From NCBI GenBank assembly GCA_965248445.1, contig CBDFJG010000004.1:768001-832000 (forward strand): 64,000 nucleotides of DNA, given 5' to 3'. This DNA comes from Planctomycetota bacterium. GTDB taxonomy: Bacteria > Planctomycetota > JAJSAM01 > JAJVHW01. A program made the translations under genes and the position numbers. Positions within the stretch are counted from its first letter, which is position 1. Each line of letters starts with the position of its first letter. The notes beneath the pieces were generated by a model, which saw only the letters and a program-made list of their open reading frames with translations, was not told where the DNA came from and did no database searches. Positions 1 to 64,000 of this stretch are shown one piece after another.

Positions 1-1585
1 CCAGGAGCGCGACTCCGACGCCAATCACGAGTCCGAGCAGTCCTCGATCGCCCGAGTCGCCCTCGTCGTCTCCGTAGTCTTCCCAGTCCTCCGGGTCTTC
101 CCACTCGTCCGGATCTTCCAACTCGGTCGTCGCACCCTCGACGCCGGCCCGGATCTCGACGTCGAGACCGTCACCGGGGCCGCCGTCGCCTCCAAGACCG
201 AGTCCGTCCAGGCCGGCCGACGCGGGGAACGGAACGCCCGCTGCCGCCGCGGCCTCCATCAGCGCGCGACCGTCGCCCGTCTTGGCGAACGACTTCTGCA
301 TCTCGAAGACCGCGTCCGCGATCCCCGGGCCCACCAGGGCAAGACCGGCGCCCCGAAAACGGATCACACCGCTCTCGTCGACGACGATCGCGAATGGACG
401 GTTCGCGTCGAGACCCAGCGCGAGCGTCAGCTCGTTCTTCATCCACTTGCCGTCCCAGTGCCACGGCCAGTCCATCAGTTCCTGCTCGCACCACGCGCGC
501 ACCGACTCGAGGCGGCCGTCGTAGACGGGGTCCTCCTTGCCCCACTCCTCGTACGCTGCGATGGTCCGCTCGCGCAGCTCGTCGTCCATGCGGTAGTCCA
601 TGGAAACGCCCACGACGCGCAGACCGAACGGCGCCCACATGTCGCGCAGCGGCCGGACGATCGTCTCGACCTCGCGCGTCTTCGTGCTGACAGGCGTGCT
701 GAAGAAGTGCAGGAGGAGCGGCTGGCCGCGCAGTGCCGCTACGTCGATCACTCCTCCGTTTGCCGCCTCGACGACGGGCAGTGACGCGAGCGACATGCCG
801 GGCCGGACGCCGGCCCGGCGGGCGAGCTTCCTCACGTTCTCGGTCGACACGTCCCAGTCCGCTCCGGGAACGTCCCACGCCGCCGCGAGTTCGGCCGCTT
901 TCTCCTCCTGCTTCGACTCGATCAACGACCTCAGAACGACGAACGCCAGTGCGCCTGCGTCGTACCGGTTCGCCGCCGCCTGCAGCGCAGTCACGGCGCG
1001 GCCACCGACCTCCGCAGCGACGGCGATGGGATCCGGCTGCGTGCCGGCGTTGCGGAGCATGACGCGGGTCAGTTGGTCCAGTCCGTCCGGCAGCAGCGCC
1101 GAGTCGTCTGGTGCACCGTCGACGAACGCCCGCAGGTCCTCCGCCGCGCGCAGAAGGAGCGGCGTGGCCTCGTCGCGCGTGACGATCTCGGCCAGTCGTG
1201 CGCGTCCGAACCCCGCGTGGTAACGGGCCTCCAGAGCCCCTCCTCCACCGGCCAGCTTGGCGTACTCGTCCGAGCCGGATACGAGACCCCGGATCGCGGC
1301 CTCCCAATCGTCGCGCGCCCGCCGGTACTCCCGGATCAACTCGACGTGTTCCTTGCGATCGGCGGGCATCTGGTCCGCCCGCGGCGGCCTGGGTCGCTCT
1401 TCCGCGGTCGCGGTCAGGCGGCGCAGGCGGTCCAGCAAGCCGTCCAGCGTCTCTGCGGCCACCGCGGCGCCGTCGCCGTCGTCCTGGGCAAGCGCCACAG
1501 GGGTCAGGACGGCGGCGCAGAGCAGCCCGGCCAAGGCGAGGAGGGCGGAACGGGCGAGGAGGGCGGTGCGTGCGAGGTCAGGCAT
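1..1585 (-). CDS. Secreted/membrane-anchored protein with TlpA/redoxin-like domain lacking CxxC (3' end runs off window)
   Basis: Manual translation (not in the ORF track because there is no stop in the window): MPDLARTALLARSALLALAGLLCAAVLTPVALAQ signal peptide; GQPLLLHFFSTPVSTKTREVE...GLRVVGVSMD...FAIVVDESGVIRF resembles the thioredoxin/TlpA fold; acidic linker EDPDEWEDPEDWEDY, then hydrophobic GLLGLVIGVGVALL at the window edge. Confidence 0.75.
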   Translation of the reverse strand, partial: MPDLARTALLARSALLALAGLLCAAVLTPVALAQDDGDGAAVAAETLDGLLDRLRRLTATAEERPRPPRADQMPADRKEHVELIREYRRARDDWEAAIRGLVSGSDEYAKLAGGGGALEARYHAGFGRARLAEIVTRDEATPLLLRAAEDLRAFVDGAPDDSALLPDGLDQLTRVMLRNAGTQPDPIAVAAEVGGRAVTALQAAANRYDAGALAFVVLRSLIESKQEEKAAELAAAWDVPGADWDVSTENVRKLARRAGVRPGMSLASLPVVEAANGGVIDVAALRGQPLLLHFFSTPVSTKTREVETIVRPLRDMWAPFGLRVVGVSMDYRMDDELRERTIAAYEEWGKEDPVYDGRLESVRAWCEQELMDWPWHWDGKWMKNELTLALGLDANRPFAIVVDESGVIRFRGAGLALVGPGIADAVFEMQKSFAKTGDGRALMEAAAAAGVPFPASAGLDGLGLGGDGGPGDGLDVEIRAGVEGATTELEDPDEWEDPEDWEDYGDDEGDSGDRGLLGLVIGVGVALL

Positions 1586-1765
1586 GGCGATCTCTCCAGC
1601 GTAGCGTGCGATCCCGCACGCACCCCGTCCAACCAGACCTCCCACTGGGACGAACGAGCCGCCTCAGAGGCGAAGGCCGGATCGCGAATGCGACCCGCGC
1701 ACACGCCCCAGGCCAGACCACAGAGCGCCGGGCGCCGCCGGGTCCGCCTGTGTATCCTGCGCCGC

Positions 1766-2305
1766 GTGGCTGAAGCAGACGAACAGAGAGGCCGGCTAGA
1801 TGGGTTCCTGGCGCTGGCGCGATCGGGCCCCGGCGCGGTTCGAAGCCTCCTCGCCGGACTCGACGCCGAGGACCTGGCCCGGAAGCCGGGAGTCGGCAAG
1901 CTGTCGCTGCTCGGCCACCTGTGCCACCTACGCGAGATGGAAGAGCGCGTGTTCGGCGTGCGCCTCGAGCGCGTGCTGGCGGAGGACAACCCGACGCTCG
2001 AGCCGCTCGTCGTCGAGGACCACGTGGTGCCGGATGACGATCTGGTCACCGGGGAGTTCACTGTCGAGGACCTCGCCGAAGCGGACGTCGAAGCGGTGCT
2101 CGCCGCCTGGGAGGCCGCCCGGTCCCGCAACATCGAGCGCGCCGAGAACACCGGCCCCGAGGAGTGGTCGCGTCCTGCGCGCCATCCGCAGCTCGGCAGC
2201 GCGACGTTCTTCGAGATCGTCGAACGTTGGTCGCGTCACGACACGGACCACGTCCGGCAGATCGAGATCCTCGCGCTGAACAGCCGCGAACGAAATCTGC
2301 CGTGA
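1766..2305 (+). CDS. DinB family protein
   Basis: C-terminal part of ORF 1073-2305; motifs [13 protein letters not shown]...[13 protein letters not shown]...W.RPARHP...[12 protein letters not shown] start chosen at 1766. Confidence 0.85.
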
Positions 2306-2333
2306 CCGCGCACCTCCTTGCGATCCTCCGCGC

Positions 2334-2654
2334 ATGAGCAGGCTGACGCCGGACGACATCCGCCACATCGCCGCGCTGGCAAAGTTGCATCTCGACGACG
2401 GCGAGGTCGCCCTGTTCGCGGATCAGTTCGCACGCATCGTCGAACGGCTGGAGCGCCTCGGCGAGGTGGACACCGACGGCGTCCAGCCGCTGGATCATCC
2501 GCTGCCGCTCTCTGACGTACTCCGCGACGACGAACCGGTCGCCGGGCTGTCGCGGGAGGATGCGCTGGCCGGGGCGCCCCAGGAGCGTGATGGCCAGTTC
2601 GCCGTGCCGACCGTGATGCCGTCCGGCACGCGGAACGCGGAGTCGTCGGAGTGA
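2334..2654 (+). CDS. gatC: Asp-tRNA(Asn)/Glu-tRNA(Gln) amidotransferase subunit C
   Basis: [10 protein letters not shown]...VLRDDEP...ALAGAP...FAVP; first gene of gatCAB. Confidence 0.95.
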
Positions 2655-4137
2655 CGGCGCTGCCCGACGGCACCCCGGCGCATCTGGGCGCCGCGCACGA
2701 GATCGCCGCCGCGGTCCGGGACGGAGGCTTGACCGCCGTCGAGGTCGCCGAGCACTTCCTGGCACGCGTCGAGCGCTTGGACCCCCGGCTGCACGCGTTC
2801 CTGCACGTCGATCGCGCCCTCACCCTCGAGGCTGCCCACGCTGTAGACGCTCGCCGGGCGGCCGGCGAGGCGCTGGGGCCGCTGGCCGGGGTGCCCGTAG
2901 CCCTCAAGGACAACATGTGCCTGCGCGGTGCCCCCACCACGTGTGCGTCCCGCATCCTGGAGGGCTGGCGCCCGCCGTACGACGCCGACGTCGTGACACG
3001 ACTCCTCGCCGCCGACGCGGTCCCGCTCGGCAAGACGAACCTCGACGAGTTCGCGATGGGATCGTCCACGGAGTGGAGTGCGTTCGGACCGACGCGCAAC
3101 CCGTGGGACGAGACGCGTGTTCCAGGCGGTTCCAGCGGCGGGAGCGCGGCAGCGGTGGCTGCGGGCCTTGCACCGGTCGCACTGGGCAGCGACACGGGCG
3201 GCTCGATCCGTCAGCCGGCCTCGCTGTGCGGCGTGCTCGGGATGATGGGCACGTACGGACGCGTCTCGCGTCGCGGCCTGGTGGCCTTCGGCAGTTCGCT
3301 CGACCGGATCGGCCCGCTCACACGCAGTGCCGCCGACACCGCGCTCGTCATGTCGGTTCTGTCGGGCGGCGATGCCGGCGACGCGACGAGCGTGCGGGAG
3401 CCGGCTCCGGATTGGGGCGCGTCGGTGCACGGCGACGTGCGCGGACTGCGCCTGGGCGTGGTCCGCGGCGTCAAGGACGTGGAGGACGAGACCGAGCGCG
3501 TTTGCGATGCCGCGGTCGCCGCATTGGTAGAGGCCGGCGCCGAGGTGCGCGAGGTGACGCTGCCGCTGATCGAGCACGCCATCTCGGTCTACTACCTGGT
3601 GGCGCCGAGCGAGGCGTCCTCGAACCTGGCGCGTTACGACGGCGTTCGTTACGGGCTGCGCGTGCACGAGCATGATGGCCGCGCGCTGTCGCTCGCGGAC
3701 ATGCAGATGGAGACCCGCGAGCAGGGGTTCGGCCCCGAGGTCAAGCGGCGGATCCTGCTCGGCACGTTCGCGCTCTCGGCCGGGTACTCGCAGGCGTTCT
3801 ACGAGAAGGCGCTCCGGGCCCGTCGGCTGATCGCGGATGGGTTCGCGGGGTTGTTCGAGCACGTCGACGCCGTGGTGTCCCCCACATCGCCGTTCCCCGC
3901 GTTCCCGCTCGGCGCCCGGCTCGACGACCCGGTCGCCATGTACCTCTGCGATCTGCTCGCCGCCCCCGCGAGCCTCGCCGGCCTGCCCTCGGCGTCGCTG
4001 CCCGCGGGCCTCACCGAGGACGGTCTCCCGGTCGGACTCCAGGTCAGCGCGCCGCCGCTCCGCGAGGACGTGATCCTCCGCGTCGCGGGCGCGCTCGAAC
4101 GCGTCCGGGGGCGCCCGGACATCCCGGAGATCTACCG

Positions 4138-4141
<4 letters not shown>
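2651..4141 (+). CDS. gatA: Asp-tRNA(Asn)/Glu-tRNA(Gln) amidotransferase subunit A
   Basis: Amidase signature [46 protein letters not shown]. Confidence 0.98.
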
Positions 4142-5595
<1,454 letters not shown>

Positions 5596-5608
5596 CGACG
5601 CGCCAAAC

Positions 5609-5667
5609 AGTCCAGGATCCTGGACTATTCTTGATTCCCAGACACTAACCGTCCAGGATCCGAGACG
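5609..5667. promoter_or_regulatory. Two putative enhancer (UAS) sites for a sigma54 activator, GTC-N10-GAC
   Basis: Perfect 18-bp palindrome AGTCCAGGATCCTGGACT (5609-5626) and imperfect copy CGTCCAGGATCCGAGACG (5650-5667), 41 bp apart, upstream of a -24/-12 promoter. Confidence 0.7.
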
Positions 5668-5697
5668 ATTCTCGACGCCTTCGAGCCTGAGCAGGTC

Positions 5698-5714
5698 TTG
5701 GCACGGTCTTCGCT
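5698..5714 (+). promoter_or_regulatory. Sigma54 (-24/-12) promoter
   Basis: TTGGCACGGTCTTCGCT versus consensus YTGGCACG-N4-TTGCW; GG(5700-5701)-N10-GC(5712-5713). Confidence 0.8.
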
Positions 5715-5724
5715 TTACCCAGGA

Positions 5725-5910
5725 CGGGTGTGGCAAGCACCCACTTGAAATCAAGAAACGAGACACCGGGCGGAGCGGGAAGTTCCACCTCTCTCACGGC
5801 CCGCGGGCCGACCTCACCCTCCCCCATCAGGTTCCGCGAAGTCGTTGCGCAAGCGGGGCAAACGCCTGTCCGGTTGACAAGAGGGCGCGGAGGCTACGGC
5901 TTCCGCGCCC
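5725..5910 (+). ncRNA. Putative sigma54-dependent small RNA (~185 nt)
   Basis: Starts at the predicted +1 with hairpin GGGTGT-GGCAA-GCACCC; further hairpins and CU-rich linkers; ends in a 12-bp stem with cUACGg loop; no convincing CDS downstream of the promoter. Confidence 0.6.
5883..5910 (+). terminator. Strong hairpin / probable 3' end of the sRNA
   Basis: GGGCGCGGAGGC-TACG-GCTTCCGCGCCC; the G-U wobble and UNCG tetraloop only work on the + strand; no long U-tract. Confidence 0.55.
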
Positions 5911-5962
5911 GGCTTGATTCACAGTCACTTGGTTCACGGCGCAGGGGTTCCCAGCGCGCGGG

Positions 5963-7429
5963 TCAGCCGGTGACGCGGGCTCCGTCCGCCACGCTGTCCT
6001 CCCGGAACTGCTCGGGGTTCACACCGAGTTTCCGCAGCTTCGCGTAGAGCGATGCGCGCCCGATGCCCGCCAGGCGCGCCGCGCGTGTGCAGTTCCCTCC
6101 GGCCCTCTCGAGCAGGCGCCCGAGATAGGCGCGGTCGAACGCCTCGCGCGCGCCCCGCAACTGGAGCGTGTACACGTCGTCGGAGAGGCCGGCGCCGTTG
6201 CCGGCAGCCGGACTCCGGATGAGCCTCTCGTCGAGAGCGTTCTCGCGCGCCCGCGATTGGTCCATCACGCTCAGAGCGTCTGCGACGTGGGCGTACGAGA
6301 TCGCACCACCGCCCGAGAGGATCGATGCGCGGGTCAGGACATTGCGGAGCTCACGGACGTTGCCCGGCCAGTCATGCGAGATGAGCGCCGCGAGCGCTGG
6401 CGCGTCGATGCGCGGGCGCCCGCCCGGCGCGCGGCCGAGGAAGTGGTCCACGAGCAGCGGAATGTCGCCCTCGCGGTCGCGCAACGGCGGCACCTCGATC
6501 GGGAACGTCGCAAGCCGGTAGTAGAGGTCGCCTCGGAAGCCGCCCTTCTGGACCTCATCCGAGAGGTCGCGATTCGTGGCTGCCAGCACGCGCACGTCGA
6601 CCTTGATCGGCTCCGTGCCCCCGACGCGGACGATCTCGTGCTCCTGCAGCACGCGCAGCAGCATCGCCTGCACGCTGGGGGGCGCCTCGCCGATCTCGTC
6701 CAGAAACAGCGTGCCGCCGGACGCGACCTCGAAGTGACCCACCCGCGCTTGCGTCGCTCCGGTGAACGCACCCTGCTCGTGACCGAACAACTCGCTGGCG
6801 AGAAGCGTCTCGTGGAAGGCCGCGCAGTTCACGATCTGCATTCGGTTCGCGGCGCGCCCGCTGCGCGCGTGCAACGCGCGTGCACAGAGTTCCTTCCCGG
6901 TGCCGCTCTCGCCGTACACGAGGATCGTGACGTCCTGGGGCGCGACCTGCTCCACGACGGCGTACAACCGGCGCATCGCGCGACTCCCGCCGACCATCTC
7001 TTCGTAGCGGTCTTCGCCACCGGCGGCGGAGCCCGGCGCATCCGCTTCACCGCGGGACAACTGACGCAGTGTGCGCTCGACGACGAGTTCGAGTTCCTCG
7101 ATGCGCAGGCCCTCGTTGCCTGTCTTCTGCACGAAGTCGACGGCGCCGGCGCGCATCGCAGCCACGATCGAGGAGGTGGACGCCGCCTCGGACATCACGA
7201 CGACCGGCGTGTCCGGATCGATCTTCCGGATGCGGCGCAGCAACTCGAGCCCGGAGACTCCCGGCAGCCAGAGATCCGAGAGCACGAGGTCGTACTCGTT
7301 GCGGTCGTACGCCTCCATCGCGCCGCGGGCGTCCGTGCGGATCGTGGCGTCGTGGCCCCAGCGCTCCGCGGCCGCGCGCAGAGTGGCACAGACGAGGGGG
7401 TCGTCGTCGACGATGAGAAGGCGGGGCAC
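5963..7429 (-). CDS. Sigma54-dependent response regulator (NtrC/AtoC family: REC + AAA+ + Fis-type HTH)
   Basis: LLIVDDD...VLSDLWLPG receiver; GESGTGKE; GAFTGA; LFLDEIGE; WPGNVREL; C-terminal AARLAGIGRASLYAKL. Confidence 0.96.
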   Translation of the reverse strand: MPRLLIVDDDPLVCATLRAAAERWGHDATIRTDARGAMEAYDRNEYDLVLSDLWLPGVSGLELLRRIRKIDPDTPVVVMSEAASTSSIVAAMRAGAVDFVQKTGNEGLRIEELELVVERTLRQLSRGEADAPGSAAGGEDRYEEMVGGSRAMRRLYAVVEQVAPQDVTILVYGESGTGKELCARALHARSGRAANRMQIVNCAAFHETLLASELFGHEQGAFTGATQARVGHFEVASGGTLFLDEIGEAPPSVQAMLLRVLQEHEIVRVGGTEPIKVDVRVLAATNRDLSDEVQKGGFRGDLYYRLATFPIEVPPLRDREGDIPLLVDHFLGRAPGGRPRIDAPALAALISHDWPGNVRELRNVLTRASILSGGGAISYAHVADALSVMDQSRARENALDERLIRSPAAGNGAGLSDDVYTLQLRGAREAFDRAYLGRLLERAGGNCTRAARLAGIGRASLYAKLRKLGVNPEQFREDSVADGARVTG

Positions 7430-7456
7430 GCCGGGAGTGTACGGGGCACGCCGGGA
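7422..7456. repeat. 15-bp direct repeat with 20-bp period over the regulator start codon
   Basis: CGGGGCACGCCGGGA at 7422-7436 and 7442-7456. Confidence 0.8.
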
Positions 7457-7517
7457 ACGGGTTGAATGCGCACTCTCACATCGCGGCTGGCGGGCGGCAC
7501 CCGGCTACCGTGGGGAC

Positions 7518-7856
7518 ATGTCTGAACCGGTCTTCGATCGATCTGCGCTGGAGCGCTCAGCCGCCGGTGACGAGGCCCTGGCATGCGAGTTGACGAGCCT
7601 GTTCTTGACCGAGGCCGAGGAATCGGCAGCACGGCTAGGGGCTGCTCTCGAGCCTATCGACCGCGGCGAGCTGCGTGCCACGGCGCACCGACTCCGCGGG
7701 TCGGCCGGGATCGTGGGCGCGAAGCGCTTGCGCGCTGCGTGCGCGGAACTCGAGACTCACATCGACGACTCTTCGGAGGAGATCGGCAGGCTCGTGGCGA
7801 GTTTGCTCGCCGCCTCCGACGATGCGTGCAGAGCCATGGCCCCGGAGGGCTCCTGA
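7518..7856 (+). CDS. Stand-alone Hpt (histidine phosphotransfer) domain protein
   Basis: FDRSALERSAAGDEALACELTSLFL...AHRLRGSAGIVGA..L...CAELE; ATG at 7518. Confidence 0.9.
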   Translation: MSEPVFDRSALERSAAGDEALACELTSLFLTEAEESAARLGAALEPIDRGELRATAHRLRGSAGIVGAKRLRAACAELETHIDDSSEEIGRLVASLLAASDDACRAMAPEGS

Positions 7857-7947
7857 CCGGGAGCCTTGGTGACCCCCCGTGCCGCCTGCGAAGATCGCGG
7901 GCCGGCTCGAACCGCGCCGGCGCCGATCGCCCCCTGGAGTCGCCGCG

Positions 7948-10900
7948 TTGACCGATTTGGAACCCGTTGCTCCGCTCTCCCCAGAGAGTCTCCGTCTGGG
8001 CCCGTACGCCCTGCGCGGCGAGCTCGGCACCGGCGGGATGGGCACGGTCTACCTGGCCGAGATCGTCGACGTCGCGGAAGGCCGGTTCGGACCGCTGCCG
8101 CCGCCCGGCACACAGGTTGCCGTCAAGACATTCCACCCGCACCTCGTCACGGCACAGGAGTTCGAGGGACGCTTCCACCGCGAGGCCAAGACCGGTGCGC
8201 GACTCGGACACGAGAACGTCGTCCAGACGATCGACGCCGGAACGGACGAACTCCGCGGGCACGCCACGAGCTACATCGCGATGGAGTACGTCCATGGGCA
8301 GACGCTGCGCTCGCTGCTCGACGAGCTCGGCCAGGTACCGCAGGAACTCGCGGTCTCCATCGCGTGCCAGGTGTGCTCCGGGTTGGTGGCTATTCACGGC
8401 GCGGGAATCACGCACCGTGACCTGAAGCCCGAGAACGTGATCATCACCGACGATCATCACGTCAAGCTGATGGACCTCGGCGTCGCGAAGGTCCGTGATG
8501 CGTCCATCCGGCTGTCGTTGACGGGGCAGTTCCTCGGGTCGGTGCACTACGCCTCGCCCGAGCAGTTCCGCGACACCAGTTCCGTGGACGCACGCACCGA
8601 CCTGTACGCCGTCGGCGTCCTGGTCTACGAGATGCTCGCAGGCCAGAACCCGTTCCATCACACCGACCTGCAGGTCATCCTGCGCCGCACGCTGAACGAC
8701 CGCCCGGCGCGGCTGACGACACTTCTGCCGGACGTGCCACCGGTGCTCGACCAACTCGTCGCAACGCTCGTCGAGAAGTCTCCCGACGACCGTGTGCAGA
8801 CGGCTGAGGCGGTGCTCGACGCCCTGACGAACGGCGATCAGTCAGCGTGGTGGAAGGAACGCGGCGCCGAGCTGCACGACGAGACTGCCGGACGGGCCAT
8901 CCTGCGCCTGCCCGTGGCGCGCGAGACGTCGATCGCGGGACGTGAGACCGAGCTCGCGCAACTCGAGTCGATCTTCGACTCCCTGGCCGAGACGTCTCCG
9001 CGAAGCGTGTGGATCGACGGCGAGCACGGAATCGGGAAGAGCCGGCTGGCCGACGGGATGCTCGCGAGCCTGGCGGCGCGGAGGGACGACTGCGTGGCGA
9101 CGCACGGCGCGTTCCCGCCGCCGGGAACGGGCCGTGCCCACCAGGCTTTCGGCGAAGCCCTGATCCGCTTGTTGGGCGATGCACCGCGCGAGCGCCTGCG
9201 CGAGCTGCTGGGCGGGGAAGCGCCCGTGGACACGTTCGCCGACCTTCTCGACGGCTCGGCGCTGTCACCGGATGTCCTCGCGGACGACCAGTTCCGCGCG
9301 CTGTACACGTCCGCGCTGTCGGGTCTCTCAGCCGAGTCGCCCGTCGTCGTCATCCTGGACGATGCGCATCTGGCAGGCGAACAGGATGCTCGCCTGCTCT
9401 CGACACTCGTCCGGGCGGACGGACTGCTCATGATGCTCATCGTCATCTCGCGCACGCTCGACGAGAGCCATCCGGTCTCTCTCGCGCTGACCGAGGTGCG
9501 CGAAGACGTCGAGCGGATCACGGTGTCACGGCTCGGCCCCCGCGCCGTGGGTCAGCTTCTGCGTGCGATGCTCCAAAGCGAGCGCCTGGTCCAGGAGCTC
9601 GGCTTCCGTCTCATCGAGAAGACCGAGGGGAATCCGTACTTCATGCTCGAGGTGTTGCGCTCGCTCAAGAGCGACCGCGTGTTGAAGCCGCGCCTCGATG
9701 GCGGATGGACGATGGCCGACACGCGCATCGACATCCAGGTGCCCGACTCCGTGCGTGAGCTGATCGGCACGACACTGGCGCGTCTGGCAGAGGACGACCG
9801 CGATCTGCTCGACCTCGCATCGGTGCAGGGGATCGAGTTCGATCCCGACATTCTCTCGGAGCTGCTGGGAACACCGCGCATCGCGCTTCTGCGCCGCTTG
9901 TCGCGGTTGGAGCGCAAGTACCGCCTGATCCGGAGCACCGGCCGCACCTGCCGTTTCGACCACCAGCAGGTCCAGCAGACCCTCTACGACGAGCTGATGC
10001 AGGGGCTGCGCGAGGAGTACCACGCGCAGATCGGCAACGCGCTCGAAAGGCGCATGGGCGAGACGACGATGACGGGCGTGGATGCGTTCGAGCTGGCGAC
10101 CCACTTCGTGCGCGGCCGGGACCGCGAGCGCGCGGTCGTCCACGTCCGCACGGCGCTGCTGCACGCACGGGCGACCTACGCCGTCGACGCCGGCGGGAAG
10201 CTCGCGGAGGAGTTCCTCGCACTCGATGCGGAATCGGGAGCACCGGACCCCGCGCTGCGCGCGGAGATGCTCCTCGACCTCGCGGAGTTGCGGGGGCACG
10301 CGGGGCACCGCGACGACGAGCGTGCCGCCCTCGACGAGGCCGCCGAGCTCGTTGAACGGACCGACGACACGGAGCTCGTACGACGCTCGTTCGAACGCCG
10401 GCTGGCGCTGCACATGCAGCTGGGCGAGCACGCTGCCGCCGAGCGGATCTGCCGGAGTGCCTTGAAGGACGCCTCCCGCCGGAAGGACCACGAGGGTGCG
10501 GTCGCCGCGATCGCCAACCTGGCCGGCGCCCTGCGCGCGCAGGGCCGCTTCGACGACGCGGTCAACTCATTGCGACGCTGCCTTTCGTGGCTCGTGCGGC
10601 GCGACAGCACTCTGCGACGCACGCTGCTGATGACCTCGCTCGGTCTCGTGCAGGCACACCGCGGTCACATCGGACCCGCACAGCGCATGTACCTCGAGGC
10701 CCGCGAACGGGCGCGTGACCTCGGGATGGGTGACACCGTGCGCGTGACGGTGCCCCCGGCCGACAAGGACGATGCGCTGCGCGACCAGCTGGCCGGTCTG
10801 ACGCGCGCGCTCGGGCGCTACGCCGAATCGCGCATCGACGCGGAGAGGACACTTCTGCTCGGTACGCGGGTCGCACGGACTCTGCGGGAAGCCGCCGTTC

Positions 10901-11571
10901 TCCTCTCGCTCGGACTGCTGGCAGGCGAACTTGGACTGCTGGGCGACGCACGTGCCGCCCTGCAAGCCGCCCGCGAGAAGTGCCAGGGCGCGGGGGACGT
11001 GCGCTTCGAGTCGGCGATGGTGCAAGCCCTCGGAGAGAACGCAGTGGCCGCCCGCGACTCGGCCCGCGCGCGAGAGTGCTTCGGCGAGGCGCTGGAGTTG
11101 CGGCGCCGGATTGCGTACCGCCCCGGAGTCTGCGAGAGCCTCGTGGCGCTCGGCCAGGTCGCGGCGACCGAGCGCGACGTGGCGACAGCCCGCCGGTGCC
11201 TGGATGAAGCGAGCGATCTGGCCGACGTCCTGCAGATGCCGGGTATCGAGGCGCTCTGCGGCGCGACGCTGGCACTGCTGCACGCGCGGGAGGGCCAGAT
11301 GGAACAGGCGCGGAGAGGGCTCGCCTCGGCGCACCGGGCACTCGGTGTGGACGGCCCCGTGAGCGTCGCCAGCCGGGCGGAGGGTCTCTACTTCGCGGCG
11401 CAGGCCGCCCGAGCGCTCGGGGACGAGGACGCCTTCCGAACGTACCTGTGGCAAGCCTACGACGTGCTCCAGGACGTGGCCGCCCCGATGGCGGCGGAGG
11501 AGCGTCACCGCTTCCTGAAGGGAACCAGCCCCAACAAGGAGATCGTGGGGCTCGTGAGCCGAATGAGCTGA
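7948..11571 (+). CDS. Ser/Thr protein kinase fused to AAA/STAND-type ATPase and TPR-like repeats
   Basis: LGTGGMGTVY, VAVK, HRDLKPEN, DLG, YASPE; IAGRETEL, Walker A GEHGIGKS, Walker B VVILDD, TEGNPYF; helical C-terminal repeats; TTG start at 7948 after GGAG (ORF open from 7879). Confidence 0.9.
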   Translation: MTDLEPVAPLSPESLRLGPYALRGELGTGGMGTVYLAEIVDVAEGRFGPLPPPGTQVAVKTFHPHLVTAQEFEGRFHREAKTGARLGHENVVQTIDAGTDELRGHATSYIAMEYVHGQTLRSLLDELGQVPQELAVSIACQVCSGLVAIHGAGITHRDLKPENVIITDDHHVKLMDLGVAKVRDASIRLSLTGQFLGSVHYASPEQFRDTSSVDARTDLYAVGVLVYEMLAGQNPFHHTDLQVILRRTLNDRPARLTTLLPDVPPVLDQLVATLVEKSPDDRVQTAEAVLDALTNGDQSAWWKERGAELHDETAGRAILRLPVARETSIAGRETELAQLESIFDSLAETSPRSVWIDGEHGIGKSRLADGMLASLAARRDDCVATHGAFPPPGTGRAHQAFGEALIRLLGDAPRERLRELLGGEAPVDTFADLLDGSALSPDVLADDQFRALYTSALSGLSAESPVVVILDDAHLAGEQDARLLSTLVRADGLLMMLIVISRTLDESHPVSLALTEVREDVERITVSRLGPRAVGQLLRAMLQSERLVQELGFRLIEKTEGNPYFMLEVLRSLKSDRVLKPRLDGGWTMADTRIDIQVPDSVRELIGTTLARLAEDDRDLLDLASVQGIEFDPDILSELLGTPRIALLRRLSRLERKYRLIRSTGRTCRFDHQQVQQTLYDELMQGLREEYHAQIGNALERRMGETTMTGVDAFELATHFVRGRDRERAVVHVRTALLHARATYAVDAGGKLAEEFLALDAESGAPDPALRAEMLLDLAELRGHAGHRDDERAALDEAAELVERTDDTELVRRSFERRLALHMQLGEHAAAERICRSALKDASRRKDHEGAVAAIANLAGALRAQGRFDDAVNSLRRCLSWLVRRDSTLRRTLLMTSLGLVQAHRGHIGPAQRMYLEARERARDLGMGDTVRVTVPPADKDDALRDQLAGLTRALGRYAESRIDAERTLLLGTRVARTLREAAVLLSLGLLAGELGLLGDARAALQAAREKCQGAGDVRFESAMVQALGENAVAARDSARARECFGEALELRRRIAYRPGVCESLVALGQVAATERDVATARRCLDEASDLADVLQMPGIEALCGATLALLHAREGQMEQARRGLASAHRALGVDGPVSVASRAEGLYFAAQAARALGDEDAFRTYLWQAYDVLQDVAAPMAAEERHRFLKGTSPNKEIVGLVSRMS

Positions 11572-11738
11572 CCCGGTATTCCAGACCAAGGGCGGCCGCC
11601 CATTCGTCCCATCCAGAGACCCACGAAACGCTCTGCCCGCGCGGTGCGTCCGAGGTCGGGAAGCGTATGATCGACGGGACGCCCAGGGAGGGCGGCCGTC
11701 TCTCGACGGCACTGCCGGTCACCACTGCGGAGATCAAG

Positions 11739-14700
11739 ATGCGCCCATCGTCCGGAATCACCTCTCGCACACTGCTGGCCGGCCTCGCTCTGCTCGCCGC
11801 GCCCGCGGCGTTGCACTCCGCCGCCCTCGTTCCGGCAGCCTGGGCCCAGGACTCCGCGGATCCCGTGGACCCCATCGAGGATCAGGCCCTCGAGGAGGAG
11901 GCGCACGCGCGCTTCGACCAAGCGCTCGACACGTTCCGGCGCGCGTTCGACACGTCGGTGCAGCAAGCCCGCTCCGGCGGAGCCGCGCGCGTGAAGAACC
12001 TCTCCCGCGCCGAGGTGCTCGCCGAGAAGATCGACCTGCTCACCGAGCGGACCACGCGCTTCCGCGACAGCGAGGCGTTCCTCGCCGGCTATGACGCCGA
12101 GTCGGTCGGCCACGTGCTGCGCGCGCGCATCGACTTCCTCCGCACACGCTACCGGGCGGCCGCCGGCGACGCGGAGGGCGCAGCCGAACTCGCCGCGAGC
12201 CTCTCGCTGGTCCACGACTACTGGATCATCGGACCGTTCGACAACGAGCGCGGCCGCGGTTTCAAATCGAACAAGGAGCCGCAGAAGGAGCTGAAGCTCG
12301 ACGCCGAGTACGAGGGCAAGGAGCGCCCGGTGCGCTGGCGCAGGGTGCCGGTTACCGACGTCACTGCGCGCGTCAACCTGAACGCTCTGCTCAGACCGAA
12401 CGATCAGGCGTTCGCGTACGCCGTCGCGTTCGTGAAGAGCGAGACGGCCCAGCCCGCCGCCGTGCGCGTGGGGTCCGACGAAGCTCTGCGGGTGTGGTGG
12501 AACGGACAGGAAGTCGTCAAGCGCGACGTGCGCCGCTCCCTCGGCTGGGACCAGGACGTCGCGGGCGTGAACCTCAACGAGGGCTGGAACGCCGTGCTCC
12601 TGAAGGTGCACGACCAGACTGGCGCGTGGGCGTTCCGCATGCGGCTGACCGCGCCGGACGGCGGGCCGCTCAGCGGCGTCGCGTTCGCCCGCACGCAAGA
12701 GGACGCAGAGACGGCCACCGGCAGTCTCGGCAAGGCCACGCCGTTCGAGGGCGCGGTCGACGGGGGCGCCAAGCAATACTACGACGGGGTCGTCGGCGAG
12801 GGCGAAGACGCCACGCAGTGGGGGGGCGGCTCACGCGACCTCTTCCATCTCGGCTATCTCCACTTCCGCCGCGGCTTCGACAGCATCACGGACCGCAAGG
12901 CCGCGAAGTTGCTGAAGAAGGCCGCCGACGGCCGTCCGGGCGACGCCGTTCTTCGCTTCCACTACGCCGAAGCCGCGTCGCCGCCGATCGAGATGTCGGT
13001 CGAACGCGAGGAGAACCGCCAGCGGCAGGCCCGCCTGGAAGCCGTCGAGAAGGACCCCGAGTACGCGCTCGCGTACCGCGCCCTCGCCGACTATTACACG
13101 CGTTCGCTCGTCAACCTGGAGCGCGCCGAGTCGCTGCTTCGCAAAGCGCTCACCGTCAATCCGGACTACTACCAGGCACGCCTCGACCTGGCCGACGTGC
13201 TGCGGCGCCGCGGACTGCACGCTGACGCGCAGAAAGAGCGCAACAGGGTGTTCGCGCAGCCGTCCGCCGCCGAGCGCGAAGCACGTCAACGCGCCTGGGC
13301 GCGCGATCTCCAGCGTCAGGGCCGCGGACGCGAAGCGCTCGGCGCGTGGAACGAGGTCCTCGGCCTCGATGCGCGCAGCAACGACGTGCGTCGCCGCGTC
13401 GCGAACCTCGCTGCCGAATCGATGGCGCACCAGGACGCTGTCAATGTGCTCGAGTCGATCCTCGAGGTGAACCCCTACGACACGTCCACGCTCTCGCGAC
13501 TGGCCGAATTGCATCAGGGCCACGGCGATCTGGATCTGGCGGCAACGACTCTCGAGCGCGCGCTCGAGATAGCGCCCGAGGACGATGGGCTGCTGCAGAC
13601 GCTCGGACACGTCCGGCTGAAGTCCGGGCAGAACGACGAAGCACTCGTAGCGTTCCAGGAGGCACTCCGCGTCAACCCGAAGCTGCAGAAGCTCGAGCGT
13701 TACCTCGAGTTCCTCGATCCGTCCCGCGCTCCGTACGAAGACGACTACCGCACCGATATCACGGCACTGATCGAGAAGGCGCGTGACTACGACAACGCCG
13801 AGAACGACAGCCACCTCATCCTGCTCGAGCAGCAGGTGGACAAGGTGAACCCCGACGGCACGTCGAGCACCTACACGCACAACGCGATGAAGATCCTGAC
13901 GAACGAGGGCGTCAAGCGCTTCGATCGCATCCCGGCACAGGCATGGGGCGACCGCTCGTTCAAGTGGAAGGGGGCGCGTGTCATCAAGGAGGATGGTTCC
14001 GTCCTCGACGCGAAGCTCCAGGCGTTCGGCAGCTTCCGAGTGGCGGACTTCCCGCCGCTCGTGCCCGGCGACGTCGTCGAGATCGAGTACCGCGCGGACG
14101 ATCGCTCCCAGAGCTTCTTCGGCGACTACTTCGGGACCGTGCGCTACTTCGGCGACTACGTGCCGACGCTCATGGCCACGTACACGCTGATCACTCCGAA
14201 GGAACGCACCTTCCACTTCAACCGCGAGCGGCTGGACCAGGAGCCGGTGGTGACCGAGACCGAGGACGACACGCGGGTCTACGAATGGGTCGTCTGGGAC
14301 ATGCCGAAGATCCGGCAAGAGATCGGCATGCCGGGACCAGTCGAGATCTTCCCGCAGGTGCAGGTCTCGACGTACGGGTCGTGGGACGAGTTCGCCAAAT
14401 GGTGGTGGAGCATGATCCGCGACCAGCACATCGCGAGCGAGGACATCAAGGCGAAGGTCACGGAGCTGACGGCCGAGAAGGAGTCACGCCTCGACAAGGT
14501 CCGCGCCATCTACGAGTTCGTGACCGGCGAGGTCACGTACCAGGCGTGGGAGTTCGGCGTGCACGGCTACAAGCCGTACACGACGACCTCGATCTTCGAC
14601 AAGAAGGAGGGTGACTGTAAGGACAAGGCCATCCTCATGAACACCATGCTGCGCGAGATCGGCGTCGAGTCGTATCCGGTGCTGATCATGGCAGAGGAGC

Positions 14701-15641
14701 CGCGTCCGATCCGCGACATGTCGCTCGCCATGGTCGGTCAGTTCAATCACTGCATCAGCTACGTTCCCGACGCCGACGGGTCCGGCACCGGCATGTTCCT
14801 CGACGGCACCGTCCAGTACGGACATGTCGGACTGCCGCCGGGCATGGACCGAGGGGCAGAGGTGCTCGTCGTGAAGCCCGAGGGCGCGGAACTCGTGAAG
14901 ATCCCGCTCGGCACGCCCGACGAAACGGGACTGGACCAGGACTACGACGTCACGGTCCACGCGGACGGTTCGGCGAGCGTCAAGGCGGAGTTCACGTGGC
15001 GCGGCGACCTCGCGCTGCAGTGCCGCAGCATGTTCGCCGTCGAGGGCCGCCGCAAGCTCATCCTGCAGGCGATCCTCGCGCAGGTCTTCGGTCCGGCGAA
15101 GCTCGGCGAAATCGACTTCGACGACCTGAAGGAGGCCGACGAGCCGGTCGAGCGCTTCCGCGTGACCGCCGAGGTTCGCAACTTCGCGAAGGGGTCGGGC
15201 GACGTGCGCGACCTTCCCACGGCGTTCCTGAACATGTTGGATCAGATGAAGCAGATCGTCGAGCGCCCGGAGCGCGAGCACGACCTGCTCCTGCAGAACC
15301 CGATGTCGTTCTGCATCACGGCGAAGTACACGCTGCCCGAGGGCTGGACCCTGGATCAGGCACCCGAGGACCTGAGCATCGACCTGCCGCAGGCGGCGTT
15401 CACGTCGACTGCCAGCGCAGACGGCTCCGTGCTCACGCTCGAGCGCAACATCGAACTGCGCGAGACACGCGTCCCGACCGAGTCTTACGGCGCGTTCCGT
15501 GACGGACTGACGAAGGCGAACGGCACCTCGAAGCACACTTTCAAGGTGCGCGTCGGCGGAACCGAGCCCGACAGCGGCCCAGAAGAGAGCGGCAACGAAG
15601 ACAGCGACACGGAAGAAGACGGCGCCGAAGAAGGCGAGTGA
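11739..15641 (+). CDS. Secreted TPR + DUF3857 + transglutaminase-like protein (catalytic triad intact)
   Basis: Signal peptide MRPSSGITSRTLLAGLALLAAP...AWAQ after GGAG; WIIGPFDN/LNEGWNAVLLKV beta-domain; TPR repeats; LVPGDVVEIEY; GDCKDKA, FNHCI, LDGT. Confidence 0.88.
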   Translation: MRPSSGITSRTLLAGLALLAAPAALHSAALVPAAWAQDSADPVDPIEDQALEEEAHARFDQALDTFRRAFDTSVQQARSGGAARVKNLSRAEVLAEKIDLLTERTTRFRDSEAFLAGYDAESVGHVLRARIDFLRTRYRAAAGDAEGAAELAASLSLVHDYWIIGPFDNERGRGFKSNKEPQKELKLDAEYEGKERPVRWRRVPVTDVTARVNLNALLRPNDQAFAYAVAFVKSETAQPAAVRVGSDEALRVWWNGQEVVKRDVRRSLGWDQDVAGVNLNEGWNAVLLKVHDQTGAWAFRMRLTAPDGGPLSGVAFARTQEDAETATGSLGKATPFEGAVDGGAKQYYDGVVGEGEDATQWGGGSRDLFHLGYLHFRRGFDSITDRKAAKLLKKAADGRPGDAVLRFHYAEAASPPIEMSVEREENRQRQARLEAVEKDPEYALAYRALADYYTRSLVNLERAESLLRKALTVNPDYYQARLDLADVLRRRGLHADAQKERNRVFAQPSAAEREARQRAWARDLQRQGRGREALGAWNEVLGLDARSNDVRRRVANLAAESMAHQDAVNVLESILEVNPYDTSTLSRLAELHQGHGDLDLAATTLERALEIAPEDDGLLQTLGHVRLKSGQNDEALVAFQEALRVNPKLQKLERYLEFLDPSRAPYEDDYRTDITALIEKARDYDNAENDSHLILLEQQVDKVNPDGTSSTYTHNAMKILTNEGVKRFDRIPAQAWGDRSFKWKGARVIKEDGSVLDAKLQAFGSFRVADFPPLVPGDVVEIEYRADDRSQSFFGDYFGTVRYFGDYVPTLMATYTLITPKERTFHFNRERLDQEPVVTETEDDTRVYEWVVWDMPKIRQEIGMPGPVEIFPQVQVSTYGSWDEFAKWWWSMIRDQHIASEDIKAKVTELTAEKESRLDKVRAIYEFVTGEVTYQAWEFGVHGYKPYTTTSIFDKKEGDCKDKAILMNTMLREIGVESYPVLIMAEEPRPIRDMSLAMVGQFNHCISYVPDADGSGTGMFLDGTVQYGHVGLPPGMDRGAEVLVVKPEGAELVKIPLGTPDETGLDQDYDVTVHADGSASVKAEFTWRGDLALQCRSMFAVEGRRKLILQAILAQVFGPAKLGEIDFDDLKEADEPVERFRVTAEVRNFAKGSGDVRDLPTAFLNMLDQMKQIVERPEREHDLLLQNPMSFCITAKYTLPEGWTLDQAPEDLSIDLPQAAFTSTASADGSVLTLERNIELRETRVPTESYGAFRDGLTKANGTSKHTFKVRVGGTEPDSGPEESGNEDSDTEEDGAEEGE

Positions 15642-15713
15642 TCGAGAACGACGGCCGCGCGCTGCCGGGCGACCACACGAGCACGCCCGCACATTCGCGG
15701 CACCCACACCCGC

Positions 15714-15745
15714 GCTACCCACACATTGGGCTATCCACACATTGG
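15714..15745. repeat. 16-bp tandem repeat x2 in intergenic spacer
   Basis: GCTACCCACACATTGG GCTATCCACACATTGG, with degenerate CCACAC-containing copies upstream. Confidence 0.8.
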
Positions 15746-15752
15746 TGACCAA

Positions 15753-18700
15753 ATGAGAATTCGCACCCTCGCACTTCTGGCCCCCGCCGTGCTCGCACTC
15801 GGCGCGCAACCCGCCCGGTCCGCCGAACCCTCCGTACCAGACGCGCTGTATGGCTCGGAGTTCGAGGCGCGGGGCGACTTCGGCGGATGGCTCTCCGAAC
15901 TGCTCGACGCCTACACGGCCGAACCGGAGTCTCCCTACGGCGTGCTGCTGCTGCAGAAGATCCGCGGTCTCACGGGGCACGCAGAAGACGTCGGCGTGGT
16001 CGCGTCGCGGCTCACGCCGGTGTTCGACGCGGGCGTCGGGGACCCCGAGGTGCTCGAAGTGCTGACCGACGTGCTCGCCGACCGCGCGCGCGCCGCCGGT
16101 GACTTCGACCGCGGCAATGCGTACGCAGGCAATGCGGGCTACCTGCGCAAGTTCGCCTCCGTCGGTCCGTTCGGCTGGTCCGAGGACGCGCTAGTCCACA
16201 AGCACTACGCGCCCGAGTCCGGCGAGGTCGATCCGACTCAGACCTACGAGGACTCACGGGGAGTCAAGGGCTGGAAGACGCTGCCGGTCGTGGGCGAGTC
16301 CGCGTGGGTTCGGCCGTTCGATCAGTTGCGCCGCGGCGGGTCCGGCGTCACTTACTCGATGGCGCGCGTGCGCAGTAGCGCACCCGGAACTGTGGCGCTC
16401 AAGGTCCACTGCGGCACGTCGTTCAAGCTCACGGTGAACGGACGCGAGATCGTGTCCGCCGACCAGCGCCGCGACCGCGTCCCCGACCCGGTGTGGTGCA
16501 CTGCGCGCCTGCAGGACGGCTGGAATCGCATCGTCATGAAGCTCGCCGGACGAGGGAGCTTCGCCATCAAGGTGTGCGACGCCGGGACCGGCGCGATCCT
16601 CAGGGGGCTGGAGGAGGGAGATCCTCTTCTCGCCGATGCGGCGCCGGCCGCCGGAGAGCCCGCCGATGCACTCACCTACAAGTCGCCATTGGAGAGAGTG
16701 ATCGCCGCAGCTGCCGCGGACGACGACGCAGCGCGCCTCACCGCTGCCGCCCAGATGCTCTCCTCCGCCGACCGCGATTGGGAAGCGTACGAGGCGTTCG
16801 AGAAGGCAGCGGCGCTCGCGACCGCGCTGCCCGACGTACCGCAGGCGAACATCCTGTCGTCGCACGGACGCTTCCTGGCGGACTTCGGCCCGTTCCCCGA
16901 CGTGCAGAGGAAGCTCCGCGCCAAGCCGCAGTTCCTGGCCGCCCTCGAGGCCCATCGGGGACACGTCTCCGCGACCGTCCGCATCGCGCGCTACGAGGAC
17001 GAAGACGACCGCCCCGACAAGGCCGTCAAGTCCGTCCAGAAGCTCGTCTCGGAGAACCCGAACGCCTCCGCGTGGATGACACTCGCGCGCATCGCGCGAA
17101 ACCGCGGATGGGAGCGCGAGGCACAGGACGCCGCCGAGGCCGCATCGAGCCTCGCACCCAACCTCGAGGAACCGCTGACGTTCCTCGCCGCCATCGACAA
17201 GCAGTACGCGAACCACGAGTCGCGCATTGCGCGCATGCGGCAGGTGCTCGCGATTGATGCAGGAGACGGCACCGCGATCAACGCGGTCATCGACTCGCTA
17301 CGCGCGCAGGGGAAGCAGACCGAAGCCGTCGAGTTGCTCCAGGAGATGACGGCCAGGTGGCCCGCTTCGCTCGGCTGGCGCCGCCAGCTGGCAGCGGTGA
17401 TGACGGAACTCGGTGAGGAAGAAGAGGCGCTGAAGATCTTCAACGACCTCGCGACCCGAGTCCCGGAGGAAGCGCAATACCCGTCGGAGATCGGCCATGT
17501 CCTCGAACTGACCGGCAACGGTGACGGTGCCGTCGAGGCGTTCGAGAAGAGCCTGTCGCTCGCCGGATACCAGCCCAACCTCTGGCGCCGGGTGAAGCGC
17601 CTGCGCGGTGAGGTGGAGGACTTCGGAGCGCGCTACGAGCCGGACGTGGAAGCGATCATCTCGGGTCTGGATTCGACCGAGGATATGGTCGCGAAGTACC
17701 CCAAGGCTGTAGCGGTGACGGTTCTCGACCACACGGTCACGCGCGTGCGCCCGGACGGATCGTCCGAGAGCTACGTCCACATGATCTACAAGATCCTGAA
17801 CGAGAAGGGCGTCGCGAAGTACGGCGACGTCGGCAACTCCGGCGAACTCCTGGAGATCCGCTCGATCCTGCCCGACGGCACCGAGATGGCGCCCACGGGG
17901 CTGCGGCGGCGGTCGTTCAACATGGAGGGTCTGGTTCCCGGAACGGTCATCGAGCACCGCTATTTCGCGACGTCGCGCCCCGGGCGGGACGGATACGACG
18001 GCGGACAGTTCTACTTCCAGGACTTCGAGTTCCGCCGCAGCCCGAACCCCGTGCTGATGAGCCGTTACGTCGTGCTCGTGCTGGACGACATGAAGGTCGA
18101 GTGGACGAAGCGCAACTACGACGAGGAACCGGACGTCAAGAAGGCCGGTGGCTACACGGCCACCACCTGGCAGAAGACCGACATGCCCATCATCGAGTGG
18201 GAGCAGTCGATGCCGGGCCGCGACGAGATCGTCCCGCACGTCAACTATTCGCCCAAGCCCAAGATGGACGACGTGAACTGGGAGTATCTGGGCGGCGCGG
18301 ACGACACGCGCACGAGCCCGATCCTCGAGGAAGCGCTGTCCCGCGCGGTGACCGAAGGCATGTCGGACACCGAACGACTGCACGCCATTCACGCGTTCGT
18401 GAACGAGGAGATTCTGGGCGACTTCTCGATGGGTTCCGACCCCGCGGCGATCCTCCTCGAGAAGGCCGGCGACCGCGCGCAGCTGTTCGAGGCCATGGTG
18501 CGCGCGTCCGGCATCCCACACAAGCAGGCCCGCGCGATGCCCAACCGGGGCGACGGCATGGATCTGGACAAGGCGACGTCGCGCTCGTTCAGCCGGCCGT
18601 TCCTGTGGCTCGAGCCGCGGGACGGAGAGCCGGTCCCGTACTTCGCCGGATCGCACCACGCGCCGTTCGGCCTCGTTCCGCGCGCGTTCCGGCGCAGCTT

Positions 18701-19403
18701 TGCGTACATCGCGTCGCCGCACGGCGGCCGCATCGTTCAGCTCCCCGCCTCCGGCGTGCCGGTGGACGACACGGTGAGTTTCGTGGTCCACCTGGGCGCC
18801 GACGCCGAGGCGACGCGGGTCTCCGGCACGCTGAACTACCGCAGCCCGAACGGCTACGGGTTCAAGCGGCAAATCGAGGAGATGTCGCAGGACGACCGGC
18901 GCAAGTTCGCCGAGCGGCAAATCTCGCAGTACTTCGAGAGCCCCGCGCTCGAGGAGTTCGAGTTCCCGGAAGTCGAGCGCAAGGGCACGCCGTTGCGCGT
19001 CTGGGTGTCCGGGACGATGCCGCAGTACCTCACGCAGCAGGGCGACGGTGTCGTCGCATCACTCGGGCTCCCGAAATCGGGTATGACCGGACGCTTCGTG
19101 CACCGGCCGGAGCGCACCTACGATCTCATTCTGAATCCGCACGACGACGACATCGCCGAGGTGGAGATCCACCTTGGCGACGCATTCGAGGTGGCGTCAC
19201 TTCCCGAGGACCACCTGTCCGTGGGCGACCTCGGTGTCTACTCGCTGACGTGGCGCCACACGGGAGGCGTCGTGAACGTGCGCCGCGAGATGCACCTCAA
19301 GCCGGCGCGCTACACGCCGGACCAGTACGCGGAATTCACCGCGTGGTGCAAGGCGATCGACGACGCCGAAGACCGCAAGCTCGAACTGCGCCGCCGCAAA
19401 TAG
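15753..19403 (+). CDS. Secreted TPR + DUF3857 protein with degenerate transglutaminase-like domain
   Basis: Signal peptide MRIRTLALLAPAVLALGA; VGPFG/LQDGWNRIVMKL beta-domain; TPRs; GLVPGTVIEHRY; ILLEKAGDRAQLF where the neighbour has GDCKDKA. Confidence 0.82.
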   Translation: MRIRTLALLAPAVLALGAQPARSAEPSVPDALYGSEFEARGDFGGWLSELLDAYTAEPESPYGVLLLQKIRGLTGHAEDVGVVASRLTPVFDAGVGDPEVLEVLTDVLADRARAAGDFDRGNAYAGNAGYLRKFASVGPFGWSEDALVHKHYAPESGEVDPTQTYEDSRGVKGWKTLPVVGESAWVRPFDQLRRGGSGVTYSMARVRSSAPGTVALKVHCGTSFKLTVNGREIVSADQRRDRVPDPVWCTARLQDGWNRIVMKLAGRGSFAIKVCDAGTGAILRGLEEGDPLLADAAPAAGEPADALTYKSPLERVIAAAAADDDAARLTAAAQMLSSADRDWEAYEAFEKAAALATALPDVPQANILSSHGRFLADFGPFPDVQRKLRAKPQFLAALEAHRGHVSATVRIARYEDEDDRPDKAVKSVQKLVSENPNASAWMTLARIARNRGWEREAQDAAEAASSLAPNLEEPLTFLAAIDKQYANHESRIARMRQVLAIDAGDGTAINAVIDSLRAQGKQTEAVELLQEMTARWPASLGWRRQLAAVMTELGEEEEALKIFNDLATRVPEEAQYPSEIGHVLELTGNGDGAVEAFEKSLSLAGYQPNLWRRVKRLRGEVEDFGARYEPDVEAIISGLDSTEDMVAKYPKAVAVTVLDHTVTRVRPDGSSESYVHMIYKILNEKGVAKYGDVGNSGELLEIRSILPDGTEMAPTGLRRRSFNMEGLVPGTVIEHRYFATSRPGRDGYDGGQFYFQDFEFRRSPNPVLMSRYVVLVLDDMKVEWTKRNYDEEPDVKKAGGYTATTWQKTDMPIIEWEQSMPGRDEIVPHVNYSPKPKMDDVNWEYLGGADDTRTSPILEEALSRAVTEGMSDTERLHAIHAFVNEEILGDFSMGSDPAAILLEKAGDRAQLFEAMVRASGIPHKQARAMPNRGDGMDLDKATSRSFSRPFLWLEPRDGEPVPYFAGSHHAPFGLVPRAFRRSFAYIASPHGGRIVQLPASGVPVDDTVSFVVHLGADAEATRVSGTLNYRSPNGYGFKRQIEEMSQDDRRKFAERQISQYFESPALEEFEFPEVERKGTPLRVWVSGTMPQYLTQQGDGVVASLGLPKSGMTGRFVHRPERTYDLILNPHDDDIAEVEIHLGDAFEVASLPEDHLSVGDLGVYSLTWRHTGGVVNVRREMHLKPARYTPDQYAEFTAWCKAIDDAEDRKLELRRRK

Positions 19404-19419
19404 CCCGAGGGAAACCGCC

Positions 19420-20706
19420 ATGTCGCGCATCTCAATCTGCCTCCTCCTCCTGATCGCAGGCGCGGCTACCGCGTGCGGGAACGACGATTCACAGCCGGAC
19501 ACGGTGCCGCCACGCCCGACGGACGTTGGCGGCACTACGCCCGTCGTTCCCCCACGCACGCCCTCCACCGGCAACAGCGGCACGACGGAGTTCGTGCTGC
19601 CGTCCGTGCCTCAGCTGGACACGGACACCGCACGGAAGGGCGTCGAGAGCAGCATCGAACGGAGCGACACAGACTTCGTCACGCAGGACGCGCTCCTCGG
19701 TCTCGTGGATCGCGAGGAGACCGCCCGCGCGGTGAAGCTCGCTCGGGAGACCTACTTGGTGCGCGGAGACGACGGTTACGAGGACCGGCTGTCTGCGCTG
19801 ATCGGACTCGAGATCCTGGTGGCGGCGGGCGAGCCCGGGGCAGTCGAGGAGACTCTGCGGCTGGCAGAGGTCATCTTCGACGACGAGGAGGACGAGACCT
19901 CCCATCAGCTCGTCGCGACACTCGCGCGCATCGCGGGCGCCGAGCGCACGCTCGCGGAGGAGTTGATCGCACGCGTCGTCCCCCTGGGCGATGACGGCGA
20001 CGATGCGCTCGCCGCGATGTACGTGCTCGCGCAACGCAAGACGAAGGCGCACCTCGACCTGATGGACCGAACCGCCCGGGATCCGGGCAGCCTCGATTCG
20101 CTGCGCTCCGCAGCCGCCGCGGGACTCGTGAACGCAGGCGATCCGCGCGGCCCGCAGCTGATGGAGGCTCTTCTGAGCACTCCCGACGTGCAGCTCGTCG
20201 ACGTACTCACCGGGTGCTCGGTGAGGGGCGCGACCGGCCTGCTGCCTCACGTCAAGAACGCTGTCGAGCGCGCCATCGCGGGCGGCGGGGATGCCGCCCC
20301 CGAATTCGATGCCGCCTGCTACGCGATGTCGGACATGTTCGTCGGCAGCGACGGCACACCGGCGCGCGAACTGATCCTCGCGTGGATGGAGCGCGATGAC
20401 ACGTTCGACGGCGATGCCGCCTCGTACGCACTCTGGTTGCTCGGTGACGACGGGCGCGCGCACGCCGTGACGAAGATCCTCACGCGCGAGATCGCGAGCG
20501 CCGGCGGCACGGACGTCGAGCTCGGCGTCCTCTTGCTCGACGAGATCGGAAGGCGCGGCTTGGCCGGTGACGAGCGCTTCAAGGACGTCGTCGAAGCGGC
20601 TGCACAGGTGGAGATCCCGAGTGGTGCGGACCCCTGGGTGGCGCAGCGGCTGCGCTGGCTGCGCCTGGCCGGCAGCAACGCGTTCCTCCGCTCACAGCGC
20701 GACTGA
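19420..20706 (+). CDS. Putative lipoprotein with HEAT/ARM-like helical repeats
   Basis: MSRISICLLLLIAGAATA-C lipobox, Pro/Thr linker, helical repeats (LRSAAAAGLVNAGDPRG; AASYALWLLGD). Confidence 0.65.
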   Translation: MSRISICLLLLIAGAATACGNDDSQPDTVPPRPTDVGGTTPVVPPRTPSTGNSGTTEFVLPSVPQLDTDTARKGVESSIERSDTDFVTQDALLGLVDREETARAVKLARETYLVRGDDGYEDRLSALIGLEILVAAGEPGAVEETLRLAEVIFDDEEDETSHQLVATLARIAGAERTLAEELIARVVPLGDDGDDALAAMYVLAQRKTKAHLDLMDRTARDPGSLDSLRSAAAAGLVNAGDPRGPQLMEALLSTPDVQLVDVLTGCSVRGATGLLPHVKNAVERAIAGGGDAAPEFDAACYAMSDMFVGSDGTPARELILAWMERDDTFDGDAASYALWLLGDDGRAHAVTKILTREIASAGGTDVELGVLLLDEIGRRGLAGDERFKDVVEAAAQVEIPSGADPWVAQRLRWLRLAGSNAFLRSQRD

Positions 20707-20715
20707 CGCGCGCAG

Positions 20716-22029
20716 CTACCTGCGCTGCAGTCGCCGCGCACGCAGTGTCGTGTCCCGTAGGATGAACTCCTGCTTCGCCTTGCCCGGGTGCGCCGACCGA
20801 GCGTTCTCGCGCGCCTGCCGGATCGCAGCGGCCACGTTGGGCCAAGGCGTCACGCGCTGCTCGTAACGCTCCCGGAACCACCCGGTGAGCAGCCGGATCG
20901 TCGCGCCGAGCGTTCCTCTCCGGCGACTGGCCCGCGAGACGCCGCGGATCACGCGCCGTACCGGACTCTCCCCCCCGCCGACCGTCGAGAGCGGAGCCGC
21001 CGTGGCACCTTGCGCCGCCATCTCGCACCTCACTTCGTCACGCAGAGCCGTCTGGATCTCCCCCGGCTCCATGCCGTCGATCTCGCGGGTGATCGCACCG
21101 AAGAAGGCGTCGACATCGAGCGATGGCAGCGGGCGTCCGCGCCCTTCCTCGCGCCGGCCTTCCTCCCGTACGGAGCAGTACTCGTGCACGACGGCGTTGA
21201 CGGCGGTGCAGACCGTCGGGAGTGGTGACGCGAATTGCACCCGGGCCTGCTGCAGCTCGCGTTCGAAGTCCTGCGAGTCGCGCGTCGCCACGCCCCGCGT
21301 CAGGCTGAACCCATTGCTGCGCCGCAGCGCGTACTGGAGGAGGAGCGGCCGGTCGAAGTAGGTGACAGACGGATGCGCTGCCAACATTCGGTACGCGAAC
21401 CGAAAATCGGGCGCAGCGGAATCGCAGATGGTCCCGTACGCCTGCCGGATCCGCTCGAGCACACGCCGCGGCGTCACGCTGTTCAACAGCCGTGGGAGCG
21501 CCGCCACGAAGATGCAGCCCGAGCTCGCTTCGAGCAGCGCTGCCGAGGGGATCTCGATCACGCGACCGGTCCAGTCCGTCTGCTCGAGCGACACGGGGAT
21601 GTCCACGTCGTGCACGCGATCGAGGTTGTAGGAGATGACCTCGTCCGGCCAGCGGTCGGCAAGTGCCAGCAGGTCGTCGATCGCACCGGGCAGGAACAGC
21701 ATCCGATCGGTGAGGACGGCCACGTGCGTCCAGTCCGTCTCCTCGAGCGCGGCCGCAAGCGCCCACTCCCAGTGCGCGCCCATCGCGAGCGGTTCCGGCG
21801 GCGCCATTCGGCGAAGACGCTCGTCGGCGAGGCGTGCGCATGCATCGTCCAGCGCTGCCCGCTCGCTCGTCTCGTTCGAGTTGTCCGAGACCAGCACCCG
21901 GACGCGATCCGTCTCCGCCGCGAGCGCCGACTCGACCGCCGCGACCGCGAGCTCCGCGCGATTCCGCGTGGGAACGATCACGAGCAGGCGGCAGCGCGTC
22001 TGGGTGTCCCGCCGATCGGATGCCGTCAT
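20716..22029 (-). CDS. Glycosyltransferase family 2 protein
   Basis: LLVIVPTRNRAEL...AVESAL...VLVSDN; last gene of the sugar cassette. Confidence 0.8.
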   Translation of the reverse strand: MTASDRRDTQTRCRLLVIVPTRNRAELAVAAVESALAAETDRVRVLVSDNSNETSERAALDDACARLADERLRRMAPPEPLAMGAHWEWALAAALEETDWTHVAVLTDRMLFLPGAIDDLLALADRWPDEVISYNLDRVHDVDIPVSLEQTDWTGRVIEIPSAALLEASSGCIFVAALPRLLNSVTPRRVLERIRQAYGTICDSAAPDFRFAYRMLAAHPSVTYFDRPLLLQYALRRSNGFSLTRGVATRDSQDFERELQQARVQFASPLPTVCTAVNAVVHEYCSVREEGRREEGRGRPLPSLDVDAFFGAITREIDGMEPGEIQTALRDEVRCEMAAQGATAAPLSTVGGGESPVRRVIRGVSRASRRRGTLGATIRLLTGWFRERYEQRVTPWPNVAAAIRQARENARSAHPGKAKQEFILRDTTLRARRLQRR

Positions 22030-22042
22030 CGTGCGGAACGGG

Positions 22043-22813
22043 CTATGAGAGCCCGCCGCCCGTCTTCCGCAGATAGGCGCTGGGCCAGTGCGTGATGTTC
22101 TCCGTCAGCTCGCTCTCGTTGAAGGGCCACGGGGGCTGCTCGAGCACGAATTCGGGATGCCGTGCAGCGAACTCCTCCGCCGCCGCGGACGGGTGATCGG
22201 TCCTCCACTCGTCGCTCCCGCGCGGAACGTCGTGGAGGTCCTGCATGATCCCGTCGGTCGCGACGATGTAGGAACCCTCGGTCACGAGTGTGTGGTACGC
22301 CTCGAGTTCGGCCGCGACGTGCGCCCTGGTGTGGCAGGAGTCGAGCAGGACGAGCACGCTCCCACCCGGCTGGATGGCCGCGCGCACCTGATCGACGACT
22401 TCGGGCGCCACCGAGTCGCCTTCGATCAGCGTGATGAGATCGGACAGTGGGTGCGCCTCGACCGCGGCGCGGTTGTGCGGACGGATCTCGATGTCGACTC
22501 CGATGACGCGCCCCCGCCCCATCGCCGTGCAGAGACTGGCGTAGAACACGAGGGATCCGCCGTGCGCCACCCCCGTCTCCACGATGAAGTCGGGCTTCAC
22601 GCGGTGGATCACTTCCTGCACCCGGATCATGTCTTCGGGCAGCTGGATGACCGGCCGGCCGAACCACGAGAACGTGTACTGGTACTTCTGACTCCAGCCG
22701 ACGCGCACCCACTGACGAGAGATCTCCTCGAACGCGCGCTTCGAGTACAGCGGCACCGTCTCGCCCGAGTCGAGCGTGAGCGTGCTGGTCTCCGTGTCGA
22801 TGACGAGTCTCAT
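22043..22813 (-). CDS. CmcI / cephalosporin hydroxylase family O-methyltransferase
   Basis: YTFSWFGRPVIQLPEDM, KPDFIVETGVAHGGSL, VLLDSCHT; ATG at 22813 after GGAG. Confidence 0.92.
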   Translation of the reverse strand: MRLVIDTETSTLTLDSGETVPLYSKRAFEEISRQWVRVGWSQKYQYTFSWFGRPVIQLPEDMIRVQEVIHRVKPDFIVETGVAHGGSLVFYASLCTAMGRGRVIGVDIEIRPHNRAAVEAHPLSDLITLIEGDSVAPEVVDQVRAAIQPGGSVLVLLDSCHTRAHVAAELEAYHTLVTEGSYIVATDGIMQDLHDVPRGSDEWRTDHPSAAAEEFAARHPEFVLEQPPWPFNESELTENITHWPSAYLRKTGGGLS

Positions 22814-22820
22814 CTGTGCC

Positions 22821-24887
22821 TCACTCCGTCGGTTCCAGTTCGACGACTTCGACAGCCAGTCCCCGCCGCCGCACGTCGTCCCGGATCTCGGCGGCGTAAT
22901 TCGGATTGAGCACCACGGCCGCCAGGACACCGCGCCCGGCGAGATCAGCGGGGCCGACGATCGGATGACCGGTGCCGGGCAGGAAGTGCCCCTGCTTCGC
23001 TGGGTTCACGTCCACCACGCAGTCGATCAGGTCGCGCTCGGCGTCCACCATGTTCGTGAACGTCACGCCCTTGGCGCCTGCACCCCACACCGCCACGGGA
23101 CCCTCGTCGCGCAACGCGCGGACGCGGGCGGTCCACGAGCGCGTGATCTCCTCTTCGACCTGCGTGAACGCGCGGGCCGCTTGCGCCACCGCCGCTCCCG
23201 GACGCACCGGCGTGCCCCCGGCAGGCGCAGGTACCGCTTCGAGCCACAGGTACTGATCTCCGAACACGCGGCGGGTGTCGATCACTTCGAACCCTGCCTG
23301 TCCGAACGCGGTCGCGAGCGAGTCGGCCGAGAACAGCGAGCAGTGCTCGTAGAAGAAGTCCCACACCACGCGATTCCGCAGGATCCACTCGACGTCCGGC
23401 GTCTCGAAGTAGATCTGAGCCCGCCTGTTCCCGAGTGCGCAGCGCAGTGTCTGCAGGAGCTCGACCGGCTCCGCGACGTGCTCGATGACGTGGCGGCACA
23501 CCACCACGTCCGGGCGCGTCGAGCCGTCCTCCGCGCCGAAGTAGCGGCGCTCGAAGCGCAGGCGTCCGTCCAGCTCGACCTCAGGTCCGTCGTACGCGGC
23601 GTCGTAGCCGAACCCGACGTTGCCGGCGTCCTCCGCGAGCAGTCGTCGGAGGAACGTCCCGTCGCCACAGCCGATCTCGACGATCCGCCGACCGCGCACG
23701 CCCCGGTCGTGCACGAGGTGGCGAACCAGGTCGTCCACGTAGTCCCCGAACATCGCCGAGTGCGTCTGGCAGTTCTCGTATCCGGGACCGTAGTCCAGCC
23801 GGTCGGCGTCGAACGCTGCGTTGAAGACGAAACCGCAGTCGGCACAGCAGCGCATGTCGAGTCGCCCACGGGCGATCGCCGTCGCCTCCTCCGGCGTCCC
23901 CATGATCAGGTTCTGGTGCACGGCGACATGGTCGCGCGCGACGAATCCCTCGACCGACTGGCTCCGGCAGACAGGACAGCTCGCGACGCTCTGTACGGCA
24001 GACCAGTGAGCGACCGTCGCCGCCACGCCATCGCTAAGTGCGAACGACGGCTCGAACCCGACCTCGTCCCGGAGGCGGTCGACAGCCGCCACCACCAGCG
24101 GTGGCTCGTCGGGGGGGCTCTCCAGCGCCCCGAGCCGGAGGAGTTCCGTACGGCCCATGAACTCACCGATCGTCTGTGCGATCTCCGCGACCGGCGGTGC
24201 GACGCCGGAGGCGACGTTCACTGCCCCGGGCACGCCGGACCACAGCAGACGGACGAGCGCCTCGGCCGCGTCCCCGACGTACATGTAGTCCCGGCGTTGC
24301 GCACCGGCGGAGCAGAGCGCGGGTTCTCCGCGGAGCAGGCTCGTCACGATGGACGGCACGAGCCGCTCGACCGGCTCGCCCGGGCCGTACAGCCAGAACA
24401 GCCGTGCCCACGCCCAGCTGACCGCGCCGTCGCCGAGGCGCTCTTCCAAGCCCTTCCTCAGCGCGTTCTTCCACCGTGCGTACGGAGTTGCAGGCAAGAG
24501 CGCCGTGCTGCGTTCGTCGCACTCACCTGCTGTCCAGTCGTACTCCGCTCCGCTCCCGGTAACGACGACGCGCCGACCACCGGAGTCGGCGAACGCCTGC
24601 ACCAGTGTCGAGCTCGCACGGCACCAGTCCTCGTTCACCGGCGACGTCCAGAACTCGCCCGGCGTCGTATCCCACGCCAGATGCAGGAGGTGAGTCGGGC
24701 GCACGTGGTCGACGACGGCAACGCCCTCCCCCGCCAACAAGTCGGCACGGTGCCACGTCACGCCGTCGAGCGGCTCCGGATCCGCCGCCGACGTCATCGC
24801 ATGCACCACGCAATCGGGCGCCACGAGCCGCGGCAGACAGTGGCGGCCGACGAAGCCGCGCGCACCGGTGACGAGTACGGTCTTCAC
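22821..24887 (-). CDS. Fusion of NAD-dependent epimerase/reductase and C-methyltransferase-like SAM methyltransferase
   Basis: N-terminal VTGARGFVG and YARWK (YxxxK); C-terminal CPVC...CADC, VEIGCGDG, RHVIEH, FFYEH, WGAGAKG. Confidence 0.88.
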   Translation of the reverse strand: MKTVLVTGARGFVGRHCLPRLVAPDCVVHAMTSAADPEPLDGVTWHRADLLAGEGVAVVDHVRPTHLLHLAWDTTPGEFWTSPVNEDWCRASSTLVQAFADSGGRRVVVTGSGAEYDWTAGECDERSTALLPATPYARWKNALRKGLEERLGDGAVSWAWARLFWLYGPGEPVERLVPSIVTSLLRGEPALCSAGAQRRDYMYVGDAAEALVRLLWSGVPGAVNVASGVAPPVAEIAQTIGEFMGRTELLRLGALESPPDEPPLVVAAVDRLRDEVGFEPSFALSDGVAATVAHWSAVQSVASCPVCRSQSVEGFVARDHVAVHQNLIMGTPEEATAIARGRLDMRCCADCGFVFNAAFDADRLDYGPGYENCQTHSAMFGDYVDDLVRHLVHDRGVRGRRIVEIGCGDGTFLRRLLAEDAGNVGFGYDAAYDGPEVELDGRLRFERRYFGAEDGSTRPDVVVCRHVIEHVAEPVELLQTLRCALGNRRAQIYFETPDVEWILRNRVVWDFFYEHCSLFSADSLATAFGQAGFEVIDTRRVFGDQYLWLEAVPAPAGGTPVRPGAAVAQAARAFTQVEEEITRSWTARVRALRDEGPVAVWGAGAKGVTFTNMVDAERDLIDCVVDVNPAKQGHFLPGTGHPIVGPADLAGRGVLAAVVLNPNYAAEIRDDVRRRGLAVEVVELEPTE

Positions 24888-25432
24888 GCCCCGTGGTCCG
24901 GGTGCGCCCTGTCACGGTCACTCATGTGCCGTTCGCCCCCGTCCGGACCGTCCGGCCACTCGATGCCGAACGCCGGATCGTCCCAGCGCACGCCGCGGGC
25001 GCTCGCGGGGTGGTATGGCACGGACATCTGGTACATGACCTCGGTATCGGCCGTCAGCGTCTGGAACCCATGGGCGAACCCGGCCGGAACGTAGACGGCG
25101 CGCCCGTTCTCCGGGGTGAGTTGGACGGCGAACCACTCCCGATGCGTCTCCGAGTCGGATCGCAAGTCGAGGATCACGTCGTGGATCGACCCGCGCGTGC
25201 AGCGCACCACCCTCGTCTCCGCGTGCGGGGCCGCCTGGAAGTGCATGCCGCGCAGCGTGCCCGCGCGGGAGTTGAACGAGACGCTGGACTGGACGAGCCG
25301 GTCGTCCAGGCCTCGTCGCGCGAATTCCTCGGCACACCACGTCCGAGCAAAGAACCCACGGTCGTCCGGGATCGGATCGAGGTCGATGACGTACGCGCCA
25401 GCGAGCGGCGTCTCCATGAACCGCAGGCTCAT
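24884..25432 (-). CDS. rfbC: NDP-4-keto-6-deoxyhexose 3,5-epimerase (RfbC/RmlC family)
   Basis: DDRGFFAR, GTLRGMHFQ, VPAGFAHGFQTL, GVRWDDP. Confidence 0.93.
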   Translation of the reverse strand: MSLRFMETPLAGAYVIDLDPIPDDRGFFARTWCAEEFARRGLDDRLVQSSVSFNSRAGTLRGMHFQAAPHAETRVVRCTRGSIHDVILDLRSDSETHREWFAVQLTPENGRAVYVPAGFAHGFQTLTADTEVMYQMSVPYHPASARGVRWDDPAFGIEWPDGPDGGERHMSDRDRAHPDHGA

Positions 25433-26664
25433 GAGAGCACCCTCGGTTCCGGCACCGGGACTACGAACCGCCCGCCCCACTCGCCGACGTACGCGTGCTG
25501 CGCCGTGATCTCCGCCGCGATGTTCCACGGCAAGATCAGGACCTGTTCCGGACGCGTCTCGCGCAGTCGGTCCGCGGCGTGCACCGGGATGCGGCTGCCG
25601 GGCAGGTAGCAGCCCTGCTTCAACGGGTTCATGTCAACCGTGTACTCGATGAGTTCGGGTCCAATCCCGCAGTAGTTGAGCAGCGTGTTCCCCTTGGCCG
25701 GCGCGCCGTAGCCCACCGTGCTGACGCCGCGCTCGTTCGAAGCGCAGAGGAACGCCCGCAGCGAGTCGCGAGTGTGGCGCACCTTCTCGTCGAACCCAGC
25801 GTACGTGTCGAGGCGGTCGAGGCCGGCGGCGTGTTCCGCGTCGAGCAGCGCGTCGACTCGTGCAGTCGGCTCCGGCGCCTCCCGCGCCGCATGCCGGGCA
25901 TACACGCGCAGCGAGCCGCCGTGCGTCGGCAGTTCATCGACATCGAACACGGTCAATCCGTGCGCTGAGAGCACCTGTACGACCACCCGGAACGAGAAGT
26001 ACGAGAAGTGCTCGTGGTAGATCGTGTCGAACTGAGTTCCCTCCATGAGGCGCAGCAGGTGCGGGAACTCGAGCGACACGACACCGTCGTCCGCCAGGAC
26101 GACCGCCATTCCGGCGACGAAGTCGTTGAGATCCGGCACGTGCGCGAGGACGTTGTTCCCTACCAGAAGGTCCGCGCGTTTGCCCTGCGAGCGCAGCTCG
26201 CCCGCGAGTTCCGATCCGAAGAACCGCGCCAGCGTCGGGACTCCGTCGGCCTCGGCGATCTTCGCCACGTTCGCGGCCGGCTCGATGCCGAGCACCGGCA
26301 CGCCGCCGTCACGGAACCAGCGCAACAAGTAGCCGTCGTTACTGGCGACCTCCATCACCAGGCTGTCTGCCGTGAGCCCGAAGCGCGCGGTCGCGGCGCC
26401 TGCGTACGCGCGGCAGTGCGCCAGCCACGACCGGGAGACCGACGAGAGATACGCGTAGTCACCGAAGATCTCGTCTGGCGTCGCGAACTCCTCGAGTTGC
26501 ACGAGGAGGCACTCGTCACAGACGTACGCATGCAGCGGGAACATGGGCTCCTCGCACGCCAGGTCCTCCTCCCGGAGGTAGGAGTTCGCCAGCGGCGAGA
26601 GACCGAGGTCCACGAACGTCGTACGGAGCCGGACGCCACACGCGCGGCAGAGGCTGTCCGTCAC
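25429..26664 (-). CDS. NDP-hexose C-methyltransferase family protein
   Basis: CRAC...DLG.SPLAN...CDEC zinc motif; EVASNDGYLL; NNVLAHVPD; FDTIYHEH; THGGSLR; YGAPAKG. Confidence 0.93.
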   Translation of the reverse strand: MTDSLCRACGVRLRTTFVDLGLSPLANSYLREEDLACEEPMFPLHAYVCDECLLVQLEEFATPDEIFGDYAYLSSVSRSWLAHCRAYAGAATARFGLTADSLVMEVASNDGYLLRWFRDGGVPVLGIEPAANVAKIAEADGVPTLARFFGSELAGELRSQGKRADLLVGNNVLAHVPDLNDFVAGMAVVLADDGVVSLEFPHLLRLMEGTQFDTIYHEHFSYFSFRVVVQVLSAHGLTVFDVDELPTHGGSLRVYARHAAREAPEPTARVDALLDAEHAAGLDRLDTYAGFDEKVRHTRDSLRAFLCASNERGVSTVGYGAPAKGNTLLNYCGIGPELIEYTVDMNPLKQGCYLPGSRIPVHAADRLRETRPEQVLILPWNIAAEITAQHAYVGEWGGRFVVPVPEPRVLS

Positions 26665-27740
26665 GACGCGGCCTCCGTCGCGCGGTACGCGCGAATCTGC
26701 GCGAGTGTCCGCTCCCGCATGTCCTCACCGGCGTGGTGCGCGCGATACCAGGCCACCGTCCGCTCGAGGCCTGCGGAGTACGGCATGCTCGGCGGCAGAC
26801 CGAGCCGGGTCCGCGCCTTGGCCGAGTCGAGCATCAGCCGTATCGCCTCGTGCGGCTGGGGCGACTCGTCGCGCTCCCACGATGCGCCATCGCCCCACAG
26901 CCGGCAGACGTCGTCAGCCAGCCGGCCGACGGGCAGCACGTGTTCCTCGCTCGGACCGAAGTTCCACGCCTCGGCGTGACTCGCAGGATCCTCGGACAAA
27001 CGCTCCGCGAGCAGGACGTAGCCATGGAGGCAGTCGAGAACGTGCTGCCACGGCCGGTGTGCGCCGGCATGACGGATTCGCGCCGGCTGGCCGTCGCTGA
27101 TCGCTCCGACGATGTCCGGGAGGATGCGGTCACGCGCCCAGTCGCCCCCGCCGATCACGTTCCCCGCTCGCGCGGTCGCCAGACCGACGCCGTGCTCCGC
27201 GTGCTGCGCCGGCGAGAAGAACGAATCGCGGAACGCTGCGGCCACGTGCTCCGCACACGCCTTGCTGTTCGAGTACGGATCGTGACCGCCCAGTTCGTCG
27301 GTCTCGACGTACGCGTGGTCGGTCTCCCGATTCCGATAGCACTTGTCGCTCGTCACGACGAGCACGGCCGCGCGGGTGCCCACCCGCCTCAACGTCTCCA
27401 GGAGATCCACGGTCCCCATCACGTTGACACGGTACGTCTCGGCGGGGTCTGCATACGACGCGCGCACGAGTGACTGGGCCGCCATGTGGACGACCACGGA
27501 CGGATCCGCCGTGCGCACCGCAGACTCGAGCGCCGGTCCGTCGCAGATGTCGCCGAGCACCGACGTGATCCCGCGGTCCACACGCGCGACGTCGAACAGA
27601 CTCGGCTCGGTCGGCGGTTCGAGTGCGTACCCCGTGACCTCCGCGCCCAGCTCACGGAGAAGGAGCGTGAGCCAGCTGCCCTTGAAACCCGTGTGTCCGG
27701 TGACGAGAACGCGGCGGCCCGCCCAGAAGCCCGCGTTCAT
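26661..27740 (-). CDS. rfbG: CDP-glucose 4,6-dehydratase
   Basis: FWAGRRVLVTGHTGFKGSWL, HMAAQSLVR, TSDKCY, PYSNSK, RAGNVIGGGDW, RPWQHVL. Confidence 0.96.
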   Translation of the reverse strand: MNAGFWAGRRVLVTGHTGFKGSWLTLLLRELGAEVTGYALEPPTEPSLFDVARVDRGITSVLGDICDGPALESAVRTADPSVVVHMAAQSLVRASYADPAETYRVNVMGTVDLLETLRRVGTRAAVLVVTSDKCYRNRETDHAYVETDELGGHDPYSNSKACAEHVAAAFRDSFFSPAQHAEHGVGLATARAGNVIGGGDWARDRILPDIVGAISDGQPARIRHAGAHRPWQHVLDCLHGYVLLAERLSEDPASHAEAWNFGPSEEHVLPVGRLADDVCRLWGDGASWERDESPQPHEAIRLMLDSAKARTRLGLPPSMPYSAGLERTVAWYRAHHAGEDMRERTLAQIRAYRATEAAS

Positions 27741-27795
27741 TCCCTGCGCTTCCCCGTCAGGACCGCAGCGTTCCCCAACACGCCCGGCACCGTCA

Positions 27796-28563
27796 TCACC
27801 ACGTCTTCCAGGGCGCCTGCCCCGAACGCCAGAGTCCATCGAGCATCTGCTTGTCGCGGAGGGCGTCCATCGGCTGGAAGAACCCGCGGTGACGCCACGC
27901 CGACAGCTGGCCGTCGGCCGCGAGCTGTTCGAGTGGCGTTCTCTCCCACGAAGTGTCGTCGCCGTCGATGTAGTCCAGGACCTTCGGCGAGAGCACGAAG
28001 AAGCCTGCGTTGACCCAGGCACCGTCGCCGAGCGGTTTCTCGACGAACTCGCTCACCTTCGTCGCGTCGACGGTCAGGGAGCCGAACCGGCCCGGCGGCT
28101 GGCAGGCGGTCAGCGTCGCCAGCGTGCCCTGCTTGCGGTGGAACGCGAGCTGCGCGGGGATGTCGACGTCGGCCAGGCCGTCGCCGTACGTGAAGCAAAA
28201 GTCCTCGTCCCCCAGGTAGTCGCGCACGCGCTTGAGCCGCCCGCCGGTCGCTGTTGCCTCACCGGTGTCGATCAGCGTGACCTTCCACGGCTCGGCGTGC
28301 TTCTGGTGGACGTCGACACTGTTACTGGCGAGGTCGATCGTCACGTCCGACGTGTGGGTGAAGTAGTTCGAGAAGTACTCCTTGATGACGTAGCCCTTGT
28401 ATCCAAGGCAGATCACGAACTCGTCGATGCCGTGCGACGAGTAGATCTTCATGATGTGCCACAGGATCGGCTTGCCGCCGATCTCGACCATCGGCTTGGG
28501 CTTGAGGTGCGTCTCCTCGGAGATCCGAGTACCGAATCCACCGGCCAGGATCACGGCCTTCAT
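27796..28563 (-). CDS. rfbF: Glucose-1-phosphate cytidylyltransferase
   Basis: MKAVILAGGFGTRISEET..KPKPMVEIGGKPILWHIMK, TGGRLKR, TYGDG, APWKTW. Confidence 0.97.
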   Translation of the reverse strand: MKAVILAGGFGTRISEETHLKPKPMVEIGGKPILWHIMKIYSSHGIDEFVICLGYKGYVIKEYFSNYFTHTSDVTIDLASNSVDVHQKHAEPWKVTLIDTGEATATGGRLKRVRDYLGDEDFCFTYGDGLADVDIPAQLAFHRKQGTLATLTACQPPGRFGSLTVDATKVSEFVEKPLGDGAWVNAGFFVLSPKVLDYIDGDDTSWERTPLEQLAADGQLSAWRHRGFFQPMDALRDKQMLDGLWRSGQAPWKTW

Positions 28564-28758
28564 GCTGCTCTCCGCGTGGGTGGCCCGCTCCGGGCGCCTC
28601 GGGCGCACGCTCTGGGCCGCGCGAATTCTAACCAAGGGTTGTGCCCGTCAGCTGGAAATGGGCTGTATCTGGTGTTCTCGACGCATCTCCATCGGACGCT
28701 CGGATTCCGCGCCTGGGCTCGGAACTGCCGATGACGACATGGGTGCGATGTGCCCCCA

Positions 28759-28788
28759 AGCCAGATACAGCCAGATGCAGCCAGATAG
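28759..28788. repeat. 10-bp tandem repeat x3 in divergent intergenic region
   Basis: AGCCAGATAC AGCCAGATGC AGCCAGATAG; inverted 12-bp copy GGCTGTATCTGG at 28661-28672. Confidence 0.8.
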
Positions 28789-28878
28789 GACCGGCGATTC
28801 AGGACGGGGTGACCTCGGGACGGTGAACGGCATTCGATGGACAGGACCGCGATGCAGAAACGGCCGGGAGCGCCGCGG

Positions 28879-30429
28879 GTGAGTGACTCCGCCCTCGTTG
28901 CACCTCCCCCGCCGGACGTGCCGCGCACGGACACGATGCGCGCCGCCGTCGTGGCCAATCTGGCCGGCCGCGGGTGGCCGATCGTGCTCGGCTTCCTGGC
29001 GGTCCCGATCTACCTCGGGCACCTGGGCATCGAGGCCTACGCGCTCGTCAGCGCGTTCGCCGTGCTGCAGAGCATCTGCTCCGTTCTGGATATGGGGCTC
29101 GGCGCGACGCTCACCAGACAGCTCGCACGACTCACCGGCGACCCGCAGACGGCTCCGCAGGCGCGCCGCCTGGTGCGCACGCTCGAGGTGCCCTACTGGG
29201 CGATCGCCGCGCTCCTCGCGATCGTGTCGATCGCCGCCGCCGGACCCATCGCCGCGCGCTGGCTCCGGCCGGAGGCGGTGCCGCTCTCGACGCTTCGTGA
29301 GACCGCGGTGCTCATGGGGCTCGGCGTCGCGGCACAGCTCCCGTTCAGCCTGTACGTCGGCGGACTGCTCGGCATCCAGCGGCAGGTCCTCCTGAACGTG
29401 ATCGTGATCGTGGCGGCGACGTTCCGTGTTGCGCTGACCATCTACGTCCTCGAGCGCGTCGCCCCCACCATCGAGGCGTTCTTCATCTGCCAGCTGGTGG
29501 CGAGCGCCCTGCAGACCGCCGCGGGTCTGGTCGCGCTCTGGTGGACGCTGCCCAAGAGTCCGGATCGCCCGCGCTTCGACGGCCGCGTGCTGCGAGAGAA
29601 CCTCCGGTTCGCGGCCGGCGTGGCGGGCATCACGGTCGCAGGCCTGGTGCTCATCCACGCAGACAAGTTCGTCCTCACGAAGCTGCTCCCTCTGCGCGAG
29701 TTCGGGTACTACGGCATCGCCGCGTCGCTGGCGCTCGCTCTCGCGGCGATCTCGCATCCGGTGTACGCCGCCGTGTTCCCGCGGCTCTCGCGGCTGGCCG
29801 CCGGAGACGACCGGACCACGGAAGCCGCGGAGTACCACCGAGCGAGTCAGCTACTCGCCGTGCTGCTGTTGCCGCTGGCCGCGACGGTCGCCTGGCACGC
29901 GCACGAGATCCTGCTGGCGTGGACCCAGAATGCGGACGTTGCCGACAACGCACACCTCGTGACGACGCTGCTCGTCTGCGGCAGCGCGCTGCACGGCCTG
30001 ATGACGGTTCCGTACTCGCTGATGCTGGCACACGGCTGGACGCGGCTCCCGCTTGTCGTCAATGTGGTTGCCATCTGTGTGCTGATCCCGCTGCTGGTCT
30101 GGTCGAGCCGGACGTACGGCTCGGTCGGCGCCGCGGCGATATGGTGTGCGCTGAACGCCGGCTACATCGTGATCTCCGTGCCCGTCATGCACACACGCCT
30201 GCTGCGCGGAGAGATGACCAAGTGGTACCTCGGAGACGTCGGCCGCCCGCTCGCTGCGGCTCTCGCCGCTGTCGTGGCGGCGCACTTCCTGATCCCCGTG
30301 GTGGACGGACGCTGGCCCACCGTGGTGCGCGTCGGCGTGATCACCCTGTTCGCGACGCTCGCCGCCGCGAGCGCGGCCCCCGAGGTCCGGCGCCCTTGGA
30401 TCGCCCGCCTGCGCCGACGACTCGGCTGA
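28879..30429 (+). CDS. Wzx-like oligosaccharide flippase (MOP superfamily)
   Basis: Many hydrophobic segments; VPIYLGHLGIEAYAL, LDMGLG, ADKFVLTKLL...FGYY, AVFPRLS; GTG start after GGAG (ORF open from 28837). Confidence 0.88.
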   Translation: MSDSALVAPPPPDVPRTDTMRAAVVANLAGRGWPIVLGFLAVPIYLGHLGIEAYALVSAFAVLQSICSVLDMGLGATLTRQLARLTGDPQTAPQARRLVRTLEVPYWAIAALLAIVSIAAAGPIAARWLRPEAVPLSTLRETAVLMGLGVAAQLPFSLYVGGLLGIQRQVLLNVIVIVAATFRVALTIYVLERVAPTIEAFFICQLVASALQTAAGLVALWWTLPKSPDRPRFDGRVLRENLRFAAGVAGITVAGLVLIHADKFVLTKLLPLREFGYYGIAASLALALAAISHPVYAAVFPRLSRLAAGDDRTTEAAEYHRASQLLAVLLLPLAATVAWHAHEILLAWTQNADVADNAHLVTTLLVCGSALHGLMTVPYSLMLAHGWTRLPLVVNVVAICVLIPLLVWSSRTYGSVGAAAIWCALNAGYIVISVPVMHTRLLRGEMTKWYLGDVGRPLAAALAAVVAAHFLIPVVDGRWPTVVRVGVITLFATLAAASAAPEVRRPWIARLRRRLG

Positions 30430-30436
30430 GCGCGCA

Positions 30437-31636
30437 TCAGCCCGCGAGCCGCAGCAGGGCGAGGTTGTAGACGAAGAACGTCAGGAACATGCCGACGACG
30501 ACCAGCCGCGCGCCCCAGCGAACGCGAGCTGGCGACGCAGGCAGTCGCGCGTCCTCCGAGACCCTTCCGCCCCCGTGCTGTATCCGCTCGACGGTTGTCG
30601 GGTGAGACGCACCCTTAACGCTGAATGGGATGAGGTTGTGGGTCGAGATGCGGACGAGCGCGGCGGCGATTGCGCGCCCAGACCCATCGTGGCCGTGCGC
30701 ACCATCGTCTGCTGCTTCCTCGTCCGCGTGGAGGGAGCGCGACAACCGCTGCTTGAGCAACAGTGCTCCGAGTAGCAACAATGTCGCGAGCACCGCAGCC
30801 CCTGGCCCGGATCGTCCGAGCGGCAGAGTGAGCGGCATCATCACGACGATCAACTCCGCGGCCAGCCGGGGCGCGAGCCGTGACCAGGGCATCGCGAGGT
30901 GGACCGACTCGTGTGCCACGACTGCGTCCAACTCCTCGGCGGAGAGGATCTCGAGAAGCGGCTGCGTGACCAGCACGACACGCTCCAACGGAAACGCCAT
31001 GCCCTGGGCAACGGTGACGTCGGCCACCACGGCGGACCGGGCCGCCGTCCCGCTCGCAGGCGTGGCATCCTGGATGCGACGCAACAGCGCATCGTCTGCT
31101 CGACGCGTGACTCCGATCGCGGACAGGAGCGGAAGAACGAGATACGAGACAACCAGCCAAACCAGCGGCGTCCCAGCCAGTAACCACCACGCACGCGGCC
31201 CCCATCTCGTTGGACACGCAAGCAGCACCAGCATTGCGCTGACGAACGGATTACGCAGCAGGAGGGTGATGGCGACTGTCGTGCGGACGAACGCGAGCGC
31301 CCCGTGCACGAGACCGCTCGGCTGCAGGCAGATCCATGTCGTCACGCCCACGGCCGAGACGCCGGCCAGCGCGACGGCGCCGTGGAGGACCCGGCGCGGC
31401 GCACCGCCGGACGGATCGAGGCATGCGGCGGCACAGACGGCGAGCGGGATGCAGTACGCTGCTGCGGAGCACGAAGTGCGCACGGGCCACCATCGCCGGG
31501 CCCGCGCGTGCATCGACTCGCTGTCGGAGCGCCACGCGCCGCGGAGTCCCGCGACGAGCGCACCGAGCGTGGTGGTCAGCACCGCGCAGCCGGCAACCAG
31601 AGCCGCCAGCGCGAGCCAGGTCATCGCCGCAGTCAT
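30437..31636 (-). CDS. Membrane M48 family zinc metalloprotease
   Basis: EELDAVVAHESVH (HExxH), EEAAD, SHPTTVERI; multiple TM segments. Confidence 0.8.
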   Translation of the reverse strand: MTAAMTWLALAALVAGCAVLTTTLGALVAGLRGAWRSDSESMHARARRWWPVRTSCSAAAYCIPLAVCAAACLDPSGGAPRRVLHGAVALAGVSAVGVTTWICLQPSGLVHGALAFVRTTVAITLLLRNPFVSAMLVLLACPTRWGPRAWWLLAGTPLVWLVVSYLVLPLLSAIGVTRRADDALLRRIQDATPASGTAARSAVVADVTVAQGMAFPLERVVLVTQPLLEILSAEELDAVVAHESVHLAMPWSRLAPRLAAELIVVMMPLTLPLGRSGPGAAVLATLLLLGALLLKQRLSRSLHADEEAADDGAHGHDGSGRAIAAALVRISTHNLIPFSVKGASHPTTVERIQHGGGRVSEDARLPASPARVRWGARLVVVGMFLTFFVYNLALLRLAG

Positions 31637-31651
31637 GCGGGCTCCAGGCCC

Positions 31652-33412
31652 CTAGAGCGACTGGTCGCCGCGCAGGCGGCGGGCGCGCTGCGCGGCCTCG
31701 CGCGCCCGCAGGTACTCGCGGCGCTCTTCGAGGTACTCCGCGACGTCGTCCAGCAGGTGCGCCTGCCCTCTGCCGAGCCGGCGTGACAGACGGAACGCCA
31801 GGCGCAGCGCCGTGGCGTGATCGCCAAGTTCGCGCAGCGCGTTCATCCGGTGGTACCGCGCCTCGGCGAGTTCCGTCCCGCTCAGGCCGTTCTCCGCGGC
31901 TTCGAGCGCGTCGAGCGCCTCGTCCAGCCGTCCCTGGTGACCGGCGAGCCGGCCGGCGAAGAACGCGAGTTGCGCGTCGTCCGGCGCGTGCTCGCGCGCC
32001 TCCTGGAGATGGTCCAGTGCGTCGTCATCGTCACCCCAGTCCGAGAGGTCGCGCGCGTACGCGACGCGCAGCCGCACCGACCGAGGAAACCTACGTACCG
32101 CCTCTTCGTACACCTTGCGGGCCTTGCTCGGGACGGGGCCGCCGGCGAGGAACCGGGCCAGCAGCAGCCACGAGTCCGGCATCGCGCTGCGCCGGGCGAG
32201 TGCATACCGCAGGGTGCTCTCGCCGTCGGACTCGCGGCCCTGCCGACGACGGGTCACCGCGAGACCGTAAGCCGCCGGGAGAAGATCCCGCGACTCGACG
32301 AGCGCACGCTCGAAGGCGCGGGCTGCGGTCTCCACCTCGTCGCCGTCCAGTGCCACGAGTCCGTCGGCCAGTGCCACGAGTGCACCGTCCTGCGCGAACT
32401 CGGGCGCGCCGGCGCGCAGCGCGGTGACGACGGAGCCCGGACGCCACCCGAGCGCGAACGCGAGGACGGAGGCGACCCGTGGAGTGAGCTCGCGGTCTTC
32501 CTCCGCCACGCGCGCCAGTTCCGCCAGACGACGCGGCCGCGCGGCGACGATCCGACGCAGCGTCTCCGAGCCGTCAGGTAGCGAGTCGAACAGCTGAGAA
32601 CCCGGCAGCAGTTCGGGAGTGCGGGGGCCGGCGAGCAGGATCAGATCCTCGACCGTGCGCGTGCGACGGGGGCCGGACAGCGACACCAACTCGCCCCGCC
32701 GGGCGTGCTCCAACATCCGGAGCAGACGCGCGAGCAGGGCGAGGCGGCGGGCGCGCGCCGTCGGCGCGGCGAGATCGGTCGCGGCGATCGCCGCGCGGGC
32801 CATGCCGTGCCGCACGAGGCGCTGCGCGATCGTCACCTCGGCCTCGTCCGGGTTGACGAAGGCGCGGCGCCCGGCCCACGCCGGTCCGGCGGCCAGGTGG
32901 CCGAACAAGGAGGGCGCGGGATGGCCGAGCAGGCGCAGCACCGCCCGCGCGGAGTCGCGCAGCGGACCGAACGCCGCGGCAAGGCCGTCCACGGCGTCCT
33001 GCTGCGCCCGGCGCAGGTCGTACACCAGGCGGCGGCGCTCCTCGGGCGTCGAGCGCAGGAGGGCGCGGACGACCTCATCCTCGTCCGGCGCGGCGTGTTC
33101 TGGCGCCAGGATCAGCACCGCTCGCGCCAACGGCTCCGCCATCGGGCGACCCAGCGCAACGACGTCCTCGGCCGCAGCGAGCACGCGCCGCGCGGACGCG
33201 AGCATGTCGGCTGTCGGCCCCTCGGGTCCCTCCACGCGCAGCTTGCGGGCGACCCATGCAGCGTTGATGAGGCGCACCGAGGCGAGCAGCGCCACCCACG
33301 TTGCCAGCGCAGCCGCGAGGCAAGCCGGCCCGGACAGACCGTGTTCGGCCGCAGCAGCGAGAACCACCAGTCCGGCCACGCCGACCAGGAACGTCAGGCC
33401 GATCCGGGTCAC
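31652..33412 (-). CDS. Membrane-anchored TPR repeat protein
   Basis: Two N-terminal hydrophobic helices; C-terminal TPR-like repeats; start overlaps the acs stop (GTGA). Confidence 0.7.
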
Positions 33413-35415
33413 CCCTCGGTCCCCGCGTACTCGTCGCGCAGCGCGTCGACGACCTTCGGGTCGGCCAGAGTGGTCGTGTCGCCGAGCGCCTTACCGGACG
33501 CGATGTCGCGCAGCAGGCGGCGCATGATCTTGCCGGACCGGGTCTTCGGCAGGTCCGCGCAGAAGTGCACGTCGTCCGGCCGGGCGATCTTGCCGATCTG
33601 TTCGGAGACGAACCCACGCAATTCCGTGGACAGCGCGCTCGTGTCCGCGGGCATGTCGCCCTTCAGCAGCACAAACGCCGAGATCGCCTCGCCCTTGATC
33701 TCGTGCGGCCGGCCGACCACAGCGGCTTCTGCTACGCGCGGGTGCGCCACCAGCGCGCTCTCGACCTCGGCGGTACCGATGCGGTGACCGGCCGTATTGA
33801 GCACGTCGTCGATGCGGCCGACGACCCAGAAGTGCCCGTCCGAGTCGCGCTTCGCGCCGTCACCTGGGAAGTAGGTCTCCGGCCCGAAGCGCGACCAGTA
33901 CACGTCGCGATAGCGGTCCATGTCCCCCCAGATGCCACGCAGCATGGACGGCCACGGACGGGTGAGCACGAGCACACCTCCGCCCACAGGGATGTTCCCT
34001 CCCTGCTCGTCGACGATGGCCGCTTCGATTCCCGGCACCGCGGTCGTCGCAGACCCGGGCTTCGTCGTGGTGACGCCCGGCAACGGCGAGATCAGGATCA
34101 TCCCCGTCTCGGTCTGCCACCACGTGTCCACGATCGGGCAGCGGCCCTCACCGATGACGTTGTGGTACCAGATCCACGCTTCGGGGTTGATCGGCTCGCC
34201 CACGGTCCCCAGCAATCGCAGCGACGAGAGATCGTGCCGCGCCGGGTACTCGTCGCCCCAGCGCATGAACGCCCTGATCGCCGTCGGCGCGGTGTAGAAG
34301 ATCGTGACCTGGTGTTCGGCGACCAGCTCCCAGAAGCGGTCCTTGTCCGGGTAGTTCGGCGCACCCTCGAACATCAGCACCGTCCCGCCGGCAGACAGCG
34401 GCCCGTAGACGACGTAGCTGTGCCCGGTGATCCAGCCCACGTCGGCAGTGCACCAGAACACGTCGTCCTCGCGCAAGTCGAACACCTGCCGGACGCTGCT
34501 CGTGACGCCTGTCAGGTAACCGCCCGTGGTGTGCAGGATCCCCTTGGGCTTGCCCGTCGTGCCGGACGTGTACAGGATGAAGAGAGGATGCTCGGCCGGC
34601 AGCGAGGCCGGCTCGCAATCCGCGGACGCGGCGGGAATGACGTCATGCCACCAAACGTCGCGCCCGTCCTGCATGGCGATCTCGAGCCCGGTGCGATTCA
34701 GGACGACGACGTTGCGCACCTCGAAGCCGTCCGCGGCGCACATTGTGCACGCTTCGTCGCTCGCCGCCTTGAGCGGCACGCGGTCACCGCGGCGCCACGC
34801 GGCGTCGGCCGTGAGCACGACCCGCGCCTCGCAGTCGAGGATCCGGTCGGCAAGGCTGCGCGCCGAGAACCCGGCGAACACGACGGTGTGCACGGCTCCG
34901 ATCCGCGCGCACGCCAGCATGGCGATGGCCGCCTCCGGCGTCATCGGCATGTAGAGCGCGACCCGGTCACCCGCCTGCACGCCGAAACCGCGCAGGGCGC
35001 TCGCGGCGCGACAGACCTCGCGGTGCAACTGCGTGTACGTCAGCGTGACGCGATCGCCGGGCTCACCCTCCCAGATCAGGGCCGCCTTGTTGGCCCGCGG
35101 CGTGCCCAGGTGGCGGTCGAGGCAATTGCGGGATACGTTGAGCTTGCCGTCCTCGAACCACTTCGCGAACGGCGGGTCCCAGTTCAGCACCTTGGAGAAC
35201 GGCTCGTCCCAGACGAGTTCTCGCGCGAGATCGGCCCAGTAGGCCAGCCGCGCCTCCTCGCCCTGGGGCCACGCCGACGCGTCGCGGATCCGGGCGGCCG
35301 CTGTGAACTCGGCGGGAGGCGGGAATCGCCTCTCCTCGCGCAGGAGATCGTCCAGGAAGCCGCCCCCACCCGCAGACTCAGCCCCACCAACAGCAGACTG
35401 GCCGTCGCCGCTCAT
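33409..35415 (-). CDS. acs: Acetate--CoA ligase
   Basis: [56 protein letters not shown]. Confidence 0.98.
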
Positions 35416-35560
35416 CGCCTCTCCTTCTGCATCCCCCGTCTCCCGGAGGGCGCGATCGTAGCCTCCCCGGGAGCCCGGGATCCTGCGAAACCTCGAGCGC
35501 TATCCTGGGGTAGACTCGCTCTGGGCGGTGGGGTCGTCCAGGGATTGGAAAGCACCGCTC

Positions 35561-38500
35561 ATGCGAACGTACGTCCTCGTTTTCGCCGCCCTCGCTCTGG
35601 GCCTCGCTGCCGCACCGCTCCGCGCGGAGCGTGTCGACCTGCACGTGCCTCTCGGCACCGCCGCAGACGGCTCCGTGGACCAGCCCGGGGCGGTGTTCAC
35701 CTCGGCCTTCCTGGTCAATGAGGGTCTCAAGAAGAACGTCTCGATCGCCGTCAAGCGCAGCAAGGGCTCGGCGATCCTCCTGGATGTCCGACTGATTGAC
35801 CCCGACGGCGACGTGTTCGACTTCGACGCCGATCCGCGAGCAAAGGAGAAGGCGAAGGAGAAGAGCTACAAGGCCAAGCTCAAGGACATCACCTCCCCCG
35901 GCATGTGGCGGCTCGAGGTGCGCGGCGTCGGCACATCGGTCGGCGGGTTCCGCATCACGATGAAGGGCAAGGACACCCAGACCCTCGGCGGCACGGAGGT
36001 CGTCGGCGTGGGCGCGCAGCTGGAGATCCCGTTCCAGGCGGCGGACGGCGGCGAGGTCACCGTGCAGGTCAAGCGCTCGCGCGGCTCGGCGCTGGTGCCG
36101 GACATCGTGATCGTGGACCCCAACGGGTTCGTGGTCCCGGAGTCCGACGGCGCGGCCGTGGTCAACACCAAGTCGGGCAGCGCGAAGCTCAAGAAGTTCG
36201 CGGTACCCCTGTACGGCGCGTTCACCGTCCGCATCAGCGGCAGCGACGGCAGCGGCGGCGGGATGAGCTACAAGGTCAAGTCGAAGCCCAAGAAGTACAA
36301 GGGCGAGCTGCCGGTCGCGGATGCCGGAGAGTCGTTCGATGTCGAGCCGGGGACCGAAGGACGGCTCGACGGCTCGAAGTCCACGGGGAGCGGGCTCACC
36401 TACTTGTGGGGCCAGGTGCACGGGAGCGCGATCTTCCTCGACGACCCCGCGTCCGACATGCCCGCGTTCATCGCGCCGGACGACGTGGAGACCATCGCAG
36501 TTCAGCTGAGTGTGTTCGACGACGTGCGTTCCCGCCCGCGGCTCGTCGCGGTCGAGGTCGCTCCGCGCCCGCTCGCGATCCCGGGGTTCTCGCAGGTGGT
36601 CGCGCCGAGCGCGAACGTCACGGTCACCGGCCTCCAGTCGGTGGATGTCCGCGGCTCGGGACTGCTCGCCACGTGGCGCGTGATCTCGGGCGGCGTCGCG
36701 TTGAACGATCCCTCGGCGCTCACGACCACGTTCGTCGCTCCGGCGTCTGGAGTCGTTCGGCTCGGACTCGTGGTGTCCGACGGGCGGGCGTCGAGCATCG
36801 AGACTGAGCATGTTGTCGTCGTCTCTCCTGGCGCCGCCTCCGTCGCCGATGCCGGACGCCCCCAGCGCGTGCCGCGGATGGCCACGGTTCACATGTCGGG
36901 CCTCGCGTCACAGCGTGCCGCGGGACCGCTGAACACCGGCGCGAGCTGGACGCAGATCTCCGGGCCGCCGGTCACGATCGACAATGCGGACTCGTACTTC
37001 CCCGCGTTCACAGCACCGCGGCAGCCGGCCGACCTCCTCTTCGAGCTGACGGTGGACGCGCTCCCGAACGCATCTCACAGGACATGGGTGTTCGTGCGGG
37101 ATGACGTCGGCAACTCACCCCCGGTGGGCGTGACGAATCCTGCAGCTTTCCCGTCCGGAGGCGCGATCTCGCTGAACGCCGTCTCGTCGTCGGACCCCAA
37201 CGGCGACTCGGTGTTCGTGCGCTGGGCGCAGCTCGACGGCACTGCTGTCACGATCGCGGATGCGGACGCACTGCAGACGACCGCCACCGGTGCCACGGCG
37301 ACCGACGTGCTGTGGTCGTTCGCCATCCTGCCGCGGGACGAACTGGCCTACGGGCCACCCGAGCACATCCGCGCCGCCGCAGTGGGCTACTCCGGAATCC
37401 CGTTCGCGAACGCGGGCGTCAACCGGACGATCTCCGGCTCGCAGCCCGTCAATCTCGACGGCAGTCTGTCCGTGCGCACGAGCGGAACCGGTCCCATCGG
37501 CTACACCTGGCGGCAGGTCAGCGCGGCGGACTGGTACGACGTCGCCGCAGAGGACCCCGGCTTCGACCCACTCGCCTCGCAACCCGGGTTCGCCCTCCCG
37601 CCCGATGTCAGTTCGCTCAACCCACGCCGCACGATGACGTTCGAGCTGGTGGTGACCGACGGACTGAATGACAGCGCGCCCGACTACGTGACACTCACGT
37701 TCCTCGGCCTGCCGCTGAACGGCGTCCCGCTGGTCACGGCAGGGGCGAGCGACCTGAACCCGCTCGGCGGGCAGCTCGTGGCGCTCGTCGGCACGGCCGA
37801 CGACCGCGACGGAGATCCCGTCACCGTCTCGTGGTCGCAGATCGCCGGGCCGGCGGTCGGACTGTCACCGAGCAGCGCTGTGCTGTCGCCCACGCTGACG
37901 GCGCCGAGCGCCGGAACCATGACGTTCCGCCTCACCGGCAACGACGGCTTCGACGACAGCCTGCCCGCGGATGTGACGGTCACAATCGACGAGGCACCGA
38001 TCGCGGCTCCGACGGTCTCACCGCAGCAGGGCGATCCCGGCACTCTGGTGACGATCTCCGGCAGCAACAGCAGCGATCCCGAGCTGCAGCCGCTCACGTA
38101 CTTCTGGGAGCAGACGTCCGGCACGAGCGTGAGCTTCGACAGCACGGCCGAGCAGTTCACGTTCAACTCGCCCGCCGGCGTCCTGACGTTCCGACTGACG
38201 GTGAACGACGGCCGGCAGAACTCGCAACCGGTCGGCGTCGGTTTCGGCACGGTGCCGCCGCCTGTCGTCACACCGTCCGCAAGCGTCTCGTCCGCGGCAT
38301 ACGGCGGGAGCGTCACACTCACTTCGAACCCGGCGAACAACGACACGAACGCCGTGACGTTCACCTGGCGCCAGATCAGCGGTCCTTCGACCGCGCTCTC
38401 CAGCCTGACGGCGCAGAACCCCACGTTCTCCGTGCCTCTCCCGACGTCGTCGCCCTTCGGCGGTACGCAGCAGTCGCTGCCGACCGCCCGCTTCGGCGTG

Positions 38501-38905
38501 AGGGCGACGCGGCAGGGCCAGGACTCAGCCGAAGCGACGGTCGACGTCACCTACTTCGCGTCCTACAACAACACGAGTCTGACGACCGCCTCCAACACGG
38601 TGTACGGCATCGTCTCGTCCTCGTGCATCAGCTGCCACAGCCCGACAGTCAACAACTGCGGGAACAGCGGCGCGCGCAAGCACGGGCTGAACGGTGCGAC
38701 CGTGTTCCGCACGAACACGATCAACGTCGCCGCGTGCTCCAGTTCCAAGAGCTACGTCGTGCCGGGCGATCCGGGGAACTCGTTCACGCTTGACCGGCTG
38801 AAGGGACTCGGCACGCAGGGCACGATGCCTCCGGGCAGCGGCCTCGGCACGACCCGCATCAACCTGATCGAGGACTGGATCCGGCAGGGCGGCCAGAACA
38901 ACTGA
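35561..38905 (+). CDS. Secreted PKD/Ig-like repeat protein with C-terminal c-type cytochrome domain
   Basis: Signal peptide; two Lys-rich N-terminal beta repeats; eight W.Q..G PKD-like repeats; CISCH heme motif (38624-38638) followed by VVPGDPGNS...MPP...IEDWIRQG. Confidence 0.85.
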   Translation: MRTYVLVFAALALGLAAAPLRAERVDLHVPLGTAADGSVDQPGAVFTSAFLVNEGLKKNVSIAVKRSKGSAILLDVRLIDPDGDVFDFDADPRAKEKAKEKSYKAKLKDITSPGMWRLEVRGVGTSVGGFRITMKGKDTQTLGGTEVVGVGAQLEIPFQAADGGEVTVQVKRSRGSALVPDIVIVDPNGFVVPESDGAAVVNTKSGSAKLKKFAVPLYGAFTVRISGSDGSGGGMSYKVKSKPKKYKGELPVADAGESFDVEPGTEGRLDGSKSTGSGLTYLWGQVHGSAIFLDDPASDMPAFIAPDDVETIAVQLSVFDDVRSRPRLVAVEVAPRPLAIPGFSQVVAPSANVTVTGLQSVDVRGSGLLATWRVISGGVALNDPSALTTTFVAPASGVVRLGLVVSDGRASSIETEHVVVVSPGAASVADAGRPQRVPRMATVHMSGLASQRAAGPLNTGASWTQISGPPVTIDNADSYFPAFTAPRQPADLLFELTVDALPNASHRTWVFVRDDVGNSPPVGVTNPAAFPSGGAISLNAVSSSDPNGDSVFVRWAQLDGTAVTIADADALQTTATGATATDVLWSFAILPRDELAYGPPEHIRAAAVGYSGIPFANAGVNRTISGSQPVNLDGSLSVRTSGTGPIGYTWRQVSAADWYDVAAEDPGFDPLASQPGFALPPDVSSLNPRRTMTFELVVTDGLNDSAPDYVTLTFLGLPLNGVPLVTAGASDLNPLGGQLVALVGTADDRDGDPVTVSWSQIAGPAVGLSPSSAVLSPTLTAPSAGTMTFRLTGNDGFDDSLPADVTVTIDEAPIAAPTVSPQQGDPGTLVTISGSNSSDPELQPLTYFWEQTSGTSVSFDSTAEQFTFNSPAGVLTFRLTVNDGRQNSQPVGVGFGTVPPPVVTPSASVSSAAYGGSVTLTSNPANNDTNAVTFTWRQISGPSTALSSLTAQNPTFSVPLPTSSPFGGTQQSLPTARFGVRATRQGQDSAEATVDVTYFASYNNTSLTTASNTVYGIVSSSCISCHSPTVNNCGNSGARKHGLNGATVFRTNTINVAACSSSKSYVVPGDPGNSFTLDRLKGLGTQGTMPPGSGLGTTRINLIEDWIRQGGQNN

Positions 38906-38931
38906 CGTCCGCGTCAGCGGACGTCAGTTGT
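38898..38931. terminator. 15-bp perfect inverted repeat over the stop codon
   Basis: ACAACTGACGTCCGC-GTCA-GCGGACGTCAGTTGT. Confidence 0.6.
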
Positions 38932-39084
38932 CGTTCGCGGGCGGGGCAGCGCCCCGCCCGTACAGCCACCTTCCCAGGCACGCGGCGAGGTTCCCCCCGG
39001 CTTATGCGTGGCCCAACGGCCCCGGGGGTATGATGCCCGGCTTGGCGTCTCCGACTCGCGGAGGCGCGCAGAGCAGGAGTCAGT

Positions 39085-39303
39085 TTGTCTCGAGACGATC
39101 TCATTCAGATTCCCGGCGTCGTGGAAGAAGTCCGCGCCGGCGGGAACTTCGCCATCAAGTCGGACATGGGACCGATGATCATCGCCCGCCTCAGCGGGCG
39201 CATGCGCCGGTTCCGCATTCGCGTGGTCCCCGGTGACCGCGTGACGGTGGGTGTGTCGCCGTACGACCCCACCAAGGGGCTCATCGTCTACCGCGAGAAG
39301 TAG
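39085..39303 (+). CDS. infA: Translation initiation factor IF-1
   Basis: 72 aa; GVVEEV...ARLSGRMRRFRIRVVPGDRVTVGVSPYDPTKGLIVYR; TTG start after GGAG. Confidence 0.96.
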   Translation: MSRDDLIQIPGVVEEVRAGGNFAIKSDMGPMIIARLSGRMRRFRIRVVPGDRVTVGVSPYDPTKGLIVYREK

Positions 39304-39343
39304 GGGTCTACCGAGAGAAGTAGGGATCTACCGCGAGGAGTAG
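39286..39343. repeat. 20-bp tandem repeat x3 copying the infA 3' end
   Basis: GTCTACCGCGAGAAGTAGGG GTCTACCGAGAGAAGTAGGG ATCTACCGCGAGGAGTAG. Confidence 0.9.
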
Positions 39344-39346
39344 CCG

Positions 39347-42300
39347 CTAGCGCGGCATCACACTGCCGCGGATTTCCGGCTCCCCGCCCCGCACCCGACG
39401 CGTGTTCCAGCGCACCCGGTATGCCCGGTGTTCCGGCGTGTCCGGATAGGACTCGTCCGCACCGTACGGGTACGTGGACATCCCGAGGAACGGTAGCGGC
39501 TCGACCGTGTATCCGTGCGCGATGTACAGCTCCTGCCCCTTGCACCAGCCGGTGAACCGCAGGATGTAGTCCCGCCGCCAGCCATCTTCGAGAGCCGGCA
39601 GTGCCGACGCGGCGAACCGCACGTCGACTTCCTCTGCCTTGCCGTAGATCACGTACCGGTCGTCCGCGGCGGTCAGCAGCGGCAGCACGTCACCGAACTT
39701 CGTGTAGTCGCCGACAACGGTCTTCCACGGCATCGACTCATCACGCGTGTGGTAGTCGTAGATCCGCGGGAATCGTCCGTCCGGGGTGTACTCCCGCGGG
39801 TAACCGACGCGGGCGAGCGTGGCGCGCTCCGGCGTCAGCTCGGTGACGCGGCACGTAGTAGCCGTGTCGAGCGGACGGGCGAGCCACACCCGGTCCCAGT
39901 AGATCTCGAGATTGGTCCGGATGCGCAGCCGCGGGGTGTCGCGTGACACCAGCCCCGTCACGTCGTAGGTCATGACCCGCGGGAAGCCGGCCGGGTAGCC
40001 GATGTTCGGCGCAAGCGTCTTCCACGATCCGCCGTCATCGCCTCCGACGAACGCCTCGAGCGTCGGCAGCACGTACTCGAACTCCTCGCCGTGGGCCGCC
40101 ACGCTCGTGCGCGTGTAGCCGTACTCGATCCAGCCATGCAGGAAGAGGCCGAGCGCATCGCCCGGCGCGACGTCCGCGAGCCGATCTGCGAAGTCGAGTT
40201 CCAGCACGGACCCGTCGATGGCGCCGGTCAGCCGCGGATGCAGTCCCGGCTCCTCGGAGTAGATGCGATCGACGACCGCGATGTGTGCGAGGACGTCGCG
40301 GCCGCTCCCGTCGCGGGCTGCGGCCGGCAGGATCTCAGCGCCGTGTGCGATGACGTGCCCGTCAGCGAACGGGCGCTCGCCCGTGAATCGCTCGTCGGGG
40401 TGGACTGAGACTCCGGGAGGACTGTCCACCACCTGCAGATCCATGTGGTCGAGATAGACCATCTCCTCCATCGCCTCGACGAGCTTGAAGACGAGATCGC
40501 CGTCATCGTTCGGTGCCACCAGTTCGCCGTCCACCTTGACGCTCTCGCGCGGATCCGGCTCGGCGTAGACGCCCGGGGCGAGCAGGAATCCGACGCCTCC
40601 CGCGCCGATGAAGTCGGTGATCCAGCGGTAGGCGTGCCCGTCCCACGAGAACAGCAGTGGGCACGAGTCCGGCCGGCGCTGCTCCTCGACGATCAGGTAC
40701 GGCGCCCCCACCGGCACGTCGAGCGCGCCCTGCTGCACGGCATCCGTCCACAGGATGCGCACGAACTCCGCAGACGGCCGGGCGCCGAGGCCGAACACCG
40801 TGCGCGTCGGCGCCTGCGCGCCGTAGCCGGTCGTGCCGCCGACACGGGTGCCCTGCCAGAGCGATCCGGCCTTGGCCTCGACCCACGCGTGGCGACCCTC
40901 GAGGTTCGACCACCCGGCCTGGACGTCGTTGCGAATGACCCCGCGGAAGTCGAGAGACAGCCCGACGAAGCGGCCGGCGCAATCGAGCTGCACAAGCTGC
41001 GCGGTGGAGCCGGCCTCGTTCGTCACGACCTCTTCGACGCCGTCGCCGTCGAGGTCCGCGGCGACCAGGTTTCTCGCGCCCTTCGTCGGCACGAGGCTCC
41101 CTGCTCCCGTGAACTGCCAGGTGAGGCCGTGCAAGTACGTCCCGTTGGAGAAGAGCACGTCGGCGGACCCGCTCAGTTGAGCGTCGAGCGGCACCGCCGC
41201 ACCGCCCGGGGCGTCGAACAGGGCCTCGCGCACGAAGCCGCGCGTCGTGCCTCTGAGCTGGATCGCGCCCGACTCCCCGGCGAGGAACACGTCCTCGATG
41301 CCGTCGCGGTCGAAGTCGCCCGCGAAGCCCCCGTGCGTCCCGTCGGCGGCGAATTCCACCCAGTCCGAAGCGTCCCGGAACGAGAGCAGCCGCTCGTTCA
41401 GGTACAGCGCCGGTGAGCGGCCGGCCCGCGTGATCAGGAGGTCCAGGTCGTGGTCCTGGTCCGCGTCGAGCACGATCACCGGTCCGTACGACTCGCCGTC
41501 GCCGGCGAGGCCCGACGCCTCCGTGACGTCCACGAACGTCCCCGGGCCGCGGTTCGCGTACAGCCGGTTGCCGTGCGTCGCATCGCCGGCCAGGAACAGA
41601 TCCATGTCCCCCTCGTGATCCGCGTCGAACAGCAACACCGCGCGGGCGCCACCGGGATCATCCGCGAGTCCCGCGTTCTGCGTCACGTCCATGAACGTGC
41701 CGTTCCCGGCGTTCCGCATCACGAGCACGCGGTCCGGGAACACGATGACCAGGTCGATCATCGTGTCGCGTCCGCTGACGTTCGCGGCGACCTTCGGGTC
41801 GACGTCAAGCTCCCCCGCCGCGACGGCGTACGCGCCGGTGAAGCGCAGACCGGCGTCGTCGGTGACGTCGGTGAACCTCAACTCGCCGTCGTTGCGCAAG
41901 AGAGCGGTCTGTCCCGTCCCGCCGCACACGAAGACGTCGAGGTCCTCGTCGCCGTCGTAGTCGAACACCGTCAGACCGGGATACGGCGGCGCTCCGTCCG
42001 GCGGCGGGCCGCAGACGACGCCTCCCGCGACGAGAGGGGCGGACGTGGCGGTCACCGCGAGCCAGTCGGGTTCGTTCTCGGCTCCGCCGAACCTCGGATC
42101 CGCCCGCGAATAGCGTCCGAGGTTCCCGTAGGCGTCCGTCATCTCCTCGCCGGCCTTGATCCACTCGGCGTCGTCGTTGACCCCGCCGGTCAGCGAGCGC
42201 AGCAGGGCGAGCAACTCGTCGGCGCGCGCCGTCTCGCCCCGCCTGCGGTGCAGGAGCTGGAGCGAGTTGACAGGCGCGATCAGCGCCGGCCGGTCCTCGT

Positions 42301-42814
42301 GGACCTGGCTGAGCACCTCGAACGCCTCGTCGATCAGGTCCGACGAAAGCAGGATTCCGCCGAGCTTCGCGCCGATGACCGGATCCTCGGTGTTCCGGTA
42401 GGCCCGCCGGTAGTGCTCGATCGCCTCGTCCGTCTCGCCCGCGTTCTCCGCCAGGATGCCCGCGGCAAACACGGCGCGCGAGTGGTTCGGATCGGCCGCC
42501 GCGATCTGGCGCATCATCGCGAGCGCCTTGGGCCGGGTCTCGTCGTTCGCGTGCTGGTAGGCGAGCGCCAGGTGGAACTTGGCGGCCTGCCAGTCCGGAG
42601 TCAGCGCGTACGCCTGCTCGAGGGTCTCCAACGCCTTTGTGTAGTCGTACCGCGTGAGGTGGCCGAGCCCGCGGTTCTGCAGTTCGAGGGACTCCGCGAT
42701 GTCGGAGGGTGTGGCGGAGCCGACCCCACCCTGCCCTCCGCCGCCGCCACCGTCATCGCCGCAGCCGGGCGCCGCGAGCGTGAGAATCAACACGAACAGC
42801 GCGAGACGGCGCAT
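39347..42814 (-). CDS. Lipoprotein with TPRs, FG-GAP/VCBS repeats, ASPIC/UnbV-like domain and uncharacterised C-terminal domain
   Basis: MRRLALFVLILTLAAPG-C lipobox; TPRs; DYDGDEDLD, DADHEGDMD and DFDRDGIED repeats; SNLEG...FGLG...VRILW; SCPLLFSWDG. Confidence 0.88.
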   Translation of the reverse strand: MRRLALFVLILTLAAPGCGDDGGGGGGQGGVGSATPSDIAESLELQNRGLGHLTRYDYTKALETLEQAYALTPDWQAAKFHLALAYQHANDETRPKALAMMRQIAAADPNHSRAVFAAGILAENAGETDEAIEHYRRAYRNTEDPVIGAKLGGILLSSDLIDEAFEVLSQVHEDRPALIAPVNSLQLLHRRRGETARADELLALLRSLTGGVNDDAEWIKAGEEMTDAYGNLGRYSRADPRFGGAENEPDWLAVTATSAPLVAGGVVCGPPPDGAPPYPGLTVFDYDGDEDLDVFVCGGTGQTALLRNDGELRFTDVTDDAGLRFTGAYAVAAGELDVDPKVAANVSGRDTMIDLVIVFPDRVLVMRNAGNGTFMDVTQNAGLADDPGGARAVLLFDADHEGDMDLFLAGDATHGNRLYANRGPGTFVDVTEASGLAGDGESYGPVIVLDADQDHDLDLLITRAGRSPALYLNERLLSFRDASDWVEFAADGTHGGFAGDFDRDGIEDVFLAGESGAIQLRGTTRGFVREALFDAPGGAAVPLDAQLSGSADVLFSNGTYLHGLTWQFTGAGSLVPTKGARNLVAADLDGDGVEEVVTNEAGSTAQLVQLDCAGRFVGLSLDFRGVIRNDVQAGWSNLEGRHAWVEAKAGSLWQGTRVGGTTGYGAQAPTRTVFGLGARPSAEFVRILWTDAVQQGALDVPVGAPYLIVEEQRRPDSCPLLFSWDGHAYRWITDFIGAGGVGFLLAPGVYAEPDPRESVKVDGELVAPNDDGDLVFKLVEAMEEMVYLDHMDLQVVDSPPGVSVHPDERFTGERPFADGHVIAHGAEILPAAARDGSGRDVLAHIAVVDRIYSEEPGLHPRLTGAIDGSVLELDFADRLADVAPGDALGLFLHGWIEYGYTRTSVAAHGEEFEYVLPTLEAFVGGDDGGSWKTLAPNIGYPAGFPRVMTYDVTGLVSRDTPRLRIRTNLEIYWDRVWLARPLDTATTCRVTELTPERATLARVGYPREYTPDGRFPRIYDYHTRDESMPWKTVVGDYTKFGDVLPLLTAADDRYVIYGKAEEVDVRFAASALPALEDGWRRDYILRFTGWCKGQELYIAHGYTVEPLPFLGMSTYPYGADESYPDTPEHRAYRVRWNTRRVRGGEPEIRGSVMPR

Positions 42815-42868
42815 GGGCGACCTCTCTTCGGAGTTCCGACGGGGGGAGGAGTCCTCTTCGCCCCCGTC

Positions 42869-42904
42869 GCGGACAATGAGAATGGGGCGGACAACGAGAA
42901 TGAT
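42869..42904. repeat. 18-bp tandem repeat x2 in divergent promoter region
   Basis: GCGGACAATGAGAATGGG GCGGACAACGAGAATGAT, next to inverted repeat CGACGGGGG...CCCCCGTCG (42837-42869). Confidence 0.75.
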
Positions 42905-42943
42905 GCCGGGCACCCCGGACGCACAACTGGAGAGGTGAGCAGC

Positions 42944-43951
42944 GTGGCGAAGAGGCGCGGAACCGTCGTCGTAGACCGGATCGACAGCCGCGTGCTGCGC
43001 GGGAACGCTCTCGGCGACCCGCACGAGCGCGATCTGCACGTCTATCTGCCTCCGGGATACTCGAAGGGCAGCCGCCGGTATCCGGTGATCGTCCTGATCG
43101 TCGGGTTCACCGGGATCTCCGAGAACCCGTATCAGCGCGGGTACTTCGGGGAGGCGCTGCAGGACCGGATGGACCGACTCATCGCGGCCAAGAAGGTGCC
43201 ACCGATGCTCATCGCGACGCCGGACTGCGTGACAGCGCTCGGCGGGAGCCAATACGTCGACTCAGCGGCGGTCGGCCGGTACGAGACGTTCGTCGTCAAG
43301 GAGGTGGTGCCGCACCTGGACAGCCGGTTCCGCACCAAGCCCGCCGCGCGCCACCGGGCCATCTGCGGCAAGTCGTCGGGCGGCTACGGCGCGCTCATGC
43401 TCGGGATGCGCCACCCGGGCGTGTTCGGGTCGCTGGCCTCGCACTCCGGCGACGCGTACTTCGACTACTGCTACCGCGGCGACTTCCCCACGGCGTGGAA
43501 CACTCTGCGCGCCGCGGGCGGGCCCGAGAAGTGGCTCCGCGGGTTCCAGAAGCGCCGGGTGAAGAAGCCCGGCGGTGGCGACATCCACACGGTGAACATC
43601 ATGGCGATGGCGGCCTGCTATTCACCGAACGCCGAGGCCCCGTTGGGATTCGACCTGCCGTTCGACCTCGAGACAGGTGAGGAGCGGGCGGACGTCATGC
43701 GGCGATGGCGCGCGAAGGACCCGGTCGTGGCTTGCCGCCGCTACGCCAAGAACCTGAAGAAGCTCCGCGGAATCTTCATCGACTGCGGGCTGCGCGACGA
43801 GTGGCACCTGCACATCGGCGCACGCGTCCTGTCGCAGCGCCTCACCGAGCTCGGCATCCGCCACGTACACGAGGAGTTCGACGACACGCACCGGAGCATC
43901 TCGTACCGCTACGACGACTCGTTCGCGTATCTCGGAAGATGGACGCAATGA
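42944..43951 (+). CDS. Alpha/beta hydrolase, putative esterase family (Fes-like)
   Basis: LRGNALGDP..R.LHVYLPPGY, YPV, LGGSQY, nucleophile elbow GKSSGG, IDCG..DE, EEFDDTH; GTG start at 42944 or 42935. Confidence 0.9.
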   Translation: MAKRRGTVVVDRIDSRVLRGNALGDPHERDLHVYLPPGYSKGSRRYPVIVLIVGFTGISENPYQRGYFGEALQDRMDRLIAAKKVPPMLIATPDCVTALGGSQYVDSAAVGRYETFVVKEVVPHLDSRFRTKPAARHRAICGKSSGGYGALMLGMRHPGVFGSLASHSGDAYFDYCYRGDFPTAWNTLRAAGGPEKWLRGFQKRRVKKPGGGDIHTVNIMAMAACYSPNAEAPLGFDLPFDLETGEERADVMRRWRAKDPVVACRRYAKNLKKLRGIFIDCGLRDEWHLHIGARVLSQRLTELGIRHVHEEFDDTHRSISYRYDDSFAYLGRWTQ

Positions 43952-44313
43952 GTGACCGGAGCCCACCCACTAATCTCGACGGAATCGGAATCAGGCGGCG
44001 GATGGTCGGCGCGGGCGTCATGCTGCTCGGCGCGTGCGGGATCGCGTGGTGGTCGGGGACCGCCGCCGCTCCGAGCTGGTCCCGCTGGGTCGCGCTCGTA
44101 CCGTTCACGATCGGGGCTCTGAGTGTGTTCCAGGCCACGGCCGGGACCTGAGTGGTCCGAGCCGCGCGCGGTGCGCGCGAACGAGGCGGAAGGGTCGAAC
44201 CCATCCTGGACGCCGCGCTGCGCGACGCGATCCGCACCCGCGCTCGCGGCGTCCTGCTGCGCACCGCCGCCGCGATCGCCGCCGGCGCGCTGGCACTCGT
44301 GCTTCTCCCGTGA
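43948..44313 (+). CDS. Putative selenocysteine-containing small membrane protein (121 aa, UGA at codon 68)
   Basis: ATGA-coupled to the esterase; ...GALSVFQATAGT-UGA(44149-44151)-VVRAARGARE...AAAIAAGALALVLLP*; frame stays open 53 codons past the UGA and ends in a TM helix; SECIS-like hairpin follows the UGA. Confidence 0.72.
44152..44190 (+). promoter_or_regulatory. Putative bacterial SECIS element
   Basis: 11 nt after the UGA: stem CGCGCGC/GCGCGCG (44163-44179) with loop GGU at positions 22-24 counting U of UGA as 1; possible lower stem UCCG/CGGA. Confidence 0.68.
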
Positions 44314-44348
44314 TCGCCTCCGTCCGCGGGATTGGGTAGGGTTCAGCG

Positions 44349-45068
44349 ATGTCCAGGGAGGCAAGGCTCACCAAACTGGCCGCGACGGTCGCCGGCTGTG
44401 AACGCTGCCCGCGCCTCGTCGAGTACTGCCGCGCCGTAGCCATCAAGAAGCGACGCGCATACCGCGACCAGACTTACTGGGGACGTCCGGTCCCCGGCTT
44501 CGGTGACGGGAACGCCCGCGTGATGCTGCTCGGCCTGGCGCCCGGCGCCCATGGCGCGAACCGCACCGGCCGCATGTTCACCGGCGACGGCCAGGACGGA
44601 CGGGGTGCCTCCGACTTCCTGGCCGCCGCCCTCCACGCGGTCGGCGCCGCATCGCAGACCACGTCCCGCGACCGGCACGATGGATTCGCTCTGATCGACG
44701 TCTACCTGACCGCGATCTGCCGGTGCGCGCCACCGGGGAACCTGCCGTCCCGCGACGAGATCTCATCGTGCGCTGAGTACGTGCACGAGGAACTCGATTT
44801 GCTCGCCCCGCGGGTCGTCGTCGCTCTCGGCAAGCTCGCGTTCGACCAAGGCGTGCGGGTGATCGGTGACCGCGGTGGGCCGATCCCTGCGCCACGCCCC
44901 CGCTTCGGACACGGTGCCGAGTTCCAGGCCGAGGGCGACTTCCCGCTCCTGCTGGGCTCCTACCATCCGAGCCGGCTGAACACTTCCACCGGCGTGCTCA
45001 GTCAAGCGATGCTGCGCCAGGTTCTGGAACGAGCTCTCGACGTCGCGCGGGCCGACGACCCCTCGTGA
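44349..45068 (+). CDS. udgB: Uracil-DNA glycosylase, family 5 (4Fe-4S)
   Basis: CERCPRLV, YWGRPVPGFGD, GLAPGAHGANRTGRMFTGD, RCAPPGN, SYHPS. Confidence 0.93.
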   Translation: MSREARLTKLAATVAGCERCPRLVEYCRAVAIKKRRAYRDQTYWGRPVPGFGDGNARVMLLGLAPGAHGANRTGRMFTGDGQDGRGASDFLAAALHAVGAASQTTSRDRHDGFALIDVYLTAICRCAPPGNLPSRDEISSCAEYVHEELDLLAPRVVVALGKLAFDQGVRVIGDRGGPIPAPRPRFGHGAEFQAEGDFPLLLGSYHPSRLNTSTGVLSQAMLRQVLERALDVARADDPS

Positions 45069-45127
45069 ACGACTGCATCCGGCCACCGGCGCTGCGTCGT
45101 GGTCGCTCGGGTTACTCGGACAGACTT

Positions 45128-46729
45128 CTAGTTCTCGACGAGTTCGTGCTCTTCGTCGGCGGCTAGGTCGCCGAACTCCTGGACTTCCCCCGTCGGCCAG
45201 CGCACGCGCACGTCCCGGATCTCACTCTCGCCGCCCAGCCCGAAGTGGACACGCAGGTCGCCTGCGGAGATGTACCCGACGCTGCCCTGCACGTCGCGCA
45301 CGACCGTGCGCTCCCCGACCCGGCCGGTGACGCGCGCGCCGAGGGCGAGCCGGTTGGAACGCGTGCCGCGCAAACGTAGGCGGACCCAGCGGCCTGCGTC
45401 CCTGGTCACGTTCGCGAAGATCGCGGCCTTGTCCGAGAGTGCCAGCACCACGACGTCGAGCCGTCCGTCGTCGTCGAGGTCCGTCGCCACCGCGCCTCTC
45501 GCGCACGCCTGCAGCGCGCCCCCGACCCCCGCGCGCACGAAGCCGCCGTCGTTCTCGGCCACCACGGCGAATGACTCCTGCGGATCCAGGCTCCGCAGAT
45601 CGCCGTGCGCTTTGTACAGGTCCAGGTCGCCGTCGTTGTCGATGTCGAACGGAACGTCCGCCCACCCCACCCACTGGCGGGACAGCGCCAGGAGCCCGAG
45701 GTCCGCCGCGCGGTCCGTGAACCACGTCTTGCGCGCCAGGTAGGCGCAGCCGCCCTCGGTGTCGGGGATCAAGAAGTCGAGCCGGCCGTCGCCGTCGATG
45801 TCCGCGGTGTCCACTCCCATCGACGCGCGCGCACTCCCGCTCAGGCCATAAGCGAGTCCCGTCACCGGCGCCACGTCCTCGAACGTGCCGTCTCCCTTGT
45901 TGCGCCAGACGAAGTTCGGCTCCGTGTCGTTCGCGACAAACACGTCGATCCAGCCGTCGTCATCGACGTCGGTCGCCACCACCGACATGGCCTTGCCGGC
46001 CTTGCCGACTCCCGCCTCGAGAGTCACGTCCTCGAAGACACCGTTGCCGTCGTTGCGGTAGAGCGACCCGGTCTGGGGGAGGAACGCCGCAGGCGGTGGA
46101 AATGCCGCGGCCGAAGCGTGGATGCGCATGTCCGTGTGCATCTGCCGCGGATCGACGTACTGCCCGACGTAGAGATCGAGGTCGCCGTCGCGGTCGTAGT
46201 CGACGAACGCGGCGCCTGCATGCAGGCCGGGCGCGATGCCGCTCCGCGCGCTCCAGTCCTCGAACGTGCCGTCGCCCGCGTTGCGATAGAGGACGCTGCC
46301 GCCGTAGTTCGAGACGAACAGGTCCGGGAGCCCGTCCCCGTCGGCGTCACCGACGCACGCTCCGAGTCCGAAGCCCGTGTCGCCGACACCGGCTGCGATC
46401 GTCACGTCCTCGAAACGAAAGCCGCCGAGGTTGCGGAACAGGCGGTTCGGCGCCGGCTTCTCCGGCCGCTCGGCCCGCGCGAAGTCCGGGTGCCACCCGC
46501 CGTTGACCATGTAGAGGTCCTGGCGTCCGTCGCCGTCGTAGTCGAGGACGGCGAAGCCACCCATCGCCGCCTTGGGGAGCGTGTCCATGCGGCCGCCGGG
46601 CAACTCGTGCCGGAAGCGGAAGCCGGAGTCGCCGTCGGCGCGCTGGAGCCGCGGGACGGGATCCGGCCGGGTGCACGCGGCCGCCGTCCCGACGAGGAGC
46701 AGGGCGGCCAGCGCCCCGACGCGATCCAC
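45128..46729 (-). CDS. CRTAC1 family lipoprotein (FG-GAP repeats + ASPIC/UnbV)
   Basis: GTG start VDRVGALAALLLVGTAAA-C; DYDGDGRQD, DADGDGLPD, DYDRDGDLD; SNRLALGARV; HFGLG; VRWPTG. Confidence 0.9.
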   Translation of the reverse strand: MDRVGALAALLLVGTAAACTRPDPVPRLQRADGDSGFRFRHELPGGRMDTLPKAAMGGFAVLDYDGDGRQDLYMVNGGWHPDFARAERPEKPAPNRLFRNLGGFRFEDVTIAAGVGDTGFGLGACVGDADGDGLPDLFVSNYGGSVLYRNAGDGTFEDWSARSGIAPGLHAGAAFVDYDRDGDLDLYVGQYVDPRQMHTDMRIHASAAAFPPPAAFLPQTGSLYRNDGNGVFEDVTLEAGVGKAGKAMSVVATDVDDDGWIDVFVANDTEPNFVWRNKGDGTFEDVAPVTGLAYGLSGSARASMGVDTADIDGDGRLDFLIPDTEGGCAYLARKTWFTDRAADLGLLALSRQWVGWADVPFDIDNDGDLDLYKAHGDLRSLDPQESFAVVAENDGGFVRAGVGGALQACARGAVATDLDDDGRLDVVVLALSDKAAIFANVTRDAGRWVRLRLRGTRSNRLALGARVTGRVGERTVVRDVQGSVGYISAGDLRVHFGLGGESEIRDVRVRWPTGEVQEFGDLAADEEHELVEN

Positions 46730-46730
46730 G

Positions 46731-49700
46731 CTACTCGCCGCTCCCCACCGGAAGCTGGATCTCGACGCGCGAAGAGCCTCCCTCGACGACCTCGAACGGG
46801 TCGCTGCGGCGGGATGCGGCGTCCTTCGACACGCCGATCGTGTACGTCCCCGGCGAGATTCCGTCCAGACGGCAATCCCCGCGTGCATCGGTCTTCGCCG
46901 CCTGGGTCGAGAAGATCGAGCTGATCGAGATCGCCCGCTCGATGCGGTTGCCGTCGGCGTCCAGCACGTCGACGAGCGCGCCCCCGAGTGGCGCGCCGCC
47001 TTCGTCGGTCACGACGACGTCGATGGTGCCACCCTTCAAGAGCGTGAAATCGAGTGTGACCTGCTCGCCGACGGCAACCTCCGACTCCTTCTCGGCCGGT
47101 GCGTAGCCGTCCTTCGAGAACGCGAACGTGAAGCGACCGGGGGGCAGCGTGGCCTGGATGTAGCTGCCGTCACTCGACGACGAGGTCAGCCCGACCAAGA
47201 ACAGCGCGCGACCCTGATCGTCGGTCACGACGAGCTGCGCGCCGGAGATCGGTGTGCCCGCTGCGTTGCGCACGAACCCGGTCACTGTGGCCGGTGAACC
47301 GAGTTCGAGCCGCACGGGAGCGGCATCGGCGCCACCGACGATCGTGATGCCGTCTTCCACAACGGCCCCGTAGCCCTCACGGAACGCGCGGATGCGGTAG
47401 CTGCCGTCTTCCAGTCCACCGATCTCGAACTCTCCGGTCTCGCCGGTGATGTCGTTGCCCTTCCAGCGCTGAGAGATCGTGCTCAGGTTGCTGGCACCGG
47501 CCTCGACGACGCGCTCGCACTCAACGTACACGCCCGACAGAGCATCGCCCGTCGAGACGTCCTTCACCGTCCCGACGATCGTCGCGGTGGCCATGACGAT
47601 CTCGACCGGCTCGGGCGGCTGGTCCGCCGGCACGGTCACGGCGATCGAACGGCTGCCTCCCGACTGCGCAGTCAGCTGGTACTTGCCCGGCTGCACCTGC
47701 TTGAACGTGAACGTGCCGTCGTCCCCCGTTCGCTCCTGTTCGAGAGCGCTCCCGCCGTCGTTGCTGACGAGCGAGATCGAGACGTTCGCGACCGGCTCGG
47801 CACCGCGCAACACGCGGCCCGTGAGCGGGAAGCCCCCTGTTTCGGTGCCGAAGTCGATGACGACAACGGCGCCCTCGGCGACCTTCACACTTCCCTTGCT
47901 CCGGCTGGTCTGCCCGGGCAGGAAGCGTCCCACCGAGACGGTGTACGTCTTGTCGATCGGGACGTTGGTGAACGAGTAGCGCCCGTCGTCGCCGGTCACT
48001 GCGGTGCGGCGTGCGAACAGGTCGAAGCCCGACGTCAGCTCCATGCTCGTACCGGACTGCGGCATACGCGCGTCATCCAGCACCACACCCTCGATGCGTC
48101 CCCCGCTCCCGAGTGCGAATTCGACCGGCGGCGGGAGCGAACCGTCCTCGCCGGCCGGAACGGGATCCACGCCCTCGAACAGCGTGGATGTGTGATCCAC
48201 GTGCGCGACACGCAGCGAGAGCGTGCGCGGGGCCAGTTTGTCGAGCACGAACACGCCGTTCTCGTCGGTCACCGTCGTCAGGTCCTTCACGCGGGACGGC
48301 GGGAAGCCGCCCTTCTCGACGAACACCTCCGCTCCGATGACTGCCTTGCCGGTGAAGCGCCCCACGACCTTGCCGCGCACGATGCCCGCCGCTTCGAGAG
48401 CAATTGCGATCGGCTCCGCGGCGGGGGCGTCGCCTTCGGCTCCCGGCGGCGAGATCTTGATGCTCGTGACGTCCTTCAGCATGTAGCCCGCTGCACTCAC
48501 CTCGAGGCCGTAGTCCGACGGCGGCAGGCGCATGGTGTGCTCGCCGTTCGGGGAGTCGATCTCAAAGAGAGGTGCGAACAGGTAGGCGAACGGCACCTTC
48601 AGGTACGGGCGCAGACCGAACTTTGTGATCGGTTGCCCGGTCGCCGCGTCCGTCACGCGCACCGAGAACTCTCCGCCGAGCTTGATCACGATCTCGAGGT
48701 CCTGCGTACCCGCGGCAACCTGCTGGGACTGCTCGCCGCCGTACTCGTCTTTGTTCGCGAACACCATGTGCTGGCCGCCGCGGAGGCCTCCGAGCGTGAA
48801 CTTGCCCTCGCCGTCGCTGACGACGGCGGGTACGGCCGAGAAGTCACTCCAGCGCAACCCACCGATGCGCGCTCCGGCGATCGGCTCCTGCGCCTCGTTG
48901 AGGATGCGGCCGGAGATCGTCATGCCGGCCTCTATCCGGAAGCTCACGAGCGTCTTCGTGTCGTGCTGCACGGTCATGCGCTCGCGCAGCCCCGTGGCGA
49001 ACCCCTCCGCTTCGGCGAACACGTCGTAGGCCGCCGGCGGCATCAGCTCGAACTCGGCATATCCCGCGGCGTCGGTCTGCGCGCGCAGGATCGTGCCGCC
49101 GGGCACCTTCTCCCACTGCCCGAGCGAGAGCAGCGCGCCGTAGTAGATCGTGGAGGCTGTGACCGACACGTCCGGGATCGGCGCGCCTTCGCTGTCCTTG
49201 CAGAGCACACGCAGCCGGTTGTCGACGTGATCGCCGACGGCCGCGCCGACGTAGATCGTCCCGATGTCCGTCACGTCACCTGCGTCCACCTGCAACCGGT
49301 CGAATCCGCCGCGGGCAAAACCGTCGGCGTGCGCCTCGACGTGGATCCCCGTGCCGGGCGGAACGTTCGCCATCCGGAACGAACCGTCCTTCCCCGCGTG
49401 TGCGCGGGCCAGCGGCTTACTACTCCTCATCGCGGTCACGACGGCACCCACGGCGGGCCGGGTCTGCACGATCATCACGCGCCCGGTGATCGAGCCGAGC
49501 TCCGGGTTCTGCTCGAACTCCTGCCCGATCTCGGGGTACTTCTGCTGGTACGGCGTGCCGGAGGGGCGCGTGACGCGCACCCGGCCGGGCTCCTCGGTGC
49601 CGGGCTTGACGCGATCACGACGGTTGCCGCCCTCTTCGGCGTCCTCTCCGTCGAGGGCGACGTACTCGAGGCTCTCGCCGCCGTCACCGAGACCGGAGGG

Positions 49701-49778
49701 CGAGCCGCTACTGAAGACGAGCCAGGCGAGGAGAGCCAGGGCGAGGATCACGAGAACGGCGATCAGGGCGCGTCGCAT
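46731..49778 (-). CDS. Membrane-anchored carboxypeptidase-regulatory-like (Cna-B-type beta-sandwich) repeat protein
   Basis: N-terminal TM; repeated I.G.V.D..G.P..GA.V...TD..G.F.....PG.Y modules. Confidence 0.85.
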   Translation of the reverse strand: MRRALIAVLVILALALLAWLVFSSGSPSGLGDGGESLEYVALDGEDAEEGGNRRDRVKPGTEEPGRVRVTRPSGTPYQQKYPEIGQEFEQNPELGSITGRVMIVQTRPAVGAVVTAMRSSKPLARAHAGKDGSFRMANVPPGTGIHVEAHADGFARGGFDRLQVDAGDVTDIGTIYVGAAVGDHVDNRLRVLCKDSEGAPIPDVSVTASTIYYGALLSLGQWEKVPGGTILRAQTDAAGYAEFELMPPAAYDVFAEAEGFATGLRERMTVQHDTKTLVSFRIEAGMTISGRILNEAQEPIAGARIGGLRWSDFSAVPAVVSDGEGKFTLGGLRGGQHMVFANKDEYGGEQSQQVAAGTQDLEIVIKLGGEFSVRVTDAATGQPITKFGLRPYLKVPFAYLFAPLFEIDSPNGEHTMRLPPSDYGLEVSAAGYMLKDVTSIKISPPGAEGDAPAAEPIAIALEAAGIVRGKVVGRFTGKAVIGAEVFVEKGGFPPSRVKDLTTVTDENGVFVLDKLAPRTLSLRVAHVDHTSTLFEGVDPVPAGEDGSLPPPVEFALGSGGRIEGVVLDDARMPQSGTSMELTSGFDLFARRTAVTGDDGRYSFTNVPIDKTYTVSVGRFLPGQTSRSKGSVKVAEGAVVVIDFGTETGGFPLTGRVLRGAEPVANVSISLVSNDGGSALEQERTGDDGTFTFKQVQPGKYQLTAQSGGSRSIAVTVPADQPPEPVEIVMATATIVGTVKDVSTGDALSGVYVECERVVEAGASNLSTISQRWKGNDITGETGEFEIGGLEDGSYRIRAFREGYGAVVEDGITIVGGADAAPVRLELGSPATVTGFVRNAAGTPISGAQLVVTDDQGRALFLVGLTSSSSDGSYIQATLPPGRFTFAFSKDGYAPAEKESEVAVGEQVTLDFTLLKGGTIDVVVTDEGGAPLGGALVDVLDADGNRIERAISISSIFSTQAAKTDARGDCRLDGISPGTYTIGVSKDAASRRSDPFEVVEGGSSRVEIQLPVGSGE

Positions 49779-49832
49779 GTCTGAAGTCTCCCGAGGGGGC
49801 GTCCCCTCAACCTAACGCGCGTACCGCAGCGG

Positions 49833-50393
49833 CTACTTCACGCGTTCTACGAACTCTCCGGTACGGGTGTCCACTCGGACCATCTCGCCGGACTCGATGA
49901 ACAGGGGCACCTTGATGGTGATGCCCGTCTCGATCGTCGCGTCCTTGAACACGTTGGACACCGTGTCACCGCGCGTGCCCGGTCCGGTCTCGGTGACCTG
50001 CAACTCGACGTGATTGGGCAGCGTGACGCCGACCGGCGTCCCGTCGTACTCCTCCATGAGGACGTTGTCGCCGTCGCGCATGTACTTCGGAGCATCGCCG
50101 AGCAGCTCCGCCTCGAGTGGCGACTGCTCGTACGTCTCGACATCCATGAAGTGGAACAGGTCGCCGTCGCGATAGAGGAACTGGTACTCGCGCGTCTCGA
50201 TGAACGCGAAGTCGATCTTGTCGGTCGATCGGAAGCGGTGCGTGACCTTGGCTCCGGACTTCAGGTTGCGCAGCGTCGCCTGCACGAATCCGCGCAGGTT
50301 GCCCGGGGTCTTGTGGATGAAGTCCAGGCAACGCCAGAGCTCGCCCTCGTGAACGAGGATCTTGCCCTTCTTGATGTCGGTCGCAGTCGGCAC
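49833..50393 (-). CDS. efp: Elongation factor P
   Basis: HKTPGNLRGFV, QFLYRDG, FMDVETYEQ, RGDT...K.ATIETG...VPLFI..GE..RVDTRTGEFVER. Confidence 0.96.
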   Translation of the reverse strand: MPTATDIKKGKILVHEGELWRCLDFIHKTPGNLRGFVQATLRNLKSGAKVTHRFRSTDKIDFAFIETREYQFLYRDGDLFHFMDVETYEQSPLEAELLGDAPKYMRDGDNVLMEEYDGTPVGVTLPNHVELQVTETGPGTRGDTVSNVFKDATIETGITIKVPLFIESGEMVRVDTRTGEFVERVK

Positions 50394-50488
50394 GTCGTGT
50401 CTCCGCTATCGGGATCGAGATCGCGTTCCAACCCTTCATTCTGATCGCCGTCGCCCCGGGACGCCGAGGAAAGGCCCCCGGCCCGCGC

Positions 50489-52105
50489 TCAGCGAGGCCG
50501 GAGCGGCACTTCGACCTCGGTGACGCGGTCGTCGTGGATCTCGAAATGGTGAACCGCAGCCGGGTGGTAGCCAACCGCCGTGACCATCAGCTCGTGCGGG
50601 CCGGTGAAGTCGGCGGCGACGAACGGCGGGTATCCGGTTCCCGGGTTGAACGGGTCCGGCCAGTGGTGCACACGGCCGCTGTAGCGCGGCCGCTTGACGC
50701 GCAGGCTCAGTACGCCGCGCGGCGGCTGGAGTGGTCGGCGAGTCACGGCGTCGACGAACCGAAGCGCGATGCTCCGGCCCGCCCGCATGACGATCTCGAT
50801 GCCCTCGTCGTCCGGCGTGACGTCGCGGGCGACGCCCAGCCGCAGCGGCTGTCCCCACGCCACCGAGGCACGGCTGCCCGGCTCGACCGTGAAGAACACG
50901 CCGAGCGCGGCGATGTCGAACGGCCCCGGCCCGAGACCATGCAGCACCGCGACGCCGTCCCCGGTCGTGACCGTCGCGCGCACGGTGAGGCCGGCCTGCA
51001 CCACGTGCACGACGGTGCCGGTGGGCGCCGGAAGGCTCTTGTCCGCGCGAGCGCGGATCGTGAGGGAACGGCCCCGCGCCACCACGATGTCGCCGGCGTC
51101 GCGCACACCGTCCTGCGGCTCCGGCAGGTCCGCCACGGCCACCCCGAGATCGACGGCCGGGAGAACGATCACGCGGGCGTGCGCCGGCGTCACGAACGCG
51201 AATTCGAATCGCCCATCTACGCCGGTCTTCGTCGCGTAAACGCCGCCGTCAAGCTGGACCGAGGCACCCACGGCCGGCTCCCCAGCCGCAGTCAGCACGC
51301 GCCCGACCGCGCGAACTCCCGGCGGCGCACGCAAGACGATCGCACCGGAACGCAGGGTGAGTGCATCGAAGCGCTCCGTCAGCGGCGCGGTCACCGGCGC
51401 GGGGAACGCCTGGATGGTCGCACCGTCCGCCACCACCGACGCCGCTATCGACGCAAACTGGAACTTCCCCCGCACATCGCAGCGGGCCCAATGCTTGAAC
51501 GTATCCGTCGTGACGTTCGAAGTGCGCAGGATGACCTGCACGTGCGGCATGCCGCGCCCGGCGACATCCACAACCTGGCCACGGACCGTGACGGCCGGCT
51601 CGAGACGCAGTTCGATCACGAGATCCCCTTCTTCGGGGGGAAAGAGGATCTGGCTCTGGACGCGCTCGTCACCGCGCAGGGCGAGCACGCGGAACATGCC
51701 CTCGCCGGTCCAGATCCGCACACGTGCGCCTCCCGCCGCGTCCGTCAGCGCCACCGGCTCGCCCGCGAGCGCGAGCCGTGTCTGCAGCGCGACCACCTGG
51801 ATGAGCGCACCCTCGACGACGGCGCCGTTGCCGTCGAGCACCGAGACGCGCGCGTACTTGTACTCGGTCGGTGGCGGGATGACGCCCGTGGGTGCAGGAG
51901 CGGCGGGCTGCTCGCCGTGGACCGACCCACCGGTCCCTCGCTCGATCCGATCCCGCGGCGCTCGCTCCTCCCCGGCAACGACGGTCCCCTCCGTACCGCG
52001 CAACTCCGGTGGAGCCGCCCCCGGACCCGTCATGAACCACGCGGCCGTGCCGAGCAGCACGAGAAGCAGCAGCAGGATGGCGAGGGCAACGAGAACGCGG
52101 CGCAC
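50489..52105 (-). CDS. Membrane-anchored carboxypeptidase-regulatory-like domain protein
   Basis: N-terminal TM; VRGQVVD..G, GRVLTAAGEPAVGASV, TGVDGRFEF modules. Confidence 0.72.
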   Translation of the reverse strand: MRRVLVALAILLLLLVLLGTAAWFMTGPGAAPPELRGTEGTVVAGEERAPRDRIERGTGGSVHGEQPAAPAPTGVIPPPTEYKYARVSVLDGNGAVVEGALIQVVALQTRLALAGEPVALTDAAGGARVRIWTGEGMFRVLALRGDERVQSQILFPPEEGDLVIELRLEPAVTVRGQVVDVAGRGMPHVQVILRTSNVTTDTFKHWARCDVRGKFQFASIAASVVADGATIQAFPAPVTAPLTERFDALTLRSGAIVLRAPPGVRAVGRVLTAAGEPAVGASVQLDGGVYATKTGVDGRFEFAFVTPAHARVIVLPAVDLGVAVADLPEPQDGVRDAGDIVVARGRSLTIRARADKSLPAPTGTVVHVVQAGLTVRATVTTGDGVAVLHGLGPGPFDIAALGVFFTVEPGSRASVAWGQPLRLGVARDVTPDDEGIEIVMRAGRSIALRFVDAVTRRPLQPPRGVLSLRVKRPRYSGRVHHWPDPFNPGTGYPPFVAADFTGPHELMVTAVGYHPAAVHHFEIHDDRVTEVEVPLRPR

Positions 52106-52153
52106 GGCGTCAGGTTAGACGCGCGTGGGCCGCGTTCCTTCGGCCACCGCAGA

Positions 52154-53482
52154 TCAGGCGAAGATCGACTTCACGACGCGCCCCTCCTTGGGCGTCAGCG
52201 TGATCGGACGGTCGTTGGCCTCGTACTCCGTCCACGGGTCGACGCCGAACGCATGCCAGATGCTCGCGTGCAGGTCCGGCACCTTGACCGGGTCGCCCTT
52301 GGGGGCCTCGCCGTTCGCGTCGGTCTCGCCGATCACCTGGCCACCCATCACGCCGCCGCCCGCGAGCAGCGACGAGAACGCGCGCGAGTAGTGATCGCGG
52401 CCGCCCCGCGGGTTGATCCGCGGCGTGCGGCCGAACTCGCTGACGCACATGACGAGCGTCGAGTCGAGCATGCCCCGCGCCTTCAGGTCGTCGATCAGCG
52501 CCGACAACCCCGTGTCGAGATCCGCACAGAGCGCCTCGACCCGGTTGAAGTTGTCGTCGTGCGTGTCCCAGCCGTTCAGGGTCACCTCGACGCAGGAGAC
52601 GCCCGACTCGAGCAGGCGCCGCGCCAGGAGCGTGCCCTGGCCGAACCGCGAGGATCCGTACATCTCGCGGTCCTTCGGCTTCTCCTGCTCGATGTCGAAC
52701 GCCGCGCGGAGCGGCGAGTCCATCAGGCGCTTGGCCTTGACGAACATGTCGTCGTGGCCGGCGCGCACCGCGTCGCCGTGCGACTTGGCGAACCCGTCCT
52801 GCAGGGATTCCAGCAGGTCGAGACGTCGCTCGACGCGGTCCTGCCCGACCGCCGCGTGGTACTCCATGTTCTGGGGCTTGCGATCCGCGCGCTGCAGCAC
52901 CAGCGGTGCGTGCTTCACGCCGAGGAAAGCGGAGCTGTCCTGCGAGGGACCGATCGACACGAAGTTCGGCAGCTCGAAGTCGGACGGCCCGATCTCCCGC
53001 GACACACCGGAGCCGATGGTTGGGTGCTTGACCGTGGCCTCGGGCGAGTAGCCCGTGTGCACCAGCGTGCGGGCGCGGCTGTGATTGCCCTCGGACGACG
53101 TCATGCTGCGGATCAGCGTGAGGTCGAGCATCCGGGCGGCGAGCTTCGGCAGGTGCTGGCCGAGCACGACGCCGGGGATCTTGGTCTTGACCGGCACGAA
53201 CGATCCGCCGGTCTCGCGGCCGGGCTTCGGGTCGAACGTGTCGATGTGCGACGCGCCGCCAGCCAGGTAGACCAGCACCGCGCGCTTTGCCTTGCCGTGT
53301 CCGGCGAGGGCGTCACCCGGCGGAACCGGGCGATCGTCGGCGAACGCCGTCTTCAGGCCGGCGCCGGAGAGGGCCGCCGCCGCAGTGGCAAGCAGCGAGC
53401 CGCGTAGGACTCCGCGGCGCGTGCAGCACGCGTCGGCGACCAGCTTCGAGCCGGTGACGTTGTCGGGGACGTGGATGCGCAT
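52154..53482 (-). CDS. DUF1501 domain protein (Tat signal)
   Basis: TRRGVL twin-Arg; GGASHIDTFDPKP, LLARRLLESGV, WDTH, SEFGRTP.IN..GGRDH. Confidence 0.94.
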   Translation of the reverse strand: MRIHVPDNVTGSKLVADACCTRRGVLRGSLLATAAAALSGAGLKTAFADDRPVPPGDALAGHGKAKRAVLVYLAGGASHIDTFDPKPGRETGGSFVPVKTKIPGVVLGQHLPKLAARMLDLTLIRSMTSSEGNHSRARTLVHTGYSPEATVKHPTIGSGVSREIGPSDFELPNFVSIGPSQDSSAFLGVKHAPLVLQRADRKPQNMEYHAAVGQDRVERRLDLLESLQDGFAKSHGDAVRAGHDDMFVKAKRLMDSPLRAAFDIEQEKPKDREMYGSSRFGQGTLLARRLLESGVSCVEVTLNGWDTHDDNFNRVEALCADLDTGLSALIDDLKARGMLDSTLVMCVSEFGRTPRINPRGGRDHYSRAFSSLLAGGGVMGGQVIGETDANGEAPKGDPVKVPDLHASIWHAFGVDPWTEYEANDRPITLTPKEGRVVKSIFA

Positions 53483-53506
53483 GGCTGGTTCTTCCTGTGT
53501 CGGCTG

Positions 53507-55453
53507 CTAGTTGTTGCTCGAGAACTCGCTCGAGGAAATCAGCGCCCAGAGGAGGTCGGCGTACGCCGCGTGCTCGCGGAGTTCACCGGTGCGCCGGCGC
53601 TTCTTCGCCTTGTTCTTCTTCGTCTTGCCGTCCGTCGGCACCGTCTCCTCGACGGTCTTCGCGGTCTTCGCGAAGTGCGTGAACTTGTTGAGTTCCTTCG
53701 CTGTCGGTTCGCGGGACAGCGTCCGCAGGAACAGGTGGCGCACGCACTCCCGCACCGTGTCGTAGTCACCGACGATCTGCGGGATCACGGAGACGTTCTT
53801 TTGCACCAGGGCGTTGTTGATGACGTCGCTGTTGAGTAGGAAGAGACCCTGCGGAACGGTGCCGGAGAACGACTCCGACTCGCCGCCCTCGTCGTCCTCG
53901 AACGTCTGGAAGTAACTCCGCGCCATGCTGGCGAGGATGCGCTCGACGCGCGTCATCTCCGTGCCGTCGGTGCCCATCATCATCCCGCCCCGTCCGCCCG
54001 TCATGTCGACCGACGACGGCGAGCCGCCATACAACCCGCTCATGCGCGCACCGTCCTTGCGGACGCCCAGCGCGACCTGAAGAGAGTCGAACGTCTGCTG
54101 GGGCGTGATCTCCTTGAGTGGACCGGCTGAGAAGAACTCGTCGGCGAGCGGCGTACGCTCGGGTACCGAGGTCGAGAGCTGGTACGCCTTGGTGGCGGCG
54201 ATGACGCGCACCAGCCGCTTCAGGTCGAACGCGTGGTCCGCCGTGTCCTCGGCCAGCACGTCGAGCGCCTGTGGAACGGACGGGATGTTGACGCTGCTGA
54301 AGTCGTCGATCGGGTGGACGATGCCGCGCCCGAACATCCAGCCCCAGTACCGGTTGGCCAGCGCCTTCGCCGTGTAGGGGTTCTCCGTGTCGGTGATCCA
54401 ACCGGCGAGACCCGAACGGCGGGTCGCACTCGCCTTGGGATCAAAGTCGCTGCCGAGCAGGTACTTCGGCGTCACCTTGGCGATCTCGCCCAGCTCACGC
54501 TCCGCCCGTCGGCGCAGGTTGCGTGCAACGCCCCCGCGGCCGGTCGTGGCCATCAACTCGACGTCCTGGATGTTGCGCGTACGCGGCCGGCGGCGGTTCG
54601 CCTGCTGGCGCGCCTTGTCCTCGGCCATGCCCTGCTTGATGAGTGCCTGCACCTGCTGTTCGTAGCGCCGCTCGGCCCGCTCTGCGGCCCGCGCTCCGAG
54701 GATCGAGTAGTCGATCCGCTCGGGGACGCCGACCGTGGTGCCCCAGAACGCTGCGAAGCCGTTGAAGTCGGCCTGCGTGATCTCCTCGTACGGGTGATCG
54801 TGACACTGCGCGCACTGGATCTGCACGCCGAGGAAGTGCTTGCTGACCGCGCCGGCCATATCCGTGGCGGAGTGGGCGCGGCGGCCGGCGTAGTTCACGG
54901 CGCCGTTCTCGTACCCGGTGCCTTTCGCAGTCAGGAGGTCGGTGACCAGCTCCGCGTAGGGGCGATCCGCTTCGAACTGCTGCTCGAGCCAGCGGCGAAA
55001 CAGCCCGGGCACGTAGTCGCGGTTGTTGTCGTTCGTACCCTCTCCGACCAGCGTGCTGCCCCACAGGTTCGTGAAGTGGCGGGCGTACCCCGGTGTGTCG
55101 AGGAGGTGATCCACGAGGCGTGCGCGCTTGTCCTCGGCGTCGTCCCGGACGAACAGGAGGACCTGGTCCGCAGTCGGAATCGTGCCGACGATGTCGAGGT
55201 ACACGCGGCGCACGTACTCCTCGTCGGTGCACGTGCCCGGAGGCACGAGGCCCTCGCGATCCCACGCCGCGGCAACGAGGAAATCGAGGTCCATCGCCAC
55301 GTCGGCGGGAGTGCGGGACGGATCGTCGCGCTTGACCGCGGGCCCGTCGGAGGTCGCGCCGTCGCGCCCGAACACCTCCGGAGCGAACGGGAACGCGGCG
55401 AGCACGGCGGCGACGCCCACTCCTGCGATCAATCTGATGGAAGGCCTGCGCAT
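53507..55453 (-). CDS. DUF1549/DUF1553 domain protein
   Basis: YVRRVYLDIVGTIP, FLGVQIQCAQCHDHP, NPYTAKALANRYW...GRGIVHPIDD, DLLWALISSSEF. Confidence 0.94.
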   Translation of the reverse strand: MRRPSIRLIAGVGVAAVLAAFPFAPEVFGRDGATSDGPAVKRDDPSRTPADVAMDLDFLVAAAWDREGLVPPGTCTDEEYVRRVYLDIVGTIPTADQVLLFVRDDAEDKRARLVDHLLDTPGYARHFTNLWGSTLVGEGTNDNNRDYVPGLFRRWLEQQFEADRPYAELVTDLLTAKGTGYENGAVNYAGRRAHSATDMAGAVSKHFLGVQIQCAQCHDHPYEEITQADFNGFAAFWGTTVGVPERIDYSILGARAAERAERRYEQQVQALIKQGMAEDKARQQANRRRPRTRNIQDVELMATTGRGGVARNLRRRAERELGEIAKVTPKYLLGSDFDPKASATRRSGLAGWITDTENPYTAKALANRYWGWMFGRGIVHPIDDFSSVNIPSVPQALDVLAEDTADHAFDLKRLVRVIAATKAYQLSTSVPERTPLADEFFSAGPLKEITPQQTFDSLQVALGVRKDGARMSGLYGGSPSSVDMTGGRGGMMMGTDGTEMTRVERILASMARSYFQTFEDDEGGESESFSGTVPQGLFLLNSDVINNALVQKNVSVIPQIVGDYDTVRECVRHLFLRTLSREPTAKELNKFTHFAKTAKTVEETVPTDGKTKKNKAKKRRRTGELREHAAYADLLWALISSSEFSSNN

Positions 55454-55565
55454 GACTCTCGTGTCTCCGCTGCGTGTCTCAGCTGGGCTGCGTTACAGCC
55501 AAGGTACCAACCCCGCTCCCCCGATCCGGTTTCGTGACCGCGCTCGGGGAGGCGAACATCCGAGG

Positions 55566-56141
55566 GTGAGCCGGCCCCCCGAGTCCCCAGAACCAGCGGA
55601 ACCGAGAGAACCGCTTCCGGTCTGGCCGGACGCGCCCCGGCACCGGCCGGAGGCCCCCCTTCCCTCTTATCGGTTCCAGCCCGGCGTCCACCCACACCCC
55701 CGGCGCGATCCGGACGGCAGCCTCTACGGCTTCCCCGAGCACGCCCCCGGGCTCCCGGCCTCGGAGTGGCGGCAGGACGAGTCATGGCTGGTCGGGCTCG
55801 ACCTCTACCACCAGGGCTACCTCTGGGAGGCCCACGAGGCTCTCGAGGCGTGCTACTTCGCGAGCGAGGACCGACGCGACCGCGCCCTCGTCCAGGGAGT
55901 CATCCAGCTCGCGGCCGCTCTGCTGCAGCACCACCGCCGCATCGAGAACGGCGTGCGACGGCTGGCGCGTGCCTCGCACACGAAGCTCGTCGCGGCCGTC
56001 GACGACGACGCCCCGACGCTGCGCGGCATCGACGTCGCGGCGCTGGCGTCGGACGTCGCGCGGCACTTCGCCGCCGCTCTCGGCGACGGGGACCCGCTCG
56101 AGGTCGCCGGCCGGCCGCCGCGGCTGGCTGTCAGCGACTGA
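55566..56141 (+). CDS. DUF309 domain protein
   Basis: GLDLYHQGYLWEAHEALE...VQGVIQLAAA; GTG start chosen within ORF 55128-56141. Confidence 0.85.
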   Translation: MSRPPESPEPAEPREPLPVWPDAPRHRPEAPLPSYRFQPGVHPHPRRDPDGSLYGFPEHAPGLPASEWRQDESWLVGLDLYHQGYLWEAHEALEACYFASEDRRDRALVQGVIQLAAALLQHHRRIENGVRRLARASHTKLVAAVDDDAPTLRGIDVAALASDVARHFAAALGDGDPLEVAGRPPRLAVSD

Positions 56142-56969
56142 TCACGCGGTCTGCAGGAACCGCGCCCACTCCGTTCCACCGAGCGCGTGCTCGACGTCCA
56201 CCCAGTTCAGCACGACCTCCTTCAGCGGACGGCGGGCCTGCTTGACGAGCGGACTCCCGGCCGGCCGCGGCGTGACGCCGAGGAACTGCTGGACCTCCGC
56301 GACGACGCGGTCGGGCTCGGCGGAGAGCTCCTCGTACACGATGCGGTGGATCCGCTCGGGCGCGAACAGTGCGGCGGCGGCCGCCGCCCGCCGGCCGTAC
56401 TGCGCGAAGAACGCGAGGAGGTCCTGCGGATCGACCACGATCGGCCCAGTGGCGACGAGTGCGCTCTCCGCCTCTCCCACATCCGTGCTCGACATCGCAC
56501 CGGTGCGCTGCGCGACGAGCGCGGACACCCGCAGCCGGAGCAGGTTCTCCCGCACCAGGTGCACGACGCGCACGCCGTCCGCAGCCAGCCGCTCCGCGAG
56601 GCCGGGGACCGGCTTGAGCAGGACTTGCGGATAGAACAGCTTGAACCCGACAGCGCGGATGCCGGGGGGCTGCTCGCGGAACGGCCCGTCGGACAGGAAG
56701 CCGAGCGGGTCCGCGTCGCGCAGCGCGGCGACGCGCTCGGCGTGCAGCGGCCGGGCGCGCGCCGTTCCCCAGAACACGCGGTGAGGCGAGAACAGCTCGG
56801 AGTACGCCACGACCTCGGGATGTGAATCGAGCAGCGTGCGCAGGTAGTTCGAACCGGTTCGGTACCAACCGAGCAACACGAACTGAACGTAGTCCCGACC
56901 GCCGGGCATGACGCCCAGGTCCACTGCACGATGGGAGAGCGCCTGCACGGCGCGCGAGAGGCTGCTCAC
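56142..56969 (-). CDS. Sulfotransferase (Stf0-like)
   Basis: PAPS-binding FVLLGWYRTGSNYL..LLDSHP, GFKLFY, VVHLVRENLL...VS, IVYEEL. Confidence 0.85.
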   Translation of the reverse strand: MSSLSRAVQALSHRAVDLGVMPGGRDYVQFVLLGWYRTGSNYLRTLLDSHPEVVAYSELFSPHRVFWGTARARPLHAERVAALRDADPLGFLSDGPFREQPPGIRAVGFKLFYPQVLLKPVPGLAERLAADGVRVVHLVRENLLRLRVSALVAQRTGAMSSTDVGEAESALVATGPIVVDPQDLLAFFAQYGRRAAAAAALFAPERIHRIVYEELSAEPDRVVAEVQQFLGVTPRPAGSPLVKQARRPLKEVVLNWVDVEHALGGTEWARFLQTA

Positions 56970-56993
56970 GGGCGCGGAGTCTACTCCGAACCC

Positions 56994-58046
56994 TCAGATC
57001 CACCGCTTGCGGCGGAAGAACAGGAGCATCGCCACGGCCACGATCGCCATGACTCCGAGCAGTGCGGGGTAGGCCCACGCCTGCTTGAGTTCGGGCATGT
57101 TCTCGAAGTTCATGCCGTAGACACCCGCCAGGAACGACAGCGGCATGAACACCGTCGCGATTACGGTCAGCACGCGCATGGTCTCGTTGAGTCTCGAGTC
57201 GAGCTTCGTCAGATACAGGTCTCGTACGCTGCTGACGAGGTCGCGCAGCGTCTCACTCGTCTCGATGACGTGCAGGACGTGGCCGTGCAGGTCACCGAAG
57301 CAGGCCCGGGCGCCGTCCCCGATCAGCGGACTCTCCGTGCGCAGCAGCGCCCCCACCCCATCGCGCAGCGGCCAGACCGCCCGCCGCAATCGAACCAACT
57401 GAGACCGCGCCCGGTGCAAGCCGCCGAGCGTCGGGGGCGCTTTGCCCGCCTCGACCGTGCTTTCGAGCTTCTCGATGCGCGTCTCGAGTCCTTCGAGGAG
57501 TGCGAAGTAACCGTCGACGCACTGCTCGAGCAGCGCGTGCGCCAGACGATCGGATCCCTCGCGACGCAATCGCCCCCGCTCGCCGGTCACGCGCGTGCAA
57601 ACCGGGCCGAACGGATCGCCGTGGTCGAACGAGAGCGAGAGCACGTAACCGCGGCCCACGATCACGGCGGCGTGGACGGACCGCACGCGCGTATCGACGA
57701 GAGAGAGCAGCTTGAACGTGATTCCCAGATGCTCGTCGGATTCGGTGCTGAGCGCCGGCCGCCGCACCGGATCCGCGACATCGCCGACCAGCCGCGGCGG
57801 AACCCCGAACACCTGTCCCCACCGCAGCGCGAGGCCCGCGCACCCCGGACCGGCCGCATCGATCCAGAGCACCTGACCCGAACGCAGTTCGCCGGCCAGA
57901 GTGTCGAGCTCGGAGGGCGCGACGTCGCGCTCCTCGAACTCGTCGCCGTCGTAGCGACGCAGCGTGACTCGCACGTCATCCCCGGCACCGGCGCGCTCGC
58001 CAGGTTGCTCGAACCACGACGATGCCGGGGGCTCGTTGACGCTCAC
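56994..58046 (-). CDS. corA: Magnesium/cobalt transporter CorA
   Basis: LNETMRVLTVIATVFMPLSFLAGVYGMNFENMPEL and C-terminal TM. Confidence 0.95.
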   Translation of the reverse strand: MSVNEPPASSWFEQPGERAGAGDDVRVTLRRYDGDEFEERDVAPSELDTLAGELRSGQVLWIDAAGPGCAGLALRWGQVFGVPPRLVGDVADPVRRPALSTESDEHLGITFKLLSLVDTRVRSVHAAVIVGRGYVLSLSFDHGDPFGPVCTRVTGERGRLRREGSDRLAHALLEQCVDGYFALLEGLETRIEKLESTVEAGKAPPTLGGLHRARSQLVRLRRAVWPLRDGVGALLRTESPLIGDGARACFGDLHGHVLHVIETSETLRDLVSSVRDLYLTKLDSRLNETMRVLTVIATVFMPLSFLAGVYGMNFENMPELKQAWAYPALLGVMAIVAVAMLLFFRRKRWI

Positions 58047-59996
58047 TTGCCGCCCGTATATCCGATCTCCGCGAGCCGCTGCGCGGTCTCTGCGTCGATC
58101 TCGCGGGAACGTCCGGTGAGTGCTGTCGCCTCGAGCGCATCGAAGAGGGCGTCCAGTCGCGCCGAGATCTGCAGGAGCAAGAGAGTCTCCCCCTCGCTCT
58201 GATCGCGGCGTTCGTCCTTGTCACGGACGACGTCGTAGAGCGCCTCCCACTTCTCGAGGGGCTGCGTGACCCGCATGTACAGGTGCCGGCCTTCGCGCAA
58301 GCTGCGCAGCTCGACCGGACCCGAGGTCGACTCCGCCAGCAGCACGCGTTTGCCCGGCACGTCCGGTAGCGGTGGAGTTGTCGGGGTGCCTCGCGGGCCG
58401 ATGGGCGTCGAGTCGTCCCGCAGGCAGACCGCGAGAGACGTTCCGGCGCGCCCCTCCTTGCGCCCCCGCGGGTAGACCACGTCGCAGAGATCCAGCAGCG
58501 TGGGGAAGACGTCCAACAGGCTGGCACCCCCCCTGACCGTCAACCCACGTGCACCGGAGTGAAACTGCGCATCCGGGGCGCGCATGATGAGCGGCACCTG
58601 GAGCAGCTCGCGATGCAGGGAGTGGCCGTGGGTCCAGCCGCCGCGGCCCCGCAGCTCCTCGCCGTGATCGGCCACGAACACGACGATCGTGTTGTCGTAC
58701 AGGCCACGTGCCTTCAGCTCATCGATCGTTCGGCCGAACCAGCGCGAGGCGTCGCGCACCTCGCCGTCGTACTGCGCACGCAGGCGCTGCACGAACTCCG
58801 GTGCGGGCTCCGGCGCGACGCTGAACGGGAGCACACCGTTGTACGGGGGCGGAGCCTCGTACGGTGTGCCGCGCGGGAGTCCGAAACTCTCGGCGTCGGT
58901 GCGCGGCGGATCGTACGGCAGGTGCGGCTCCATGATGTGCACGTAGGCGAACCACGGATGCTCGTCCCGCGCATCGAGCCACGGCAGGAGACCCTGCTCG
59001 ACCAGGTGCTGCGCCCCCCGGCCGGCCTCGTGCCCCACACCCCCTGGCTCTCCGACCAGCGAGAGCAGGCGCAACATGAACAGCGCCTTGCCGATCAGCG
59101 TGCCGTTGGCGATCACCGACGGACGCACGTAGTCCACATGATCGAAGCCCTGGCCCAGGCCGAACTCGGGCGACACGAACGGGTTGTCGGTGAACGCGGC
59201 GGTCCGCCAGCCGGACGAACGCAGGACCTCGGCGAGCGTCTCGGCCTCGGGCACCAAGATCTCGCGCGTCTGCACGCACGCGTGCTGCGTCGGGTAGAGC
59301 GAGGTGAAGAGAGACGCCACCGACGGCTTGGTCCACGGCGACGGAGCGCGGCAGTCCTCGAACCGCACGGCGTCCGCGGCGAATGCGTCGATCTCGGGCG
59401 AAGTCTTCTTCTCGTAGCCGTAGCAGCCGAGCGCGTCGGCCCGCAGCGTGTCCACCATGAACACGAGCACATTCGGCCGTTCCGCATCCCGCGCTGTCCG
59501 CGCGCCGACCTTGGGGCCGTCCGGGTCGCTCTCCACGAAGTGCAGGAGACCGGCGACGAACACGCAGACGGACGCCGCGGCTATCCAGCGGCCCCACCGC
59601 ACCTCGTCGTCGCCGGGACCGTGGTAGGCGCGGCGCATCCAGAGGTAGGCAGCGATGAGCAGGAACAGATCGAACACGATCGAGATCCACGATCCGAAGC
59701 TCGGCAGGAATCGCACGTTCACGGACGCGCCGAGGAAGAACGTGGCTCCACCCACGGCGCAGAGCAACGCGGTGGCCCGCCGGGACCAGTCGAAGCGCGT
59801 CGCGATCAGCGCTGCGAGGAGTCCGCACGGGGCGAAAAGAAGCGCGTACACCACCGTGACGTGGACCACATCGCCGTTCCGCACGAGCTCGTTGTTCGAG
59901 AGAATGGAAGTCACCGCATCGGCGAGCCCGACGACGGCGCCGGCCACGACGCCACAGAAGAGCCCGCGCACGAGGAGCGCGAGCAGGCCCGTCCGA

Positions 59997-60019
<23 letters not shown>
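58043..60019 (-). CDS. Membrane-anchored sulfatase-like hydrolase/transferase (alkaline phosphatase superfamily)
   Basis: N-terminal TMs; PNVLVFMVDTLRAD, PWTKPSVAS, PHLPYDP, YDGEV, ADHGEE; ATG at 60019 overlaps the kynA end. Confidence 0.88.
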
Positions 60020-61121
<1,102 letters not shown>

Positions 61122-61237
61122 GGGCGTTCTCTCCTCCAGCGGTGCATCGGGCCTGGGATTGACGGCAGGAGGCTACCTGACGCCGACTCTCCGCGGCTAC
61201 TCGGCGTCAGCCTGCGCGGCGCGTAGAAAGACGGTCC

Positions 61238-63010
61238 GTGAGCGAACCTGCGAAGCAGATCGGGAACTACCGCCTCCTGCGCCTTCTGGGCCGCGGTGGC
61301 ATGGGTGCCGTCCACCTGGCCGAACACGAGACGACCGGACAACAGGTGGCGCTCAAGGTCCTGAACGACCTGATGGCCCAGGACGCCAGAACTCTGCGCC
61401 GCTTCGAACTGGAGCAGGAGGCGCTCTCACGCGTCGATCACCCGGGTGTCATCCGCGTGCTCTCGGGTGTGGAGCGGGCGGACGGGCGGACGTTCTTCAC
61501 GATGGAGTTCGTGGACGGTCGGACGCTCGAGATGCTGTTACGGGACGAGTCGCCGCTCACGGCCGCGCGCGCCGTGCGTCTGTCGCGAGGAGTGTTCGCC
61601 GCGCTCGGGGCCGCGCACGACGTCGGGATCGTCCACCGCGACGTGAAGCCGTCCAACGTGATCGTCTCGGGATCGACGGCGACCGAGACCGTGAAGATGC
61701 TCGACTTCGGGCTCGCGCGTCTGGCCGACGGGACCAAGCTCACCACGACCGGTCAAGTGATGGGCACGCTGCACTACATGTCTCCGGAGCAGTGCGAGGG
61801 CTCTTCGGCACTGGATGCGCGCTCCGATGTCTACTCCGCGGGCTGCGTGCTCTTCGAGATGCTCGCGGGACGCCCTCCGTTCGTAGCTGACACGCCCGTG
61901 GCACTGCTGCGCAGCCACGTCGTGAACCCCGCACCCGATCTGGCCGATCTGCGTGGCGACGTGCCTCCGGACCTCGCGCGGCTGGTCGCCGACTGTCTCG
62001 CGAAGCAGCCCGGCGCCCGTCCCGCCGGAGCCGCCGTCGTGCTGGAACGTCTCGAGGCGCTCCCGCCCGTCGGTGAGACGACGGTCTTCCGCGAGGCGGC
62101 GGAGGCAGCAACGGTTGCAGCGTTCGCGGCGCCCGCGGTCGCCGCGCCGACTGTGGTCGCAGCCCCGGCGAAGCGCGGCTTCCCCTGGGCGATCGTGGCG
62201 GTGATCGCACTGCTGCTGGCCGTGGGCCTGGCGTTCGCGCTCGGGCGCGAGAAGGGCCGTGACGACGGCAACGGTGGGAACACCGACGAAACGCACAGCG
62301 GCGCGGCTGCGGTGATGGCGACGCTCGGCACCGCGCTGCGCGGTGGGGACTACGACGCGTTCCAGTCGGTGCTCGGCCCGAAGTTGCGGCAGGACCTCCC
62401 CGCACGTGGGGCGTTCGAGAGCGCGCTCGCCGACGTCGATGCACGCGACTTCTCCCCGGGACTCGTCGGCGGCAACGTCGAGGACGGGCGCATGCGTGTC
62501 GTCATCAACGGCGCCGCGCTGCCCGCCGCGCTGGGCCTGGATTCTGCCGACACGCGGAACGGGGTCCGGCTCGACATCGACAGTCTGGACGGCCGCTGGT
62601 ACGTCATTTCCGCCAAACCCGCGAAGGCGCGCGTGGGTGACAGCGACCCGCTGCGTCGCGCGGCCGAGCGAGCCGTACGGCAGGCCTTCACGCCACCGGC
62701 GCTCTTCAAGACGCTCGACATGGCCGGTATCGACCGCATGGCCGCCGGGAAGACCGAACGCATGAGGGAGTTCCGCCGGGCCGTCCGCGACGGCGAGCGC
62801 ATGCCGCCGCAAGTGCGGTTCTCGCTGGACGCCGACGACTACGACCTGGAGACACAGACGTGGCGAGTCACGGTGCGGATCCCCGACGTCGCCGGGGCGT
62901 TAGGAGACGACTCAGCCCGCTTCGAGGTCGTGCTCGCCCCGGGTGGGAGACGCCCGAATCAGCGCGCCGGCTTCCGCGTCGTCGAAGCGAAGCTGATCCG
63001 CGACGATTAG
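61238..63010 (+). CDS. Membrane Ser/Thr protein kinase
   Basis: LGRGGMGAV, VALK, HRDVKPSN, DFG, GTLHYMSPE; single TM and extracytoplasmic C-terminus. Confidence 0.93.
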   Translation: MSEPAKQIGNYRLLRLLGRGGMGAVHLAEHETTGQQVALKVLNDLMAQDARTLRRFELEQEALSRVDHPGVIRVLSGVERADGRTFFTMEFVDGRTLEMLLRDESPLTAARAVRLSRGVFAALGAAHDVGIVHRDVKPSNVIVSGSTATETVKMLDFGLARLADGTKLTTTGQVMGTLHYMSPEQCEGSSALDARSDVYSAGCVLFEMLAGRPPFVADTPVALLRSHVVNPAPDLADLRGDVPPDLARLVADCLAKQPGARPAGAAVVLERLEALPPVGETTVFREAAEAATVAAFAAPAVAAPTVVAAPAKRGFPWAIVAVIALLLAVGLAFALGREKGRDDGNGGNTDETHSGAAAVMATLGTALRGGDYDAFQSVLGPKLRQDLPARGAFESALADVDARDFSPGLVGGNVEDGRMRVVINGAALPAALGLDSADTRNGVRLDIDSLDGRWYVISAKPAKARVGDSDPLRRAAERAVRQAFTPPALFKTLDMAGIDRMAAGKTERMREFRRAVRDGERMPPQVRFSLDADDYDLETQTWRVTVRIPDVAGALGDDSARFEVVLAPGGRRPNQRAGFRVVEAKLIRDD

Positions 63011-64000
63011 TCGGTATCGGATCCGGTCGGCACACCGTCCGAGGTCAACTCCGGCTCACCGTGGGTGATCACGTAGAACGCGCGTGTTGCGACGTCGGTG
63101 AACTCCTGCGTGGTGCCGTCCATCCACTTGACGGCCACCTTCGGAACGCTTGTCGCGGCGCCGGTGCCGAAGTGAAGGCGCGGGTCGTTGTCGCCGCAGA
63201 ACGAGGCGCCGTGGTGCAACTCCTCCATGAGCACGACGCCGCTCGGCAGCGTAACGTAGACACGCGCTCCCGACGGGTCGAGCTGCATACCCGGGCCGAC
63301 GAGACGGAAGCGCAGAAACGCGTTCTTGTTGCCGCCGTCGTTCCGGTAGAGCGTCGGCCGGTCGTTCAGCGCGGTGGCAAACACGTCCTGGTCGCCGTCG
63401 TCATCGAAGTCGCCGAAGCACGCGCCGCGATACACGCGGGCGACCTGGAACGCCGGTCCGGACTGCTCCGTCACGTCCTCGAAGCGAAACGACGGCGCGC
63501 CCATGTTGCGCAGTAGCAAGTTCTTCTGCTTGTACGACGTGCCGGTCTCCTGGGCGAAGTTGTCGATCTCGCCGTAGACGTGCCCGCACGCCACGAACAT
63601 GTCGAGGTCCGCATCGCAGTCCATGTCGAACATGCGCGTGCCCCAGCACAGCCGCAGGTACGAGAGCTTCGCGACGCGGTAGCGGTGTGAGTGGTCGCTG
63701 AAGGTCGGTGAGTCCGCGCGGCGCGTGCCGTTGATGTAGAGCGTGTTGTGATCGTGACTGAAGTTCGTCACGAGGAGATCAATGCGGCCATCCTGATTCA
63801 CGTCGGCGGCATCGACGCCCATCCCGGCCTGCATCATGACGTCGTCGTTCGTGCCGACCCCCGCCTCCAGGCCCTTCTCGACGAGCCGGCCCGTGCCGTC
63901 GTTCAACCAGAGCTCGTTCTCCTGGGTGTCGTACGCGACGTAGATGTCCAGATCACCGTCGTTGTCGACGTCGGTCATCACGGGCTGGAAGCCGAAGCGC
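63007..64000 (-). CDS. CRTAC1 family protein (FG-GAP + ASPIC/UnbV), 5' end outside window
   Basis: DVDNDGDLD, AGMGVD..DVNQDGRID, DFDDDGDQD, GARV, LHFG. Confidence 0.9.
   Translation of the reverse strand, partial: RFGFQPVMTDVDNDGDLDIYVAYDTQENELWLNDGTGRLVEKGLEAGVGTNDDVMMQAGMGVDAADVNQDGRIDLLVTNFSHDHNTLYINGTRRADSPTFSDHSHRYRVAKLSYLRLCWGTRMFDMDCDADLDMFVACGHVYGEIDNFAQETGTSYKQKNLLLRNMGAPSFRFEDVTEQSGPAFQVARVYRGACFGDFDDDGDQDVFATALNDRPTLYRNDGGNKNAFLRFRLVGPGMQLDPSGARVYVTLPSGVVLMEELHHGASFCGDNDPRLHFGTGAATSVPKVAVKWMDGTTQEFTDVATRAFYVITHGEPELTSDGVPTGSDTD

Follow-up and report, generated by a model that had tools for sequence, protein, structure and literature searches.

Small RNA genes that stand beside the gene of their own sigma-54 activator are already known from other bacteria, and the design considered here is not new in kind. 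In the sections of the papers cited here, the GlmY/GlrR (QseF) system of Enterobacteriaceae has a sigma-54 sRNA promoter with multiple activator sites, for which GlrR follows the consensus TGTC-N10-GACA and a DNA-bending factor is required (PMC3045617). Both Pxr/Nla19 of myxobacteria (PMC5568312) and Dv_sRNA2/DVU0679 of Desulfovibrio (PMC3333781) are described with a sigma-54 sRNA gene just past the 3' end of its response-regulator gene, and LuxU-LuxO-Qrr of Vibrionaceae holds an Hpt, a sigma-54 activator and an sRNA in one locus (PMC10162802). A different kind of precedent is described for RsaE (PMC2790875) and LhrC (PMC4132741), which carry unpaired UCCC or CU-rich tracts in more than one copy, act independently of Hfq and belong to sets of several such RNAs per genome, with LhrC under the control of a two-component system (PMC4132741).

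The locus described here resembles the first group in its wiring, and RsaE and LhrC in its likely seed. It lies in a 64,000-nucleotide stretch of DNA from an uncultured planctomycete, which we call the window, and its features are collected in Table 1 together with those of related loci elsewhere in the genome. The candidate is a probable small regulatory RNA gene, an orphan known from one genome.

Table 1. Features of the candidate locus and of related loci in the same genome (G000); coordinates without a contig are window positions
Feature	Coordinates	Strand	Basis or remark
gatB, last gene of gatCAB	4138..5595	+	upstream flank of gap
Gap between gatB and activator gene	367 bp		holds candidate RNA; activator gene convergent with RNA (tail-to-tail)
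Enhancer site 1, perfect GTCC-N8-GGAC palindrome	5610..5625	.	motif search
IHF-like site core AATCAA, weak	5631..5636	-	TTR of WATCAR-N4-TTR unmatched
Enhancer site 2, GTCC-N8-AGAC	5651..5666	.	motif search
GAGCCTG element	5683..5689	+	9 bp before -24 box
Sigma-54 -24/-12 box TGGCACG-N4-TCGC	5699..5714	+	spacing correct
Candidate small RNA, ~190 nt	5725..5915	+	inferred from promoter and terminal hairpin
5' hairpins, two	5726-5742 and 5744-5755	+	folding ensemble
CU tract 1 CCACCTCTCTCA	5785..5796	+	partly paired, unpaired probability 0.1-0.98
CU tract 2 ACCTCACCCTCCCCCA, likely seed, contains UCCC	5811..5826	+	5815-5826 unpaired >0.9
Terminal 12-bp stem, cUACGg loop, probable terminator	5883..5910	+	fold; possibly serves - strand too
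Sigma-54 activator gene (REC-AAA+-HTH, 488 aa)	5963..7429	-	convergent with RNA
Stand-alone Hpt protein gene (112 aa)	7518..7856	+	divergent from activator gene
Family B RNA, ~130 nt	G000:C3:212085-212247	-	L258; homologues L260, L274, L256, L255, L332
Family C RNA	G000:C2:608009-608165	+	L296; G004 L333
Family D, sigma-54 RNA or leader	G000:C4:1737028-1737260	+	L297; G007 L305; G001 L322
Candidate RNA F, between moaA-like gene and tRNA	G000:C3:1437925-1438196	-	L298

Genomic setting of the locus

The genome is 5.4 Mb in size, 69% GC and 92% complete. Its planctomycete context, which a first-pass annotation of the window had thought probable, is backed by database names, 2 of the 15 closest relatives of the activator being labelled as Planctomycetes proteins. 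The activator itself has its phospho-acceptor D52, K102, the Walker A and B motifs and GAFTGA all intact, and in the adjoining Hpt and activator genes the His and Asp residues are both intact; a Ser/Thr kinase-AAA-TPR gene follows downstream of the Hpt gene. The genome contains rpoN and two HU/IHF genes. A search of the 92% complete genome for Hfq gave no PF17209 match, with controls detected, and CsrA likewise gave no PF02599 match. Four runs of one sample carry the stretch unchanged, which adds no independent support since that sample may be the source of the stretch.

The first-pass annotation had also drawn a loose analogy with Vibrio LuxU-LuxO-Qrr. As wiring the analogy holds, whereas in its parts it does not: the regulator scores 308 bits against the LuxO cut-off of 800, no Qrr match was obtained, and Hfq, on which Qrr action depends, was not found. 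Nor does the activator qualify as GlrR, at 307 bits against a cut-off of 763.

The sigma-54 promoter and its upstream elements

The sigma-54 promoter predicted ahead of the candidate RNA is well supported. The first-pass annotation had proposed a sigma-54-dependent RNA in a cascade from Hpt to response regulator; a promoter of this type does stand next to an Hpt gene and to the intact gene of a REC-AAA-HTH activator, with more elements than that annotation had listed. The support comes from the enhancer sites, the GAGCCTG element and the intact activator; the box pattern alone, with 6 matches in the window against 4.8 expected, is not above chance. From the usual spacing between box and start we take the +1 to lie at about 5724-5726, and no sigma-70 promoter match was found within 5400-6100.

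The two enhancer sites are 41 bp apart (about four helical turns), are identical in their first 11 bases and both match the core GTC-N10-GAC, to which the activator would bind at each site. The pattern GTCC-N8-GGAC stands upstream of 6/84 intergenic sigma-54 boxes (5/83 when the present site is left out) vs 1/528 genic ones, where the division into intergenic and genic follows gene calls from our own codon model. Enhancer site 1 may double as a terminator for gatCAB, since a T-rich tail follows it. The weak IHF-like core between the two sites was compared with the consensus WATCAR-N4-TTR as quoted in PMC3045617. The related string AATCAAG occurs three times in the gap (5631-5637, 5750-5756 and 5914-5920), twice on the - strand and once on the +.

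The GAGCCTG element appears to be a property of the family to which this genome belongs (f1). In its shorter form, GAGCCT, a motif chosen by eye from four of its six intergenic occurrences, it precedes 6/65 intergenic sigma-54 boxes in this genome and none of 392 genic ones. At 28 sites in seven relatives from the family, GAGCCTG stands 7-9, 16-21 or 26-30 bp (about 8, 18 and 29 bp) ahead of the box, a helical phasing (R 0.69 at a 10.5-bp period) reached by none of 20000 random draws, though several of these sites are orthologous and the sites are hence not independent; the phasing of the 10 sites in the genome itself is reached by 46 of 20000 draws. The combined count of GAGCCTG plus box in the seven family genomes exceeds its reversed-pattern control modestly (28 vs 20), and the same pattern gave none in three genomes of the sister family f2. 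The family f1 sites span loci L302-L322 and L328-L334. The genes behind these promoters, as read from their translations, include groEL-, clpC- and sigma-factor-like genes, in agreement with a survey of Planctomycetota that places chaperones and Clp proteases under sigma-54 (PMC12316311). The phased element offers a handle for calling sigma-54 promoters in this family.

The chance level of the box and the reading of enhancer site 1 as a terminator would also suit an account in which there is no functional RNA, the gap being the gatCAB 3' region with its terminators and a relic promoter left behind after the loss of its protein gene. Payload turnover of this kind can be seen at another locus of the family, where one promoter position serves an RNA candidate in two relatives but a protein gene here, and nothing in the gap is conserved across the genomes searched. 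A relic, however, would not be expected to retain an in-phase enhancer pair, a phased GAGCCTG element, a box, 5' hairpins at the predicted +1 and a terminal stem all undecayed, together with an intact activator gene, and we regard this account as improbable.

Structure and orientation of the candidate RNA

All the strings quoted in the first-pass annotation were found where it had placed them, and the folds proposed for them fared unequally. The hairpin at the predicted +1 is firm, with pair probabilities of 0.98-0.99; a second hairpin behind it reaches 0.88-0.89, and the two together give z -2.8. Two internal hairpins found no support: the palindrome CGGCCCGCGGGCCG (5797-5810) pairs with a probability of 0.12, and the GCAA (GNRA)-looped hairpin near 5841-5860 with 0.23 at most. 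The RNA body (5725-5880) folds no better than its shuffles (z +0.18), and the whole candidate RNA gives z -1.62.

Orientation on the + strand, as first proposed, is carried by the stability of the terminal hairpin and by a sense-strand bias of such hairpins. The hairpin has z -6.6 and folds at -32.3 kcal/mol on the + strand vs -22.9 on the -, where its G-U pair, correctly said to fit the + strand, turns into A.C. Among stems of at least 10 bp with a cUNCGg loop that follow co-oriented genes in this genome, 6/6 are on the sense strand. U-poor tails are common in the genome: 2-4 U in 9 nt were counted for 33 of 52 sense hairpins, and the candidate's own hairpin has 4.

The CU tracts had been described as anti-Shine-Dalgarno-like. 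This stands for tract 2, which is accessible, costs 0.4 kcal/mol to open and resembles the C-rich 3' end of the genome's own 16S rRNA; tract 1 is partly paired. C-rich 14-nt windows (no G, at most one A, at least nine C) occur in 5 of 181 convergent gaps, the present gap among them.

Two further explanations bear on the same features. Convergent transcription or read-through from the promoter might damp the activator mRNA in cis as a negative feedback, in which case the sequence of the RNA would matter little. Promoter and activator gene do face one another, with 53 nt from the hairpin end to the activator stop, and a U-poor tail, a body that lacks a folding signal and the absence of any homologue all fit such an arrangement. 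Yet a very stable + strand hairpin stands between the promoter and the activator gene, U-poor tails are normal here, and the two C-rich tracts, rare in convergent gaps as they are, would be left unexplained; we therefore hold action in cis to be unlikely.

Alternatively, a small protein gene could account for the region, either of 60 aa (- strand, 5645-5827) or of 105 aa (+ strand, 5730-6047). When read on the - strand the C-rich tracts become G-rich, SD-like sequence, but these stretches sit within the 60-aa ORF and not ahead of its ATG, the database held no relative of the 60-aa product with a similar length, and the 105-aa ORF overlaps the activator gene. The first-pass annotation had named a conserved translated small ORF among the findings that would overturn an RNA; no credible ORF came to light, since both overlapping ORFs are non-coding by codon score (-0.23 and -0.29, where the 5th percentile of 511 predicted small genes is +0.007). 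A protein-coding explanation is thus highly improbable, and a regulatory RNA remains our preferred reading.

Homologue searches and the history of the cassette

The RNA belongs to no known family, as had been surmised: there were 0 Rfam matches in the window, and the best chance scores, of 17 bits or less, were far below the gathering thresholds of GlmY/GlmZ, Qrr, CrcZ, RsaE, LhrC and other families. DNA searches found 0 homologues in 60 relatives and short matches alone in up to 400 genomes of the phylum (best E 1.7e-4), with none of the 29 best loci placing its match behind a sigma-54 box. A covariance model built from the single sequence of the 3' half, with up to 150 candidates scored in each of 17 genomes, gave no homologue, its best non-self hit (E 6e-4) being actually a tRNA with a similar GC hairpin behind it. 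A model of the promoter and 5' half, run on 150 genomes with up to 20 candidates each, gave none either; its 16 non-self hits (E 0.03-0.4) were not convincing. In a GTDB-wide search for the enhancer-plus-box pattern, none of 29 loci resembled the candidate RNA locus.

One likeness deserves separate mention. A sigma-54 RNA candidate of a relative (G002) matches the RNA's 3' half to a degree equalled by 4 of 2000 shuffles and is the best of 53 comparators; we do not accept it as homology, since it amounts to 13.7 bits and the counterpart in G003 lacks the common middle part.

Searches that started from the activator gave a similar picture. A metagenome scan yielded 80 loci (best identity 47%), 9 of them with a box and 0 with the RNA. 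No adjoining sigma-54 promoter was seen among the loci listed for activator relatives in family f24, the promoter pattern in 5 of 11 f24 genomes led to no RNA gene (4 of the 5 hits examined), and activator relatives 47-52% identical had no such promoter alongside in the loci examined. Across the order's 16 other genomes the best activator matches reach 42-49% identity, which is background level. The closest relatives come from metagenomes, with activators 54-56% and Hpt 68% identical, and we regard these as true orthologues. Their DNA lies outside the searches, and the genomes searched for RNA homologues include none of the same genus; the absence of homologues is for the former reason weak evidence either way.

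In G006 the kinase gene comes straight after gatB, and the 1.5 kb upstream of four further kinase orthologues shows no Hpt or activator, so that the RNA-activator-Hpt cassette seems restricted to one lineage, not otherwise sampled, which either gained it or kept it at the place between gatB and the gene of the Ser/Thr kinase. The gatB-kinase gap of G006 (L036) is filled, in place of the cassette, by a long inverted repeat with arms of about 35 bp.

Sister RNAs behind the same type of promoter

Further intergenic RNA candidates stand behind the same promoter type in this genome, and three of them are conserved. Family B is a new RNA family with better support than the candidate RNA itself. Found in 6 genomes, it folds into a multi-branched structure that includes an invariant CCCGGGACGGGGGCC hairpin, and it shows compensatory change in 7 of 23 pairs, a count matched by 0 of 500 shuffles, although the structure was derived from the same sequences that were used for the covariation count. 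It sits behind a permease-like gene in three loci translated, and the two loci tested gave no Rfam match. Family C, for which an Rfam search likewise returned no match, has a strong terminal hairpin and a CU loop of 20 nt that is identical in G000 and G004, members of two genera. Family D is conserved and highly structured and precedes a DEAD-box-like helicase gene in G000, G001 and G007.

For candidate F, a search of 5 relatives gave no counterpart. Its enhancer type, GTCCA-N7-RGAC, is common to the present RNA and a clpC-like gene, and on this ground the three may form one regulon. More CU-rich RNA candidates occur in G001-G005, among them a short one behind a sigma-54 promoter that faces an exonuclease III-like gene in G002 (L313, - strand) and G003 (L328, - strand); at the corresponding site of G000 (C2:388954-389879), the sigma-54 promoter drives a gene for a 220-aa protein. 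Elsewhere in the genome (C3:1610489, + strand) a sigma-54 box precedes an ORF of about 35 codons that is absent from the gene calls and whose product would have a hydrophobic C-terminus.

The conservation of the sister RNAs suggests that, in this family, a gap with a sigma-54 promoter is often the site of a genuine RNA, and the invariant loop of Family C that CU loops can be under selection. For the candidate locus, this is support by analogy, at the level of the class, indirect and not proof.

The sister RNAs also raise the possibility of a decoy or sponge, in which the RNA would pair with another sigma-54 RNA or bind a protein and would not block mRNAs. Candidate F, behind a promoter of the same enhancer type, contains a 10-nt perfect complement to tract 1 (G000:C3, ~1438.1 kb; net -6.5 kcal/mol), and GACAAGAG stands ahead of the terminator in both the candidate RNA and the Family B copy. 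Neither pairing with candidate F nor pairing with RNA D is significant, however: of 5186 intergenic segments, 7% equal the complementarity between tract 1 and candidate F, and for RNA D the match falls at the median. The genome yielded neither CsrA nor Hfq. The lack of a CsrA match argues against a sponge of the CsrB/Rsm type in particular. We consider a decoy role distinctly improbable, and return to the blocking of mRNAs.

Predicted mechanism and targets

Our main reading, to which we assign a probability of roughly 0.6, is that a trans-acting RNA of ~190 nt is activated by the convergent response regulator and blocks ribosome-binding sites in a chaperone-free manner. If so, a hybrid kinase would phosphorylate the stand-alone Hpt, from which the phosphate would move on to D52 of the activator. 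The activator would then occupy the sites at 5610 and 5651 and open the promoter at 5699-5714, perhaps with the help of a factor that acts on the phased GAGCCTG element. Transcription of the + strand would give an RNA with hairpins at its 5' end that terminates at the cUACGg stem, and its tract 5811-5826, accessible by computation, would cover the G-rich ribosome-binding sites of several mRNAs. Initiation would thus be blocked with neither Hfq nor CsrA taking part.

Several counts bear on this last step. SD sites are in use by the genome (41% vs 15%), and a 6-mer complement to tract 2 occurs in 544 of 4575 start regions, where shuffled tracts average 309 and control windows taken upstream give 263. 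For individual mRNAs, no target of tract 2 is significant across the 4575 start regions. The top match, with complementarity at 13 of 14 bases and a net energy of -23.5 kcal/mol, belongs to a beta-CASP ribonuclease (G000:C4:1558270), and another of the leading candidates lies at G000:C4:866140. We treat the top match as a lead only, since of 200 shuffled tracts 26 do equally well; the best target score of -28.5 compares with -28.2 in an upstream control window and is likewise not significant. Of 13 orthologues examined, 7 come from relatives in which the start is called, and none of these 7 has the extended site.

A more ambitious version of the model would have the family run a chaperone-free layer of several sigma-54 sRNAs whose promoters share a helically phased GAGCCTG element not described before, and the present RNA would be a recent Hpt-phosphorelay output repressing the beta-CASP ribonuclease. 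We think this version doubtful; if it were true, signalling would be tied to RNA turnover.

Comparison with known systems

Literature searches on the phylum, sigma-54 and small RNAs found no report of sigma-54 sRNAs in planctomycetes, and in a 2025 survey of sigma-54 regulons the terms 'sRNA' and 'small RNA' are absent from the main text (PMC12316311). If the candidate is real, then planctomycetes in which neither Hfq nor CsrA was detected join a sigma-54 enhancer switch of Gram-negative type to C-rich ribosome-site blocking of Firmicutes type.

Each of the described systems matches this locus in part. Both enhancer sites have the core GTC-N10-GAC in common with the GlrR consensus in the cited account, whereas the outer bases differ; GlmY is a protein decoy, while the candidate RNA has an anti-SD-like seed, gives no Rfam match to GlmY, and has an activator adjoined by an Hpt and not by a sensor kinase. 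The pxr promoter, in the part of its description drawn on here, lies within the 262 nt between regulator and RNA, whereas here the RNA is convergent and its promoter stands on the far side; neither Pxr nor Dv_sRNA2 has any sequence likeness to the candidate by Rfam. RsaE and LhrC, for their part, are Firmicutes RNAs with no sequence match to the candidate, whose promoter is of the enhancer-dependent sigma-54 type and whose pairing is predicted. The candidate RNA thus combines wiring like that of GlmY and Pxr with a seed like that of RsaE and LhrC, and is a member of none of these families.

Follow-up and report, generated by a model that had tools for sequence, protein, structure and literature searches.

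A small membrane protein gene of a Planctomycetota bacterium, very likely a selenoprotein gene with an in-frame UGA and a SECIS hairpin built into its coding sequence

The stretch of DNA that we analysed (the window, 64,000 nucleotides from the genome of a Planctomycetota bacterium) contains a short open reading frame that stops at TGA 44149-44151, directly after the residues FQATAGT. Beyond it, another 53 codons are open in the same frame before TGA 44311-44313, as a first, sequence-only reading had pointed out and direct reading confirms. Codon-position G+C is coding-like both before and after the internal TGA; long open frames after stops are common in the G+C-rich DNA of the window. Read through, the frame runs as one gene from ATG 43948 with UGA at codon 68, giving the 121-residue product proposed earlier and filling the gap before the gene then called udgB, a uracil-DNA glycosylase (UDG) superfamily gene whose ATG is at 44349. 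A second in-frame ATG is found at 43939, near a putative Shine-Dalgarno-like GGAAGA. The features of the locus are collected in the table.

Table. The read-through gene, its parts and its neighbours, in positions of the window
Feature	Position	Strand	Basis and remarks
Upstream esterase	43049..43951	+	PF00756, 70 bits; stop TGA 43949-43951 overlaps ATG 43948; true start further upstream
Possible Shine-Dalgarno-like GGAAGA	43934..43939	+	8 nt before ATG 43948; suggested by the sequence
Whole gene, very likely of a selenoprotein	43948..44313	+	ATG 43948, Sec codon 68, stop TGA 44311-44313; 121 residues
N-terminal motif N-[IL]-[GD]-x-x-G-x-R-R-R, residues 9-18	43972..44001	+	Family alignments
Helix 1, residues 12-38	43981..44061	+	Transmembrane by hydrophobicity; AlphaFold2 model
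Helix 2, residues 45-65	44080..44142	+	Ends in conserved F-Q-A-x-x-x-T just before Sec; AlphaFold2 model and alignments
UGA, almost certainly selenocysteine (Sec68)	44149..44151	+	Comparative: TGA/Cys column in homologues
V-x-L-A-A-R-G-x-R-x-x-D-x-G segment	44152..44211	+	Conserved; short helix 69-74, beta hairpin 76-85; also encodes the SECIS
SECIS hairpin (predicted)	44163..44181	+	nt 15-21 with 25-31, 7 bp, loop GGU; family register 15-21/27-33, loop GGUNN
Helix 3, residues 89-119	44212..44304	+	Amphipathic start (L-R-x-x-A-R), then third transmembrane stretch; AlphaFold2 model and alignment
Downstream uracil-DNA glycosylase superfamily gene	44349..45068	+	PF03167, 101 bits; Pfam match

The ATG of the gene and the stop of the esterase-like ORF before it share an ATGA (43948-43951). 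The earlier description of the gene as translationally coupled to an esterase holds for the overlap at this locus, but the arrangement is local: the esterase lies upstream in six of seven genomes of the same taxonomic family, and its adjacency is not a trait of the protein family at large. The UDG gene is downstream in only two of these seven relatives. Across 72 loci of the family, Pfam assigned the longest upstream ORFs to unrelated families, and all-against-all clustering of the 728 flanking ORFs gave no neighbour family present in more than five loci.

The comparison of homologues clearly shows that the internal TGA is a conserved feature of a protein family. The family profile matches 32 genomes in a phylum sample of 401, and 30 of the matches are full length, running from about positions 1-9 to 120-123 of 123 (121-123 in 30 of 30 when the conservation of the last 53 codons was assessed). 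In 22 of the 30 there is a single in-frame stop, always TGA and always in the same aligned column; the others have TGC (Cys, 7/30) or TCG (Ser, 1/30, in a close relative) in this column, and neither TAA nor TAG occurs there among the 30. Database representatives of the family number 1959 at E<=1e-3, and the column, read in the best 150 full-length sequences, holds 146 C, 2 S, 1 G and 1 D. Both expectations of the sequence-only reading, Cys or TGA at position 68 and conservation on the far side of it, are thus borne out. TGA and TGC even switch within genera (G274 versus G330, G041 versus G209), and the residues around the column form an invariant core, Q-A-x-x-x-T-(U/C)-V-x-L-A-A-R-G-x-R. A DNA pattern scan of species-representative genomes returned at least 119 stretches, of which at least 110 are clear family members with TGA; these TGA-form genes carry many phylum labels. 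Labels within the family include Planctomycetota, Gemmatimonadota, Myxococcota, Methylomirabilota, Chloroflexota, Binatia, Acidobacteriota and others.

These data leave very little room for the TGA as a true stop, ending a 67-residue two-helix protein that would be followed by a separate 53-residue product or by untranslated sequence, or marking a pseudogene cut by a nonsense mutation. Gene callers do end the ORF there, a GTG (44152) directly follows the TGA in the window, and the genome uses TGA as an ordinary stop both for the esterase and for the end of this gene. Searching with the single read-through sequence matched only the window's own 67-residue stub, the protein collection also holds stubs of 66-68 residues for two other family genes, and a family-profile search of that collection found no longer family proteins, which is weak evidence. 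Selenoprotein genes, however, are routinely cut at UGA, and the stub agrees with the earlier prediction that the gene would be annotated as truncated. Against a true stop, the same TGA column recurs in the 22 phylum-sample genomes and at least 110 elsewhere, never as TAA or TAG, and the frame remains conserved through the 53 codons beyond it. In 8 of the 22 the TGA is followed by a codon other than ATG, GTG or TTG (GTC five times, GTA, ATC and GCC), and the Cys forms are single continuous ORFs, so the downstream tail is not a separate gene. A sequencing error or private nonsense mutation was also considered, and was rejected in view of the recurrence of the TGA in many independent assemblies.

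The RNA just past the UGA folds as the sequence-only reading had described. Counting from the U of the UGA, nt 15-21 (CGCGCGC, 44163-44169) pair with nt 25-31 (GCGCGCG, 44173-44179) round a GGU loop at nt 22-24 (44170-44172), the stem beginning 11 nt after the UGA; RNAfold places this 7-bp hairpin in both the minimum free energy and the centroid structure. The stem is a CG repeat with two possible registers, which give a loop of 3 or 5 nt. By folding energy the hairpin is not beyond chance (z -1.39 for the 71-nt stretch, with 16 of 200 shuffles folding at least as well). By geometry it is rare, although not unique: the genome contains 106,498 TGA triplets when every frame of both strands is counted, a contiguous 7-bp stem from nt 15-21 together with GG at nt 22-23 follows 22 of them, and asking for at least 60 open codons upstream of the TGA and at least 50 downstream narrows these to six. 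The six include the window site and a selenoprotein gene of known type, an AhpD-like CxxU gene. The rarity of the geometry upholds the original observation of a hairpin within an open frame, while its weight comes from the comparative data.

Across the family, compensatory changes preserve the hairpin at nt 15-33, which has GG(U) in its loop at nt 22-24. In the 22 phylum sequences, 79.2% of the cells for pairs 15-33 to 21-27 are paired, five of the seven pairs are changed on both sides, and the covariation of 0.257 was reached by 1 of 500 shuffles. In 111 sequences among the matches listed, a set chosen by a pattern that itself fixes nt 1-5, 13, 14, 19, 20, 22 and 23, 76.8% of cells are paired and 37 are changed on both sides, which none of 500 shuffles reached. 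Sliding the register by 1 nt in these 111 lowers pairing to 10-14%, but slides of -2 and +2 leave 69.8% and 53.4%; a CG-repeat stem pairs in shifted registers, and part of the pairing is therefore compositional. Part of the RNA conservation is likewise driven by the protein, since Cys forms also keep the A-A-R-G-x-R peptide. Sec forms nonetheless fold nt 10-39 more stably than the eight non-Sec forms (mean -13.3 versus -8.3 kcal/mol; Mann-Whitney p=0.001, among kin that are not independent). Two of the 22 TGA forms (L048 and L061) have a different hairpin further downstream; what is kept among Sec forms is a stem-loop with G in the apical loop shortly after the UGA.

The genome has the machinery that such a hairpin would serve. 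We found all four genes whose presence the earlier reading had made a test: selA (502.3 bits), selB (335.7 bits), selD (386.1 bits, itself a Sec form, the in-frame TGA lying in GGG-U-ACK) and selC, the tRNA-Sec (68.3 bits, called tRNA-SeC(tca) by ARAGORN). Among the TGA-form genomes of the phylum sample, selA is present at E<=1e-40 in 21 of 22, and the remaining one has selB (296 bits) and tRNA-Sec (68.8 bits), so that Sec machinery is evident in 22/22. One genome that carries a Cys form, assembled completely as a single contig, has selA, selB and tRNA-Sec all below cut-off. This co-occurrence discriminates only moderately, because selA is frequent across the phylum (290/401 genomes).

It is possible in principle that the UGA is read through as another residue (near-cognate Trp, Cys or Arg), or that it is a stop/go device in which the hairpin slows termination. 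Hairpins after leaky stops can promote read-through, and our evidence is comparative. We nevertheless regard such decoding as highly improbable. Apart from rare Ser, Gly and Asp, the replacement of TGA is Cys, the signature of Sec/Cys families; every TGA-form genome of the phylum sample carries Sec machinery, and the genome lacking it has the Cys form. The hairpin also has a SelB-type position and loop, and matches that of the known-type selenoprotein gene in the same genome.

The UGA at 44149-44151 is, on this comparative evidence, almost certainly a selenocysteine codon, and we hold it very likely that 43948..44313 is a single gene whose product is an inner-membrane selenoprotein of 121 residues and three helices. 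In the mechanism we propose, the organism's SelB/tRNA-Sec system would decode the UGA, directed by the SECIS hairpin within the coding sequence, with its stem 11 nt past the UGA and GGU presented in the apical loop. This RNA hairpin would be made from the codons of the conserved Ala-Ala-Arg-Gly-x-Arg peptide, a SECIS doubling as conserved coding sequence, and the product would belong to a widespread Sec/Cys family that is unnamed in Pfam and NCBIfam.

AlphaFold2 gives a confident three-helix model of the protein (mean pLDDT 96.0, pTM 0.86), including the third transmembrane helix that read-through had been predicted to add. Within the N-terminal motif, N9 and R18 are nearly invariant in family alignments. 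The segment after Sec is rich in Arg and hence probably cytoplasmic by the positive-inside rule, which would place a lone selenol at the cytoplasmic face of the membrane, probably at the cytoplasmic end of helix 2. Among the matches listed, the core has no Cys in 53 of 110 TGA forms; a second Cys nine residues on occurs in 3/110 Sec forms and 21/135 Cys forms, and an N-terminal Cys in 38/110 and 71/135. As about half of the TGA forms are without any Cys, Sec is probably a nucleophile that works alone on a substrate or partner, rather than one member of an internal UxxC-type pair. Comparison with solved structures was uninformative: Foldseek found no PDB match at E<=0.001 (best 1.3), and VIA-align against 48,161 chains gave generic helical bundles only (best Z 7.3). 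In the ESM Atlas, the nearest clusters to a Cys homologue (P0007) are 'hypothetical protein' entries with no Pfam family. A complex prediction for two copies of the Cys homologue, with alignment, scored 0.00, which speaks neither for nor against a dimer.

The fusions found in some members offer a first indication of function. These carry a DedA (VTT) domain (PF09335, 52 bits) and a rhodanese (PF00581, 47.5 bits; NF041203 rhodanese_LYCAU, 80.7 bits) with a selenocysteine of its own, the second in-frame TGA lying at LYCS-U; the rhodanese fusion occurs only in a single group of closely related sequences. With the fusion to DedA and a Sec-rhodanese in view, the most likely job is one at the membrane, either sulfur/selenium transfer or thiol-type redox, alongside rhodanese-like sulfurtransferases; we make this assignment tentatively and at somewhat less than even odds. 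A fuller version, which we would sooner doubt than believe, is that the gene is the first example of a widespread membrane selenoprotein family missing from the catalogues, whose single selenol, at the cytoplasmic membrane face, is a relay that connects rhodanese-type sulfurtransferases with a membrane process and carries sulfane sulfur or selenium. If so, the fused form would be a two-selenocysteine protein marking an undescribed membrane selenium/sulfur trafficking pathway.

Alternatively, the protein may be a genuine selenoprotein that handles a metal or metalloid (mercury, copper, arsenic or similar) in the manner of MerT, with no part in sulfur/selenium transfer. MerT-type proteins have about 120 residues, three helices and, following helix 2, a cytoplasmic loop that carries the reactive residue, and the window protein resembles them in size, in its three helices and in the reactive residue between helices 2 and 3. 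Some members also have the second Cys nine residues on or the N-terminal Cys, and a 'putative mercuric transport protein' (PF02411) is listed in selenoprotein form in Table 1 of PMC13188914. However, PF02411 does not match the window protein at E<=10, paired cysteines are absent and the extra cysteines are not conserved. There are no mer genes nearby, the survey of 72 loci found no metal-resistance genes recurring beside family genes, and DedA plus rhodanese is the only fusion partner seen. We therefore consider metal handling unlikely, and prefer sulfur/selenium transfer or membrane thiol redox.

The family appears to have escaped the existing catalogues. No Pfam-A or NCBIfam 20.0 model matched the read-through protein or its Cys homologues, and Rfam gave 0 matches over the whole window at gathering thresholds. 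By Pfam/NCBIfam/TIGRFAM domain, none of the 119 selenoprotein families and subfamilies in Table 1 of PMC13188914 (2026) matches, a comparison covering the entries other than cd and PTHR. The portions of the deep-Sep (PMC12013277) and BSepDB (PMC13326102) papers covered mention no such family, though their supplementary tables could list more. In PubMed Central CC and bioRxiv, we found nothing linking a selenoprotein to DUF2892, YgaP or DedA plus rhodanese, and nothing relevant on comparable membrane selenoproteins among the matches listed. The family is thus absent, by domain, from the current selenoprotein lists consulted, and gene callers shorten its members. The known catalogue is dominated by soluble redox proteins (PMC13188914), to which this family would add a membrane-embedded member with neither a thioredoxin-like fold nor a CxxU/UxxC pair. 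Given its breadth (at least 110 TGA-form genes, 1959 representatives), a family model would correct many annotations, and the Sec/Cys column marks the functional residue of otherwise anonymous 'hypothetical proteins'.

Among known systems, the likeness to YgaP/DUF2892-type membrane proteins first suggested amounts to resemblance. Shared with PF11127 (DUF2892) are a basic N-terminal motif of the (D/E)-R-x-x-R-x-x-x-G type, two helices and a conserved T-x-C after helix 2. E. coli YgaP joins a DUF2892-type domain to a rhodanese, and some members of the window family are likewise fused to one. The window family differs in having a third helix and a beta hairpin, and homology is not supported: PF11127 does not match the window protein at E<=10, and its best score within the family (18 Cys homologues and two N-terminal pieces), 19.3 bits, falls short of the cut-off of 25.3. 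Aligning a 94-sequence family profile with a small profile of 12 phylum DUF2892 sequences (hhalign) gave a probability of 0.87% (E 0.064) over 14 columns round the Cys. A PF11127 search of the genome did not pick up the window locus and found no PF11127 gene; 12 of 31 relatives have true PF11127 genes, at different loci.

The closest precedents for the decoding signal are the E. coli fdhF type and a second gene of the same genome. In fdhF, according to the relevant part of PMC8659212, the upper stem-loop spans nt 15-31, 11 nt from the UGA, with G23/U24 in the loop, in agreement with the geometry quoted in the earlier reading. The window shares the in-frame UGA, the stem-loop 11 nt on at nt 15-31/33 and G/U at nt 23-24; also shared with fdhF-type genes are Sec/Cys homologue pairs, and several family members have the loop GGUCU or GGUCA. 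Unlike that of fdhF, the window hairpin has no bulged U17 and its stem is a CG repeat; where fdhF encodes a molybdoenzyme, the gene in the window encodes a small membrane protein. The AhpD-like CxxU gene (TIGR01926, 127.4 bits against a cut-off of 81.8; G000:C4:366298-366888) has the same SECIS geometry, with its stem at nt 15-21/27-33 and the loop GGUCU. Its product is soluble, belongs to a known family and has a CxxU redox pair, whereas the window protein lacks both a family model and a Cys nearby. Finally, the rhodanese type of NF041203, entered as 'rhodanese-like form 3, CxU' in Table 1 of PMC13188914, is the best match of the C-terminal domain of the fused members, with TGA at L-Y-C-x-U. 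The match stays below the 115-bit cut-off, and the domain, absent from the window's gene, is found fused in one lineage; still, this fusion with DedA, with its two selenocysteines, provides a concrete lead to the function of the family.

Six-frame searches of related genomes, which we regard as the decisive evidence, argue strongly that the 121-residue candidate gene is real and that its in-frame UGA almost certainly codes for selenocysteine. Searching relatives with the single protein gave seven matches spanning both sides of the codon, each with exactly one TGA, and one match without a stop. A profile from the first family alignment (A1) matched 32 of the 401 genomes sampled from the phylum, 30 at full length; one in-frame stop was present in 22 of these and none in eight. 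By translation and alignment that stop is always TGA and always in one column (...F-Q-A-x-x-x-T-U-V-x-L-A-A-R-G...), where the stop-free homologues have TGC (Cys, seven) or TCG (Ser, one); no TAA or TAG occupies it among the 30. When 1.84 billion representative proteins were searched exhaustively with a profile, 1959 matched at E<=1e-3 (529 at E<=1e-10); in the best 150 of the 1959, nearly all of 110-140 residues, this column is Cys in 146, Ser in two, Gly in one and Asp in one. The pattern is the classical Sec/Cys signature. The sequence-only reading had looked to homologues with Cys or TGA at position 68 and to conservation on both sides, including the 53 downstream codons, and the 30 full-length matches spanning the site supply both.

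Features of the candidate gene, its surroundings and related genes (C3 and C4, contigs of the window's genome, G000; other unprefixed positions are those of the window)
Feature	Position	Strand	Remarks
Candidate start ATG	43948	+	ATGA overlap with the TGA stop of the upstream esterase-like ORF
In-frame TGA (Sec68 codon)	44149-44151	+	after MSDRSPPTNLDGIGIRRRMVGAG...FQATAGT
Read-through tail, 53 codons, VVRAARGARERGG...LVLLP	ends at TGA 44311-44313	+	same frame
Esterase neighbour (PF00756)	upstream of candidate		kept in 6/7 same-family genomes
UDG gene neighbour (PF03167)	downstream of candidate		in 2/7 same-family genomes
Large flanking ORF	39347-43252	-	
Large flanking ORF	45128-46888	-	
selB	C4:739119-741011		335.7 bits; starts 29 kb ahead of the window's first base, ~73 kb from the candidate, same contig
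selD	C3:1080793-1081719	-	386.1 bits; own in-frame TGA (GGG-U-ACK)
AhpD-like gene	C4:366298-366888 (= L203:199-786)		outside the window; TGA in C-L-Y-U
Fusion gene at locus L093	L093:363-1724	-	454 residues; two in-frame TGAs, U68 and (in L-Y-C-S-U) U404

Pfam and NCBIfam give no family for the read-through protein or for either half, and the source names seen for database homologues are all 'hypothetical protein', none with a precomputed Pfam domain. The sole match in a word-based protein search was the window's own 67-residue stub, the truncated annotation that had been predicted for this gene; three stubs of 66-68 residues occur among the database homologues. Two genera contain both forms (TGA in G274 and TGC in G330; TGA in G041 and TGC in G209). 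Within-genus switches at the Sec column are seen between loci L051 and L054 in one genus and L059 and L062 in another; downstream of its Cys codon, L051 still has a stem resembling the hairpin (-13.1 kcal/mol), which is what a recent Sec-to-Cys change should leave behind. The stop-free closest-family relative (L042 of genome G001, protein P0005) has Ser (TCG) in the column and has lost the conserved Gln (L-E-A versus F-Q-A), so this copy may be inactive or diverged.

The layout described from the sequence, with its ATG, TGA, continuing frame and stem-loop, proved exact on re-reading and in RNAfold. With the U of the in-frame UGA numbered 1, the 7-bp hairpin has CGCGCGC (nt 15-21) as its 5' arm, GCGCGCG (nt 25-31) as its 3' arm and GGU (nt 22-24) as its loop; the MFE and centroid structures both contain it. 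Judged alone, this hairpin and open frame would not be convincing. The candidate's 71-nt stretch is no better folded than shuffles (z -1.39; 16/200 equal or better), post-stop open frames are frequent in the window's G+C-rich DNA, and Rfam gave zero matches across the window. Of the 106,498 TGA triplets in G000, 22 are followed by seven uninterrupted base pairs whose 5' arm is nt 15-21, and have GG at nt 22-23; six of these are also flanked by long open frames on both sides. A true stop at the TGA, leaving two small genes or a pseudogene, is a weak explanation to which we give very little probability: GTG directly follows the TGA in 14 of the 22 Sec forms, and GTC, GTA, ATC or GCC does so in the other eight, so a separate start of the tail is not possible in general.

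The selenocysteine reading gains from the family-wide behavior of the hairpin, in a gap-free alignment of 48 nt starting at the TGA. Across the phylum sample's 22 Sec forms, pairs 15-33 to 21-27 are standard-paired in 79.2% of cells (1/500 shuffles as high), with both-side changes in five of the seven pairs and a covariation score of 0.257 that 1/500 shuffles matched. Compensatory changes convert C17-G31/G18-C30 to G17-C31/C18-G30 at L046, and G18-C30 to A18-U30, with A16-U32 and G15-C33, at L052; L048 and L061 instead share a hairpin 6 nt farther downstream with loop CGUGA. Mean folding energy over nt 10-39 is -13.3 kcal/mol in the 22 Sec forms versus -8.3 in the eight others (p=0.001, with kin not independent). 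In a 111-sequence set, picked by a DNA pattern that fixes 11 of the aligned columns, 76.8% of cells are paired and 37 are changed on both sides (0/500 shuffles as many). With partners offset by one column, 10-14% of cells pair; with an offset of two columns 53-70% still do, a consequence of the stem's CG repeat; the second register, 15-31 to 21-25 with triloop GGU, which is that of the window, is 69.8% paired. The stem-encoded peptide A-A-R-G-x-R is conserved in Cys forms too, and RNA conservation is therefore partly protein-driven. The claimed fdhF geometry held: as described in PMC8659212, the E. coli element shares the stem start at nt 15 and G23/U24 in the loop. Its bulged U17 is missing from the candidate.

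G000 (5.4 Mb) has all four genes, selA, selB, selC and selD, that the sequence-only reading had named as a check: selA scores 502.3 bits, tRNA-Sec 68.3 bits (tRNA-SeC, anticodon tca, in ARAGORN), and selD is itself a selenoprotein. The G000 search gave no Sec-type formate dehydrogenase; TIGR01553 matches fell below cut-off and lacked stops. An AhpD-like 'peroxidase-related enzyme' (TIGR01926, 127.4 bits, cut-off 81.8) is one of the six hairpin-scan sites, with stem nt 15-21/27-33 and loop GGUCU. Its family is catalogued as a CxxU selenoprotein in PMC13188914, and a gene caller would split the gene into two. Thus a known-type selenoprotein gene of the same genome shares the candidate's hairpin geometry. 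Read-through of the UGA with a residue other than selenocysteine, also a weak explanation, strikes us as every bit as improbable as a true stop.

Across the sampled phylum, selA (E<=1e-40) occurs in 290/401 genomes, in 21 of 22 TGA-form genomes and in five of seven Cys-form genomes. The 22nd TGA-form genome (340 contigs, 92% complete) has selB (296.4 bits) at a contig end and tRNA-Sec (68.8 bits). Hosts of the two most divergent Cys forms lack selA, and selB over cut-off; one (single contig, 99% complete) also lacks tRNA-Sec over cut-off, and the other has a borderline 49.3-bit tRNA match. Because selA is common in the phylum, this co-occurrence is a consistency test that was passed, not strong statistics.

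The TGA form turns up under the labels of many phyla. A DNA pattern, Q-A-x3-T-TGA-V-x2-A-x-R-G (18 specified bases), matches 14/22 known Sec forms and, in G000, the candidate only. Scanned against one genome per prokaryotic species, it found at least 119 stretches; translation of the 119 matches listed identifies 110 as clear family members with in-frame TGA and nine as chance, giving at least 110 TGA forms. Three of the records match sequences of the phylum sample identically and have Planctomycetota labels. Record titles among the matches listed, where MAG labels may be imprecise, include many Gemmatimonadales, together with Myxococcales, Polyangiaceae, Nannocystaceae, Planctomycetota, Methylomirabilota, Rokubacteria, Anaerolineae, Chloroflexota, Binatia, Acidobacteriota, Tectomicrobia, Zixibacteria, Ignavibacteria, Poribacteria and Verrucomicrobiia.

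AlphaFold2 modeled the protein very confidently from a 94-sequence alignment (mean pLDDT 96.0, pTM 0.86), with helices 12-38, 45-65, 69-74 and 89-119 and a beta hairpin at 76-85; helix 89-119 is the third transmembrane helix that had been proposed. Among solved structures, only generic helical bundles look like the model. Near-invariant residues are N9, R18, R46, Q62, T67, U/C68, A72 and G75, and Sec68 lies three residues past helix 2 in the model. Arginine is plentiful in the N-terminal segment and just past residue 68, unlike in the helix 1-2 loop; under the positive-inside rule the N-terminus and Sec68 would thus be cytoplasmic and the C-terminus would lie on the outer side. A Cys just ahead of N-[IL]-G occurs in 38/110 Sec forms listed and 71/135 Cys forms, and one nine residues past the Sec site in 3/110 and 21/135; 53/110 Sec forms listed have no Cys in the core, and the window protein's only Cys, C30, lies within helix 1. 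Since extra cysteines are not conserved in the family, the selenol probably reacts with a separate partner or substrate molecule and not within an internal redox pair.

Gene neighborhood says nothing general on function. The ATGA coupling to an esterase is present in the window and the esterase recurs in same-family genomes, but 72 loci of other lineages have unrelated genes upstream, and each family of flanking ORFs turns up in five of the 72 at most. The large opposite-strand ORFs flanking the candidate show, by eye from translations, FG-GAP/VCBS-like repeats and TPR-like stretches. A group of close sequences (L078, L084, L093, L118 and L134, with L114 and L165 cut) fuses the three-helix module to a DedA/VTT domain (52 bits to PF09335) and, at the C-terminus, a rhodanese (47.5 bits to PF00581) whose best NCBIfam match is NF041203, 'rhodanese-related (seleno)protein' (80.7 bits, below the cut-off of 115). 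These members have a second in-frame TGA at ...VVLYCS-U-PNE..., followed by its own hairpin, and are predicted to be two-selenocysteine membrane proteins; at L093 another rhodanese fragment lies immediately upstream. The fusions tie the module to sulfurtransferase chemistry. The best-supported guess, which we offer tentatively, is a selenol at the membrane face that works with rhodanese-like partners, either in thiol-type redox or in the transfer of sulfur/selenium; metal handling, the alternative beside this sulfurtransferase link, seems to us distinctly unlikely.

Decoding follows the usual bacterial mechanism, and the protein family appears new to selenoprotein catalogues. Table 1 of PMC13188914 (a 2026 review) gives 119 selenoprotein families and subfamilies, nearly all defined by Pfam, TIGRFAM or NCBIfam models; no entry is a small membrane family with several helices like this one, and none of those models matches the candidate or its Cys homologues. 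Passages of the deep-Sep and BSepDB papers (PMC12013277, PMC13326102) do not mention the family. Full-text literature searches found no selenoprotein together with DUF2892, with YgaP, or with DedA and rhodanese.

E. coli YgaP combines a rhodanese with a membrane domain, a layout of which the fused members are reminiscent. The proposed YgaP/DUF2892 likeness is not supported as homology: the window protein has no PF11127 match, the family's best score of 19.3 bits falls short of the 25.3 cut-off, and hhalign gives a probability of 0.87% over 14 columns around the Cys. True PF11127 genes were found at other loci in 12/31 relatives and not in G000. The candidate represents a new family that deserves a model of its own, but the type of system is familiar and the biology itself is not new in kind.
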